Assembly: GCA_951406725.2 (NCBI GenBank)
Contig: OX597818.1
Span: forward strand, 84,568,001 to 84,632,000
DNA length: 64,000 nt
Direction of reading: 5' to 3'
Source of the DNA: Octopus vulgaris
Lineage: Eukaryota
The notes under the pieces were generated by a model, which did not search any database, was not told where the DNA came from, and worked only from the letters and a program-made list of their open reading frames with translations. Shown piece by piece: positions 1-64,000 of the stretch. The translations under genes were made by a program, and so were the position numbers. Positions within the stretch are counted from its first letter, which is position 1, and each line of letters begins with the position of its first letter.

Positions 1-163
1 TACATGCATACATACATACATACATACATACATACATACATACATACATACATACATACATACATACATACATACATACATGCATGCATACATACATACA
101 TACATACATACATACATACATACATACATACATACATACATACATACATACATACATACATAC
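1..163. repeat. (TACA)n microsatellite
   Basis: Direct tetranucleotide repeat; it produces the HTYI pseudo-ORFs. Confidence 0.97.
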
Positions 164-318
164 AACGGGCTTCTTTCAGTTCCATCTACCAAATCCATTC
201 ATAGGATATTGGTCGACCCGAGGTTTTAGTAGAAGACACTTACACAAGGTGTCAGGCAGTGGGCCTGAACTCGGAACCCTGTTGTTGGAAAGCAAGCGTC
301 TTACCACACAGCCACACT
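164..318 (-). mobile_element. tRNA-derived SINE, family A, head region
   Basis: Reverse complement matches the head seen many times in the window (gtggctgtgtggtaag...gggttcagtcccac...caccttgggcaagtgtcttct...gatttggtaga), e.g. 44698+ and 11658+. The ccttgggcaagt segment resembles the CORE-SINE domain. Confidence 0.85.
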
Positions 319-344
319 ATTGCGATCACGTGTTGCACACATAT

Positions 345-585
345 GTTGCACTCACGATCGATAGAGCGTGAATCCAATACCCGGCCCGAGTGGCACGTTG
401 TGTTCTAGAGCAAAACAGTTCATTTCACGTTGCTCCAGTCCACTCAGCTGTAAATGGCCCACGCTGCAACGGACTAGCCTTCCGGTCAAGGTGAAAGTCG
501 GCCAACTAGCTTAGCCTGCAAGGATGCAAAGCGCATTGTGACCAGCGATGGATAACAAGATTGATAGTCTAGCTGATTATGTGAT
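345..585 (+). mobile_element. SINE family C, decayed copy
   Basis: Shares gttgtg...agagcaa.acagttcatttcacgttgctccagtccactcagctg with the more intact copy at 50312-50632. Confidence 0.7.
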
Positions 586-623
586 ACACATACACACACA
601 CGCACAAACACACATGTATACAA

Positions 624-925
624 TACAAGGTTAAGTTCAAAGTTATACCCTCTCTTGTCTCTGTAATTTGTTAGAGCAAAAGCAGAAGTTGAGCAATTAC
701 ATAATTTCTCAAGAGAGTCTTCTTGCTCTTCGGTGCAGTTCCTCTAGCAGTCCATCAGCTTGCTTATACCTTCGCAGACTAAGTATTTCAGCTGGTCGCG
801 CAGCCATCAATGACTACTTTCTACACTTTTTTGTTCATTGCAAATCGAATGGGCGTTTGAGCAGTTCAGAGAGATTTATAGTCAGAATGGGCAAGATGCG
901 ACCTCTAAGCAGTATGCTCAAGGTA
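624..925 (-). mobile_element. mariner (Tc1/mariner) transposase C-terminal relic with putative TIR
   Basis: Minus-strand translation gives EHTA*RSHLAHSDY (cf. mariner HPPYSPDLAPSDY) and WLRDQLKYLVCEGISKLMDC*RNCTEEQEDSLEK (cf. WL..Q...F...GI.KL..RW.KC....GDY.EK). TA plus caaggttaagttcaaagtt at 624 resembles a mariner terminus. Confidence 0.7.
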
Positions 926-1155
926 GAAGAGGAAGGAGAAGGAGAAGGAGAAGGGGAGAAGAAGGAGGAGGAGGAGGAGGAGAAGAAGAAGAAGAAGAAT
1001 TAGTAGAAGAAGAAGAAGAAGGAGAAGAAGAAGAAGAAGAAGGAGAAGAAGAAGAAAAAGAAGAAGAAGCAGCAGAAGAAAAAGAAGAAGAAGAAGAAGA
1101 AGAAGAAGAAGAAGAAGAAGAAGAAGAAGAAGAAGAAGAAGAAGAAGAAGAAAGA
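925..1155. repeat. (GAA/GGA)n purine microsatellite
   Basis: Direct repeat; source of the poly-E ORF. Confidence 0.97.
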
Positions 1156-1289
1156 AATGTACTTAATACTATTTGCCATTCTACTCATTAACACCTATCT
1201 TTCGTCCAGAGACTCGATTAGAATTCTATTTCATTTTCCCTCTTTCTTCCTTATTTCTTCTACATCTTCATCATGTTGCTGTTGTTGTT

Positions 1290-1392
1290 TTTCTTCTTCT
1301 TCTTCTTCTTCTTCTTCTTCTTCTTCTTCTTCTTCTTCTTCTTCTTCTTCTTCTTCTTCTTCTTCTTCTTCTTCTTCTTCTTCTTCTTCTTC
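1290..1392. repeat. (TTC)n microsatellite
   Basis: Direct repeat, complementary to the GAA tract about 140 bp upstream. Confidence 0.97.
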
Positions 1393-1757
1393 CCTTCCCC
1401 TCCTCCTTCCCTTAATTCTTTACGCCTCGCATGTTCTTTATACTAATCATTCATGCTCTTATGCTTTCATTTACTTTTATTTGCTTTCTTGTTTCCTCCC
1501 GATATAAACCAAAAAATCAATGTCTGGAAGGTGCACAATGTAAGAGCGTACCTTTGATGCAAATCTGATGAAGTGCCTCTCTAATATCTAAAACCACAAA
1601 CATTACGTAAATTCTCCCTTGGAATTCTTGTGTAAACTGGCTTTTCAATCAGGGTTCGTACAGAAACAATTGTAACTGATCATTAAAGTTAAAGCATTAA
1701 ATTAAAGTATTTAGATGTGTTAAAGTATTTAGTTGTCTTATTATTTACTTTATATTC

Positions 1758-1960
1758 AAGGAGGTGAGATAGCCGAATCGTTAACACGCCAAGCAAAATG
1801 ATAAGCGGCATTTCGTCCGTCCTTACGTTCTGAGCTCAAATGCCTCCGCGGTCGACATTACATTCTAGCCATTCGGAGCTGATAAAATTATTACCCGTTG
1901 AACACTAGGGTCGATGTAATCGACTTAACCTCTTTACAGGCCTTGAGCAAAAATTTGAAG
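1758..1960 (+). mobile_element. SINE family B, decayed copy
   Basis: Matches the window consensus ggcggtgagctggcagaatcgttagcacg...tacgttctgagttcaaattccgccgaggtcgac...ggggtcgatgtaatcgact (cf. 59715-59930). Confidence 0.8.
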
Positions 1961-1976
1961 TCATTATAATATATAC

Positions 1977-2037
<61 letters not shown>

Positions 2038-2169
2038 TGCGATTTCAAGTTTCATAGATTCTTCAAAATGAAGTGAGTATTTACGTAACCTACCGAACTA
2101 GTTGGTTGAATTATTGTCAATGGTGGAAACTGTTCACATTATTATGAACAGGTTGTTTCCTATAAATAT

Positions 2170-2600
2170 GCAATGCAGTTCTCCAACAGATTCAAATCAA
2201 AGTACTTTCTCCTGTGACAATCATGTATAGGAAAATTAACAACGGTGAACATTTTCTAAGAAGGTGGCTTGTTTATTCTTGAGAGCTTCAATTAAATATA
2301 TGGCCTTTGATGCCAACTTTTTGACTTCTGAAATAAGTCATATTTAGAAAAATCTGGAATTAATGATTGGAAGCAAACTCATGAATATTGGCAATCACTT
2401 GAAAATTCAGTAGATCATCTGGAATTACTTAAGAAGTTGTCTGAGACTACTGCAATTGCAGATTAATAAAGCCATTAAGGAGATGATGTAACGTAATGGC
2501 ATAAGAGCGAAAGCATTGGTGTAAAGAGTCGGAACATTTAATGAGCATCAATCTGCATTTAGCAAGAACACAATTTGGCTTTCAGAAGAACTTCAGTCGC
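2170..2600 (+). pseudogene. hAT-superfamily transposase N-terminal relic (TTF-type zinc-finger and DUF4371-like motifs)
   Basis: MYRKINNGEHFLRRWLVYS* from 2223; YLEKSGINDWKQTHEYWQSLENSVDH from 2341; QEHNLAFRRT from 2563. These match the R.WL.YS, G..DWK......HE.S..H and LAFRG motifs of hAT/ZMYM1-like transposases. Contains stops and frameshifts. Confidence 0.75.
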
Positions 2601-2699
2601 ATTATTTACACCTCACTCTAAATATGTCTTCGGTTTCTTAATTTATACCGACAAAGAACGAAAATTTACTTTGGATTGTGTCCCTGTTATCTTCTAGCT

Positions 2700-2870
2700 A
2701 CTAGTTTTAGTCATCTGACTGCGGCCATGCTGGAGCAATTCACTGAATGGTTTGGTCGAACAAATCATACCCAGTACTTATTTATATTGGACTACTATGT
2801 TATGAGAAAGTAAACTAACCAACACCCGTTGTCAAGTGTTGTCTGGGCCAAGCACAAAGTGTTGATATAT
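2700..2870 (-). mobile_element. SINE family A tail fragment
   Basis: agtcatctgactgcggccatgctggagca...gtcgaacaaatc..cccagtactta, repeated at about 31547, 41822 and 43626. Confidence 0.75.
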
Positions 2871-3033
2871 ATATGCCGTCTGCTGGCAACTTTTTCCGTC
2901 TTATGAGGATAAGCTACCCAATCGTTCTCTGCTCTTCTCACAGCTTTACTTTGTTCGTATGTATGTATGTATGTATGTATGTATGTATGTATGTATGTAT
3001 GTATGTATGTATGTATGTATGTATGTATGTATA

Positions 3034-4990
3034 CAGGAATCCCTCGCATTACGGAACCAATGAGCTCCTGAAAATCTGGCCGCAACGCGGAATTCCGCAA
3101 TGGGAGAATATTTTACCTATTGATTTTTATATTATCAAGTGATATTGCATTCCTACGCATTTTTCGAAAAAAAAATACAAGTAAAAGTAGTACACGAAAA
3201 ATAACAGAACAAGTAACGCGATCGCCTTTGTACATGAAAATAACTATTCCTAAACATACGATATAGATACTTAAAAACACAGAAACATTTCAAGAGGAAT
3301 ACACCAGGGAATTAATTAAAATCATATTACTGTAAGAGTGTTTTCTTACCGCAAAAGATGTTTACTACTGTGTGAGGAGTGGTGGTAGAATGAGCGTTAC
3401 TAGAAGGATGAGAGACAATATTTGATATCTTATAGTTCATTATCACGAACATAAGCTTGATGGGTGAAGAACTTGTACAAAGTTGTTTGTTGTTTATGAC
3501 GCATCACCTTTCCGTATAGCTCTGTATAGGTAATGAGGCTATTGTAAACTCCTCTAATAATTTTATATTACGTTTATGATCATTATCAATAAAAATCTGG
3601 AGACCTTCCTTTATAAGTCCCAAACCTTTAGCAATGATTTTCCAATTTAAGAGGTGTTGTTGGAACTTCTGTTGTCTCATCTGTATTCCCAGCTTGTTCT
3701 TTTTCTCACAAAAAATCAGCTCTTCATTAGATAAATTTCCTCTCTAGGACACTAGCAACTTAATCACATTATCCTCTATGACGTTTTCAAATCTTACATC
3801 CTTTGCAAGTGTCACAATATCTTTTCGAATTTGATGTAGACTTTCTACACAGATGCAGTCTGACTTCGCGTTGTTCAAAGCTGAGGTTTTCACTTCATCC
3901 TATGACTCAGCTATATTATCTACAGCATCCATTATGCTGAATTTCTTCCAGAAATTTGACTGTAGGTTTTCCCTTACAATTGCTTTCATAAATTCTTTGA
4001 AAGTTCTGATATGATATACCTTGAAGTTACCTATCACAACTTGATCCGTTGATTGGAGTAAAGAACTCGCACTTTTAGGGATGAATTCTACTCTCACATC
4101 AGAAAAGTCAACTAAGTTCGTTGGATGTCGCGATGCCTTGTCTAAAAGAAGCAATGCTTTGCCGGAAATATTATCTGGCACTGTGCCTTTCTACCACAGG
4201 TCAAAAACGCTTGTAAACCACACTTTGAATGCCAAATCAGATGTACATTAAACTTTGTGTAACCTTTGAAAAGCCTTAGATTTTCGGAGTTATACACGTG
4301 TAAGGGCTTTAAAATTTCGTAACTCCAGCGTCATTTTCTCCCAAATGAAGAGTCAGACGATTTTTGGAAACATTAAATACTGATGTTGATGTTTCTTCTT
4401 GAGAAGTAAAAGTTCTAACAGATACGCGCTTCCTGAAGGGTGTATACCTGTTCTGGTGTGTAGTCCACCTTCAGCAATCATTTTCTTCATCTGCCCAGAA
4501 TAATTATATGCAGTCTCTGTATCAGCGCTCGCGGTTTCACCAGTTATTTAAATGTGCAAATTCATGTGCTTCTTAGATATTTCAAATCAACCTTTACTGG
4601 CCAAAAGTGGTTTTTCATCTTCTCTTTCCTGAAAATTGTCTCATAAACTTTTGGTCCTTTTTAACTTGCCATCATTGATTCTCGGCACATTACGCTGTTT
4701 CTGATCCTCGATCCATATACTCAAGAGCCGTTCCATTTTAAGCATTACATTAGATATATAGAAAAATAAAGCTCGGGAAGTTAACAGAGTAGCTTCTTGA
4801 GCACTTGGCATAATTTTCTCTCCTTTATATTGTTCCCACAGTTGACGTAGCAAAATTTAATGTTTTGTCGATATAAGTTTTACTTCTGCATCAAGTGGTT
4901 TAAAACATCAAGTTTAATATCCTGTGTAATCTCTCTACGGTTCCTTTTCAGGTCTACTTGATAACTTCTTTTCAGAAATCTTAAATTGAA
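3034..4990 (-). mobile_element. Tigger/pogo-like DNA transposon relic (TIGD1-like transposase)
   Basis: TA+CAGG terminus at 3032-3037. DDE_1-like KALLLLDKASRHP...VEFIPKSASSLLQSTDQVVIGNFK (3900-4181). CENP-B HTH-like MERLLSIWIEDQKQRNVP (within 4641-4853). Psq-like LKRNRREITQDIKLDVL near 4950. The opposite TIR was not found. Confidence 0.85.
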
Positions 4991-5090
4991 GGCAGTTCCA
5001 ACAGCAGTGGCGATAAAGAAAGTTGACCCAAGATCTGATTTGTGAGAGTGGTAAATGAGATGAAAAAGGGAACTGGGGAAGAAAAAGTAC

Positions 5091-5308
5091 TACAGAGTAC
5101 GCCAAAAGAATGTATACACACTTCAGGGAATGAAAAATCTGTATAAATATTTTAATTCGGTGTTATTGCAATTTATTCAGTGTTATCACAATTTGATAAA
5201 ACATGGGAAAAGGTATCTACAGTTATAGAGGTATTTATACAAGTTAAATGTTTATACAGATTTTTCCCTTTCCTGAGGCGAGCTTACAGTCTTTTGGAGG
5301 ACTCGGAA
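5091..5308. mobile_element. Tc1/mariner-type MITE, about 65-bp imperfect TIRs
   Basis: Left end tacagagtacgccaaaagaatgta...gaaaaatctgtataaatattt aligns with the reverse complement of the right end, ttccgagtcctccaaaagactgta...gaaaaatctgtataaacattt. Confidence 0.75.
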
Positions 5309-5994
5309 TATAGCTGAAGGGTCACTAGATTTTATAGGCAACTCGACCCTTGCACTTCTGACTTAAGACATAAATACATACACACACACACACACTCGCG
5401 CGCACACTCATATACACGGTCATGCACATGTGTTGGCATACATGCTGGCAGTTGTTGTAGCCGGTTGCATTCAAAAACTGATGGGTTGATAGTGTTGATG
5501 ATGTGGGTTATATTGGCTTAGATGTTACTGATGATACTCGGGTATTGGTGGTGGTAAGCTGGTTATATTACTTTAGCTAATGCATTGTGGATGTTTAGTC
5601 TCAAGTCAACCCTTATAGACCTTAGATCGAAGACGTGTCATTCGAACTTTTAAAATACAGTAGCATACCACATTTTATGTTTTTATTTGAAATTAATTTG
5701 CTTATCTACTTCGTACTAATTAATACCGTTGTTGGTGGTGGTTGCGTTCGTGTTGATGATAGAAACACACATGCACACATTCATGCATGCATATATACAT
5801 ATACGTTCATATAGCGGTTATGAGAGGTAATGGTGTCAGTAAGACCCGAAGGTGTCAGCTAATGCTGAGTAAGTGGTATGGATAGACCATAGTTAAGCTC
5901 CAGGTTCTGTGATTATGCGAATAAGGAGTGCAACGTAGTTCATATATCAGCATGTGTAAATATTTTAAAAAAATTTTAGCCATTTTCTCACACC

Positions 5995-6042
5995 GTCTCC
6001 GATGAAGGGATATAATAAATATCCTGGAAACAGCTGTAAGAC
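5995..6042 (+). ncRNA. minimal type I hammerhead ribozyme motif (core CCGAUGA, probably decayed)
   Basis: Stem I gtct/agac; ccgatga; stem II gggatat/atatcct; GAAA; palindromic stem III CAGCTG; GUA cleavage triplet. Confidence 0.7.
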
Positions 6043-6511
6043 CTATTTATAAATGTTCTAAAATTTTCACAGCCTTAGTTTTTTATTTAATTCTGAAAAA
6101 AAAATTATATATACATTCATATATGTATATATATGTGTGTGCGTTTGTATGTATGTACGTATATATATATATCCACATTACGTACATTATGTAATTATAT
6201 ATACATGAGTGTATATATCCGTGCAAAACGTTGATAGTTTTTCAAATCGTTAACGATTTGATCTTAACTAAAATGCAAGTCACCATTGAACTCATTACGC
6301 AATACAAGTTTCTGTAAGAGCGAAACTACAAGCCGTATTCCGAAATTAACGGTCATATCTTACCATTTCCGTTTGTGCGGAATCACGTTACCTGAGTTAG
6401 CTGTAACGCGCAGATGCCTATATTTACGAATGCATGAATGTATGCATGTATGTATGTATGTATGTATGTATGTATGTATGTATGTATGTATGTATGTATG
6501 TATGTATGTAT

Positions 6512-7608
<1,097 letters not shown>

Positions 7609-7829
7609 TTTACAGTTAAATTCCTCTATTTACATAATATCGAGGTCTCTTTCATTCTTTTGTTGTCTTACCATTTTTTTCAATATATATATATTGTGGA
7701 AGGGGCTTCCACATAGTTTCTGTCTACCAAATCCATTAGCAGCGCAAGCCAATCTTCTAAACCACACACCTACGCCTGCCTGTATTTATATCTGAGAATT
7801 TCTTTATGAACTTTTAGAAATTCTTGTTT

Positions 7830-8720
7830 GTGATCCTGCAATGCGACACGAAGGAAAGACACTTGAATCACTAAATTGAAATTATATTTTTCCAACGCTG
7901 ATAAATGTCTGCTGATATGATGTCTTAGACAGAGATAACGCTGTCAGCAAAACTACGCCGAGCAACTCTGTGGCACTATATACTGCAATTTCATTAATAA
8001 ATAATGTTGCTAATTAATTTATTATCGTGAAAATAAATATAAAAAATACTGCTAATATCAGCAATAAGATTAGCTATAGTATTAGATGTAGAGCTAATTT
8101 TTTTAAAAGAAAAAGAATACGCCAGGGAAAACGAAGTAATTTTTATATGAGTGCTTTGTCTAGATTCTTCGTACGGATGACCCAGAAAGATATTTTTAAA
8201 ATCATGCGTTTAATGTTATACTTGACACGGCTATTAATTCTTTATCAGATAGATTTGAACAGTTAGAAAGTTTCAATAACTCATGAGAATCTTTAAAGAA
8301 CATTAAAGAATTGCCAAGATAAAAATAAACTGTCATGGTTTGGAGGATAAGTTAAGGCACCGACGAGATAGTGCTATTAATGGACGCGATCTACTCTTGA
8401 ATGAACTAGATGTTGTATGGAAGATATAAAGCTTCTGATAGAAGCCGTTATATACATCAACGGTAATAAGTTGCAAGACATGTCATGTTAAATCTGTGGT
8501 TTGCATTAACAATAATGGTTACGATATTTATAATTGAAGCCACGGGAGAGAGAAGGATTGTAAACTAAATCATATAAAGCCATAATTTATGGTTTTCCAT
8601 GACACAAGGCTGATCAAACTCGTTCGCAATTTTCGCAATAGAAAATTATATTGTTCAAAAGATAAATATAGAAAGTGTTATGAAAATATTTTTAGATCTA
8701 AAGTTGAGAAAAAATGTTTT
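7830..8720 (+). pseudogene. hAT transposase C-terminal relic including dimerisation domain
   Basis: YDVLDRDNAVSKT...ALYTAISLINNV near 7920; EATGER...KLNHIK near 8540; SMTQG*SNSFAIFAIENYIVQKINIESVMKIFLDLKLRK near 8600-8715 (cf. hAT ERSFSKLK..K..LRS.M.Q.RL..L..L.IE). Confidence 0.7.
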
Positions 8721-9025
8721 AGTTAAAATAATGTTTTATTTTCAGCATCTGTTTATTCGTTCATATTCAATAATTTATGGGCGGAAAATTCATAACATCT
8801 ACTAATTAGCAACTCCTTTTCGAACGTCCACACATCCCACGCTCATCTTCCTTTCAATGTTTGTCTGTAACAAAAATGCGTCGAGAGAATTGCTAGAAAA
8901 TTGTAAAAATGTCTCTTTTTCTTTCCCACTCCTCCTTTCTCTTCTTTGTACACACACACACACACACACACACAGACGCACACTCTGTATATGCATATAT
9001 ATACATGTTTATGTATGTATGTATG

Positions 9026-9061
<36 letters not shown>

Positions 9062-9066
<5 letters not shown>

Positions 9067-9364
9067 GGTCGGGTCGTCGGCGACTAAACCGGCAACCCCA
9101 CCAAGCTTGCTTGGTGAGGAGGGTGTTTATTGGTCACCCTGCGGGATTAAAAACCAAACCCGTCAAAGGGCGGAGGAACTCTTGAGAGTCAACGGCCATC
9201 CAATAAATGTCTTAGGGCTGTATCATGCGCGGGGGACATAGAAATAATCGGACTGAATACCCGATCGCGTGGTTAAACCATTGGGAGTGAAGGACTCCTA
9301 GCCTTTGTTAGGGCATCCTTCTAGGAGACGGTAACTCAGGTAACTGGGATAACTCCGACATAAA

Positions 9365-9368
<4 letters not shown>
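9062..9368 (+). mobile_element. 5' UTR-like fragment of an RTE-clade LINE inserted in (TA)n
   Basis: GC-richer island between TA tracts. gggcatccttctaggagacggtaactc resembles, from recollection, the RTE 5'-UTR motif gggcaaccagtctaggagaaggaaaactc. No ORF. Confidence 0.5.
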
Positions 9369-9430
<62 letters not shown>

Positions 9431-9440
9431 TATTCATATA

Positions 9441-10762
9441 CAAAGCAACCTAGGTTCTCGATCATAATTTAGTCTGTTCGAAGACCGAATTGTTCGAGAA
9501 CCGAATCATCTTTTCCCATTACAATTAATGTAAAAGTGATTAATTCGTTTCCAAGCACCAGGTGAATGCTTATTTACACACTTACACTATATATTTTGGT
9601 ACAAAAACGTGTATTCAAACTGTAAATAAAACACAAAAGTGTGTTATTTCTTAGAAGGGGAGACCTCTTCCATAAAACCTTCTAGTAACTGTCTTTTGGG
9701 GGGATTCTTCCCTTCTCTGTCTCTGGCTCAAGAAAATATTTCTCTGGGGTTTCTTTTCTTTTTTGTTTCAGTAAAGCCTGTTCAATGTTAGTCGTTTTTG
9801 CCTGAGTTGTAAAATGTTTCTAAAATGAGACATGACATTGTCATTGAAAAGGTTCACTGCTATATTTGCTACCACTGTATCAGAGTACTATTTTCCCACA
9901 AAACGTTGCACATCACTCCATTTAGCACAAATGTCATTGATTAAAGATCTTGGGACACCCTCCTTTCCTCCCTTCTCAGAAGCCATTTCCTCAGCCAAAG
10001 TCTTTTGCTGTTCATTTTGAAGGTGTACCTGCTCTTCGGTGGTTCTCCACCAGCTCTTCAATATCTTCACTGTCCATAGTTTTCCCTATAGAGACAATAT
10101 CATCAACAATAGCAATTTCCTCGACAGCAGCAGTACTTGTAACTGTCTCAAACCCCTCAAAGTCTCGTTCTGGTACATAGTCTGGCCAGTGTTTCCTCCA
10201 TGCTGAATTCATGGTTCTGAAACTCATTTGGTCCCATGCATTATCAATACGATTAACACAATTCAGAATATTGAAATGATTTTTCCAAAATTCTTTGAGA
10301 ATTGACAGAGTGTCATTTGTGACTTGAAAACACTTTCGAAACAGGGCTTTTGTGTAAAGTCTCTTAAAGTTTGCGATTACCTATTAGTCCATTGGTTGTA
10401 TTAGAGGAATTGTGTTAGGCGGCAGGTATTTGACCTGAATAAAATCATACTCTTCAACTAAGTTATCCTCAAAACCTGGAGGGTGAGCGGGAGCATTGTC
10501 TAACACGAGAAGGCATTTTAGTGAACACAATTGTTTTTCTCTCAATTTCTCTTTTTCCTTTACCAGTATCAATGTTAGCTTTCTTTGGAGCCATGACGAA
10601 GGGCTAATGAAAAGAAAAAAAGGCACAGTAAAATAAAATCGGAAAAGAAAAGCACAATACACGAATGTATACGACACGGTGGTCGACTCAGAAATGATTC
10701 CATTCAGGTTAACTCGGTTCGACTCGGTTCGGCAATGTTGTTCGAGAATCGAGGTTGCTCTG
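9441..10762 (-). mobile_element. internally deleted Tigger/pogo element with both TIRs and TA target duplication
   Basis: TA|caaagcaacctaggttctcga ... tcgagaatcgaggttgctctg|TA. ATG at 10593 (MAPKKANIDTGKGKRE) is joined to a DDE_1 segment (CLLVLDNAPAHPPG...VKYLPPNTIPLIQPMD), followed by MNSAWRKHWPDYV. Confidence 0.92.
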
Positions 10763-10770
10763 TATATATG

Positions 10771-10812
<42 letters not shown>

Positions 10813-10865
10813 ATTTATTAAGTAACCAGAATATTATATCATTATTATTGGTATTAATCATTATT

Positions 10866-11135
10866 TTGCACAACTGTTGTTTCGACCCATCCTGCTACTG
10901 TCCCTTATGGGTGGGACTCCGTTCAACATCTGTTGCAACCATTTTGCAGTCTGGGTCTCATCAGATACATCCATACATAAAGCTGTGTCTGGCTAAACAT
11001 GACAGCCAAGACTCAGAATATTTGGCGAGACAAAACTGATGAGACCAAAACTACAAAATGGGTGCAACATAATGTTGAACGGCGTCCCACTCATAAAGAA
11101 CAGTAGCAGAATGGGTCGAAACGACACAGCGCTAA
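10866..11135. ncRNA. inverted pair of hammerhead-like motifs with long stem II (10866-10968 minus; 11031-11135 plus)
   Basis: Both about 95-bp arms read CTGATGA-GACC-(about 65 nt)-GGTC-GAAA-C. The minus arm continues caacagttg (stem III). Stem I and the cleavage triplet are decayed. Confidence 0.7.
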
Positions 11136-11139
11136 GGAT

Positions 11140-11570
11140 ATAAAGAGACGAGTCATGAGAGACATAAAACATTTTGAGGGGATGGAAAGAGAATGGGGTT
11201 AGATTCTTGCACAATATCCAGGATACCCAGGATGTCAATGATGCTGATGATTCAAACAGTGGTTGTAATGATGACAGTAACATGTAGCAATGTACGCCAG
11301 GAATTGTGGATGCTGAAATGAAAGGAGCGATTTAGTACTTATTCCACAAAAATGCAGTAAATATCGATAACAAATTTTCCACTGGGTTAATAAAATGAAA
11401 TAACGATCTGATAACTATGGTTCTCCCCATGCTGTGTAACAAAATCTGAGAGACGGACAAATGAAAGACAGAATTAATGCAAGCAGTCGTCAATGCACTG
11501 CTCATGGTTACAGACTTTGCTAACTGCTCGTAACACCGTACTGTAGTCCTCTTCATACACTCAACCAAGA
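11140..11570 (+). pseudogene. RTE-like LINE ORF relic (region preceding the RT domain)
   Basis: AEMKGAI*YLFHKNAVNIDNKFSTGLIK...LPMLCNKI*ETDK*...DFANCS*HRTVVLFIH (cf. EV..AI..L...KA.G.D....EL.K...LC.KIW.TG.WP...C.NYRTISL.SH). Confidence 0.6.
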
Positions 11571-11657
11571 AATCAGTGCAAGACATGGTGCACAGTTACC
11601 AGCTCTGAGATCACTGGACATATTATGAAGAGATTGCCCTCACCAAACTCATCAAGC

Positions 11658-11892
11658 TATAGTAAGAAGCTTGCCTCCCGACCACATGGTTCCGAATGCA
11701 GTCCCACAGCATGGCACCTAGGACAGGTGTCTTCTACAATAACATAGAGCCGACCCAAACCGCCTTGTGAGTGGGTTTGGTAGATAGAAGCTGAAAGAAA
11801 TCTATTACATGTGTGTATGTGTATGTGAGTGTGTGTGCGTACGCGCATGTGTGTGTCCTTGTGTCTGTGTCTGTCCCCACCACCGCTTGACC
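11658..11892 (+). mobile_element. SINE family A (head plus internal TG repeat)
   Basis: gtaagaagcttgcctcccgaccacatggttccg...tggcacctaggacaggtgtcttctac...ttgtgagtgggtttggtaga. Confidence 0.85.
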
Positions 11893-11896
11893 CGGC

Positions 11897-12937
11897 TGAT
11901 ATCTGTTACGTTCTGATTGGCTAAGGCATATGGTGGGTCATAGCTATGAACAGAACGAAATGTGTGGTATAGTGAGTCACTGAGGTCTTAACGCATTGAT
12001 ACATTTGGTTGTTGCGCAGGGGTGCCACAGGTCTGGAGTCCCAATTCTGATCTATGTATGATTTGCCTTTCTGGGGCCCAGTACATTGATTCACGCAAGT
12101 GTCACCAATGCTCTTAAGACGGCCCTGTAATTAGGTGAGATATGTGGTCGGTCAAAACCCGAAAGAAAATCAGGTGATGTGATTGGTTAAGAAACATAAG
12201 ATTGTGTGATGTGATTAGGGCCCAGTACATTAAATTACACATAGGTCCTCAATGCTCCTAACACGGCCCTGTAGTTAGGCGAGATATGTGTTAGTTAGGA
12301 AGATTGTATGATGTGATTGGTTGAGTTGTGCAGCGAGATATGGTTTATGAAGCAATCAGGGAATTGTGTAATGTGATTGGCTGAGAAGTGTAAGTGATCA
12401 TTATTTGAAAAGCAATCAGAAAATTGTGCGATGTGATTGGTTGAGGAATCTAGTGATTTATGTTCATATGCCTATCAGGGAATCGCGGGATATCATTGAT
12501 TGAAATGTGTGGTGAGTCACAATTTATAAAGCAGAAAATGGTGTGGTGTGATTGGTTGAGATATCTGGAGTGTCACGGTCTATAAAACAGAGCATTCTGT
12601 GATGTGATTGGCCAAAATGTAGAAACGTCTAGTAAGTCACAGCTATTTAAAAAGAAAATGGTGTGATGTGATTGCTTGAAATGTATAGTGAGTCACATAT
12701 TATCGAACAGTCAGAGAGTGATGCAATGTGGTTGGTTAAGATTTGTGTTAAGAAATGACCATAACAATGATAGCAAATGGCTTTGTATCATTGGTTTAGC
12801 TGTATGATGAGTCATGCTCCATAAATCAGAGTGTGAATTATGTTCTGCGATTGGTTGTGGATGTATGTGTGTCATGACCCATAAAACAGAGAGTAAAGAT
12901 GATACTATAGTATAACACTATCATGATGTAATTATGC

Positions 12938-13025
<88 letters not shown>

Positions 13026-13572
13026 TAGTCTAATGATAAAATGATATAATATAATATAATGATATATGATTAAAAAAATTAAATTTAAAAATAGTTATAA
13101 TGTTAACTGAAAGAAAGAAATATTATAAAATGAATTAGGTGGAAAAGTGAGAGAGGAAATAAAATTTCATAAAATGAAAATGAAAATACAAATTAAAATA
13201 ATAAAGACGATAAAAATCAACATAAAATAAAAAAAGAGCGACTAAATACGTAGTGTGTGTGTGTATGTGTGTAATCGCAAGAATGAATAAGCGGCTAAGG
13301 TGAATATTATTTCTCTAACTGTGTAACTCCACATCTAAAAATCTTTTTCCTTTTATCAAAATTAATTTTACCATTATTTTTAATGTTATGTTGATTATTT
13401 TTATCGTTATTTTTAATTTCTAATTCTTATTTTGTAAAAGTTTCCTTCATCTCACACCTTTCCACGTATTCTGTTTCATTTTATTTTATGCGATTTTTCA
13501 TTTCACTTAACATTATATAATTTTAGCATTATTTCATCATTTATTAATCTTTCATCATCATCATCATCATCA

Positions 13573-13613
<41 letters not shown>

Positions 13614-13868
13614 GTTATTATTATTATTATTATTGTTATCATTATTATTATTATCATACTATAAAATTATTATATTACGTTCGCTCTCTGTTTTATGGGT
13701 CATAGCTCACCACACATCTCAACCAATCACGCTACCTAATTCTCTCCTTGTTTTATGGGCCATGACTGACCACATATCTTAAGAAAATCACCCGAGATAA
13801 TTCGCTCTATTTTATAACCGTGACTCACTACACACCTCAACCAATCAGAACTTGTCAGAAAGTTATAT
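11897..13868. mobile_element. foldback-like element: long inverted arms built from about 60-bp subrepeats, (AAT)n and an AT-rich block
   Basis: Left arm has roughly 15 copies of tgtgatgtgattggttgagatgtgtggtgagtca..ataaaacaga (11900-12900), then (AAT)n and an AT-rich block. Right arm (13370-13868) mirrors this with about 3 copies. Termini tgatatctgttacgttctgattgg and ccaatcagaacttgtcagaaagttata. Confidence 0.75.
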
Positions 13869-14157
13869 CTTTAACCCTCCTTCAATTACTGCTCCAATAA
13901 ATACACCAAATACCCCTCTTATTTTCATTAGTCTTTTGCGTTAGACATTTTTATCATAACGTTCGTTCGAGATTTATTCCGTTATTTTATTATTTTTGTT
14001 TTTCGAGGAAAATACTTTACCAATGCATAAAACACAACTGTGATTGACAACAGTAGCATCACCAAGGAAACACTCACAAATATAAGCATGTATATAACCA
14101 CACACGTGCTTTTAAAAAACTATTCTTTTCCTTCTCTTTGAACATTTTCCTCTTTCC

Positions 14158-14195
14158 TCTTTCTGACGAAGAGCCAACGCTCGAAACGTCACGAT
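14158..14195 (+). ncRNA. minimal HHR motif in a Penelope-like pLTR fragment (about 14140-14310)
   Basis: CTGACGA-a-GAGC caac GCTC-GAAA-CGTC: canonical core and GUC triplet, stem I decayed. The downstream ctgagcgtcaa...taatac segment is shared with the copies at 21.4, 25.4, 36.2 and 43.9 kb. Confidence 0.75.
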
Positions 14196-14309
14196 TTCTC
14201 CCTTTTCCATCTTAAACTGAGCGTCAACGAAATTAATACATTCACTGTGTAGGTCCTCTCGACTATTGCTGTTTTTGTTTCTACTTTTGTTTTATTTTTA
14301 AATTGCCTG

Positions 14310-14345
<36 letters not shown>

Positions 14346-14435
14346 GTACATACGTGAATACATTCATACTTATACGCACACACACACACACACAAGCATA
14401 CATATATATTTGTGTGTGGCTGTGAAGGATCCTGG

Positions 14436-14680
14436 CTCAGTGGTTAGAGCGTCGGGCTCACAATCATGAGGTAGTGAGTTCGATTCCCGGACAAGGCTGT
14501 GTATTGTTCTTGAGGAAGATGCTTTATTCCATGTTCTTTTCTCTTGGATAACATCAGTGTCGTGTAGAGGAGAGGCTGGTATGCATGGGCGACTGCTGGC
14601 CATCCATAAACAACCTTGAACTTGCTAGGTGCATTCTCATGGTCATTCGTGACCAAAGGGGGTCATTACTCTTTGCCCTT
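14436..14680 (+). mobile_element. SINE family C with tRNA-like A and B boxes
   Basis: A box tggctcagtggttagagc and B box gagttcgattccc, followed by a CORE-like ttcttgaggaagatgcttta. Confidence 0.8.
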
Positions 14681-15846
14681 TGTGTATGTGTGCATGAATG
14701 TATGTAAACATACATATAAAGAAATTTCTGTTTCTATATACAAGTGTTTCAATAGTTTTATCCCCAGTTCTGCAGTGCATCGCTAAAAGATGGATTTAAC
14801 TGATGATCTAAGCATGACTTCATTGAAATTCATAAAGGCATGAAAATATCAGTTATGTTCTCTGAGCATATTCTTACATGAAGTTGCTCGGTAATACTTC
14901 AACAACGAGGTTGAGGGAGTTTAAGGCCGATTGTAATCGTCATTGAATTTTGATGTTGATGTTATTGATCTTCACCTCAGCCCTGTCGGAGCAGTCTTTT
15001 TATGCACATCAAAAGACAAGACGTGGCTCACAGATCGATATGCAAGCTAAGGTATAGGGCCCTAACGAATAAAGTTACACTGTCTGCTTATATATCTATT
15101 TCACTGACATTTTTTTTCCTTCTTTATGCTCTTAGGATTGGTGACATGACAGCTGGTATTTTTAGCCAACGCGGTGTAGTTTCTTCTGTAGATGTGGGTT
15201 ATTTTGTCCAGAACGAACAAAATCTGATCAGGGTATTTACTAGTGTTGATGATAGTTAAAATCGCGTCGATGCATGCTTGAGGCTGTTATGTAAATATAA
15301 CCACCCTGTGTCCAGTAATATGTTCATGAGTAACATAGTGCTTGGTGAAGATACGTACAGAAGAGTTATGGGTCCGCACACAGTAATTTTTTCCTACATT
15401 CCCGCCGATTCCGAGAGTGTGACAATGTTGGTACAAGAAGGTGTTTTGTTTCTACAGAGAATGGGTTCTTGTAAAATAGAAGAAATATGGAGTTATCATA
15501 GTTTTCTATGATCTTATCTTATTTTGTTTTTATCGTCCAACTTTTATTTTATTTTGCTTTTTATTTGCATTTTATTTTCTCACTCAAACATTAATATGTA
15601 CATACACACAGTCATTCACAAATAAGTATACACACGCGAACATAAACAAGTGCACACACACACACACACACATACACATACACTTAGACACAGACACATA
15701 TATATACACATACGTACACACAAAAGCATAGACACATACTACAGTAAATGTGTATGTGTGCATGTATATTTACGTGTTAAGTCATTCACACGTATGTATA
15801 GATTGTGACTATGTATGTGTGTGTGTAAATATATATATATATATAC

Positions 15847-15897
<51 letters not shown>

Positions 15898-16179
15898 CTC
15901 ATACATATTTTTCTACAACGTAGGTTTGTGGGTGCATGTGATTGAAATTATATCCTATATTAATCGATACAAGATATATGTACTTAATGTAACAATGAAC
16001 AGGAAGCACACACACACAGACGCACACATACGCACATATCTATACACATAGGTGTATGGGTATATGCGCGACGTTAGGTGTCGTCAAGGGTTGAGAAGAG
16101 GAGGTGAACCAGTTCTGATGCTTTCATATTTTTTCTTTTTTACAACAAATAAGTATCACAAAATTATTAGTGAGTTGGT

Positions 16180-16321
16180 GTTATCATCATCGTCATCAGG
16201 GTCATCATCGTCATCATCATCTTTATCATAATCACCACCACTAACACCATCATCATCATCATCAACATCATCGCCATCATCAGCATTACCATCATCATCA
16301 TCATATAAATGTCAAAGTCGT

Positions 16322-16352
<31 letters not shown>

Positions 16353-16413
16353 AGCATAGTCACCATTCTCATCATCATCATCATCATCATCATCAACAGT
16401 GTCATCGTCCTCG

Positions 16414-16452
<39 letters not shown>

Positions 16453-16640
16453 GTGTCATCGTCCTCGTCGTTGTCATCATTATCATCACCATCATCATCC
16501 TCAGCATCATCATCAACATCATCATCATCATCAACAGTGTCACCGTCCTCGTCATCATCATCATCATCATCATCAACAGTGTCATCGTCCTCTTCATCAT
16601 CATCATCATCATTATCGTCAACAACAGCAACAACAAGAAC
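16180..16640. repeat. compound (CAT)n microsatellite with higher-order duplications
   Basis: The tcaacagtgtcatcgtcctc unit recurs between CAT runs; source of the poly-D/M/S ORFs. Confidence 0.92.
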
Positions 16641-16936
16641 CATTCGGAACACGGAAAACCTCTCTTTCACTATTACCAACACCAAAAGAGAATACAGTTC
16701 ACCCTCATCTGTGGTTTCGCTTTTAATTGTTGTTATTGTTGTTGTTATGCTCATTGCTTTGTATGTTTTTTTATCATTTCTGTTTCCTTTCTTTTTTTGC
16801 GTTTCTTTTTTTTTTCTTTGCTCCATCAATTTTTTTTCTGTTTTGAAAAGCCCCTTTTTTTCTTTGTGCTTCTTTTTGAACCTATGTTGAAACGAAAAAG
16901 AAGTATAAATATATACATACATACAAACTCATATAC

Positions 16937-17006
<70 letters not shown>

Positions 17007-17099
17007 TTTGTTAGTATGTGTGTGTGTATATACATGTGTATATATACATAAGTATGTGTGTATAAAGTTATATATATATTTACACACACACATATATAT

Positions 17100-17148
<49 letters not shown>

Positions 17149-17792
17149 CATACATACACACACTCACATACACATATATATATAATATATATATACATAT
17201 ATATATATATACATATACATGAAGTTTCATATTTATGAATACGTATGTATGTGCATATGTGTGTGTGTGTGTGTGTATGTGTGTGTGTGTGCACGCCAGT
17301 GTGCGTGTCTTTATAATCATAGTATATACAGATACACAATGACATACGATAGAGGGACACCAGCCACTACGGAGATAAAAGAGAGGACGAAATGACAAGA
17401 TATGTACAGTCATGTATTTAATATCATACAGACCTATTCTCTGCCTCTTTCTTCCCGTACTTAGAATTGCGCGGAATGGCTATACAAAGGAGATAGTGTG
17501 GAACCGTGTTATGTTTTGGTAAGGGAGTGGAGGCACTATGGTTTGCTTCGCCCTTTTTTATTTTTTTATCTTTTCATATTGGCATCTTTTTCGTTCTTCT
17601 GATTTTTTTTTCTTGTTTTTGTTTCCTTGGCTATTTCTTCTTTTTTTTTCTATTCACCTTTATGTTTTTAGAATTTATTATTTTTACATTTATCTAGGTG
17701 TGTTTCGTGTGTTTGGAAAGACAGAAAATGTTATTGTTATTTTATTTTTTGTTATTGTTATTTTGTCTATTTCCGTGATTTTTTTTTCTATA

Positions 17793-17859
<67 letters not shown>

Positions 17860-17959
17860 ATTTTGCTGTCATGAAATAAAGGCAGAAAGAAAAAAAAACA
17901 TTAAGGGAATAATAATTATTATGATGGAAAGATAGACAAATAAGCAGTTTTTCAAAAAG

Positions 17960-18022
17960 ACTGACAGACAGACACAAAGGCAGACAGATAGGCAGACAGA
18001 CAGATTAACAGATAGATGGATG

Positions 18023-18119
<97 letters not shown>

Positions 18120-18122
18120 TGG

Positions 18123-18186
<64 letters not shown>

Positions 18187-18240
18187 CGGACAGATAGACG
18201 AAATGATAGAGAGTCAGACAGACAGACAGACAGACTGACA
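17960..18240. repeat. compound (GACA)/(GATA)n/(GATT)n microsatellite
   Basis: Direct tetranucleotide repeats. Confidence 0.95.
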
Positions 18241-18456
18241 GCCTGATAGACGGTGTGAGAAAAACAACAGAGTAAGAAGTGTGTACGTGTGTGAGAGTGA
18301 CTGGGACTGATAGATAGGATAACTACAGATGTATATCCATGCATATAAGCATGCCTGAATGCATGAATATGTCTGGATGCGTAGAATGAGAAAGATAAAA
18401 CGATATGGGTTCAAAAGAATCAATCAAAATCTAGTATTCATATTCATATACATATA

Positions 18457-18691
18457 CAGGGTGGCCCAAAAGTAGATTTACAGTTATCGCATAGGTACTT
18501 TAAATTTCTTTTAAAACACTTTATTACATTAAAATTTTTATGTTACAAATGAAAAGGAAGCTTGACAAAATTAACTGAATTGGTATAGAATAGTGGTTTC
18601 ATATTTATTTTATAATTAAGATCTAAACTGTTAATATATGAATGCCAAAGAAATAGTTGAATAACTGTAAACCTACTTTTGGGCCACCCTC
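18457..18691. mobile_element. Tc1/mariner-type MITE, about 31-bp TIRs, TA target duplication
   Basis: TA|cagggtggcccaaaagtagatttacagttat ... ataactgtaaacctacttttgggccaccctc|TA. Confidence 0.9.
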
Positions 18692-20124
18692 TATATAAAT
18701 ACACACATGGATTCACACACACATACATACATATATACATTTGTGTGTGTGTGTGTGTATATATATACAGTTAGCACACACAAGCACACACCTATATGCA
18801 TACATACATACATACATTAATATATACATACATACATACATACATACATACATAAATGCATGTGTATATGGGTATATTCATAATTACGTATAGGTTTTGC
18901 TAGAGAATCTTCAAGAGATCTCAGTCGAAAAATATATGATAAGGGACTAATGGCGAGTAAAAATAGGGACTACAGAAAAATAACACGGTGGGGGTGGAGA
19001 TTATTAAAGTTAAACTAGTTGTAAATGGAACTGATGTTATTTTTTGCGTGCATATAAAACTATATATGTGTGTAAGCGTGCCTGCCGATTTTTAGTTTGT
19101 GTGTACTTCTGATCCTTTAGTGTGCGATACACGCACAAAGCTTTCAGACATATAGCAATGCTATTTTATATTTGTGTATGTTTTTGCGTAAATTACATGC
19201 CTCAATATATTTGTATGTGTTTATGTAAGGTGCATACCTCTATATAAATATATGTGTTTATGAGCGTCATTAAGTTAGGTTCGTGTGCTGTGTGTTTATG
19301 ATCATTGAGTGTGCGATATATACAAAAAAATTTCAGGCACACAAAAGTACCATTAAGTTATATTTGCACTTGTGTTTCACAAACGTGTGTGTCTATTGTG
19401 CATATTCATATGTGTCTTCAAGTTACGTTCCTGTTTGTGCCTTTAAGCTGAGTGTTGTATGTATGCGTGTTTGGGTGAATGTATATCTGCAAACTTTGTG
19501 TGTATATCTTGTAAACTTCAAGGATTGCGCGAGTTCGTGTAATGGCACATGTGCGTATATATATACATATATATTTGTGTTTTTGAGCATATCACTAAAT
19601 ATAATTCGTGTATGCGTTCGTGCGAGCGTTTGCATCATTTTTGTGCTTAGAGAAGCCTGTAAATTGTGTTTGTGCAGTTTTTTGTGTACTTGAGGAGTGA
19701 GTTTGTGTCTGTCTGTCTGAGAACGTGTTTCTGAGATGACTGTATAATTGCGTGTGCCAATAAGGTTTATATTTTTGGTGTATGAATCTATAATGTGCTA
19801 TTGTGCGTGCCAGTAATAAGATGTGAGATAACGAGGAGGGCGGTAACTATATATGTATACATACATTTATATAAATATATACATTATGTGTATGTGTGTG
19901 TGTGTGTGTGTGTGTGTATGACTGTCCATTATTGGTGGACGGGTTAAAAGGCAGACATAATCATACGTTTAACTCCTTTGGAAAAAACTGTTACTTTTAT
20001 ATCACACGACATAATCACTCGTTTGGCCTTTAGGAAACAAACAAAAAGGGCCCATTTACTTAGTAAGGTGTGGCAGAGGTTGGAACATCTGATATGACCG
20101 ACGATGACACGTCTGGACATGTAT

Positions 20125-20178
<54 letters not shown>

Positions 20179-20574
20179 ATACATATACACACACATATAT
20201 ATATACATACATATATATATACATATATATATACATATACATATATATATATATACATATATATACATACATATATATATATATATACATATATATATGT
20301 ATGTATATATGCATGTATATATATACACACATATATATATACATATATGCATATGCATTCATTCATTCATACATACTTACGTACATACATATATATATAT
20401 ACGTACGTGCATATACAAAACGGGCATATACACATACGCACTTGCATAAAACCTGCAAATCGTCAAGGGTTGTTGGTCGATCTGGTGTTTAGGTTACTGG
20501 TAGCTGTGGTGATGAGGGTATCCATAGTGATGAGAGCGTTAATGGTGGACAGAATAGCAGCAGAGACGGCAGTA

Positions 20575-20606
20575 GAGGTAGCAGCCGCAGCAGCAACAGC
20601 AGTCTC

Positions 20607-20665
<59 letters not shown>

Positions 20666-20729
20666 CAATAGCAGCAGTAGTAGTAGTAGTAGTAGTAGTA
20701 GCAGCAGCAGCAGTAGTAGTAGCAGCAGC

Positions 20730-20802
<73 letters not shown>
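20575..20802. repeat. (GTA/GCA)n microsatellite
   Basis: Direct trinucleotide repeat. Confidence 0.95.
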
Positions 20803-21318
20803 ATGAAGTTGGAGGGGTGGTATTACTAAGAATTGTTGTTCGCTGCGAGGTTGTGGCATTTCCGGTAGCAGTAGTGTTGGTGGGTGTGGTGCTAGTGGTG
20901 GTGAATGAGTGGAGTTTAAGTTACAAATAAGGGTGGATGAATGGGTTGAGGTTCGTGGCCCCTGGCCTTAATAAGATCTCCCATAATGGTGAGATTAATG
21001 AGGCTGATATTCGTTAATTAAACATTAACCATTGAAAACACCAACTATTCATATTTTGAGGAAATAAAATCTGTTGTTGTCGCCGTCGTTGTTGCCGATG
21101 CTGTTGTTGTTGTTGTTGTTGTTGCACAGTCGAGATCCTGATCAGAAGTGGATTCTGCCTGAGAATTATGTGAAGGTTACATGTGTCTGTGGAATGCTCC
21201 ACCGTTTATATGTTAATTCCGGAACAGGTACTTTCAGTAGAACGCACAACTAAATCGTTATCACCGAAAGATACACATAATATATATGTGTGTGTGTGCG
21301 TGTGTGTGTATGAATATA

Positions 21319-23222
<1,904 letters not shown>

Positions 23223-23265
23223 TATATAAACTTTATTAATAAATCTTCAAAGACATCACAAAGAG

Positions 23266-23299
23266 TGTTACTCAGTTTCACGTTCCCGTTCGTCGGACA
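23266..23299 (-). ncRNA. minimal HHR motif (core CCGACGA) just upstream of the PLE relic
   Basis: Minus strand tgt-CCGACGA-acg ggaa cgt-GAAA-ctgag-TA-aca, enclosed by the inverted repeat aaagacatcacaaa (23249) and tttgtgatgtcttt (23326). Confidence 0.7.
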
Positions 23300-23367
23300 G
23301 TTTTGGTTGAAAATTCTGAACAGTTTTTGTGATGTCTTTGCATCTTTGAGATAAAGTAAAGGATAAC

Positions 23368-23835
23368 AAGAAATGAGCAAAATTCTTTTCTACACTAGGC
23401 ACAAGGCCCGAAATTTGGGCGGAAAGAGCTAGTCGATTAGATCGAACCCAGTACGCAACTGGTACGTAGTTTATCGACCCCTAAAGAATGAAAAGGAAAA
23501 TCGACCTCGGCAGAATTTGAACCCAGAACGTAAAGACAACGAAATACTGCTAAGCATTTTGCCCGACGTGCTAATGTTTCTGCCATCTCGACGCCTTAAG
23601 AAATGAGCAAAATTATTTTCTACTCTAGGCACAAGACCCGAAATGCTTGGGGAGGGGTGCAGTCGATTACATCAACCTTAGTATGCAACTGGTACTTAAT
23701 TTATCGACCCCGAAATTATGAAAGACAAAGCCGACCTCAGCAGAATTTGAACTCAGAACGTAAAGACAGACGAAATACCACTAAGCATTTCACTGGGTGT
23801 GCTAACGTTTCTGCCAGCTCGCCACCTTAAGAAAT
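23368..23835 (-). mobile_element. head-to-tail dimer of SINE family B
   Basis: Two about 230-bp units, each preceded by aagaaatgagcaaaatt.ttttctac.ctaggcacaag; aagaaat recurs at 23829. Confidence 0.88.
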
Positions 23836-24031
23836 TGGCGCAGTCATGACACTGTGGTTAAAAAGCTCATTGAAGATCCTATGACTTGACTTCAGATTCT
23901 GTCTCATTACACAGCACTTTGGGTCAGTTTCTTGTATTAGAGCCCTAGGCCAGCTGACCAATACCCTGTAAGTGAATCTTTTCAACAGATATTGTATAAA
24001 AGCGGATGTGTATGAGTATGTGTGTGTGTGT

Positions 24032-24083
<52 letters not shown>

Positions 24084-24294
24084 ATGTGTGTCCGTGCTGT
24101 TCTCGCACTATTAATTTCCTTCTCTATGGAGTTTTCCACTTTCCTCTTTCTGACAAAGAGCCATGTTTTTTTGCATCTTAAACTTTTTCTGAGCGTCAAT
24201 CTAATATTTTCAATGTGTACGTTCTTTTGATGTTTTTATTTTTAATTTTGATTTGCCTCTGTATGTGTATGTACATATACATATATATGTAAAA

Positions 24295-24615
24295 GCTACG
24301 TGGTTCCGGGCTCAGTCACACTGCATCTGCCTTGGGCCGACCAAAGTCTTTGGTGGATTTGGTAGACGGAAACTAAAAGAAACCTGTCGTATATATATAT
24401 ATGTGTATGTGTGTGTTTGTGTGTCTGTGTTTGTTTCCCCAGCATCGCTTGACAACCGATGTTGGTGTGTTTACATTCCCGTAACTTAGCAGTTCGGCAA
24501 AGGAGACCGATAGAATAAGTATTAGGCTTACAAAAAGCAAGTCCTGCGTCGATTTGTTCGACTAAAGGCGGTGATCCAGCGTGGCCGCAGTCAAATGACT
24601 AATACAGCTAAAAGA
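24295..24615 (+). mobile_element. SINE family A, near complete
   Basis: Head remnant, internal TA/TG repeat, and tail cgcttgacaaccgatgttggtgtgtttac...cggcaaaggagaccgatagaataagta...ggccgcagtcaaatgact. Confidence 0.85.
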
Positions 24616-24635
24616 GTAATATATATATATATATA

Positions 24636-25131
24636 TGGTGGTTGTCTACTCCTTATGCAGTTTGACTACCTCTTTTATATCTATACCTTAGAACCATCAT
24701 GGCATCTGATGTGGCTTTTCAAACCAGACAATGTTCTGAAAAGACACATCGAATTCATATTTGATTTGGACCACCCAGAGCAGCATATAAGTTCTGATCT
24801 TTGTGGGTCTTAAAATGTCTTTCGAGACCTCCGTTAGATTTGCAAACCTTCTGGCATACATTGCATTCAAAGGTGTGCACAAATATATAAGCAGAATAGT
24901 TGCCGGAGGTCCATTTTCCATGGGTTCGCAAATGAGATTTGAGCCTAGCAAAAGAAAGGCATAGTGCATCACAGACTGTGCACACAAAAAGGTCATTGTG
25001 ATTCACCTTCTCGATCGTAGCATTCTTCTTTAAATCTCTTTTGAGTCTTGCATGCGTTATCCTGGCCTCTTCAAACGCTTTCACTCCACTCCACACTTTT
25101 GTTCGCCATCCAACTCGATCCGAAGCAAGAA
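24636..25131 (-). mobile_element. 3' end of an RTE-clade LINE encoding tandem C2H2 zinc fingers
   Basis: [20 protein letters not shown] (RTE C-terminal A.DR..WR motif), CTVCDALCLSFARLKSHLRTH, CNVCQKVCKSNGGLERHFKTH, and a decayed third finger CLFRTLSGLKSHIRCH. A short 3' UTR ends in (TA)n. Confidence 0.85.
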
Positions 25132-25132
25132 A

Positions 25133-25177
<45 letters not shown>

Positions 25178-25179
<2 letters not shown>

Positions 25180-25298
25180 AAAATGGAACAAGAACGCAGA
25201 ACATCCAGACAGGTGATACCAAAAAAAGGGACAACAACACATCCAGATAGACGATACAAAGACAACAAGGACGGGTAATTCGGAATTTTCTTTCCAAT
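25178..25298 (-). mobile_element. pLTR-like terminal fragment (same family as 6560-6670) between TA tracts
   Basis: Reverse complement cgtccttgttgtctttgtatcgtctatctggatgtgttgttgtcc...tctggatgttctgcgttcttgttccatttttgta matches 6570-6668. Confidence 0.75.
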
Positions 25299-25302
25299 AT
25301 AT

Positions 25303-25371
<69 letters not shown>

Positions 25372-25467
25372 CGGGAAGTTTTATGAAAATAAACAAAAGA
25401 CGAAGGCAGGTGGAGTACAAACAAACAATTGTATTAGTATGGCGCTCAGGAATATAAATAAAACAAG

Positions 25468-25505
25468 TCTTTTACGTTTCGAGCCTACGCTCTTCAACAG
25501 AAAGA
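25468..25505 (-). ncRNA. minimal HHR (CUGUUGA variant) in a PLE pLTR fragment (25370-25575)
   Basis: Minus strand tcttt-CTGTTGA-a-gagc gtag gctc-GAAA-CG-TA-aaaga. Stems I and II are perfect, stem III is the ACGU palindrome, triplet GUA. Confidence 0.8.
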
Positions 25506-26722
25506 TACACAGAAAAGAAACACGGAGAGAAACAAGAAGAGAAAAAAATGCGTGCAGAAGCTAGCGAATCAACATCAATGTGTGTGCGTGCTTTTGCGTG
25601 CGTTTGTGTGCGTGTATGTGTAAACATTGTTATTAATCCAAACATGTGGAGGAATAGAAATAATGAAACTGAAAATGCACAGGGAATATGTTAGAATTAA
25701 TTAGAATTTAATTCTATTTTAAAATATAAGAATACGTTTTTACCGGTTTCACTTTAATTTTACAAAAGAGTATGGTGTATGGTTATGTACTGCGAATTAT
25801 GTTATAAAAATACTTTGTTTTTGAAGCAGGGATGTAGCTCAGAGCGCTGTCCGTTAACGTATAAATTGATTGGTCAACGTTCATGTATTAAGCTTATGAA
25901 TGGTTCACGTCTTGAGAATTTAGAAACCTCAAGAATGTACAATAATTGTTCCTTTTGGGGGTAAACGTTGAACCTCGAAACAGATTAAGCTATAAATAAT
26001 AGCATGTTAAAATCGGGTTAATAAATCCTTTAAATTAGAAAAATGGAAGATAATGACCCTTTAACATATTATTGGCAGGCTATTATTCATGGCATTATCG
26101 ACTTCAAGATTCTCTACTCAAAACAACGGGATGCGTGTGTGTGTGTGTGTGTGTATATATGTGTGTGTGTGTGCTGTGTTTGTAGTGTCCCCCACCAACT
26201 GCTTAACAAACGGTGTTGGTGTGTTTGCGATAGCCTGGGCACCAGGCTTAATACAATATGTACTGGGTCGTTATTTAATGATTGAGACAAATATAAGATG
26301 AAAGAAACAATAAAATTGTCGATTTATTATGCTATATATTTTGACGGCACGGGTATACTAAGTATGCAACACGTGTGTCAGTGTGTGTGTGTATGTGTAT
26401 GTGTGTGTGTGTGTGTGTGTGTGTTTGGATGTGCTTCTCTTTGTATCCTTGCTTGTGTGTTTCTTTATGTGAATGTGTGTGTGTGTCTATATCTCCATCA
26501 AAATCATGATCACCATCAACATTATCACTACTACCAGTATCAACATTATCGACCACGTACTCATTATAATCATCATGTGTTGTACATGGTTGTGTGTGTG
26601 TATGTGTGTGTGGGTCTATGTGCGCGTGTTTATATGTGTGTATATTATATCAAAACTTAATAGTACATCCTGAGTTTCACTCCTGGCGGGGCTATTCCCG
26701 ACTGTGATTCATATATACATTT

Positions 26723-26776
<54 letters not shown>

Positions 26777-26782
26777 TTATTA

Positions 26783-26869
<87 letters not shown>

Positions 26870-27857
26870 TGTGTTTGTGTGTGTCTGTGTCTATGTATGC
26901 TTATGATCTTGTTTCCTGGACATCCTTTCTGCGTTCCTTTCATATATTTCATCTCTCTCGGCACCCACGATCCAATCAGCCTCACCCCACCTACTTTCTT
27001 TCCTTCCTTGCCTCTCATCCCCACCACCACCACCTCTTACACTGTTACTTTTACGCTAATACTAATAACTCCCGATCCTTTAGATATATTGCCACTCATC
27101 CACCACCCTCCCATCTGTGCATCTATGACTCACTGTCTTCTGTCTTCTGTCAATTACCCCAATCAAAGTTTGCCATCAGGATTCCCACTTTGCCTTAATT
27201 AGTTTGTATCTTGCTAATTACCATCTGCGCATGCATACACACGCATGCAGTCACTCGCCCGCGCACGCGCAAACGCGAGGACGCACACACATACACACAC
27301 ATACACAGGTATACAAACATACGTTCGTACACACATTCAGACACGTCTTCATGCATTCAAATTTCTACACGCATACATTTATACATAGACAGATGCATAC
27401 GTGCATACACACATACACACACACACAAAACATAGATACAAAGACAAACGCACACACATACATAAATACGTTGACATACATGCGTACGTGCATGCTCCTA
27501 CGATGCGAGTGCAGTCATCATTAACAAGCACTTGTGTGCACAAAGACAAGTGTGTATAGTTATAAGCACCTGCAATAACACATCAACAGGGGATACAAAT
27601 ATACACAGCTGTGCACAGGGACGTACACAATGCAGACACATCCACATACTCGTAAATGGTTAGCAAAACCACGGAATTTCAAATATTATAACGTATACAC
27701 ATTATACTGTTTTCACAGCTATGCTACGCTGAAATTTATATTCTTTTCTGTAGACTATCAAACACATTCGACGCTTCCAAAGTTTGTTTATAAAATACAG
27801 TCGCATTCCAAAACCTAACATTATTTAGCGCTAAAACTGACAGTAATATCTGTCAGC

Positions 27858-27925
27858 AGTCCGTTCAGCTTAAGGGTAGAATACTTCCCCGGCATTTGAC
27901 GGGTACGGGTTCGAATCCTATCCTT
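27858..27925 (+). other. tRNA-like (SINE head) remnant
   Basis: A-box-like cagcttaagggtagaat and B box ggttcgaatcc; no complete cloverleaf. Confidence 0.45.
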
Positions 27926-28136
27926 ATCTGCTGGAAGCCCCCCCCCTCACGTCTTTTATAGGTAAAATGCCTAATATTTCTGCTGTCTTTACGTTCGAAA
28001 TTTCCTTTCTTGTTTGTAATATATATATTAAAGGAAAATGGACAACAAAACCAAGGCAGGACGAATATCCTAGGTCATTTAAAATATTTAATTAGGTTAA
28101 GGATGGATCAAAATATGGAGAAGTAGAAGTAATTAA

Positions 28137-28214
28137 TATCTTACTGCTGTTTCTGGGATATCCCAGATGATGGGTCTACACCTCCGTACACTAGATATTC
28201 TGTCATTAGAGACA
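28137..28214 (-). ncRNA. HHR copy with mutated core (CUAAUGA)
   Basis: Minus strand tgtct-CTAATGA-...ctgggatatccca-GAAA-cagcag-TA-agata. The G5-to-A change is expected to be inactivating. Confidence 0.7.
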
Positions 28215-28442
28215 AGGTGTGCATGCAGGTAAGTTCCAGACAGAGAATTCGCAGTATATATAGCAATAAAACAGTATTCCTTCAATTTGAATGCAACATT
28301 CCAAATACTGCCTCGATTTACCTTGACTTATACTAAAGAAGCTCTACCTTCACGGAAGAAAGGAGTAACTTCCATGCACTCTGTGAACTATATTCTTCTG
28401 TCTTTTATTCTTCCATCTACTGTTTTAATTTTTATTCTTTTA

Positions 28443-28825
28443 CTAGCAGTATCGCCCGGCGTTGCTCAGGTTTGTAAGGGAAATAACTATAAAGCATTTT
28501 TAGAGAGTTATAGCCAAAAAATAGCAAAAAAATGGAACAAAATGATGGTAAATTTTTTTTGAGAGTAAAAAGAGGTGGAGTTGCGTCCCCTAGACAGTTT
28601 GCGGTTTGTGTTTCTGATTCTCGACCCCATGTCGAATTTATCGATTTTTTCAGAACTGGGGGAACTTTTCAAAATTTTCGCTGCGTTAGTTTTGAATTAT
28701 GACATTGGGCTATGTGTGTGTCAAGTTTCATCAGAATCGGTTGAAAGCCGTGGTCAGGGTGAGGGTACAAGCAAACAGACACACAGAAACACGCACAGAC
28801 AAACTGCTGTTTATATAGAGAGAGA
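28443..28825 (-). mobile_element. non-autonomous Helitron
   Basis: Minus strand starts A|TCTCTCTCTATATAAAC and ends with an imperfect hairpin (cctgagcaacgccggg) then CTAG|T; inserted between A and T with no TSD. Confidence 0.8.
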
Positions 28826-28856
28826 TACACTGTGAATTCTCTGTCTGGAACTTTCT

Positions 28857-28930
28857 TGTCTCTGATGATGGAATACCCAGTGTATGGTGATGACGCTTCA
28901 CCTGGATATCCCAGAAACGGCTGTAAGACA
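28857..28930 (+). ncRNA. type I hammerhead ribozyme with canonical core
   Basis: Stem I tgtct/agaca; CTGATGA (28862-28868); extended stem II tggaatacccag...ctggatatccca; GAAA (28914-28917); stem III cggctg; GUA triplet with predicted cut after 28925. Confidence 0.85.
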
Positions 28931-29131
28931 TTAATTACTTCTACTTCTCCATATTTTGATTCACCTTATTCTAATTAAATATTCCAAATGACCTAAGATA
29001 TTCGTCCTGCCTTGGTTTTGTTGTCCATTTTCCTTTAATATATATATGTATATATGTATATGTGTGTATGTGTGTGTGCATGTGTGTGTGCGTTTGTGTG
29101 TATGTGTGCGTGTGTGCGTGTGTGTGTGTGT

Positions 29132-29166
<35 letters not shown>

Positions 29167-29169
<3 letters not shown>

Positions 29170-29496
29170 TAATCAATGAAATCCCAACTTAGTCTGATTT
29201 TAGAGTTTTATTATTTGCAATTTTTGCTAGTTTACAATTTTACAATATTGGAAAACTAGTACTTTCATGTCTTACACGATCATCAGGTTTAAGTAATGAC
29301 AGTCGTGTTCCATAATTGACAGCTGTGATCAATGGCAGTTGTCAGAAGTGGAACACGATTGCCACTATGTAAACCTGATGACTGCGTAACGTACGAAAGT
29401 ACTAGTTAATTTCAAAATTGTAAAATTGCAAAATTGCAAAACTTACGAATAATAAAACGTGAAAACCAGACTAAGTTGGAATTTCATTGATTAATA
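29167..29496. ncRNA. about 330-bp palindrome with two divergent minimal HHRs (29253-29290 minus; 29371-29407 plus)
   Basis: Arms are complementary end to end (tattaatcaatgaaat.ccaacttagtctg and cagactaagttggaatttcattgattaata). Each arm reads aaac-CTGATGA-short stem II-GAAA-GTAC-TA-gtt, with palindromic stem III and CUA triplet. Confidence 0.85.
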
Positions 29497-29535
29497 TATT
29501 GTTCTATACACAATCATACAAACTCGATATATATA

Positions 29536-30293
29536 TCTTCTCTATATATAAAACTGAAATACGTTTGGACCGCTTGGATCGCTTTCAAGGCCACTACATC
29601 CCGTCCGATTGACTCCAAAATTTACAGGGGCAGATAAAATAAGGTGACGATGCTAGGTGTCGTTGCTAGGGCCAAAAACCCACTTTGACAATTCCACTCC
29701 CATTCTTTAATGTATCTGTCTTCCTCACTCACTCACGCTATTTCCTCCCTTCCCAGCACTTTTCCACTCACTCTATTTCCTACCTTCCCATCACTTTCAC
29801 TTCGTCAAACGGCGTTCTTTTATGTATCTGTCTGCATTCATAGAGAGATTTATCATCGCTACCACCACCACACAATCATGACAACAAATATTATGAATCT
29901 CGCCATCGCATTCTATTGTCTGCCTGTCAACGCGCCGATGGAGCAAATACAAACAGAACACACCAACGAGCGTTCGTGTTCTGGTGATAACGTAGGTTTT
30001 TCGTATCTATTACATTTTAACATTTATTTAGAACCCTGCAAATTTTTCGTGCTAAATTTTCATTTTTTACTACTTTATTATTTTTTCTTAAATTGATGCT
30101 TTTATTAAAATTAATTCTAATTGTCTGGGTCAACAGTTCGTTTCCTCGGAGGATATGGAAATTCCTATTAACCGTCAGAGAAATAACTCCAGCAGCTCAC
30201 AACTATTTCAACAAAGACAAGGTTACCTGCTTACCAGTCGAATTCAGCGTCAACGCTCACGTATGAGAGACATTCCAACACACACACACACAC

Positions 30294-30356
<63 letters not shown>

Positions 30357-31510
30357 GTGTGCATTATGTGGTCGGTCGGTTCTGCTGAAAATATGCACAC
30401 CTATGTTAAAAGTGCTGGCAAGTTTGCATGACAACTATTTTTTTTCCTCATCTTATAAAATGTGGCCCCAGTAGACTCGAATGAAATCGGGTTATATTAA
30501 CAAAAATGTGAAAAGGGGTCTAAATGGGGCTGGAAGGGGATTAAAATTTAAAGGAGCGGGTGTTTAGGAATTCTCTCTTACATCAAGCTAAAGAATTTGC
30601 GCCAGCCTTTTAATCGCCAATGTGTTGCCGTCCATGATGAAGAAGTTTTGAATACTTGCCATGGTGAGTCTACTGTCGTGAGAAAGAATCACTTCAAAAC
30701 TTGGTGTTTACGGATTTTCTTTTACATCAAGTTCAAAATTTTACGCCAGCCGTTAAACTGTCAAAACGTTGCTGTTCGTCGTTAAGAAATGCCAGCCATG
30801 GTGACTCTACTATCCTCACATTCTATCCCTTCAAACTTTGGTTTCCAATATTTTATTATTTTTATTCAGCTCGCAAGTTCGTCTGTCCCTTTTAAATGTT
30901 AGTGTTTTGCTGTCTGCCTTGAAGCAGACCTTTCCGTTGTTACTGCCTGATATTTATGATTAATCTTTCTAAATATTTTATTTCTCAACTTACTCAAGAT
31001 CTTTTGTTGTTTATAAATGGGAGAGAGAGAGATAAAGATAGAGAGTAAGAGAAAGCGAGGGAGAGTCCGAGAGAAAGGAAGAGTAAGAGAGTGGGGAAAG
31101 TGAGAGAGAAAGAAGAGAGAAACAAAGACGGAGAATCATCATCATCATCGTTTAACGTCCGTTTTCCGTGCTAGCACGGGTTGGACAGTTTCACCGGGGT
31201 CTGGGAAGCCAGGTGGCTGCACCAGGCTCCAGTCTGATCTGGCAGTGTTTCTACAGGTGGATGCCCTTCCTAACGCCAACCACTCTGTGAGCGTAGTGGG
31301 TGCTTTTTTCGTGCTGCCGGCACAGGTGCCAGGGGGGCTGGAAGCGGCCACGATCGGTTGGTGCTTTTTACGTGCCACCGGCACAGAAGCCAGTCAAGGC
31401 GGCGCTGCAATCGTCCACGTTCGGATGGTGCTTTTTACGTGCTGAAAGGAAGCAACAGAAACTAACAACCACACTCGTACCCGCGCGTAGAGCGGGTCAC
31501 CTTCAACTAG
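29536..31510 (+). mobile_element. about 2-kb non-autonomous Helitron with nested repeats
   Basis: 5' end A|TCTTCTCTATATATAAA. 3' hairpin acccgc-gcgtaga-gcgggt (31479-31497) followed by CTAG|T at 31507-31511. Internal about 140-bp tandem duplication (30570-30845). That the two ends belong to one element is inferred. Confidence 0.72.
31137..31442 (-). mobile_element. SINE family E with internal about 55-bp repeats and (GAT)n tail
   Basis: Contains ggttggcgttaggaagggcatcc (minus strand), three ggtgcttttt.cgtgc units, and the tail aacggacgttaaacgatgatgatg. Confidence 0.75.
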
Positions 31511-31534
31511 TATATATATATATATTCTCTTATT

Positions 31535-31790
31535 TGTTTATTTGTTTCAGTCATTTGAGTGCCCCCATGCTGGAACACTGTCTTTAGTCGAACAAATCGA
31601 CTCCAGGACTTATTCATTGTAAACCTAGTACTTATTCTATCGGTGTCTTTTGCCGAACCACTAAGTTACGGGGACGTATTCACCTACATCGGTTGTCAAG
31701 CGATGGGACAAACACAGACACAAATACACGCACACTCACACACACACAGACACATACATATATACAACGGGCTTCTTTCAGTTTCCACTC
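31535..31790 (-). mobile_element. SINE family A tail and partial head
   Basis: tttcagtcatttgagtgcccccatgctggaaca...tttgccgaaccactaagttacggggacg...acgggcttctttcagtttcc. Confidence 0.8.
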
Positions 31791-31799
31791 AACGCCATA

Positions 31800-32123
31800 T
31801 ACTGACATAAACTCAGTGCCATGAGCCTTACTCACTCATCGGTTTTCAAAATTGGACAAAATCGGACAACAAATTCAAAAGCTGCAGGAAAAATAACATC
31901 GTTGTGTGAATTTCCATTCACACGCCCGACTGAGCACACAAAAGTCGATGGCAACTGAGCATTATCGAGTTTTCGAAACATTCCGGCCTTATTTGAACTT
32001 CATGGCATGTGATCTACATATGTGCCAAAAATCCTTAAAATCGGTTGGACGGTGTGGGAGGAGTTAGAGTGACCCAAACGCACACACAGAGTCAGACACC
32101 AATATACATTTATGTATATAGAT
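31800..32123 (-). mobile_element. Helitron-like non-autonomous element, 5' part
   Basis: Right end gtgccaaaaatccttaaaatcggttggacggtgtggga...acacacagagtcagacac...ttatgtatatagat resembles the right end of 28443-28825. Confidence 0.5.
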
Positions 32124-32445
32124 ATATGAGAATTGGTATGGTGATTGTAAATGCACCTCAGTCTTAAAAGTGACAATAGTTTCTAAATATTTTGCAAATT
32201 TATCAAAGTACCATACTAGTTTCAGTAATTTTTTCATTGCTAAAAGAAATAAAGAATTGTTAAAAAGAAAGAGAATGCACAATCCTCCTTGCAGAGAAAT
32301 GTATATATGAATGTGTGTGTACACACATATGTCGGTTTTTCAAAATAATTATCAGTTGCTATATAAAGAAGTTATAAATTAGGCTACGTATACACATACA
32401 TGAATATGCAAGCACACACACACACACACACATATTCACACACAC

Positions 32446-32529
<84 letters not shown>

Positions 32530-32945
32530 ACAGAGAGAGAGAGAAAGAGAAAGAGAGACACAGAGACAGAGAGATAGACAGACAGACACGAGTCTTCTTC
32601 CTAATGATCAGTTATCACATGGAACACAACCATTTATTCATTATATTTGATTGGGTTAGATATTTGAATCTGAAATAAAGGAATTACAAGGAGAAAGTTG
32701 CTTCGAATTCATATAGTTAATTGCTTTTCTTCTTTTTTTTTTCTTTTTTTGTTCACTTATTAAAAGGTTTGAAGTTCTAAAACTTCTCCATCTATATATT
32801 TTTCCACAACTATCTATCTGTTTGTCTATCTATGTATTTGTCTGTCTTGCTCTCTTTCTCTCTCTCTCTCTCTCTCTCACTCTCTCTCTCTCTCTCCCTC
32901 TCTCTCTGTATATATATATATGTGTGTGTGTGTACATATATATAT

Positions 32946-33167
32946 AATATTAGAAAAAACCCACTTTTTATCAATTGAAAATGAATAATTAAATTACACC
33001 ATCTAGAAAATTACATATAATATACATTATATTATTTTTGTAATTTACTTAATCTTTACTTTTTATTGTTTTTTTAAATTTTAACTTTTCTATTATATGT
33101 AATTTTCTAGATGGTGTAATTTAATTATTCATTTTCAATTGATAAAAGGAGTTTTTTTTCTAATATT
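32946..33167. repeat. AT-rich palindrome with about 78-bp near-identical arms, inside (TA)n
   Basis: aatattagaaaaaacccactttttatcaattgaaaatgaataattaaattacaccatctagaaaattacatataata matches the reverse complement at about 33091-33167. Confidence 0.9.
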
Positions 33168-33267
33168 TTATATATATATTATATTGTGTGGAATTTGATT
33201 TAGTATTTCTAAATTGAATTCTTTTTCCTTGTAAGTTTGGATTTTATTCCCTCAAATAATAATTATT

Positions 33268-33350
<83 letters not shown>

Positions 33351-33412
33351 ACATATATATATATATATAAAAGAAAAAGAGATGACACAGGATTATGTGA
33401 TGAATTCCATTA

Positions 33413-33492
33413 GTTTACTGCTTTTTCTGCTATAAAATGCATTGTACTCTTATATGAGTGTCCAGATAACAGCCTATAGCTTCATCGCAGCC
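33413..33492 (-). ncRNA. decayed HHR-like motif
   Basis: Minus strand gcGATGA-a-gctata...tatagc-a-GAAA-aagcag-TA; resembles the CAGCTG-type HHRs at 5995 and 28857. Confidence 0.45.
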
Positions 33493-33613
33493 TCAAATAT
33501 GAAGTGAAATTTATTGGGGTAAAGAAGAATTACATTTTTGTAATATACAGGGGAAGCATTACCAGTGAGAAAGTTATTGCTGATGTATGTGGAAGTGTCC
33601 ACACGCACCTACA

Positions 33614-33686
<73 letters not shown>

Positions 33687-34135
33687 ACACACACATGTCG
33701 AAAAAGGGACCAAACGTCTGTTCCGGGCTAAAAGTTGAAAACGCCGGGTTCCCGATTTCTGCTGCGTATATATTCTTATCCCGAAATAGGAAACCGATCC
33801 GTGCAGGACTACTCATGCTTTTCAGCTGAGTGAACTGAAGCAATAGGAAATGAAATGATTTGCAGAAGAGCACATCACGTCGACCAGGCAGGAGACGAAG
33901 ACACAATCTTACGATCAGGAGTGCTACAACCAGTCCATTAAGCCACGTGATCCCACATTTATACAGACGTGCGTGTGTGTGTGTCTGTGCGTGTGTCTGT
34001 GTGTGTGTATCTCTGTGTGTCTGTGTGTATATGTATGTGTGTACTCGGTCGCCTAAGCCAAACGAACTAGGTTCATATAACTGGACGAGAAATCGTTATG
34101 TTACACGGAGTTATATGAAATTGTTATCAAAGCGT

Positions 34136-34503
34136 AACAAAAGTGCTCAAAGAGCACAAATATTCGCCAAGGCAACATCAACGTCCTTTCAACGATTAGC
34201 CGGAGGTGATTTTTAAAATGAGAATATTTGAAATAAATTCGACAGTTCTCACAAACGAGAATACTAAAAATGAACCCGACCACTCAGAAAAATTAAGTAA
34301 AAAAAAAAATGGAAAAATAATCCAGAATCCTTGTCCTGTATGAGATCGACATCCAAAATATAATCAGTTCGTCCCAGTCACGAGGCCAAACATCCCTGAA
34401 AGTTTCATCCGAATCCATCCAGCGGTTCTTGAGATATCTTGTCCAAGGAAGACAAACACGACTGGAAACCATACCTCCGCCTTCACCAAGGCGGAGGTGG
34501 TAA
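34136..34503 (-). mobile_element. Helentron-associated non-autonomous element (HINE/DINE-1-like)
   Basis: Subterminal inverted repeat acctccgccttcaccaaggcggaggt (34473-34498). The other end has subTIR ttcgccaagg, hairpin gtgctc-aaa-gagcac (34143-34157) and a T-rich terminus on the minus strand. Confidence 0.7.
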
Positions 34504-36231
34504 TATATGTGACCAAAATATGTACCAAATGAGTTGAATGCCTCTTTCTTTCATTTGTCCACTCACTTGTTACACACGCACACGCACACATACACATACA
34601 CATAACCACTCACACACTCACACTTGTGCAGAATGAGAGAGCAGATGAAGTCACTATGTGTACAATACCCAATACAATGCGAACTGTAGTTAGGTTGCAT
34701 GGAGCTGGACAAGAAATTTTTGAGCAAGATGAAAATTTTTGTCATTGCTAAATGTTGTCTGCTAGTCGCATCTTTTCCTGTATTTTGGCTGGATAAATTA
34801 ACATATCTGTCTTTCTTATAGCTGTACTTAAGTATATCATCTATATTCGTATAATTACATGAAGAGAAGCAGCAAGACTACGGCAACGATTGCAAAAATC
34901 GAGATAAAATCTGACACAAAAATAATCTCTTCGGATAAGGAAATGTTCTCTTTGCCAGGGGTGGTCAGATAACTAAAAGAATGTTAACGCAAAACAATGT
35001 TCGATTCTTAATTGTATGAGAAGTATCCAAGAAATACCTTGAGCAAATTTTAACGACAGATTCAATTCAAAACAGTATTCTGTCGAAGTAATCAAAGATT
35101 TGGTCTTACGTTCAACGCTGTGGCCAAAATATGTTTTTAATTCACGTTGCTTTTTGTCCTTCTAACTTTGTTTCAAAATTACTGTTGCTCAATACTATCT
35201 CTTCGTTTAATCTTTATATCTCCAGCTGTGTGTTCCATATTGAATTCATTTATTAGGGTTTTTTTTTTTCTTTGTACGTACCTTTATATACTTTTAAAAT
35301 CCATTCATTTGTGGTTTATGTTTACTATAGCTACCTTTTTTCCTTTCTTTATTCCTTCCTGTTTTTTTTTTTTGTTTTTTTTTTTTGGTAAATATCAAGA
35401 ATGGTCACTTCTGAATTTAGATCCAAGAAACAGCATATATTTCACTGACCATACAAAGCTAACTTTTTAGTTTCAGTCTTCCATATATTGGAAATATAAA
35501 GAGAAAATTTTCTATGCATACTTGTTGAAGCATTGGTGTAACCATGATGTTTTGGTGATCTGATGTGCCAGATTTCTTTATCTACTTTGATTTGTAAATA
35601 TACAATTGTGTTGTATAACAGATAGCATGAATATTAGTGCAGATATCAAAACATAATTTATTGTAGACTGAAATTATGAACTGCAAATGGTTGCGAACCT
35701 GTCGTAATCCTAAGGGCCCTAAGTGCTTAAATAAATATATTCACCTCGCATACCTCCTGACGTTTAATGTTTTACACACACACAGACACAGGTATGTGTG
35801 CGCGCACGCGCTGTGTGTTAGGACACTAATACATACAAAAGCAAATTCAGCATGACTTCGGTGCGTTTAAATTGTGAAAACTTTAAATTCTATCATACTA
35901 GCACTGTAATTTTGCCAGCGATGAGAGATATAATTAATCATAGCCAAAGGAGTTTCAAACCGCTGAACCTACGCAGATTATATCCTCCATATACGAAGAG
36001 GATTGATGTCCTTCGTCTATCGTTTCCATGTCCTACTACGATTGTCACTAGCACATTTCTTTAGCACAAACTATCCTAGTAGATGGAGTATGTACACATA
36101 TACATCTATATGTGTGCGTGAGTATATATATAAGGAGAGAATTCACAAAAAAAACAAAACAAAAGACGAAGATAGGTAGGTGGTGTACACAAAAGTAGAT
36201 GTATTAGTTTTACGCTCGAGAAGTGAAAAAG

Positions 36232-36269
36232 TCTTTAACGTTTCGAGCCTACACTCTTCCACAGAAAGG
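36232..36269 (-). ncRNA. minimal HHR (CUGUGGA variant) in a PLE pLTR fragment (about 36130-36390)
   Basis: Minus strand ccttt-CTGTGGA-a-gagt gtag gctc-GAAA-CG-TT-aaaga; same family as 25468 and 14158. Confidence 0.7.
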
Positions 36270-36551
36270 AACTTAGAAAGAAACAAAAGAAATAAAGAAT
36301 ATGTAGTGGCTAGAGATTTATCATGGCGAATGCCGGACAGAGGGCTCACACAGGAGAGCTAGGATTAAGGGGAAATAATAAAGTAGTGATGCATAAATAT
36401 CATTTTACCTTTGCCCTTATAATACAGTAAATGAATTGATTGCATCGCAATCATTAACATTTATGTATTAACTTTGTTGGGTACTTCACTAGCAGTATAT
36501 TGGATATATGTTATCCCATGGAGGGTTGCATTTACAACCCCTATCTCAATT

Positions 36552-36610
<59 letters not shown>

Positions 36611-36997
36611 GCGCAGAAGTGTATTTGTTTGTGGTTGGATAGGTATTTTAGGTATTTGTTTGAATAAAGCAATACGTACAAAGGAGAACTATTTAAAACT
36701 TTTGAAACAAGTACATAAAATAAAAATTGAATTAAAAAAATATATAAACGCAATAATAGACGAACAATAACAGCAAAAGACATAAAAACAACACAACACC
36801 GAAACAACACCAATACCGAAACAACAATAATTTCGAGTAAAGCAGCACATTAACGACAACTTCAATAGTATAAACATCAGCTGAAGGCAGCGATCAGGGT
36901 TAATCTAAAAGATTGTAAACAGCAAACTCAGACAAGGAGAGCCGTCAGCATTTGATCGGTGTTTTAACTAAATTTCTCTAATTTCACTATCACTTAC

Positions 36998-37011
36998 AAA
37001 ACGACCGCCAT
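36998..37011 (-). CDS. candidate first coding micro-exon of an unidentified host gene (MAVV.)
   Basis: Minus strand aaagaaaaATGGCGGTCGTTTT|GTAAGT in non-repetitive sequence: A-rich start context plus consensus donor. No downstream exon was identified. Confidence 0.25.
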
Positions 37012-37245
37012 TTTTCTTTAAATGAATCATTGTTTTCAATAGTTTATGCACTGGAATTTTTTCGTTTACTTTTTTATTGTCTCTGTTTTATTTTTTTTAT
37101 GTCTTCCATTCGCTTTACTGTGTAGCTGTTTGTTGTTTTTATTATTTTTGGGGGAGTAGTGGAATAGATAGATAGATAGAGGGAGAGAGAGAGAGAGAAG
37201 CAGACAGACAACCGGACGGACTGACAAACAGACAGATAGACAGAC

Positions 37246-37341
<96 letters not shown>

Positions 37342-37657
37342 GGGTAATGGCCTGGATGAGATCAATAGATTTCACTATAGACAGATATTTAAAATAAATA
37401 GTTAAAACACCCTTGTACACACACTTATGCATACATATATTTACATAGATACACGTACACGTACGTGTAGATTTACATAAAGAGACATAAATATAGAGAT
37501 GCATAGAATACATACGTACAAACAAGAAGGTATATCTACACTCACAAACACATAGTCACACACGTACATCTATGTATATTTACATACAAACATATATACG
37601 TACATACATACGTACATACACACATCTACAAACTAATGCGTGTATGCATGTATGTGT

Positions 37658-37704
<47 letters not shown>

Positions 37705-37851
37705 CATGTACACATTTGACAACACATTCACTCGTGTATATTTGTGTGTGTGTATATATATATATGCATACGTACATATGTATATATATAAATGCATATA
37801 TTCACGCATGTATACATACATATACACACACTCACACACACATATACATAC

Positions 37852-37935
<84 letters not shown>

Positions 37936-38321
37936 AATCGAAAGAAAAACATTCACTTGAACCCTGCCAGACATTGAAAGATCAATAAACTAAAGAATTC
38001 TACTCTGGAACTGAGAAGAAAGATAGATGTAGCAGGTGTTGTTGTTATTGTTATTATTGTTTATATGTTGTACATTTTTTCTTATTCGTTCTAAACGCCA
38101 AATTTCTTGTCGATTTTGTTGTTGATGTTGCCCTTGTTTAATTTTATTCCACTCGTTTGTTATCGAGATAATTTTGCTGTTTATTATTTTCCCCTTCATT
38201 TCTCATTATTATTTACATTTGTTTAATATTTATTGCTTTACTTGTAATTGTCGTTGTTTATTGTTCATATTGTTGTTTACGTAAATATTGTTTAGTCTCA
38301 ACGTGGGTGTTTACTGTTTAA

Positions 38322-38395
<74 letters not shown>

Positions 38396-38419
38396 CATTA
38401 TTATTATTATTAACATCAC

Positions 38420-38467
<48 letters not shown>

Positions 38468-38574
38468 CATTAATGTTTTTCTTGCTATTTACTGTAAAAG
38501 TCATTGTTTATTATTTTGTTGTTGCTTATTATATATGAGTGAATAACAAAAGAAGGACACAAAACAAAACAGTC

Positions 38575-38670
38575 TGGTACGCTTGCGTTTCAAGCGCGAT
38601 GATATTCTTCAGTCATTTTTAATTCAAAATGCTAGAAGACTAGCATCGCGTTTGAAAATCAACTGTACCA
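38575..38670. ncRNA. short palindrome with back-to-back degenerate HHR motifs
   Basis: Minus arm tga-CTGAAGA-...-GAAA-cgc aa gcg-TA-cca; plus arm tg-ctagaaga-...-GAAA-atcaactg-TA-cca. Confidence 0.55.
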
Positions 38671-38733
38671 ACAAATTTGAATAAAACATTTTTCATCCAT
38701 CCATCCATACATACATACATACATACACATATG

Positions 38734-38777
<44 letters not shown>

Positions 38778-38805
38778 CATATACATATATATAAATGTTT
38801 ATATA

Positions 38806-38892
<87 letters not shown>

Positions 38893-38936
38893 AAATGGAG
38901 AAGTTATTAATGCAGGTGATTTTCAAATCTTTTTAC

Positions 38937-39020
38937 TTCCGACATATGTTTCGAAGAACAATGTTATTATTCCAGAGGGAATAAAATGTTGTAAAACAAT
39001 GTGATCTTCTCATCAGGGGA
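38937..39020 (-). ncRNA. type I hammerhead ribozyme with fully canonical core
   Basis: Minus strand tccc-CTGATGA-GAAGA-(long insert with internal hairpin)-TCTTC-GAAA-CATATG-TC-ggaa. G10.1-C11.1 pair, palindromic stem III and GUC triplet; one mismatch in stem I. Confidence 0.85.
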
Positions 39021-39379
39021 AAAAAGAGAAACAAATCACACCAATAAGCCATTTTAACCGCGCCAGCGCCTATATCTTTATTTTTATTTACATTGATATT
39101 TATGTTTACTATGATGATTATTCTTTATATTTTATGGTTTGTTCAGTGTGAGCGTTGTTCCACAGTCTGTATATTCCTCTTTATATATTCCTGTATATTG
39201 CTGATTATTGTCAATGCTGCTCAGCATTGTTTATGCAGGCCTTTAGTGTGAAGATTGTTATTTAATATGTAATGTTATCGTTTACTGTTGCAATTAGCCG
39301 CCCGTTTGAATAAAATATTTGTTATATGTAACAGAATAGGTATTAGTCCAAAATAGGCATTCCTGTATCTGTTTATTCC

Positions 39380-39388
39380 CATCATTAT

Positions 39389-39422
<34 letters not shown>

Positions 39423-39890
39423 GTCGTCGTCGTCGTCGTCGTCATCATCATCATTGTCGTCATCGTCATCGTCGTCGTCGTCATCATCTTTGTTCTCTTC
39501 TTCCTGCTCATCAGGATAATTGTCTTCTCCATCCTCCTCCATTTTCTATGTTCCACTCCTGCTAATTTTTTCCTCATCATCCTCAGTCCCCTCCTCATCT
39601 TCCTCCTCCTCCTCCTCATCATCATCATTATCATCACCCTCATTATCCTGAAGGACACCATTGACCATGTCCCCCTTATTTTCATCACCACCACCACCTA
39701 TAAACATCAGCATCACCCTTATTACCAATCCATTACCATTACTCTTTCCATCATTCCCACCATCACTACCACGATCATCATCATCATCATCATCATCACC
39801 AGCATCAGCATCAGTTTCAGCATCATAATCATCACCACCATCATCAGCAACATCAGCATCATCACCAACATCAGCAGCAGCATCTACTCT
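39380..39890. repeat. degenerate (CAT/CGT/CCT)n low-complexity tract
   Basis: Trinucleotide-derived; source of the poly-D/E ORFs. Confidence 0.85.
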
Positions 39891-40129
39891 GCCCACTCTA
39901 CCAAGCACTTTTTACAACTGATACTGTTATTGATGCTGTAATATTGTCGTTGTTGCTGCTGTTGTTGTTGTTGTTTATCGCGTTGTGTTGTTGTTGTTGT
40001 TTTTGTTGTTGTTGTTGTTTTCTCTTTTGTTGTTGTAGTAACAATCAATCTTGCTTATCTCCAAGAATTATTCAAATAAATCAAAACCAGACATGGAAAA
40101 GGAAGTGAATGTAGAGTATGCGTATCGGT

Positions 40130-40830
40130 AAGTAAGTGTGTGTGAACAAGTGTGTATGTTTATGTGTATGTGTATGTGTGTGTATGTGTGTGTGTGAACA
40201 AGTGTGCTTCTGTGTGTGTGTGCATGAAAACGTGTGTGTTTGTGTGTGTGTGTGCGTGTGAACAAGTCCGTTTCTATGTATGTGTGAACAAGTGCTTCTG
40301 TGTGTGTGTATGTGTGCGTGTATGTGTCTGTGTCTGTGCGTTTGAACAAGTCCGTTTCTATGTGTGTGTGAACAAGTGTGTTTGTGTGTGTGTGTGTGTG
40401 AGCGCGTGTGTGAACAAGTGTGTTTGTGTATGTGAGTGTGTGAGTGCGTGTGTGTGAACAAGTATGTGCGTGTAATTGTGATGAGTGTGTGTGTGTGCCT
40501 GTATGCGCAGAAGTGTGATTTTATGCGTATGGGTATGTGAACAAGTGTGTGTATTGCTGTGATAAATGTGTATCCGTGAACAAGTGTGTTTGTGTGTGTC
40601 TTTGAACAAATGTGTGCGAGAGCAAGTGTTTGTATGTGTGTATGTGTTTGTGTGTGTATGTGTGAGAGCATGTGCTTTTGTGTGTGTGTGTTTGTATGTT
40701 TGCGTATGTGAGAGTAAGTGTTTGTGTGTGTTTGTGTTTGCATGTGGGTGTGAGCAAGTGCTTGTGTGTGTATATGTGTGTATGCATGTTTGTGTGTGTA
40801 TTTGTATGCGTGTGTATGTCAAGCTGTGAT
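40130..40830. repeat. cryptic minisatellite: (TG)n interrupted by recurring TGAACAAG
   Basis: About a dozen tgaacaag or gagcaag words at roughly 25-85 bp spacing; gaacaagtccgtttctatgt occurs twice. Confidence 0.85.
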
Positions 40831-41011
40831 GAGTATATATGAGTGAATGTGTTTGTATTCCTGTACATGTCCGTACATTTGTGTGGCTGTTTGTATATGT
40901 ATGTGGTTCTAAATGTCAGTATGTGAGTGCGCATCCTTCCTATTTGTGATAGTATGTTTGTGTGTGTATATATATAAACATTTCTATACGTTTCAGTGTA
41001 TGCATATATAT

Positions 41012-41130
41012 ATTTCTTTACTAACCACAAGGGGCTAAACACAGAGGGGACAAACAAGGACAGACAAAGCGATTAAGTCGATTACACCGACCCCAGTGCG
41101 TAACTAGTACTTAATTTATCGACCCCGAGA
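41012..41130 (-). mobile_element. SINE family B 3' part with extended tail
   Basis: tttactaaccacaaggggctaaacacagagggg..caaacaaggacagac matches 57621-57670. Confidence 0.8.
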
Positions 41131-41520
41131 TCGCAAGAAGGACTGAGTTTCGAGTGCTAGTCCTTCAACAGGTATGAAATTGATGAAGGAGCTACAAAGG
41201 TAAAGAGAAAGAGAAAGGGAGAAAGAGTGTGTGCGTATGAACATGATAAAACAAATATAAGGGAATGGGGAGGGAGGAAGTTAAAGAGCTGTAAACCAGA
41301 AGAAACGTCGTACACTCACGCATACACACACACTCACACACACATGTATATAAAGGGGATGGTTTGAGTTTCCGTTTTCCAAATTCATTCCCATAGCTTT
41401 ATTTGGTCCCAAGGCGACGGTAGAAGACAACTACCCGAGGTGCACGAAGTTGAAGCGAACCTGGAAAAATGTGGGTGAGAAGGAAGCATCTTACCACGCT
41501 GCCCCGCCTGAATCTATACA

Positions 41521-41575
<55 letters not shown>

Positions 41576-41814
41576 GCGTGCGCTCGTGCTTCTTTCAGCT
41601 ATGTATACACGGATATATACGATTATCCATCCATCTATTCATATATACATCCAGCTATCCATACATACATCCAGCTATACATACGTACATACATACATAC
41701 ATACATACATACATACATACATGCATACATACATGCATACGTACATACATACATTCATACATACTTACACACACACACATGCATACATACATCTTCTACT
41801 TTTTTATTTTTTAC

Positions 41815-42362
41815 TTATTACAATCATTAGACTGCGGCCATGCTGGGGTACTGCCATCAAGAATTTTAGTCGAATGTATCTAGCCCAGTACTTATTCTTT
41901 CGGTTTATTTTGCCGAGCCGATAAGTGCCAGGGACGTAAACAAACCAACACCGCTTGTCAAGCGGTGATAGAGCACAACAAACACAAACAAAGATACACA
42001 TACATACACACCACAGACGTGTGTGTGTATGTATGTATGTATGTATGTATGTGTATATATATATATATTTCAGGAACTGAAACATGTTATAATGTATATA
42101 TAAAAATTAAAAATTGTATAATACAGCAGCATTTTCGAACTTCATTTTTTTACAAATATATATATATATATTTATATATATATATATATACATATATTTG
42201 ACAAGCTTCTTTCAGTTTCCATCTACCAAATCCACTCACGAGGCTTCGGTCGGCCCGACGTAATAGTAGAAGTCACTTGCCCAAGATACCACGCAGTGGG
42301 ACTGAGCCTGGAACTATGTTGTTGGCAAGCAAGTTTCCTATCACACCAACACGCCTGCGCCT
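41815..42362 (-). mobile_element. SINE family A expanded by internal microsatellites
   Basis: Tail at 41815-42000; head at 42200-42360 (gcttctttcagtttccatctaccaaatccactcac...cacttgcccaag...gcagtgggactgagcc). Confidence 0.8.
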
Positions 42363-42739
42363 ATATACATATATAGCATACATACATGCATACATACGTA
42401 CTTATCTATGGGCATACGATAACTGATGCGTGAGTACACGTGATTATCGAAACATTACCAAACCTTAATTTGTTCTTACTGCTCATTTTTTTAATAGCCG
42501 TTTCCGTTATTTTTCTTCTTGTTGCTACTGCTGTCCTCGTAGTTGTTGATGTTGAAACTGTTATAGCTAAAGTTATTTTTGCTGTTGTTGTTGTTGTTAC
42601 TGTTATTGCTGTCACTACTATTACTACAACCACTACTGCTGTTCAATTAAGCCTCTTATTCTACATTATATGTGAAAACCTCACAGCGCTCTCTGTGGCG
42701 AAGCTGTTACTCGCCTTCAGGGGCATGGTCAATATATTT

Positions 42740-42962
42740 AGCGTTTCTCGAGTTAATGAGGATCTAGCTAGCTGCAATGTTAGGTCTAATGAAGCTGATC
42801 AACTCACCATGAAGAGGGACCAATGGCGAAAGACGATTGGCCAGCGTTAAGTGCTCAACGGTCTCTATAGCTGAGGAAGCGGAAGATGTCGATGAAAAAG
42901 ATTAATGCACATCTCCACCCCCTCACAACTTCTCCTGCCATTGCCGCCTTCGGTGTCAGCGT
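42740..42962 (+). mobile_element. RTE-like LINE 3' end fragment
   Basis: RVNEDLASCNVRSNEADQLTMKRDQWRKTIGQR* resembles RTE C-termini (DL........A.DR..WR); a short 3' UTR runs into (TG)n. Confidence 0.55.
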
Positions 42963-42992
42963 TGTGTGTGTGTGTGCGCGCGTGTGTGTGAG

Positions 42993-43048
<56 letters not shown>

Positions 43049-43080
43049 CATACATATACTATATATTATATATATAGAAG

Positions 43081-43210
<130 letters not shown>

Positions 43211-43609
43211 CTATACATTATATATATAGAAGTATGTATACATATATATATATATATGTGTATGTACGTATGTATGTATGTATGTGTATGTGTGTGTGTT
43301 TATGTATATATCTTCTTTCCCTTCTTTAATCTTTTACTTCTTCCAGTCATAGGAATATAGTCAGGGCAGTGCACGCCCTTGAAACGTTTAGTCGAACAAA
43401 TCGACCCAAGTGGTTATGTTATTTAAAACATGTTAATATCGATCACGTTTCAGGGTCGTAAACACACCGACATCGGTTGTCAAAGTTCGGTGAGGGACAA
43501 ACAATATAGATAATGTGTAGTTGTTTGGTAAGAAATTGTCGAACCCTCATATGTCCTCTAACGACGGGCGAGTCCATCACTATCTTGTATTTATACACAC
43601 GTTTTTTTA

Positions 43610-43774
43610 ATTCTTTTACTTGTTTCAGTCATTTGACTGCAACCATGCTGGATCACCCATTTTAGTCGAACAGATGGACCCCAGGACTTATTCTCTGTAA
43701 ACCTAGTACTTATTCTATCGTTCATTTTGCCGAACCGCAACACCGGTTGTCAAGCGATAGTGGGAGACATCCAA

Positions 43775-43863
<89 letters not shown>

Positions 43864-44112
43864 TAATCCAAACATGAAAACACAAAGAGAAATCACAACA
43901 ACGCGAGGACGTGGAACTTATATAGTATTATTGGACGCTCAGGAAGGAAGGGAAGAAGGAGGGTTTAACGTTTCGAGCCCACGATGGGCTTCTTTCAGTT
44001 TTCATCTACCAAATCCTCTCACAAGGCTTTGGTCGGCCCGAGGCTATAGTAGAAGACACTTTTCCAAGGTGCCACACAGTTGTTGGGAAGCAAGCTTTTA
44101 CCATGCAGCCAC
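43610..44112 (-). mobile_element. SINE family A with a PLE pLTR fragment (43860-43980, half HHR) inserted in its internal TA repeat
   Basis: Tail at 43610-43775 and head at 43981-44112. The insert carries tagtatta..ggacgctcaggaa...tttaacgtttcgagcc. Confidence 0.75.
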
Positions 44113-44156
44113 TAATGTTCTTAATATAATAATAATAATGACAATAATAATAATAA

Positions 44157-44187
<31 letters not shown>

Positions 44188-44199
44188 AAGAATAACGCT

Positions 44200-44408
44200 C
44201 TCAAATTTTTGGCAGAAGGTCAGCAATTTCTTGAGAAGGGTAAGTCACTTGCATCAGACCTAGCGCTCAAGTAGTACTTATTTTTTAGACTCTTAAAGGA
44301 TGAAAGCAAAGCCGACCTCAGAGGAATTTGAACTCAGAGTGTAAAGACGGACGAAATGTCGTTAAGCTTTTTGCCCACCGTATTAACTATTCTGTGACCT
44401 CGCCGCTT
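44200..44408 (-). mobile_element. SINE family B
   Basis: aaaggatgaaagcaaagccgacctcagaggaatttgaactcagagtgtaaagacggacgaaatg...ctcgccgc. Confidence 0.8.
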
Positions 44409-44422
44409 TAACATATATATAA

Positions 44423-44457
<35 letters not shown>

Positions 44458-44676
44458 CTGAAAAGATCCACACGTTCATTGCTAAAAGATGTAGCTATCG
44501 TACTATCTTTGCAATTGTAACAGTTGGAGGGTCATTTCTTGCGACCAACAAACTGTTTTGACTAAAGTTTTAATCCGCTAAAGTCTTTACGACCCTGCTA
44601 ACCTTGCGGTAGATAGGTACCGCATGTGTAACAGCTTAGTATTAGAAACAACAGCAGCAATATTATGGAAACAATA

Positions 44677-45070
44677 GGCGGCGAAATGGCAGAATCGCTG
44701 TGTGGTAAGTAGCTTGCTTACGAACTACATGGTTCCGGGTTCAGACCAACTGTGTGGCACCTTGGGCAAGTGTCTTCTAATATAGCTTCGGGCCGACGAA
44801 AGCCTTGTGAGTGGATTTGGTAGAAGAAAACTTAAAGATGCCCGTCGTACATATATATATATATATATAGCTGTGTGTGTGTGTATGTATGTTTGTGTGT
44901 TTGTGTCTGTCTCCCCAACATCGCTTGACAACCAATGCTGGTGTGTTTACGTCCTCGTAATTTAGCGGTTTGGCAAAAGAGGCCGATAAAAGAAGTACCA
45001 GTCAAGCACTGGGGTCGATGTAATCGACTTATTCCCTCCTCCAAAATTGCTGGCTTTGTGCTGAAAGCTT
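44677..45070 (+). mobile_element. chimeric SINE (family B head, family A body, family B tail)
   Basis: ggcggcgaaatggcagaatcg is joined to ctgtgtggtaagtagcttgct..., and the element ends agtaccagtcaagcactggggtcgatgtaatcgact. Confidence 0.7.
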
Positions 45071-45279
45071 AAAACAGTTTTATTGAAATGACAAGTAATT
45101 TTCAGTGTCTGACTTTAATTCCCTCAAGTGAGAAAGCTACTCGTGAAAATACTAGCGCTCTCTCCATAACACACGATTTATCTCTTGCACACTTTACGCT
45201 ACGACTTCACACTAAGTCTTTCATGACTCGTAAGGCCACAGTTTAAACAGGTGTCAATGCCATATAAATGGTTGAGATC

Positions 45280-45740
45280 CCAAAATCTTCCCACCACCAC
45301 ACACACCTGAACGGGACGCCAATTCATCGCAGACTTAATTTCTCAGGTATCGGTGGAACTATTTACAGCCGAGTGGACTGGTAAAATATGAAATGAACTT
45401 TTGTGCTTAAGAATTCACCGCACCACCTGGTCCGGGAACCGAAACCACGATCTTACGATCTTACGGTGACTTAGACTTAAGTCGGACTTATAAGACAGTA
45501 ACTCGTCTCGGTTTCTATGACATATAAGTGACTGAGATTTCAACTTTCCCTCCATCTGAACGTAATCCGGTCCTTCGCAGAATCAACTTCTCAGCTATTG
45601 CTAGATCTCATTCACAGTTGCGTGGAGTGGGGTAACGTGAAATGAGCCGTTTCGCTTTTGCTCAAGAACACAACACAGTACCGGTCCTGGAATCGAAACC
45701 AGCAATCGTCTGCGCAAACCCTAACCACTAAGCTACTCAC
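45280..45740 (-). mobile_element. two decayed tandem SINE family C copies
   Basis: Both contain ttcacag..g.gtgga.tgg....a.tgaaatga...tgct.aagaa...ccggga.cgaaacca. Confidence 0.6.
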
Positions 45741-45753
45741 CTATGTGATTTGA

Positions 45754-46017
45754 CTCTTTAGGATTCAAACCGATCATATCTTGTTCAAATATTCTACCTG
45801 TTTTATGGTAAAACCAACTACATCCAACCTCAATATTCTCCTTGTTTTATTTTCAAACTGATTAGATCCAGCCTCTCACACCAACCCTACAATATCATTC
45901 TTGAAATAAACAATGACATCATCGAAATCTTGAAGCTACAAGATAATGAATGATCAATTCAAAACACTGTGAATAAATTTGTATTACATTTTACAGAGTA
46001 ATCTGAATGCTAAGAAG
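45754..46017. mobile_element. piggyBac-type MITE
   Basis: TTGA|ctctttaggattca ... tgaatgctaagaag|TTAA: short TIRs starting with C and a TTAA-like target site. Confidence 0.55.
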
Positions 46018-47104
46018 TTAAGAAAGATTACCGATTAGCTAGTATTATTCTGAAAGCCATCACGTTCAATAGATGAGGGCATGGTCGAATGGTAATGAAG
46101 TTCGTTTGGAGAAATAAACTGTATCTGCTTCAATTCTCATTTGATAGCATTTTGGCCGAGTGCATTGTATAATAGCCTCCGGTATGCCTAATTATTGTCG
46201 ATAAAACTGGCGAGAATGGAATCTATGCATGGGGAACCCGTCGGAATAAATCCACTTGGAATTCAATGTGTTAGCTTAGTTTGTTTGATTTTTTTGTTTT
46301 GTTTGATTTTTCCAAATTGTACCACGCTGATTTTCTGCCCGAGAATTGCATTAAGACTATACGTATCCGCGGGATACTCGACCGTTCAGACTATTATATA
46401 ATTCGTAGGTATTTCTGTTAGTCGGAACTGGAATAATCAGTATCGAAACTGACGGAAGATCCTTACTCTCTCTCTTTCCTCACTTCTTTCTTTCTTCCTT
46501 CTTTCCCTTCTTTTCATTACCTCTTTCTTTTTCCTTTTCTTTTTCCTTTTTCTTTTTTTTTTCCATTAAAATAATCTGTGATTTTTGTTCAAACACCGAA
46601 TTAAGTGAACGAATATTAGACGCAATTTTCGCACTCTTCACAATCTTTCTGATCTTCAGGCACTCTTTATTATTATAAGGGGCTGGGTGGTTGGCTTTCG
46701 GACAATGCCATTTCTCCTCGGACACAACAACAACAACAACAAAAATATAAACTGAATAAAAACAAAACAAAAAATGGTAAAAAGATAAATACGCAGTTCG
46801 TCCAGCATAAATGGTTTGGTTCAAGGCTTGGAAGCGTTCTTCGATCTCAGCATACCTAACATACTTCGAGTCTACAGATCATCACCCGTAACTGCTTTCA
46901 ATTTGGCTGTTCAGCACCAAAATCAAAAACAAGACCTAGAACACAGTAATGTCATTAGCAACGGCGCCAAAAACAAGAATTCCGCCTCCAACAACAAAAG
47001 GCAAGACAGCAACAACAGGAACAAGAACAAGCGCAAGAAAAGAAACTGAAACCACTTTTAGGTCTGCTAATAAAAGGTTCTGAATATATGTAATCTAGCT
47101 GAGA

Positions 47105-47345
47105 AAGCCTTTATCTATTTCGATGACATTTGGCTGTGCCCTTTGACCTGTAAATCGTCCTTATGCCACGTGGTGCTTCTGGTCAAAAATGTTATCGTAT
47201 TGCGCAAAGGCGCTGAGAATCGAGCGGTATTTCCGGGAAGATTTTTCTAATCTTTCTTTATTTGCCTAAATGAAACGAAAATGTGGTTTGTTTGCGCAAG
47301 AACAGAGAAGGCCAAATTACGAAAGGCTTTACTTGAGTGACTCAA
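47105..47345. promoter_or_regulatory. candidate promoter/enhancer: dense cluster of transcription-factor consensus sites
   Basis: GATA ttatct 47111; DR1 tgccctttgacct 47137-47149; E-box cacgtg 47167; C/EBP ttgcgcaa 47200 and 47292; STAT ttccgggaa 47231; RUNX tgtggtt 47282; AP-1 tgactca 47338. The sequence is unique and contains CpGs. Confidence 0.5.
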
Positions 47346-47381
47346 AGGACAGCCGACAATGAACTCAGACGATGAAGTGCA

Positions 47382-47437
<56 letters not shown>

Positions 47438-47512
47438 CACACACATATACAAATATGTGTGTGTGTATACTGCATATATATGTATATATGTATATATATA
47501 TATGTATGTATG

Positions 47513-47553
<41 letters not shown>

Positions 47554-47572
47554 GTATATATATATATACGTA

Positions 47573-47622
<50 letters not shown>

Positions 47623-47678
47623 GAATATATATATACATATGTATGTATAGATAGATATATATATACATAAGTATATAT

Positions 47679-47886
47679 ATATAATAATATAATAAATAAA
47701 TAAAATATATGCATATATACATACATATATGTACATACTTACATCTACATGTATATATACATGCATATATATATGTGGTGTCCTGTACTCATATATATAT
47801 ATATGCATGTATATATACATGTAGATGTAAGTATGTAGATATATGTATATATACATATATTTTATTTATTTATTATATTATTATAT
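47679..47886. repeat. AT-rich hairpin, about 95-bp arms and 14-nt loop
   Basis: tacatacttacatctacatgtatatatacatgcatat pairs with atatgcatgtatatatacatgtagatgtaagtatgta; outer ataataatataataaataaataaaat is mirrored. Confidence 0.88.
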
Positions 47887-47917
47887 GACCGAACGCACGT
47901 GTTATTTCTCTTCTCCA

Positions 47918-47968
<51 letters not shown>

Positions 47969-48086
47969 TTATTTATATATATATATACATAGGTCAGTGT
48001 TGTGGATGTATGTATGTACGTATGAATGTATATATGTATGTGCACATCTATCTATCTATATATATATGTATGCATGTATATATATA

Positions 48087-48137
<51 letters not shown>

Positions 48138-48255
48138 GTCAGTACTATACTAGTATATATGTATACATGTATTTATGTATATATGTTTGTATGTAAATTT
48201 TAATGTACGAGTAACCGTTCAAATGTTTGTGTGTGTGTTGTGTGTGTGTGAGAGA

Positions 48256-48324
<69 letters not shown>

Positions 48325-48403
48325 TGTGTTCAGTTGTGTATGCATTTATGTTTGGATATATAAATGTAAGCATATACACTTCTGTGCACACACACACACA
48401 CAT

Positions 48404-48465
<62 letters not shown>

Positions 48466-48494
48466 GCATATACACTTGAATGTATATATGTATG

Positions 48495-48692
48495 AAGACG
48501 CGTGGTTTAGTGGTTAAAGTATTCGGCTAAAGATCGCAGGGTCGTGGTTTCGATTTCATGTTGCTCTAGTCAACTCAGCTATGAAAAACGAGTTGTACTT
48601 GTAATTCAAGGGTGTGTCGGTGGTGTACTCAGCCACTTGCACGTTAATTTCACGAACGTGCTGTTCGTCGGTCAGATCAACTGGAGTGCCAG
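48495..48692 (+). mobile_element. SINE family C, internally deleted
   Basis: cgcgtggtttagtggttaaag...tttcgatt, then tactcagccacttgcacgttaatttcacga as in 50312-50632. Confidence 0.75.
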
Positions 48693-48942
48693 TTATATGT
48701 ATGGTATGTATACATGTATATATTTATGTACACATACATGTATATATATGTGTGTATGCGGGCGTGTGTGTGTATGTATATGTATGCATACGTCTATATA
48801 TGTGTGTATGCGGGCGTGTGTGCATATGTATATGTATGCTTACGTCTATATATCTATATACGTATTTGTGTATATATGTATATACGTATATGTGTATATA
48901 TATGTATGTACGTATGTATGTATGTACGTATGTATGTATATG

Positions 48943-48997
<55 letters not shown>

Positions 48998-49049
48998 GTA
49001 TCTATGTATGAATATACGTATGTATGCATATGTGTATATATCTAAATAT

Positions 49050-50130
49050 TAAAGATTTCTGGGTACGTAGTACTTTGGTATGCAAACGCAATATACTGTG
49101 AGGTATACTAAATATCTTAATAAGTGAGTACCATGTTCTCTGGTGTCAGCAGTGCTATTACATTATTTTGGTACGGTTATTTCTACAGATATTCTATTAT
49201 TGCTACAACGTTTCTTATCGAAACAAACAATGTGATCGAAGACAAAAGTGGGTAATGAGTGTATATACCATATTTCGTGTATTGTTGCCCCTTCATCAGC
49301 ACACATCTAATTCACTATTGCATCCGAAAACTTTGTTTATATAGCCACCGCATACAGCTATGTTAAGATATTGGCTTAAGCTCTATAGAATATCTATAGA
49401 AATAACCTTAACAAAATAATATAAGAACACTGTTGACGCAATAGAACGTGGTACTGACTTATGAAAACATTTAGTATACCTCATTGTATATTGTGTTTGC
49501 ATAATATGTTTGTGTTTACCTACAAATCATTAATGGTTACATACCAGCCCCAAGAATGTGTCTAATGTGTAAATTGGGATATCTAATAACTTAACACCAT
49601 TTTTTTTTGTAGTTTGTTCCTTCTCGAGCCACGCCTGGCTCATAAGGGCCGGTTTCCCGGTTTCCTTGGTGTATAGGTTCCCCACCTGGACGGGACGCCG
49701 ATGGGTCGCAGGTGCGCTGCAAGATGCAGGAGGAAAGAGTGAGAGAAAGTTGTGGTAAAAGAGTCAGCAGAAGTTCGCCATTACCTTCTGCAGGAGCCGC
49801 ATGGAGCTTAAGTGTTTCGCTCATAAACACACACATCGTCCGGTCTGAGATTCGAACCCGTGATCCCTCGACCGCGTGTCCGCTGCTTTAACCACTAGGC
49901 CATGTGCCTCCAACACCGCTGTATGGGGTGATTGTATAAGCAATGTGAAGCAATAGTGGGTTAGACGAGTGCTGAAGAAAGGCCAACAATCCCAGAGATA
50001 TGGCCATTCGTTACCCACGTTTGTTTTCGATCGCATTGTCTGTTTACATCTGACGTCTCGATAGGAACCGTTGTAGCAAAGATCAGTCCTGGCTCTCTAA
50101 GTTCTATGGAATATCTGTAGGAATAACTTT
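49050..50130. repeat. nested inverted repeats: 49082-49154 with 49428-49500, and 49170-49365 with 49915-50125; the second pair carries HHR-like cores
   Basis: The arms align as reverse complements. Minus arm tg-CTGATGA...GAAA-cgttg-TA-gca; plus arm tg-CTGAAGA...gaac-cgttg-TA-gca. Confidence 0.65.
49599..49911 (-). mobile_element. full-length SINE family D
   Basis: Closely similar to 21546-21862; aacacc flanks both ends (possible TSD). Confidence 0.92.
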
Positions 50131-50311
50131 AACAGATAAACTTTAAAAAATGTTTATTCACGTACGTATGCGTATATGTATGTATTTAAGTATTCCAGGT
50201 TGGCAATTAAGTTAGTCTTAACCCAGGTCAATTCTAACCGAAACCTGTTTATGCATGCGTGCATGCATGCATCCATATATGTATGTATGTATGTATGCAT
50301 GTATGTATGGT

Positions 50312-50632
50312 GAGGGCGCGTGGCTTAGTGATTAGGGCGTTCGGCTCATGATTGCAAGGTTGTGAGTTCGATTCCCGGCGATGCGTTGTGTCCTTGAGCA
50401 AGACACTTTATTTCACGTTGCTCCAGTCCACTCAGCTGGCAAAAATGAGTAGTACCTGTAATTCAAAAGGGCCAGCCTAGTCACATTCTGTGTGACGCTG
50501 AATCTTCTTGCGAACAACGTTAAGAGTACATGTGTCTGTGGAGTGCTCAGCCACTTGCACGTTAATTTCACGAGCAAGCTGTTCCGTTGATCGTATCAGC
50601 TGGGACCCTCGTCGTAATCGACGGAGTGCTCC
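50312..50632 (+). mobile_element. full-length tRNA-derived CORE-like SINE family C
   Basis: A box tggcttagtgattagggc, B box gagttcgattccc, CORE-like tgtgtccttgagcaagacacttta. Confidence 0.88.
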
Positions 50633-51276
50633 TTTAATGTATGTATGTATGTATGTATGTATGTATGCATGTATGCATGTATGTATGCGTGTGTGTGTGT
50701 ATGTATGTATGTATGTACGAATGCATGTAACTATGTATAAATATGTGTGTGTGTGTATGAATATATATATATACATATATATACATGCATAGCGACAGCT
50801 GTGGTTGTATGGTAGTGTTAGGTTTGTTGTAAAGGCATAGTCGTGATGTTGTTAATGGTGGTGGTGGTGGTGGTGGTGGTAGCGGTGGTGGTGGCTGCGG
50901 CGGTAGTAGTAGTTGTAATGGTGTTGGTGGTCGTCGTCGACTGTTGCCCTCGTCGTCATCCTCGTCGTGTTCGTCGTCGTAGGTGGGGTTGCTGATGGTG
51001 GTGTTGGTGATGGTGCTGATAGTGATAGTGGTGGTGGTGGTGGTGGTGATAAAAGGATTTGTGATAAATATTTGTATGAGTGGGGCATATTATGAGAGGA
51101 CAAGAAGGAAGAAAACATTTGTGATTATATGGAAACGTGAATCTTAGATTTACAGAAAATAGCCGATGAGTTGGGGTTAAGGGTTTAGAGGTGAAAGATT
51201 AGGGGGTCAAAACTGGCGTTAGAAGGAACATGCGTTTGGTGGGAACCAAACAAAGACAAGGAATAAAAAGTTAAAT

Positions 51277-51326
<50 letters not shown>

Positions 51327-51453
51327 ACATGCCTACATGCATACATACATACATACAGACGCAAATGAAAGCACATGCGTTCATACATACACATCATTGA
51401 CTATAGAATTTTCTTGAAGGTCTTTGACTCATACTGGCTAGTTAAATGCGATT

Positions 51454-51550
<97 letters not shown>

Positions 51551-51818
51551 CAACAACAGCAGCAGTGGTGGTGGTGGTGGTGGTGTGGAGGGTGCTGATG
51601 ATTGTAGTAGCGGTAGTAGTGATGTTCTTGTGAGGAGGTTGTAGAGTGGTAGCTGTGGTTATCTAGATAGTAGTTGCATTATGTGCATGTACATGCGCGC
51701 TTACGCGTGTGGGTGTGTTTGAAATGAGACAATTGTGGTCACTGCCATGCTTGAATGACATTTATTAAGAGTGGCCATATATGACTAAGGTGGTCATGTG
51801 TATGGTTGTCATTGCTGA

Positions 51819-51882
<64 letters not shown>

Positions 51883-52104
51883 CGATGATGACGACGACGA
51901 CGACGACGACGATGATGATGATGATGATGATGATGATGTGATACAGGTGGTAGCGTAGGTGGTGACTGGTAGAGTGGGTGACACTTGGATCATAGTTGCC
52001 AGCAATAACTACGATGCAATTTTTCGATGATTCTAGAGTGGGACCTAGTGTTGCATTAGGAGCGGAAACTTCCATAATTTATTCATGATGTTGCTTTTTT
52101 TTTT

Positions 52105-52560
52105 CTTTTAGGATTACTGGACAGAACATTTTTAGGTAGCTTCTACTGCCACATGTGTAGCAGCTAAGTCGTCTGGCCTGGTCACTGAGATTTAAAGCCC
52201 TATAAATAAGGTCTGCCACTGTTTTGAATTTTTGCAGGCTGATGAAGTCTGATGTATCAGAAGCGAGTTGATGATATCCATGGTATATCCACAGTGATGC
52301 TACCTGATCGCACGTCGCCTAAAGTTACATCTTTACCGATCATCTGTCTTACTGTGCTGCTTGTTGATGTCCCTGATGATGACCCTTGTGTTTTTCTTTT
52401 CCATATACTGCAGAATCAACATAAAAACAAATGTGTCGAGCACAATTTAAGCTTCTACTTTAGACCCGTCTCTTGAGTTAATGATGGGACATGTGATGCT
52501 AGATGCCATCTTTCTCCCAATACAGAAGATTTCAGCTTGTAAAATTTGATCTAATATATA
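52105..52560 (-). pseudogene. LINE ORF1 (gag-like, L1/Tx1-type) relic with CCHC knuckle
   Basis: Minus strand LQYMEKKNTRVIIRDI ... QARRLSCYTCGSRSYLKMFCP (C-x2-C-x4-[H to Y]-x4-C). Confidence 0.55.
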
Positions 52561-52985
52561 AACACAATACTACATTCTCAAGGGAAAAATCTTGTACAAA
52601 CATCTCAAACGTCGAGGTGCGCCTAGTGGAGCAGCAGAAATTTGCATAAAATTGTTGAAAACGCAATACTTTCTAAGAGAGATAAAGTTCGATGGAAAGT
52701 ATTAGTCGATTAAACTTTTCGATCTTGAATACATAAAGAGCAAAGTCGACTCCACCGGGATTCAAACTCAGAACTCAAAAGTCTGGAATAAATACTGGTT
52801 TCAAATTTTGGTACCACGCCAGCATGTTCAAAGGAAGGAGCCTTATCTGGTACTTATTTTATTGACCTCGAAGGAATGAAAGGAAAAGTCGACTTCAGAA
52901 CGTACGGAAGGACTAAGTGCTGCTAAGCACTTTGTCCGACGTGCTAACGATTCTACCAGCTCGCTGCCAAATAATAATAATGATG

Positions 52986-53066
<81 letters not shown>

Positions 53067-53084
53067 TTCTGCTCAATTCAGTCA

Positions 53085-53562
53085 CATTGTTTTGTCTTGG
53101 TATAAAAGATGGGCTACAGCAAATATTCTGCTCTATACCACAGATTTGTTTGTCAGTTGTTTAACCTCAACCAGTTGAGCATGTCCCTTAGTAGCTGACG
53201 ATATGTACATCTCTGATCACGAGCAGAAGTAGTGGGGGAGCATCATAGCCCTGTATTGAGAGGAATTCCTTGGGGTTTGAATAATTCACCTTTGGAAACA
53301 TGGGTGTTTCGTTCAACATCCTTAAACAATCCTTATACAGGGACCCTTTGAGCGGGATAGGTTACTCGACCAGAAGAAAATTCTAACTGAGCCCCACCTG
53401 CAAGGTCATGTGCTGTTTATCTTGATATGAGATCACCATGTCACACACATGCGGTTGTGATGCATGTACCTGGTGTATCCTTATCAGACGGGTAGTCATG
53501 ATGGGTATACTGGGCTTCGTATATTTACCCCATGTCACTTTGATGGCATGCACTGCTCTCTC
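53085..53562 (+). mobile_element. unclassified interspersed repeat ending in (AAT)n, probably a non-LTR 3' end
   Basis: A second partial copy at about 58400-58560 shares tataaaagatgggctacagcaaatattctgctc.ataccacagatttg...ccagttgagcatgtc. Confidence 0.65.
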
Positions 53563-53584
53563 AATAATAATAATAATAATAATG

Positions 53585-53683
<99 letters not shown>

Positions 53684-55235
53684 GATGTTGATACAGTCAT
53701 AAGAGAGCTTGAGCAAGAACAAACATACAAATATTTAAGGATAAATGAAGGCTCTGGTATTCAGCATGCAAGCATGAAAGAGAAGATCAGGAAGGAATGT
53801 TATAGGATAGTTCGTACAGTCCTGAAATCTGAACTAAATGCACGTAACAAGGTGTTAGCTATAAATTCCTTAGCAGTTCCAGTTGTTACTTATAGCTACA
53901 ATGTGTTGAACTGGAATATGAGTGAAGTAAAGAATATAGATAGGAAAATACGCAAGCTGCTGAGTTGTAATAGGATGCACCACCCAAAGGCAGACGTAGA
54001 TCACCTTTACCTCCCCAGAGCCCAAGGAGGTCGAGGCCTGATCCAATTTGAACTAGCTTACAAAACAACCACAATTGGACTGGCCAAATATCTTGAAATA
54101 ACGAATGACTGGATGCTAAAGCTCGTGGAAAATCACGAGAGACGAAAGAAGCTTCATTCTATCATAAAGGAAAGCAAAATATTTGCTATTGATCTCGTGC
54201 AGGATACTCAAAATGAACAACCCGAGGGAAGTACGGCAACTATTGTTGCAAAGAAGGTGAAAATAATGGCAACGAAAAAAGCGCACGAGCAATTGGCTGA
54301 TAGGTGGGAGGAGAAACCTCTGCACGGCAAATATGTGGCCCGCAGCAAACAAGCTGATGTTGACCAGAAGCAAACCCATCAGTGGCTACGGAGCTCAGGG
54401 TTAAAAGCAGAGAGCGAAGGTTTTCATCCTGGCTGCTCAAGATCAAAGCCTATTAACCCGGAACTACCAGGCCAATGTGATAAAAAATGGAGCAGACCCA
54501 AAATGCCAATTCTGCAACGACATGATTGAAACAGTGGACCGCCTAATCTCTGGATGTAAAGTATTAGCACCAGTGGAGTATAAATTAAAACATGACAGAG
54601 TTGGCCAATATCTATTCTGGCTAATAAGTCGGCATTACAATATCAAAACTGCCGACAAGTGGTATAATCACCACCCTGAAGCTGTAACTGAAGGAGAAAA
54701 TGTAACGATTCTGTGGGACTTTCCAGTACATACAGAACGAACCATCAAAGCCAATAAACCAGATATTGTTGTGAAAGACCAAAACAATAAAGTTTGCTTA
54801 TTGATCGACATGAGCATCCCCTGTGATCATAATAGCTCGGCGAAAGAGTTTGACAAGCTCAGAAAATATAAAGACCTGCTCATTAAAATTGAGAAAATGT
54901 GGCATCTCAAGGTGGTTACAATACCAGTGATCGTAGGAGCACTAGGAATGATCAAGGAGGGAACCGAAAATTATACGAGAATGATCCCTGGCTTACCATC
55001 CCTGCAAGAAGTACAAAAGATTGTCTTAACTGGTATATCACACGTATTGAGAAGAGCATTGTCGATGTGAGAACTATTACTACCTATGTATTTTAATTTA
55101 ACTTTTTTAAAAAATGAACGAACTAGTGAGTTTAGTTTAATGGCCTACCAATGTATACTATGAGTTTCTTTGCCCTAGAAGTCGGGAAGACACTCTGCAA
55201 GAAATGGAAGCAAATTTGAAAGAAGAAAAAAAAAG
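53684..55235 (+). mobile_element. 5'-truncated Dong/R4-clade LINE (RT thumb, CCHC finger, restriction-like endonuclease) inserted in (TAA)n
   Basis: TYKYLRI; SELNARNKVLAINSLAVPVVTYS; HPKADVDHLYLPRAQGGRGL; WEEKPLHGKY; frameshift at about 54421 before ILAAQDQSL; CQFCNDMIETVDRLISGC; ILWDFPVHTERTIKANKPDIVV...LIDMSIP. Stop at 55070, then 3' UTR. AAT repeats flank both ends. Confidence 0.95.
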
Positions 55236-55287
<52 letters not shown>

Positions 55288-55337
55288 TGATAATAATAAT
55301 AATTTAGCTAATAAAGTAGTAGTAGTAGTAATAATAA

Positions 55338-55385
<48 letters not shown>

Positions 55386-56184
55386 CGTTAGAAATAAGTT
55401 TGGAATTATTTCGATTTGACCTCTTTGGATCCTTTTGTACACCGTTTTTAATCACAGTAATTTACGTGGAGTTTCATTTAACTGTGTACCTGTATAAGAA
55501 ATCGTTATTATTACTGTTGTGGTGGTGGTGGTGGTGGTGGTGGTGGCGGCGATGATTATTGTTGTTGTTGTTGTCGTTGTTGTTGCTTGTTGCTGCTATC
55601 GAGTCAGTATTCTTTATTTTCACTGCGTGCGTACTTTCAATTAATAACAGCACATTGCTACAAATGACATGATGGCGCATGTTGTGGACTTGGTTTGTTT
55701 TCTTGCTATTTTCTTTACTTCCTATCACTCGCTTGCTTGTTTGCCATCGTCATCGTCATCGTCATCATCGTCGTCGTCGTCGTCGTCGTTGCCGTTAAGC
55801 TAATTGATATGTGCAACTAACGTCCTTGGATTTCTTCCTAAGTGACATGTTAGCTTGGATTGATGGGTAAATTCATCAACAACTTCCTGTCCTCAAGAAG
55901 TCGAGCTTCCATAGCTATTACTGAATTATAACACCACCATCCATGCCACCTCTACCACCACCACCACCTACACCACCAGCACCAAGCTACAATTACGCCA
56001 CTACTAAAGCATTCATGCTCACAAAACAAAAGAAACTACCGACCGCAACCAAAGGACAGACAGCACAACAACAACAACAACAACAGCAGTAATTAAAATA
56101 CCTAACTATGATTAAACGAGGGAGCTTCTGCGTGGTTGATTGATCTATTAGAAATAGAAGCCAAATCTTTTATCTTTAATATTT

Positions 56185-56431
56185 TTGTTTCAGTCATTAG
56201 GCTGAAGACATGCTAGAGCTCCACCTTCAGGAATTTTAGTCAAGTGAATTGATCAGCCCAATAGATTTTTTTGTTTCCTTAAGCCTGGTACTTATTCTAT
56301 CGGTCATTTTTGCCGAATTGCTACATCGGTTGCCAAGCGACGGTGGGATTCAAACACAGACACAGATTCACACACATACACACACACACACATACATACT
56401 TACATACATACATACATACACACACATACAC

Positions 56432-56503
<72 letters not shown>

Positions 56504-56744
56504 ATACACTGTACAGGGTTGACCAGAAGCCACCAGACAGTAAATAAAAATTCCATAAATATTATCTGTAATTCTGTATTGACTGGAATGGAAAAAGGTG
56601 TCGCTCAAGAACTTCAGTTTGAACAATTTCCATGAAGCCTCATATTTAGATTATTTTATTAAATTCATTCACTAGTTTAACATAAATATATCTTGGAATT
56701 AAATGGTTTTTGATTTACTGTCAGTTGACTTTTGGCTAACCCTG

Positions 56745-56787
<43 letters not shown>

Positions 56788-56953
56788 ACATACATATACG
56801 ACAAGCTTTTTTAGTTTTTGTCTACCAACTCTACTCACAAGGCTTTGTTCGGCTCGAAGTTATAGAAGACACTTGCCTAATGTGTCATGCAGCGGGATTG
56901 AACCCGCAGCTATGTGGTTCGAAAGTAAACTTCTTAGCAAACAGCCACACCTG
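56185..56953 (-). mobile_element. SINE family A split by its (CA)n tract and an inserted MITE
   Basis: Tail at 56185-56365 and head at 56795-56953. Confidence 0.75.
56514..56744. mobile_element. Tc1/mariner-type MITE, about 42-bp TIRs, TA target duplication
   Basis: TA|cagggttgaccagaagccaccagacagtaaataaaaattccat ... atggtttttgatttactgtcagttgacttttggctaaccctg|TA. Confidence 0.88.
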
Positions 56954-56977
56954 CAGATTCGCATAATCCTTAAATAA

Positions 56978-57196
56978 TGGTTTCATATTTTAGCGCAATG
57001 CCAGCAATTTTAAGGGAGAGTAGTAGTCGATTACATCGACCTCAGTGTTAGACTGGTACTAATTTTATCGTTCCCGAAAGAATGAAAGGTAAAATCGACT
57101 TCCAAAGAGTTTGAACCCGGAATGCTGTAATGAGGTGGAAGCAATGTTGCTAAGCATTTTGGGCGACTGTCTAACAATTCTATCAGCTTCACACCT
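56978..57196 (-). mobile_element. SINE family B, decayed
   Basis: agtcgattacatcgacctcagtg...ctggtactaattttatcg..cccgaaagaatgaaagg. Confidence 0.75.
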
Positions 57197-57358
57197 TTAC
57201 ATAATGAATATTTTAACACGAAAAACGTCTACATGAAATAATGTAAAACTTGGAATTTCTTTATCTTGGAATGTCTTTTGGTCTTTTTGAACGCAGAACG
57301 TGAAGACAGGCGCTAAACATTTTGTACAGCGTGTTAATGATTTTTGCCACTCACCGCC

Positions 57359-57420
<62 letters not shown>

Positions 57421-57451
57421 CATCATCATCATCATCATCATCATCATTATT

Positions 57452-57848
57452 ATTTCAAATTTTTGCCACAAGGGCTGCTTTGGGGTGGTGGGGTTAAGTC
57501 GTTTACATCGATCCCAGTGTTAAACTGGTACTTATTTTATCGACCCCGAAAAGATAAAAGGCAAAGTCGACCTCGACGGAATTTAAACTGAGAACGTAGC
57601 GACGGGCGAAATACCTATTACTTTACTACCCACAAGGGGCTAAACACAGAGGGGACAAACAAGGACAGACAAACGGATTAAGTCGATTACATCGGCCCCA
57701 GTATGTAACTGGTACTTAATTTATCGACCCCGAAAGGATGAAAGGCAAAGTCGACCTCGGCGGAATTTGAACTCAGAACGTAACAGCAGACGAAATACGG
57801 CTACGCATTTCGCCCGGCGTGCTAACGTTTCTGCCAGCTCGCAGCCTT
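57452..57848 (-). mobile_element. SINE family B copy nested in another family B copy
   Basis: The older copy stops at gaaatacc (about 57616). A well-preserved copy with the cccacaaggggctaaacacagagggg tail then runs to 57848. Confidence 0.85.
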
Positions 57849-57895
57849 GATAATAATAATAACAAAAATAATAATAATGATGATGATAATAATAT

Positions 57896-58044
<149 letters not shown>

Positions 58045-58072
58045 ATTAATTCTTTTATTCTTATTATTATTA

Positions 58073-58104
<32 letters not shown>

Positions 58105-58134
58105 TATAATAATAATAATAATAATAATAATAAT

Positions 58135-58350
58135 GGTTACAATTTTCTGGTTCAAAGCCAGTAATTTTGAGGGAAGGTGTAAGTCGATTACATCGACCCC
58201 AGTGCTCAACTTCTATTTATTTTATTGATCTCGAAAGGATGAAAGACAAATTCAACCTCGGCGGTATCTGAACTCAGAACGTAAAGACAGACGAAATGCC
58301 GCTAAGCATTTTGTCCGGTGTGCTAACGATTCTCCCAGCGCGCCGCCTTA
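58135..58350 (-). mobile_element. SINE family B
   Basis: aagtcgattacatcgaccccagtgctcaac...gaactcagaacgtaaagacagacgaaatgccgctaagcatttt...gcgccgcc. Confidence 0.85.
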
Positions 58351-58879
58351 ATAATATTACCGAGCAGTGGCTCTCATAATTTTTTATCTTAACTGATTGG
58401 AAGTGTTTTTTTATGTACATGCTTTGTCTTAGTATAAAAGATGGGCTACAGCAAATATTCTGCTCAATACCACAGATTTGCTCGTCAGTTGCTTGACCTT
58501 AACCAGTTGAGCATGTCTCTTAGTGGCTGATGATATGTGCATCTCTAATCATGAGGAGAATACATAAAATATGATAATTTTGTAAGAATGATCTATTGAG
58601 GTAATTTATTGAGATGATTTATTGAGAGTTGTGAGGCAAGTATAGATTAGAGAGATTGGATAGACAGGGCCATAACAGAAAACACTTGCCCTAGGTACCT
58701 TGCAATAGGACTGAACCACGTGTTTACAAAATGAGCTTCTTAACCGCACAGAAATACCTCCGATTATGTAGAATATATTGTAAAAATATTCGCATTGGAA
58801 ACGTCAATACATAATTGAAACGATACGTTTCTATAAAAGGACAGGCAACTAAGACCAAACAGGGAATTTCACAGCTTCA

Positions 58880-59330
58880 GAACTGTCCTAATTACCAAGC
58901 GCAAGTGATTTCTCTCACTTGTGTTCCACGGTTTACATATAGCGAGTGTAAAGAGGCCCATTTTATCTGGGCCATTCTTAACACTCTAAACCATCTTCCA
59001 ACAATTTCTCTGGAGGCCAGCACTTTCTCCTCCACCCTCAAAATGGTGACGGTGGCTATAGTGAAACGCAACTGTCTTTATCCACTCCGTCCTTTCGAAA
59101 TAAATACCGTTTTAACCACCAAATAGAGGAAAAATACGTGTCCTCTCCAGACAAAGGAAGGCGTTATCAGTCAAGTTCATCGTGATGGTGACCAACACAA
59201 TGAATTTCGCAGATAGACGCATCCGTTCTACATGTCACCATAGCTGTTTGGTATAACTACATAAGCCAGCAATGCTTGATCGCCAACGGGGTGCGGGCAG
59301 AATGGTTGCATCGCCTTACGCTCATCAATA
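58880..59330 (+). pseudogene. possible L1/Tx1 ORF2 C-terminal relic
   Basis: FHGLHIAS...AILNTLNHLPTIS...LKMVTVAIVK loosely resembles the zf-RVT region (ET..H....CP); heavily decayed. Confidence 0.3.
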
Positions 59331-59430
59331 TTTCGTTAATTAAAAATGGTATAGAATATGTGTGTGTATATATATGTGTGTGTGTGTGCATGTGTATGTG
59401 TTAGTGTCTGCGTGCGAATGTGTGCGTGTG

Positions 59431-59464
<34 letters not shown>

Positions 59465-59714
59465 CTCACATGTTTTTATGATAGGGCTTCACTGGAACAC
59501 GCATCGGGTTTCAGGTAAAATTAATTTTATGATATTTATCCTCGAGGAAGCCATATTTTACGCCAAGTTACTCAGGATGAAATCATCATTTCTATGGATA
59601 TAAATCTAGCTCTTTCCTTTTCTTTCTCTTTAACCCTCAGCTTTTCCTCCCCCTCCTTTTATTTCTTCCTCTTCTTTGTCTTCTTCGTCTCTTTACTGCC
59701 GTCGTTGTTGTTGT

Positions 59715-59930
59715 TAAGGTAGCGAACTGATAGAATATTTAGCACGCCAGGCAATATGCTTAGCGGTATTTCGTCGGTCTTTACGTTCTGAGTTCAAATT
59801 CAGCAGAGGTAGACTTTGCCTTTCATCCTTTCGGGGTCGATAAACTAAGTACCAGTCAGGTACTGGAGTCAAAGGGATCGATTATCCTCCTCCCCCAAAT
59901 TTCAGAACTCGTGCCTTTAGTAGAAAGGAC
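59715..59930 (+). mobile_element. SINE family B, near full length
   Basis: aaggtagcgaactgatagaat...tacgttctgagttcaaattc...gactttgcctttcatcctttcggggtcgataaactaagtaccag. Confidence 0.88.
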
Positions 59931-59965
<35 letters not shown>

Positions 59966-59967
<2 letters not shown>

Positions 59968-60478
59968 GCTATTCAGCAGTCTTATTTTCATCATGTGCTT
60001 TCACTGCACTACGGAGCAAGGGCTCTGTTTGCCTTGGGTATGTGCTGTGGTTTGTTGTGGTGCTCTTATTTTCACTGTATTGAAAGTGTTTTACGTAGGA
60101 TATGTGCCGTGCCTAGGAATGTCATTTTCTTGTAGGTCTTGGAGTTTTTATGCATCATACCTAATGCGCCTACTATAATAGGAATTGTTTGGTTTTTAGG
60201 CTCCACATTCGAGTTACTTCTATTTCCAGATCGTATTTTGAAAGTTTCTACGTTTCTTTTAAAGAAACATTGTCATCTGTTGGCATTGATACATCGATTA
60301 GAAATCATCTTTTTTTCATGGTGTCTTCTGACAACTATATCCTGCCTGTTGGCCTTAATTACTGTGTATTGGCATTTTCCAGAGTATGGTTGCTTTCTCA
60401 TTTTCTGTGACATTTTCTGGGGTGTGCCTATACCATCTTTTGTCTTTTGTTATTCCATAGTGCTAGCATAGTTTCCAG
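59966..60478 (-). mobile_element. Dong/R4 LINE 3' fragment (endonuclease) between (TAA)n tracts
   Basis: Minus strand HYGITKDKRWYRHTPENVTENEKATILW...IKANRQDIVV...LIDVSMPTDDN...IPIIVGALGM; homologous to 54630-55070 but with a different 3' UTR. Confidence 0.9.
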
Positions 60479-60488
60479 TGTATTATTA

Positions 60489-60662
<174 letters not shown>

Positions 60663-61269
60663 GTGTTATTCGCTGTGGAATACGTAAGACGTTCTTTCGA
60701 ACACGTTTTGTAAGTTATGCTTTAAACTGTGTTTTTCAAATATATGTTATTAATTTTTGTTATAAACTGACAATAAGAACACCAGGAACCTTTTGGCAGG
60801 TGTTCAGTGGTTGTTTCTGTCCCGTAAGGGGCAGTATTTATTCATTTCATTTATTCATTTATTTATTCATTTAATTGCACTCAGAAAATCTTATGTAAAT
60901 AAACACAAACACACAACATGGCGTCGTCATCATCACTATTACCATCGGCATCAGTAGCCATCATGAAACCTTGAAGAGGAAAGCTGATCCTCACACCAGC
61001 CCTCCTACAGAAGATTTCTCTGCTCCCCCATATCACTCACTCCAAGCGACAACAACAACAGCAACAATGGCAGCAGCAGCAGCCCAAGCAATGTGTGAGA
61101 GCACGCGACGCATGCGAAATCAGCAGCAATAACAGCGAGAATGCGAAGACGGAAAAGAGAGAGAGAGAGAGAAGATTGTAGAAATAACAGCAACACCATA
61201 ACATGTATTGACACCTGAGAAACAGAAATCACCAACACGACGACAAACAACAATTGAACGAATTTTAAA

Positions 61270-61760
61270 TAATTTCCGACATAGCCAACTATAAAAAGGA
61301 ATGTTTCCGCTGGCCCTTGATGAAAAAGCGAAAGAATTTCGCTCAAGCCAAAAGATCATAAAAATCGAGTGGGATAAGATAGCGGTTCTTGTGTCTCCAG
61401 AGTTGTTGGAAATGAAATACAAAAAAAAAATGTGCCTCGCGCAAGAACAGGCGAACAGAAATAGCATCTATATGTCAAGTGGAAGAGATTTTGAAGGTCA
61501 TCATAGAATACGTGGCCCACTTACAAAGAGACAGACAATATGTTAGCATCGAGGTTCACTTCAAAACCATTAAAATGCTACTCCTGCCGGAAAACATGGA
61601 AAAAATCCCGGACCTTATACAGCTGTCCAACGTGTTATAACAGAAGACAGAAAGCCTAAGTGCGACATTTCTGAGACCACAAGCCACCTGAGGGCTTTCT
61701 GCACAAAAAAGACAGGAAGCACGAGGCCACTCCCACCACCCAAACAAAACCCTCAACAAC
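61270..61760 (+). pseudogene. LINE ORF1 (gag-like) relic with degenerate CCHC knuckle
   Basis: ENMEKIPDLIQL ... RVITEDRKPKCDISETTSHLRAFCTKK (C-x2-[C to S]-x4-H-x4-C), preceded by a low-complexity Q/S-rich region from about 60920. Confidence 0.5.
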
Positions 61761-61959
61761 AGCAACAACTGAGACAACATGCCACACGCAGCCTCATTTT
61801 CAGGTGAAGCACAAAAACAGTAGGGATAACCATACAGGGTGCCACTCAAACCAGTACTCCACCTCCTCTCTCAAGCACACATTCACACGGCGATGCTCAC
61901 ACAAACACAGACTCACACATACCGAGATGATTCCACAGACACTGGTGCCTCCACATCGC

Positions 61960-63879
61960 GTAGCGATTGGATTTTATTCTATCCAGGAAGAGGAGGTGGT
62001 TGCTTGCTTGGGCTTTTTCCTTTAGTTGGCACTCAAGGTTCATTTTCCTGAGTACCAAGGTCAGGGGTATCATATAGAGTATGAGAAGCAACAGAGATAG
62101 GCTGTCACCCCGGAAAATCCCTCTTCTGATACCAAGGGTGCCCAAGCTTTTTCCGTAAGATGTCAGTTCAGATTTCCATCCCACCATACTTCTCTTCAGG
62201 AAACACGTTACATTCCTCGCAATTCCAAACAGATATAAGCACTCGATGATCCACAAATGTGGAATCATGTTATGAGCTTTGCGATAGTCAATCTAGGCCA
62301 TTCCCATATTTGTTCCCTTTTGTTTACAATCTTGCATTACCATTTTGTCTATCAATAATTAATTTTTGGTACTTCCTTCTACAGCCTTTTTGTTACGGTG
62401 GTAATACATCGTTCTCATCAAGAAAATTATACATTTCTTCTGCAATTCCTCTTGACAGTAACTTCCACATTAATAGGATGCAGGAAATTGGTCTGTAATT
62501 GTCAGCAACATTTCCTTCGGGAACATCACTTTTCTCAACTAGCTCAGGATTTCATCTTCTCTATTGATCAATGCATTAAATTGCTCTGCGATCAATTTAT
62601 AGCAATTACTGAACTTTTTTATCAAAAATATGTGTATACAACCAGACCCTGGTGCTTTCTAGCTGCTTATCTTTTTTACTTGTATTTCTAATACTGTCTT
62701 CTGTGAAGTGGATAGCCTCTTTCTAGGGATAAAAAGCTGTTTGCTTCAGAGCCATTCAATTGTAGTATTATGTTGTTCTTGCTTATTCCATATCTTTCCC
62801 CAAAAAGTCGACTTTCATCAGCATCAGGGACTAATCTTTCATGTTTTTTATCGTCATTGATAAGATCTTTTTTTGTCGATTCTAAACAATTTTTTTTTTT
62901 TGCTGGTATTGCTTAATCTGTTGTTCAAACCTATTTCCTTGTTTTGCATGTTGCACTGCTTCAGTTTTTCAATTACAATATTCAGGCCTTTTTGTATCTC
63001 CACCATACTGCCTAACTTTTTCGAATTTCCATTCATTCTTAAGTTCTCCATTTCTTTTCCTGATAAGTATTGATACTACACTGTTGAAGGACTTTATATC
63101 TTCAGAAATTCTCCTCTTCCACCACGGTTGTTTATTTCCTTTTCTATCCGTCGCTTTTCTATTCTCAATAGTTCTCAATCTCATCCTTTCCACCACAATC
63201 CCACTGGCAGCCTTGATATGATTATTTGTTTGTGTGATGTTCTTTGTTTCAACTTGTTACCGAACAATATAGACTTTATTCGTCTCTTGATTTAGTCTCT
63301 ATTGATTTGCCCTTTAAAGTCGCACACAAATTCTCTCCCTTCTGTATTTAATAGATCCACAATTCTGTGTACTACTAATCGATCTTCATTATTTGAGTAG
63401 TCACTGATCTCAATTCTTTCACAATTCACGGTATTATATTCATGCGGACAATTGTCCCTCTCTTCCACTATATTACTTTCATTTCTCGCATGCCCAACCT
63501 CACCCGATATCCTTCTTTTAATAGCTTCTAGCACCAATTCTGTTAACCATCCATTCTTTCGATTTACTCTAACTTGGTCACATAACCTCTATTCAGTAAT
63601 TTCGAACAATTTCATTGCCTTCCATTCATGTGCACTCTTTCGTTTTCTGTACCCTCTGACAGGCACACCATTCGTATCCACTGGGGTGCTCCGGTAGTAA
63701 CACTCTATAACCATCATGCTTACTTGTTTACTCCACCTATGACTTGTAGCACGGCTAACAGTTGCTCGATTACGTCCGGGTCCACCCTACTGTACAGTGG
63801 AGCACCTGCCGGGTGTTGCACCTTCACCACTGGTTCCAGTCCCGTTCACACCGTTATCATCAGTTATTTTACTTGACAT
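61960..63879 (-). mobile_element. Dong/R4-clade LINE 5' half (N-terminus through RT), decayed
   Basis: ATG at 63879 (MSSKITDDNGVNG); ECYYRSTP...RGYRKR; KQPWWKRRISEDI; NLGMA*IDYRKAHNMIPHLWI; RRGIFRGDSLSLLL; NHLLFLD (cf. GIFQGDSLSP...HLLFMDD). Confidence 0.9.
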
Positions 63880-64000
63880 TTTCACTCAAAAATGTTTTTT
63901 ATCTTTAGGTTACTACAAACCGGTTTTTTTTTTCGAGACACCACTTCTATCAAGGTACTCTGCCAAGGTGGCAGGGTCCTTGCTCCTCTGGTTTTGGACT

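Follow-up and report, generated by a model that had tools for sequence, protein, structure and literature searches.

A cassette of about 1 kb in the genome of Octopus vulgaris, made of two inverted arms that each carry an outward-facing hammerhead ribozyme motif, raises the question of whether such a palindrome is a mobile unit in its own right or the product of another element's insertion. It occupies positions 28019-29047 of the window (the whole 64-kb stretch of contig OX597818.1 that was analyzed), which is microsatellite-rich animal DNA of ~30-47% GC with many transposon remnants. The best-supported answer is that the locus behaves as the stump of a Penelope-like element (PLE) insertion, and an ordinary dead one: we assign a probability of roughly 0.7 to a 5′-truncated PLE insertion whose 3′ end is present once in direct and once in inverted orientation and which later received a Helitron-like insert.

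The two arms lie with their tails outward and form an inverted repeat in which 204 of 230 aligned columns are identical, plus 26 gap columns; 17 of the 26 mismatches in the local alignment of both arms are transitions. The left arm (28029-28277, minus strand, 249 nt) is an inverted copy of the element's pLTR-like 3′ end and contains a type I hammerhead motif at 28137-28214 (minus strand). The right arm is the direct copy of that 3′ end and is broken into an inner piece of 25 nt (28418-28442, plus strand) and a remainder (28826-29037, plus strand) that holds a second type I motif at 28857-28930 (plus strand); the two pieces total 237 nt. Both arms terminate at the same base, with neither a 30-40 bp tail at one end nor an adjacent tandem copy. 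The 10-mer ATATATATAT adjoins both cassette ends (28019-28028 and 29038-29047) and continues on the right into a TA/TG microsatellite; the target is a TA repeat context with a 10-bp flanking repeat. This repeat is likely a target-site duplication, although, since the 10-mer is self-complementary, a duplication is indistinguishable from a terminal inverted repeat, and an unoccupied version of the site was not observed. The first-pass annotation had described a 1-kb inverted-repeat cassette with an outward-facing hammerhead per arm and ~230-bp arms ending in TA repeats, and the arm alignment, the motif in each arm, and the AT 10-mer abutting each arm bear this out.

The right arm is split by a 383-bp insert (28443-28825, minus strand), a very abundant repeat that has a 5′ TC, a 3′ CTAG, and a 3′ hairpin, sits between A and T, and lacks a target duplication; it thereby displays every feature of a non-autonomous Helitron (5′ TC, 3′ CTRR, 3′ hairpin, A|T site, and no duplication). 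Because 25 nt of arm lie to its left, the insert falls inside the right arm, close to its inner end, which leaves a true spacer of 140 bp at 28278-28417 (plus strand). Thus, the Helitron that had been placed in the spacer is present, but it interrupts the right arm. The spacer is a low-copy family sequence, relatives of which join its right end to the right arm, and it is likely the upstream sequence of the direct copy; it shows no significant similarity either to the arms or to itself. An imperfect small hairpin (28282-28310) occupies its left end beside the junction, where the summed depth exceeds that of the rest of the spacer, and this hairpin is not significant against shuffles.

Relatives of the cassette were examined through public sequencing runs aligned to 27700-29047, rather than by a whole-genome census. 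The family boundary at 28441-28442 is sharp in the public contigs (113-130 contigs per row), and three joints among the 15 of 68 that were listed pass directly from the spacer into the right arm and lack the Helitron. The insert is therefore secondary, and the family extends upstream of the arm into the right end of the spacer. A 313-nt piece from run X7, which bears a different species label, extends into the Helitron with 10 differences; the insertion is therefore common to both this run and run X1, in which the locus itself is represented by a 350-nt contig with 0 differences (depth, 70.4). In raw-read runs X22 and X23, essentially all of the 73 and 31 reads, respectively, fall on the Helitron-like insert, which renders these runs uninformative for the arms and spacer. 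The marks of the insert resemble those given for Hel-2-type elements in the consulted portion of PMC4344730 (5′ TC, 3′ CTAG, 3′ stem-loop, A/T site, no duplication), and like non-autonomous Helitrons of this type it has these termini, a stem-loop, an A/T site, and a TG-rich simple repeat near its 5′ end. Unlike typed Hel-2 Helitrons, it is assigned by end structure and not by family sequence, and it is a passenger here.

The right hammerhead motif combines a 5-bp stem I, the core CTGATGA at 28862, a 45-nt stem II hairpin, GAAA at 28914, and a near-palindromic 8-nt stem III (28917-28924), with a predicted cut after 28925; all elements of the type I core (C3-A9, G12-A14, A15.1-U16.1, and H17) are present with stems I-III. 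The left motif, on the minus strand, has the same layout, with the core CTAATGA at 28209, such that the required G5 is replaced (G5A, at 28207), and with a stem III palindrome broken at 28145. From its letters, the left hammerhead is likely dead, as G5A and the broken palindrome are both minority states in the family. These inspections agree with the canonical core and 5-bp stem I previously noted on the right and with G5A on the left. The summary “one intact, one mutated” holds only in part: the left copy carries G5A and the right core is intact, but the right copy has a mismatched basal stem II helix, a letter at 28919 that deviates from the family majority, and a predicted monomer fold that is not a hammerhead. 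As had been reported, the two ribozymes are equidistant from the element ends (predicted cut sites 112 and 113 nt in); they are outward-facing and equidistant because both arms represent the same 3′ end. A type I hammerhead with a palindromic stem III near the 3′ end, as expected of a PLE, is what the locus displays.

A strict hammerhead descriptor matched the window only at 28862 and yielded 0 matches in 300 dinucleotide-shuffled windows, and a loose descriptor gave 2 matches in the window versus a mean of 0.5 over 40 shuffles. Minimal PLE hammerheads were likewise detected by custom descriptors in PMC4209133. Rfam returned 12 matches on 27900-29600, with no hammerhead among them; across the whole 64-kb window, the best 150 of 396 matches are nearly all microsatellite matches to miRNA models. 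An Rfam fluoride riboswitch match over the right arm was dismissed as weak (21.5 bits, against a gathering threshold of 34).

Could these ribozymes act where they now stand? As a single molecule, the right motif is predicted to adopt a best fold of -19.7 kcal/mol that is not a hammerhead, compared with -14.9 kcal/mol when constrained to the hammerhead. Two right-motif molecules, unconstrained, are predicted to pair through an 8-bp stem III between them, giving a double hammerhead (-42.7 versus 2 × -18.9 kcal/mol), and stem III of this copy is predicted to be stable only between two molecules. Dimeric hammerheads with an intermolecular stem III are known for PLEs (PMC4209133), and PLE hammerhead dimers are also treated in part of a review (PMC6765202). 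Each strand of the locus has one sense motif. In read-through RNA, 66 of 75 hammerhead nucleotides are predicted to pair with the opposite arm; in centre-out transcripts, folded as single molecules, the predicted stem I probability is 0.00, and unit-length RNA is predicted to be a long hairpin with a stem I probability of ~1e-36. The proposal that centre-out or read-through RNA on either strand would meet a ribozyme thus fares poorly: the motif would be masked (66 of 75 nt) and the minus copy has G5A, so that, by these folding models, the functional case for a ribozyme met by transcription either way is weak. The RNA-type public runs contain 0.23-0.24 of the region's words or less.

The letters of the family indicate what the arms once were. 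At 28207, the family majority restores the left G5 (T>C in 26 contigs; depth, 2604 of 3365 in X1), and at 28145, 74 contigs have T>A; together, the majority letters at 28145 and 28919 give a perfect stem III palindrome. Because the majority restores both G5 and stem III, the two arms are decayed forms of a single motif. They also carry common letters that depart from the family majority (28995/28071 and 29001/28065), as expected if one template made both.

The joints indicate how the arms are put together elsewhere. The listing covers 15 of the 68 joints and, for the letters between joined sides, 12 of the 24 rows. Among the 15 of 68 joints listed, six connect left to right arm on the same strand in run X1, at six different positions: 28057-28863, 28174-28903, 28205-28907, 28227-28954, 28249-28909, and 28276-28828. 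The left arms in these six listed joints measure 29, 146, 177, 199, 221, and 248 nt, and each joint comes from one X1 contig with a depth of 39-70, about that of a single locus. Three of the six have 12-31 intervening letters, which read by eye as arm sequence, and the other three had no between-letters listed; four of the six have a listed side, which in three of these is <30 letters long and was flagged as unreliable. One listed joint folds back within stem II and so does without the first half of the core; in another, 28276-28828, seen in both X1 and X7, the left arm has its inner end where that of the studied copy does. In joint 28227-28954 (X1), a single case, the shorter arm begins within ~2 nt of the predicted cut site, as judged by eye. 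Summed depth in X1 is greatest in the outer arms, with peaks of 22,523 and 31,770, falls to 2,285 in the inner arm and to 385-2,016 in the spacer, and reaches 0.9-4.7 million on the Helitron, with 21-78 in the flank bins at 27835-27969; summed contig depth is not copy number, and the outer-arm bins are themselves uneven (865 to 31,770). The fall from the outer arms toward the centre resembles a gradient of 5′ truncation, although the left spacer end (2,016) is deeper than the right (385), which is not what simple 5′ truncation predicts.

The proposed link to PLEs is drawn from the type of ribozyme, its position, and the target, and an adjacent, inverted, 5′-truncated copy that varies between insertions, as seen among the 15 of 68 joints listed, is a PLE trait. 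According to the sections of PMC11167929 that we consulted, the Anolis PLE protein cleaves AT-rich DNA in vitro and extends each of the two strands from one and the same internal position on the RNA, 111-118 nt into the ORF; the ribozyme cut is at +26. If this two-strand copying may be carried over to the octopus locus, a PLE reverse transcriptase-endonuclease would have cleaved the TA repeat and used the same 3′ region of the RNA as the template for copying at either target end, beginning ~112 nt beyond the ribozyme. Copying would have extended for ~380 nt at one end and ~250 nt at the other, early stops creating a new junction at each insertion, and the two copies would have been joined in head-to-head orientation, with a 10-bp duplication left behind. 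The mirror arm was probably made during the same insertion, and the Helitron-like insert probably arrived later. The parent ribozymes would act as tandem dimers; at this locus, they would be left without a same-strand partner and would be decaying. Copying at two ends would explain the two arms and the spacer as well as the TA target, the 10-bp repeat, and the joints that vary, and the palindrome would need no function.

Other explanations differ in what is copied and by what. The fold-back could be renewed at each insertion from a template that is not a protein-coding PLE transcript but a short, non-coding, PLE-dependent RNA, akin to a retrozyme monomer of ~400 nt. We regard this as unlikely, even though the tested spacer frame has no protein match, non-autonomous PLE derivatives are known (Chlamys MRC1, in the consulted part of PMC8557442, and animal retrozymes), and pLTRs alone appear sufficient in cis in the portion of PMC3846280 at hand. 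The locus has no tandem array, the 140-bp non-coding spacer may simply be 3′ UTR, and the Pfam silence counts for little because Pfam likewise gave nothing for the PLE-like frames at 22.3-23.2 kb. A different proposal, close to that of the first-pass annotation, is that a fixed arm-spacer-arm palindrome, or at least a subfamily of this form, is itself transcribed and then mobilized through retrotransposition by a partner PLE. That the spacer is repeated (listed variants occur in 5-9 X1 contigs), that depth is similar across the left junction (2,285 versus 2,016), and that the left arm of one other contig ends at 28276 would all suit such a unit; set against this, five of the six arm joints listed (among 15 of 68) lie elsewhere, and the uneven depth speaks against a fixed palindrome, which should give a flat one. 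Its RNA is also predicted to be a long hairpin (with the negligible stem I probability given above), and, with one sense ribozyme per strand, self-cleavage could not free the unit. We therefore consider it improbable. Such a subfamily, for which we hold out similarly little expectation, would amount to a retro-MITE in which each strand has one hammerhead, and would differ from the retrozymes found in our literature search; that search, with subscription journals mostly outside its coverage, turned up no report of a fixed palindromic two-hammerhead unit.

Least probable, and to our minds very much so, is that a DNA transposase with a TA target mobilized the cassette as a MITE, the hammerheads being passengers. 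The long inverted repeats at the termini and their TA surroundings speak for this, but the listed junctions vary (15 of 68 joints), depth is uneven across the unit, the family majority retains the hammerhead letters, and the flanking repeat is 10 bp. Among the 15 of 68 joints listed, the copies do not all share one internal structure and both termini, as those of a MITE or a fixed unit would. Of the earlier proposal of a non-autonomous, palindromic, PLE-dependent element, then, the putative PLE link is retained, and the distinct propagating palindrome is not supported, given the varying listed joints and uneven depth.

A Pfam scan of one spacer frame and one arm frame gave no match, and no reverse transcriptase or GIY-YIG domain could be tied to the arms. 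A 105-codon frame across the spacer and right arm, with the insert omitted, attains a length reached in 7 of 500 shuffles; it was rejected as coding on account of frame-breaking indels in the left arm and the family, and its two halves had no Pfam match. Separately, broken, PLE-like reading frames occur on the minus strand at 22259-23246 (Atlas look-alikes, 0.94; GIY-YIG in 33% of one cluster), and by their motifs they look like the thumb of a PLE reverse transcriptase and a GIY-YIG endonuclease. A Pfam scan of these frames (22.3-23.2 kb) was empty. This remnant gains no support as the partner, as the arms do not match it, and the suggested search for a partner PLE with the same arm sequence found, within the window, no PLE-like remnant that the arms match. 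A non-LTR retrotransposon ORF remnant that matches zf-RVT weakly (E 0.0079) lies at 53426-55070. When metagenome and viral contigs were scanned for the pattern, 0 loci were returned.

The layout recurs in the window, as claimed, with further inverted hammerhead pairs at 29169-29494 and 10872-11128. The former is a near-perfect palindrome unrelated to the cassette (127 of 157 aligned bases identical, a ~10-nt centre, and TA context), with an exact, outward-facing CTGATGA core in each arm (29286 minus, 29375 plus), and is likely another fold-back PLE stump. The pair at 10872-11128 has a stem II of 73-74 nt and stem I flanks that differ between copies, and homology in the right copy ends just past GAAAC. 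A single hammerhead at 5999-6038, ~65 nt before a TA repeat, has stems I and III like those of the cassette family, a short stem II, and a changed core position 4; no inverted partner was found for it. Ends of another repeat lie, single-armed, beside TA repeats at 25473-25500, at 36237-36264, and at ~21500 (minus strand), the first two with a minimal hammerhead-like motif that has one core mismatch. Short inverted-repeat elements at 7457-7608, 32951-33162, 49079-49503, and 18452-18696, without an evident outward hammerhead pair, are probably MITEs.

As one more case of a described insertion pattern, the cassette carries little weight by itself. The function of PLE hammerheads is called unclear in the consulted part of PMC8557442, and, in that of PMC11167929, no RNA was found to end at the cut site in Anolis. 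With three in 64 kb, this genome seems to contain many such fold-backs, each marking where copying stopped. As fold-backs record such stops, and as one joint (28227-28954) is near the cut, a genome-wide count of junctions relative to the cut site could test whether cleaved RNA serves as a template in vivo.

The locus can be compared with several known systems. Like the animal non-LTR retrozymes treated in the accessible part of a preprint (bioRxiv 10.64898/2026.07.22.740005; Li, Clavereau and Pollet 2026), it is non-coding, has a type I hammerhead, and probably derives from PLE terminal repeats; unlike these, which are arranged head to tail with at least two ribozymes on one strand, it has one ribozyme per strand and no head-to-tail repeats, and its distinctness from direct-repeat retrozymes, as first proposed, is upheld. 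With metazoan PLE hammerheads, it shares type I architecture, a 5-bp stem I, a long stem II, and a palindromic stem III suiting dimers, and it differs from those described in that stem II is an irregular hairpin of 45-49 nt (versus 7-8 bp) and that neither copy shows an evident G10.1-C11.1 pair with a bulged base. Opposite-strand pairs are also familiar: dual minimal hammerheads ~100-700 bp apart were reported in Schistosoma mansoni in 2014 (PMC4209133), and the present pair is comparable. Inverted 5′-truncated copies beside PLE insertions, with TA targets, are described in the consulted sections of PMC8557442 (Craig et al. 2021), where a 30-40 bp tail and a partial tandem are optional PLE features; inverted pLTRs are also described in those of PMC8969392 and, with 8-10 bp duplications, of PMC3846280 (Arkhipova et al. 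2013). Unlike the EN+ PLE units in these sources, the locus is without an ORF and a 30-40 bp tail, and one of its arms is interrupted by a Helitron; like their inverted-pLTR units, it pairs a 5′-truncated with an inverted copy, tails out, with pLTR-sized arms, a microsatellite target, and a likely ~10-bp duplication. PLEs and Helitrons are both expanded in Octopus vulgaris, according to the part of PMC13282606 consulted.

Follow-up and report, generated by a model that had tools for sequence, protein, structure and literature searches.

The window analysed here, a 64,000-nucleotide stretch of the Octopus vulgaris genome (contig OX597818.1), contains at positions 29167–29496 a near-complete inverted repeat of 330 bases that folds as one rod (Table 1). 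Both strands were folded and give nearly the same RNA, with minimum free energies of −157.9 kcal/mol (plus strand) and −165.5 kcal/mol (minus strand) versus shuffle means of −59.9 and −56.8 kcal/mol (z = −18.5 and −23.6; equally good shuffles 0/100). The whole-element palindrome of the original prediction is thus confirmed, and its almost complete self-complementarity holds for the arms, which are 79% alike, but not for the element as a whole, as a tail of about 30 bp is found on the right side only. The 8 extra bases at the junction resemble the arm's own TCAATTG and are likely a templated insertion, comparable to the short inserts at some junctions of the young family described below. The copy itself holds no ORF. 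Rfam returned nothing at gathering level within the window and no hammerhead family at E ≤ 10 in 28900–29800, where only hairpin-driven miRNA-family noise was seen.

Table 1. Features of the palindromic locus, and overlapping frames of the related young Penelope-like element (PLE).
Feature	Position	Strand	Basis
(TA)n/(TG)n microsatellite, left flank, target-type sequence	29040–29166	.	sequence
Left arm, tailless inverted PLE terminal segment, putative RNA 5′ end (29326) to element end (29167)	29167–29326	−	
Left minimal type I hammerhead motif, running 29286→29257: core 29286–29280, GAAA 29266–29263, UA 29258–29257	29251–29292	−	
Inter-arm junction	29327–29334	.	sequence versus other copies and young-family junctions
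Right arm, PLE terminal segment, putative RNA 5′ end to element end	29335–29496	+	
Right minimal type I hammerhead motif: core CTGATGA 29375–29381, stem II 29382–29394, GAAA 29395–29398, GTAC 29399–29402, TA 29403–29404, predicted cut after 29404	29369–29410	+	
One-sided PLE tail of about 30 bp	29497–29526	+	comparison with sister-family tandem arrays
Short (AT)n-rich right flank	29527–29550	.	sequence
Overlapping frames of the young PLE	L110 5861–7222 and 3627–5951; L115 5907–5960	− (L110); + (L115)	

Directly to the right of the palindrome, positions 29535–29900 consist of very high-copy repeats with a summed contig depth of up to 3 × 10⁵. Among contigs from two sequencing runs of unspecified kind, one spans 29191–29379 with a single difference and another, carrying a different organism label, spans 29172–29496 with 9 differences and 28 gap letters, which weakly suggests an old insertion. 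Two runs guessed to be RNA yielded short pieces only, mostly from other copies of the family.

Each arm carries all 13 core nucleotides of a hammerhead (CUGANGA, GAAA, UH), the AGUACU palindrome of stem III and the AAC/GUU of stem I. To this extent the two canonical cores that had been claimed are present, but the base of stem II departs from the canonical form: positions 10.1/11.1 are C.C in the right arm, which reads as decay, and U.U in the left arm, instead of a G10.1-C11.1 pair. Stem I extends over 3 pairs in the right arm and 4 in the left before the first mismatch. Stem II has 4 bp in the right arm; in the left arm two of its four pairs are broken (C.A and G.G) and no helix is predicted. 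Compared with the family majority, the two arms differ in 13/127 and 13/125 columns, none of them in common, and the difference in stem II between the arms, correctly noted before, is therefore independent decay rather than design. Forcing the hammerhead fold upon the whole element costs 35.5 kcal/mol (plus strand) and 45.8 kcal/mol (minus strand), so that the rod wins the competition that had been proposed between the two folds; the probability of the hammerhead fold in the whole element is about 10⁻²⁴ or less. In the window copy the hammerhead is thus expected to be trapped in the rod, and it is decaying.

A second, unrelated type I hammerhead motif, missed in the original prediction, lies 240 bp upstream of the palindrome (28858–28929, plus strand). 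It comprises a 4-bp stem I, CTGATGA, a long stem II with a U-A base, GAAA, a near-palindromic stem III and UA, and it is probably the end of a different PLE family.

The element was searched against its own 2.8-Gb genome. At least 82 matches were obtained when 40 of 705 candidates were scored, with 68–87% identity except for the window's own match at 100%, and the exact 22-base core pattern occurs 120 times (control: 0), so the element is multi-copy. Twenty-five distinct loci picked by this pattern comprise 12 palindromic and 13 one-armed copies. Most copies of this old family show U.U at 10.1/11.1 (T at 10.1 in 49/67 and at 11.1 in 60/67), a 4-bp stem II and a 6-bp stem I. The one-armed copies share up to about 1.4 kb of upstream sequence, some with 5′ inversions, and this sequence contains a disrupted reading frame that encodes a C-X4-C-XX-C linker and a GIY-YIG motif. 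A stop-free piece of 110 aa scores E = 0.008 against PF01541, which is under the cut-off, and is 59% identical to a 698-aa RT plus GIY-YIG protein (E = 2 × 10⁻²⁹; 1 match among 14 candidates). A non-exhaustive search for full-length copies of the old family found none, and tandem units were not seen in it.

In a tail census of 29 old palindromes, 24 had both ends recognisable; exactly one tail is present in 22 of these, none in one, and both in one, the latter with a borderline microsatellite score. The ends usually adjoin (TA)n or (CA)n, as do the flanks in the window and most listed flanks, as judged by inspection. Differences between the arms of one palindrome amount to 15.3% versus 17.4% between palindromes (p = 0.06, 25 palindromes), and homogenised-looking arms occur in this set at L060 and L002 only. 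At L060 (G000:C3:173654392-173654515) the two arms have 10 private changes in common and only 1.7% difference between them, likely as a result of inter-arm conversion or of a divergent source.

In order to compare decay in the cores and flanks, duplicate loci (L013, L038, L042, L047, L051, L059, L061, L074, L075, L085 and L086) were dropped, L002, serving as reference, was excluded, and the pattern-picked set was set aside as biased. Core decay is lower than flank decay among copies picked by BLAST (4.2% vs 8.3%, p = 2 × 10⁻⁴); among copies picked by their upstream sequence the values are 8.8% and 13.0% (p = 0.11; A/T sites alone, p = 0.024). As all 13 core bases are kept in 7/16 arms of the latter set, two intact cores within one copy are not unusual. 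Core conservation is thus equivocal: its excess can be accounted for by seeding bias together with selection acting on the source elements, and there is room for some selection on the cores after insertion.

By means of the 110-aa piece of the old family a young sister family was found (150 scored of 13087 candidates), about 71% identical over 107 aa. Its 775-aa frame matches RVT_1 with E = 2 × 10⁻⁶ (27.9 bits, cut-off 29.6) and GIY-YIG with E = 3 × 10⁻⁵. The C-X4-C-XX-C linker, which conforms to the CX2-5CxxC pattern, is present between RT and EN in the old and young families. The young element occurs in 4271-bp tandem units, that is, pLTR-forming partial tandems, in which the tail follows the pLTR ahead of the upstream ORF, and in head-to-head pairs spanning 2.2–5.2 kb with the tail on one side. 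Its end and tail are 86% identical to the end and tail of the window arm over 85 bp. A 454-aa upstream frame and the 775-aa RT/EN frame, which is in −1 relation to it, overlap by about 90 nt, and the overlap contains 7 consecutive T; the pair is a candidate for −1 ribosomal frameshifting, and the legend of Fig. 1 in PMC8557442 mentions a frameshift-separated ORF1 for PLEs. A different PLE-like frame with a CxxxxCxxC linker adjoins a young-family palindrome (L113 4930–5799, minus strand).

The hammerhead of the young family retains U.U and AGUACU and shows one compensatory pair change each in stems I and II relative to the old family; the form common to the family has a stem I of 5–6 bp and a stem II of 4 bp. 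Two compensatory events between two lineages are a modest sign that the fold was selected in the source elements. In the youngest and most uniform subfamily the hammerhead combines U4C with U.U (L115 4451–4500), and there are 1122 exact copies of this form. Among 86 young arms, 47 belong to the U4C and 28 to the older U4 subfamily. The combination of U4C and U.U is expected to weaken cleavage, yet this subfamily has spread.

On these grounds the palindrome in the window almost certainly originates from a PLE. Its arm corresponds to the terminal repeat (pLTR) of such an element and the window copy to a decayed, pLTR-only inverted insertion of Neptune/Nematis type, as judged from RT, GIY-YIG and linker features, a placement that keeps Neptune and Nematis together. 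The undescribed, ribozyme-bearing palindromic mobile element that had been suggested is accordingly mobile-element derived and multi-copy but very probably not an element of its own.

In the young family, 95 loci are palindromic about the same centre, ACAGTC; applied to the predicted cut site of the ribozyme and to a control site upstream, the same test gave 0 and 1, respectively. In both families this point lies 30 bp below a TATA-like box (L026 3935/3965; L115 4388/4418), for which reason we infer that it is the transcription start, a placement made from motifs and truncation statistics rather than from RNA ends. The element's own upstream sequence is absent from 92 of the 100 listed matches, out of 189 in which ACAGTC is not preceded by T (hand tally). 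Copies that possibly begin at the cut site make up 1 of 3 and about 2 of 10 listed matches for two patterns, both of which sample part of the copies; overall, hardly any genomic copies start there.

The first 30 nt or so past the putative start (L115 4418–4450 and the arm start of L002) are predicted to form a hairpin of at least 7 bp in both families, with differing loops. Furthermore, in about 21 one-armed young copies that start at ACAGTC within (AT)n, the preceding base is G in 8 and C in 13 (hand tally; T is excluded by the search pattern). The G in these 8 copies is supplied by neither the element nor the target and is possibly a copied cap.

Junctions were examined in 46 of the 95 young loci, 6 of them supplied directly by the palindrome scan and 40 picked from the first 50 that it listed. 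One tail is present in 40 of the 46; two-sided tail scores were obtained for two loci, of which L161 is real and L186 a CA-repeat artefact. Relative to the tail, the centre of the 40 one-tailed loci reads GACTGTC in 17, GACAGTC in 15 and otherwise in 8, and each subfamily shows both of the main phases (10:7 and 7:8, hand tally). The arms differ by 1.3% within a palindrome versus 3.2% between loci (p = 4 × 10⁻¹⁰), and subfamily variants are shared by the two arms of each young palindrome. In L113, a long palindrome, the extra bases at the centre are part of the tailless arm. Junctions vary from copy to copy in the old and the young families alike; the phase statistics are those of the young family, the centres of the window's family being more decayed.

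The window copy is very probably a decayed, non-coding insertion of an EN+ PLE in which an end segment of about 165 bp was doubled head-to-head, the likely route being that two cDNAs of one uncleaved RNA were joined at the RNA 5′ end. In such a scheme the pLTR promoter would initiate RNA at ACAGT, 30 bp below the TATA-like box, and the RT/GIY-YIG protein would cleave both strands of a (TA)n target and prime at both ends, starting from two internal sites that flank the tail. The two cDNAs would run off the RNA 5′ end, and their nearly self-complementary 3′ ends would anneal and be repaired, sometimes with small templated inserts. The product would be one tailed and one tailless arm, joined anew in each insertion. 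The hammerhead would be a passenger, its likely working context being the tandem full-length transcript, where it could act as a dimer via AGUACU. Priming on both strands is carried over by analogy from an element of the Poseidon clade (PMC11167929), for which cutting and extension of both target strands, two adjacent internal RT start sites bracketing the tail, and a predominance of unprocessed RNA as template are described.

Of the readings that share the PLE origin, the two-cDNA route to the palindrome is held to be rather probable. A second arm arising when a single cDNA, or an antisense RNA, folds back and primes itself is considered unlikely. It would account for arms that always share subfamily variants, it could make use of a cDNA end that is nearly self-complementary and of the hairpin possible at the RNA 5′ end in both families, and inverted-junction palindromes have been read as self-priming in PMC3846280; the centre of the old copy L014 is compatible with fold-back or with a later deletion. 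Fold-back can, however, give rise to the tailless arm only, so that the junction phase should be fixed, and a fixed phase is likewise expected if a master palindrome is copied. The observed 17:15 argues against both and fits two cDNAs, although the one-base centre could be flipped by post-insertion recombination between the arms, which would mimic a random phase. The extra central bases in the tailless arm of L113 also speak against fold-back.

That the 330-bp palindrome is instead a non-autonomous element in its own right, copied as a unit and carrying a ribozyme for each polarity, is very improbable and largely refuted. Many copies of similar length with the same ends, and the lower core decay in one of the copy sets, would suit it. 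Against it stand junctions that differ among copies and show both phases in both subfamilies, one-armed copies that begin at the same point, a continuum of palindrome lengths up to 5 kb that includes ORF sequence, and arms which, in the window, have decayed independently within a rod that practically excludes the hammerhead fold. The viroid-like, ambisense design drawn upon in the original prediction is not upheld either: the two hammerheads are a single motif that inversion has doubled, and the genomic evidence accounts for the layout without a replicating RNA. A foldback or MITE-type DNA transposon with long terminal inverted repeats and an incidental hammerhead-like motif, which an inverted repeat over the whole element, the lack of coding capacity and TA-rich flanks might suggest, is refuted with next to no probability left to it, since the arm is continuous with the RT/GIY-YIG frame, the tail makes the ends asymmetric, where symmetric terminal inverted repeats would be expected, and the 5′ truncation is variable, as is typical of reverse transcription.

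Two cDNA copies of a single RNA thus remain the preferred origin, and a broader reading is on balance favoured by a little: the palindromes would be a genomic record of PLE insertion, in which one RNA is copied twice, from both target strands and from starts bracketing the tail, with the cDNAs running to the capped 5′ end and annealing by way of a near-palindromic start sequence. If so, PLE inverted repeats would be explained without antisense RNA or self-priming, and uncleaved RNA would be the template in vivo, even in the subfamily whose hammerhead combines U4C and U.U. Taken alone, the window copy is unremarkable, decayed transposon DNA; it is the young family that bears on the formation of PLE inverted repeats and tails, which PMC8557442 calls undefined, and it predicts a start site, two-ended priming, a random junction phase and the dispensability of ribozyme cleavage. 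Scans of animal genomes for rods of the 'ambisense ribozyme' kind will catch PLE debris.

Much of this arrangement has precedents. Inverted, 5′-truncated PLE copies with a tail of 30–40 bp, often at one end only, and a bias towards microsatellites are reported in PMC8557442, together with the Zn-finger-like CX2-5CxxC linker of Neptune/Nematis and hammerheads in pLTRs. Head-to-head inverted pLTRs with junction palindromes and a one-sided tail are described in PMC3846280, where self-priming on an antisense template is proposed. Minimal PLE hammerheads were defined in PMC4209133, which reports low dimer activity and, in Schistosoma, pairs of minimal hammerheads on opposite strands about 100–700 bp apart. 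A promoter and start in the terminal region, called TATA-less, are given for Drosophila Penelope in PMC2377424. PLE inverted repeats and opposite-strand hammerhead pairs are therefore already published, and it is the junction statistics that are new and testable; a literature search of incomplete coverage found no published description of minimal palindromes centred on the start site, nor any of junction phase.

The closest known systems are the EN+ Neptune/Nematis PLEs as presented in PMC8557442 and PMC3846280. These share with the present families the RT with C-terminal GIY-YIG, the CX2-5CxxC linker (here in the linked copies), partial tandems, head-to-head inverted copies, a 30–40 bp tail at one end, microsatellite targets, a hammerhead in the pLTR and TATA/Inr-like motifs in the pLTR. 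The window insertion differs from what is shown there in having been reduced to two terminal segments without an intervening ORF, and minimal palindromes of this kind accumulate at a single centre, as in the 95 young loci.

The hammerheads resemble the minimal type I ribozymes of metazoan PLEs, as characterised in PMC4209133 and PMC6765202, in their open stem I and very short palindromic stem III, for which a dimer is expected. In contrast to these, G10.1-C11.1 and a clear single bulge before stem II are lacking here; both families have U.U, and the youngest subfamily has U4C as well. U10.1-U11.1 and U4C are listed in PMC3088659 as natural hammerhead variants outside PLEs, and such PLE variants may already have been described. 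With non-LTR retrozymes, as outlined in bioRxiv 10.64898/2026.07.22.740005, the window element has in common that it is non-coding, PLE-derived and equipped with a type I hammerhead. Those, however, are head-to-tail tandems, which enable dimer cleavage and circles, whereas the short-unit loci examined and the window element are head-to-head, the latter with one sense hammerhead per strand. Finally, a rod-like fold with a hammerhead motif in each strand is also seen in viroid-like RNAs with ribozymes in both polarities, at least in the accounts available; these are circular, replicating RNAs, whereas the element in the window is chromosomal DNA whose motif was doubled by inversion.
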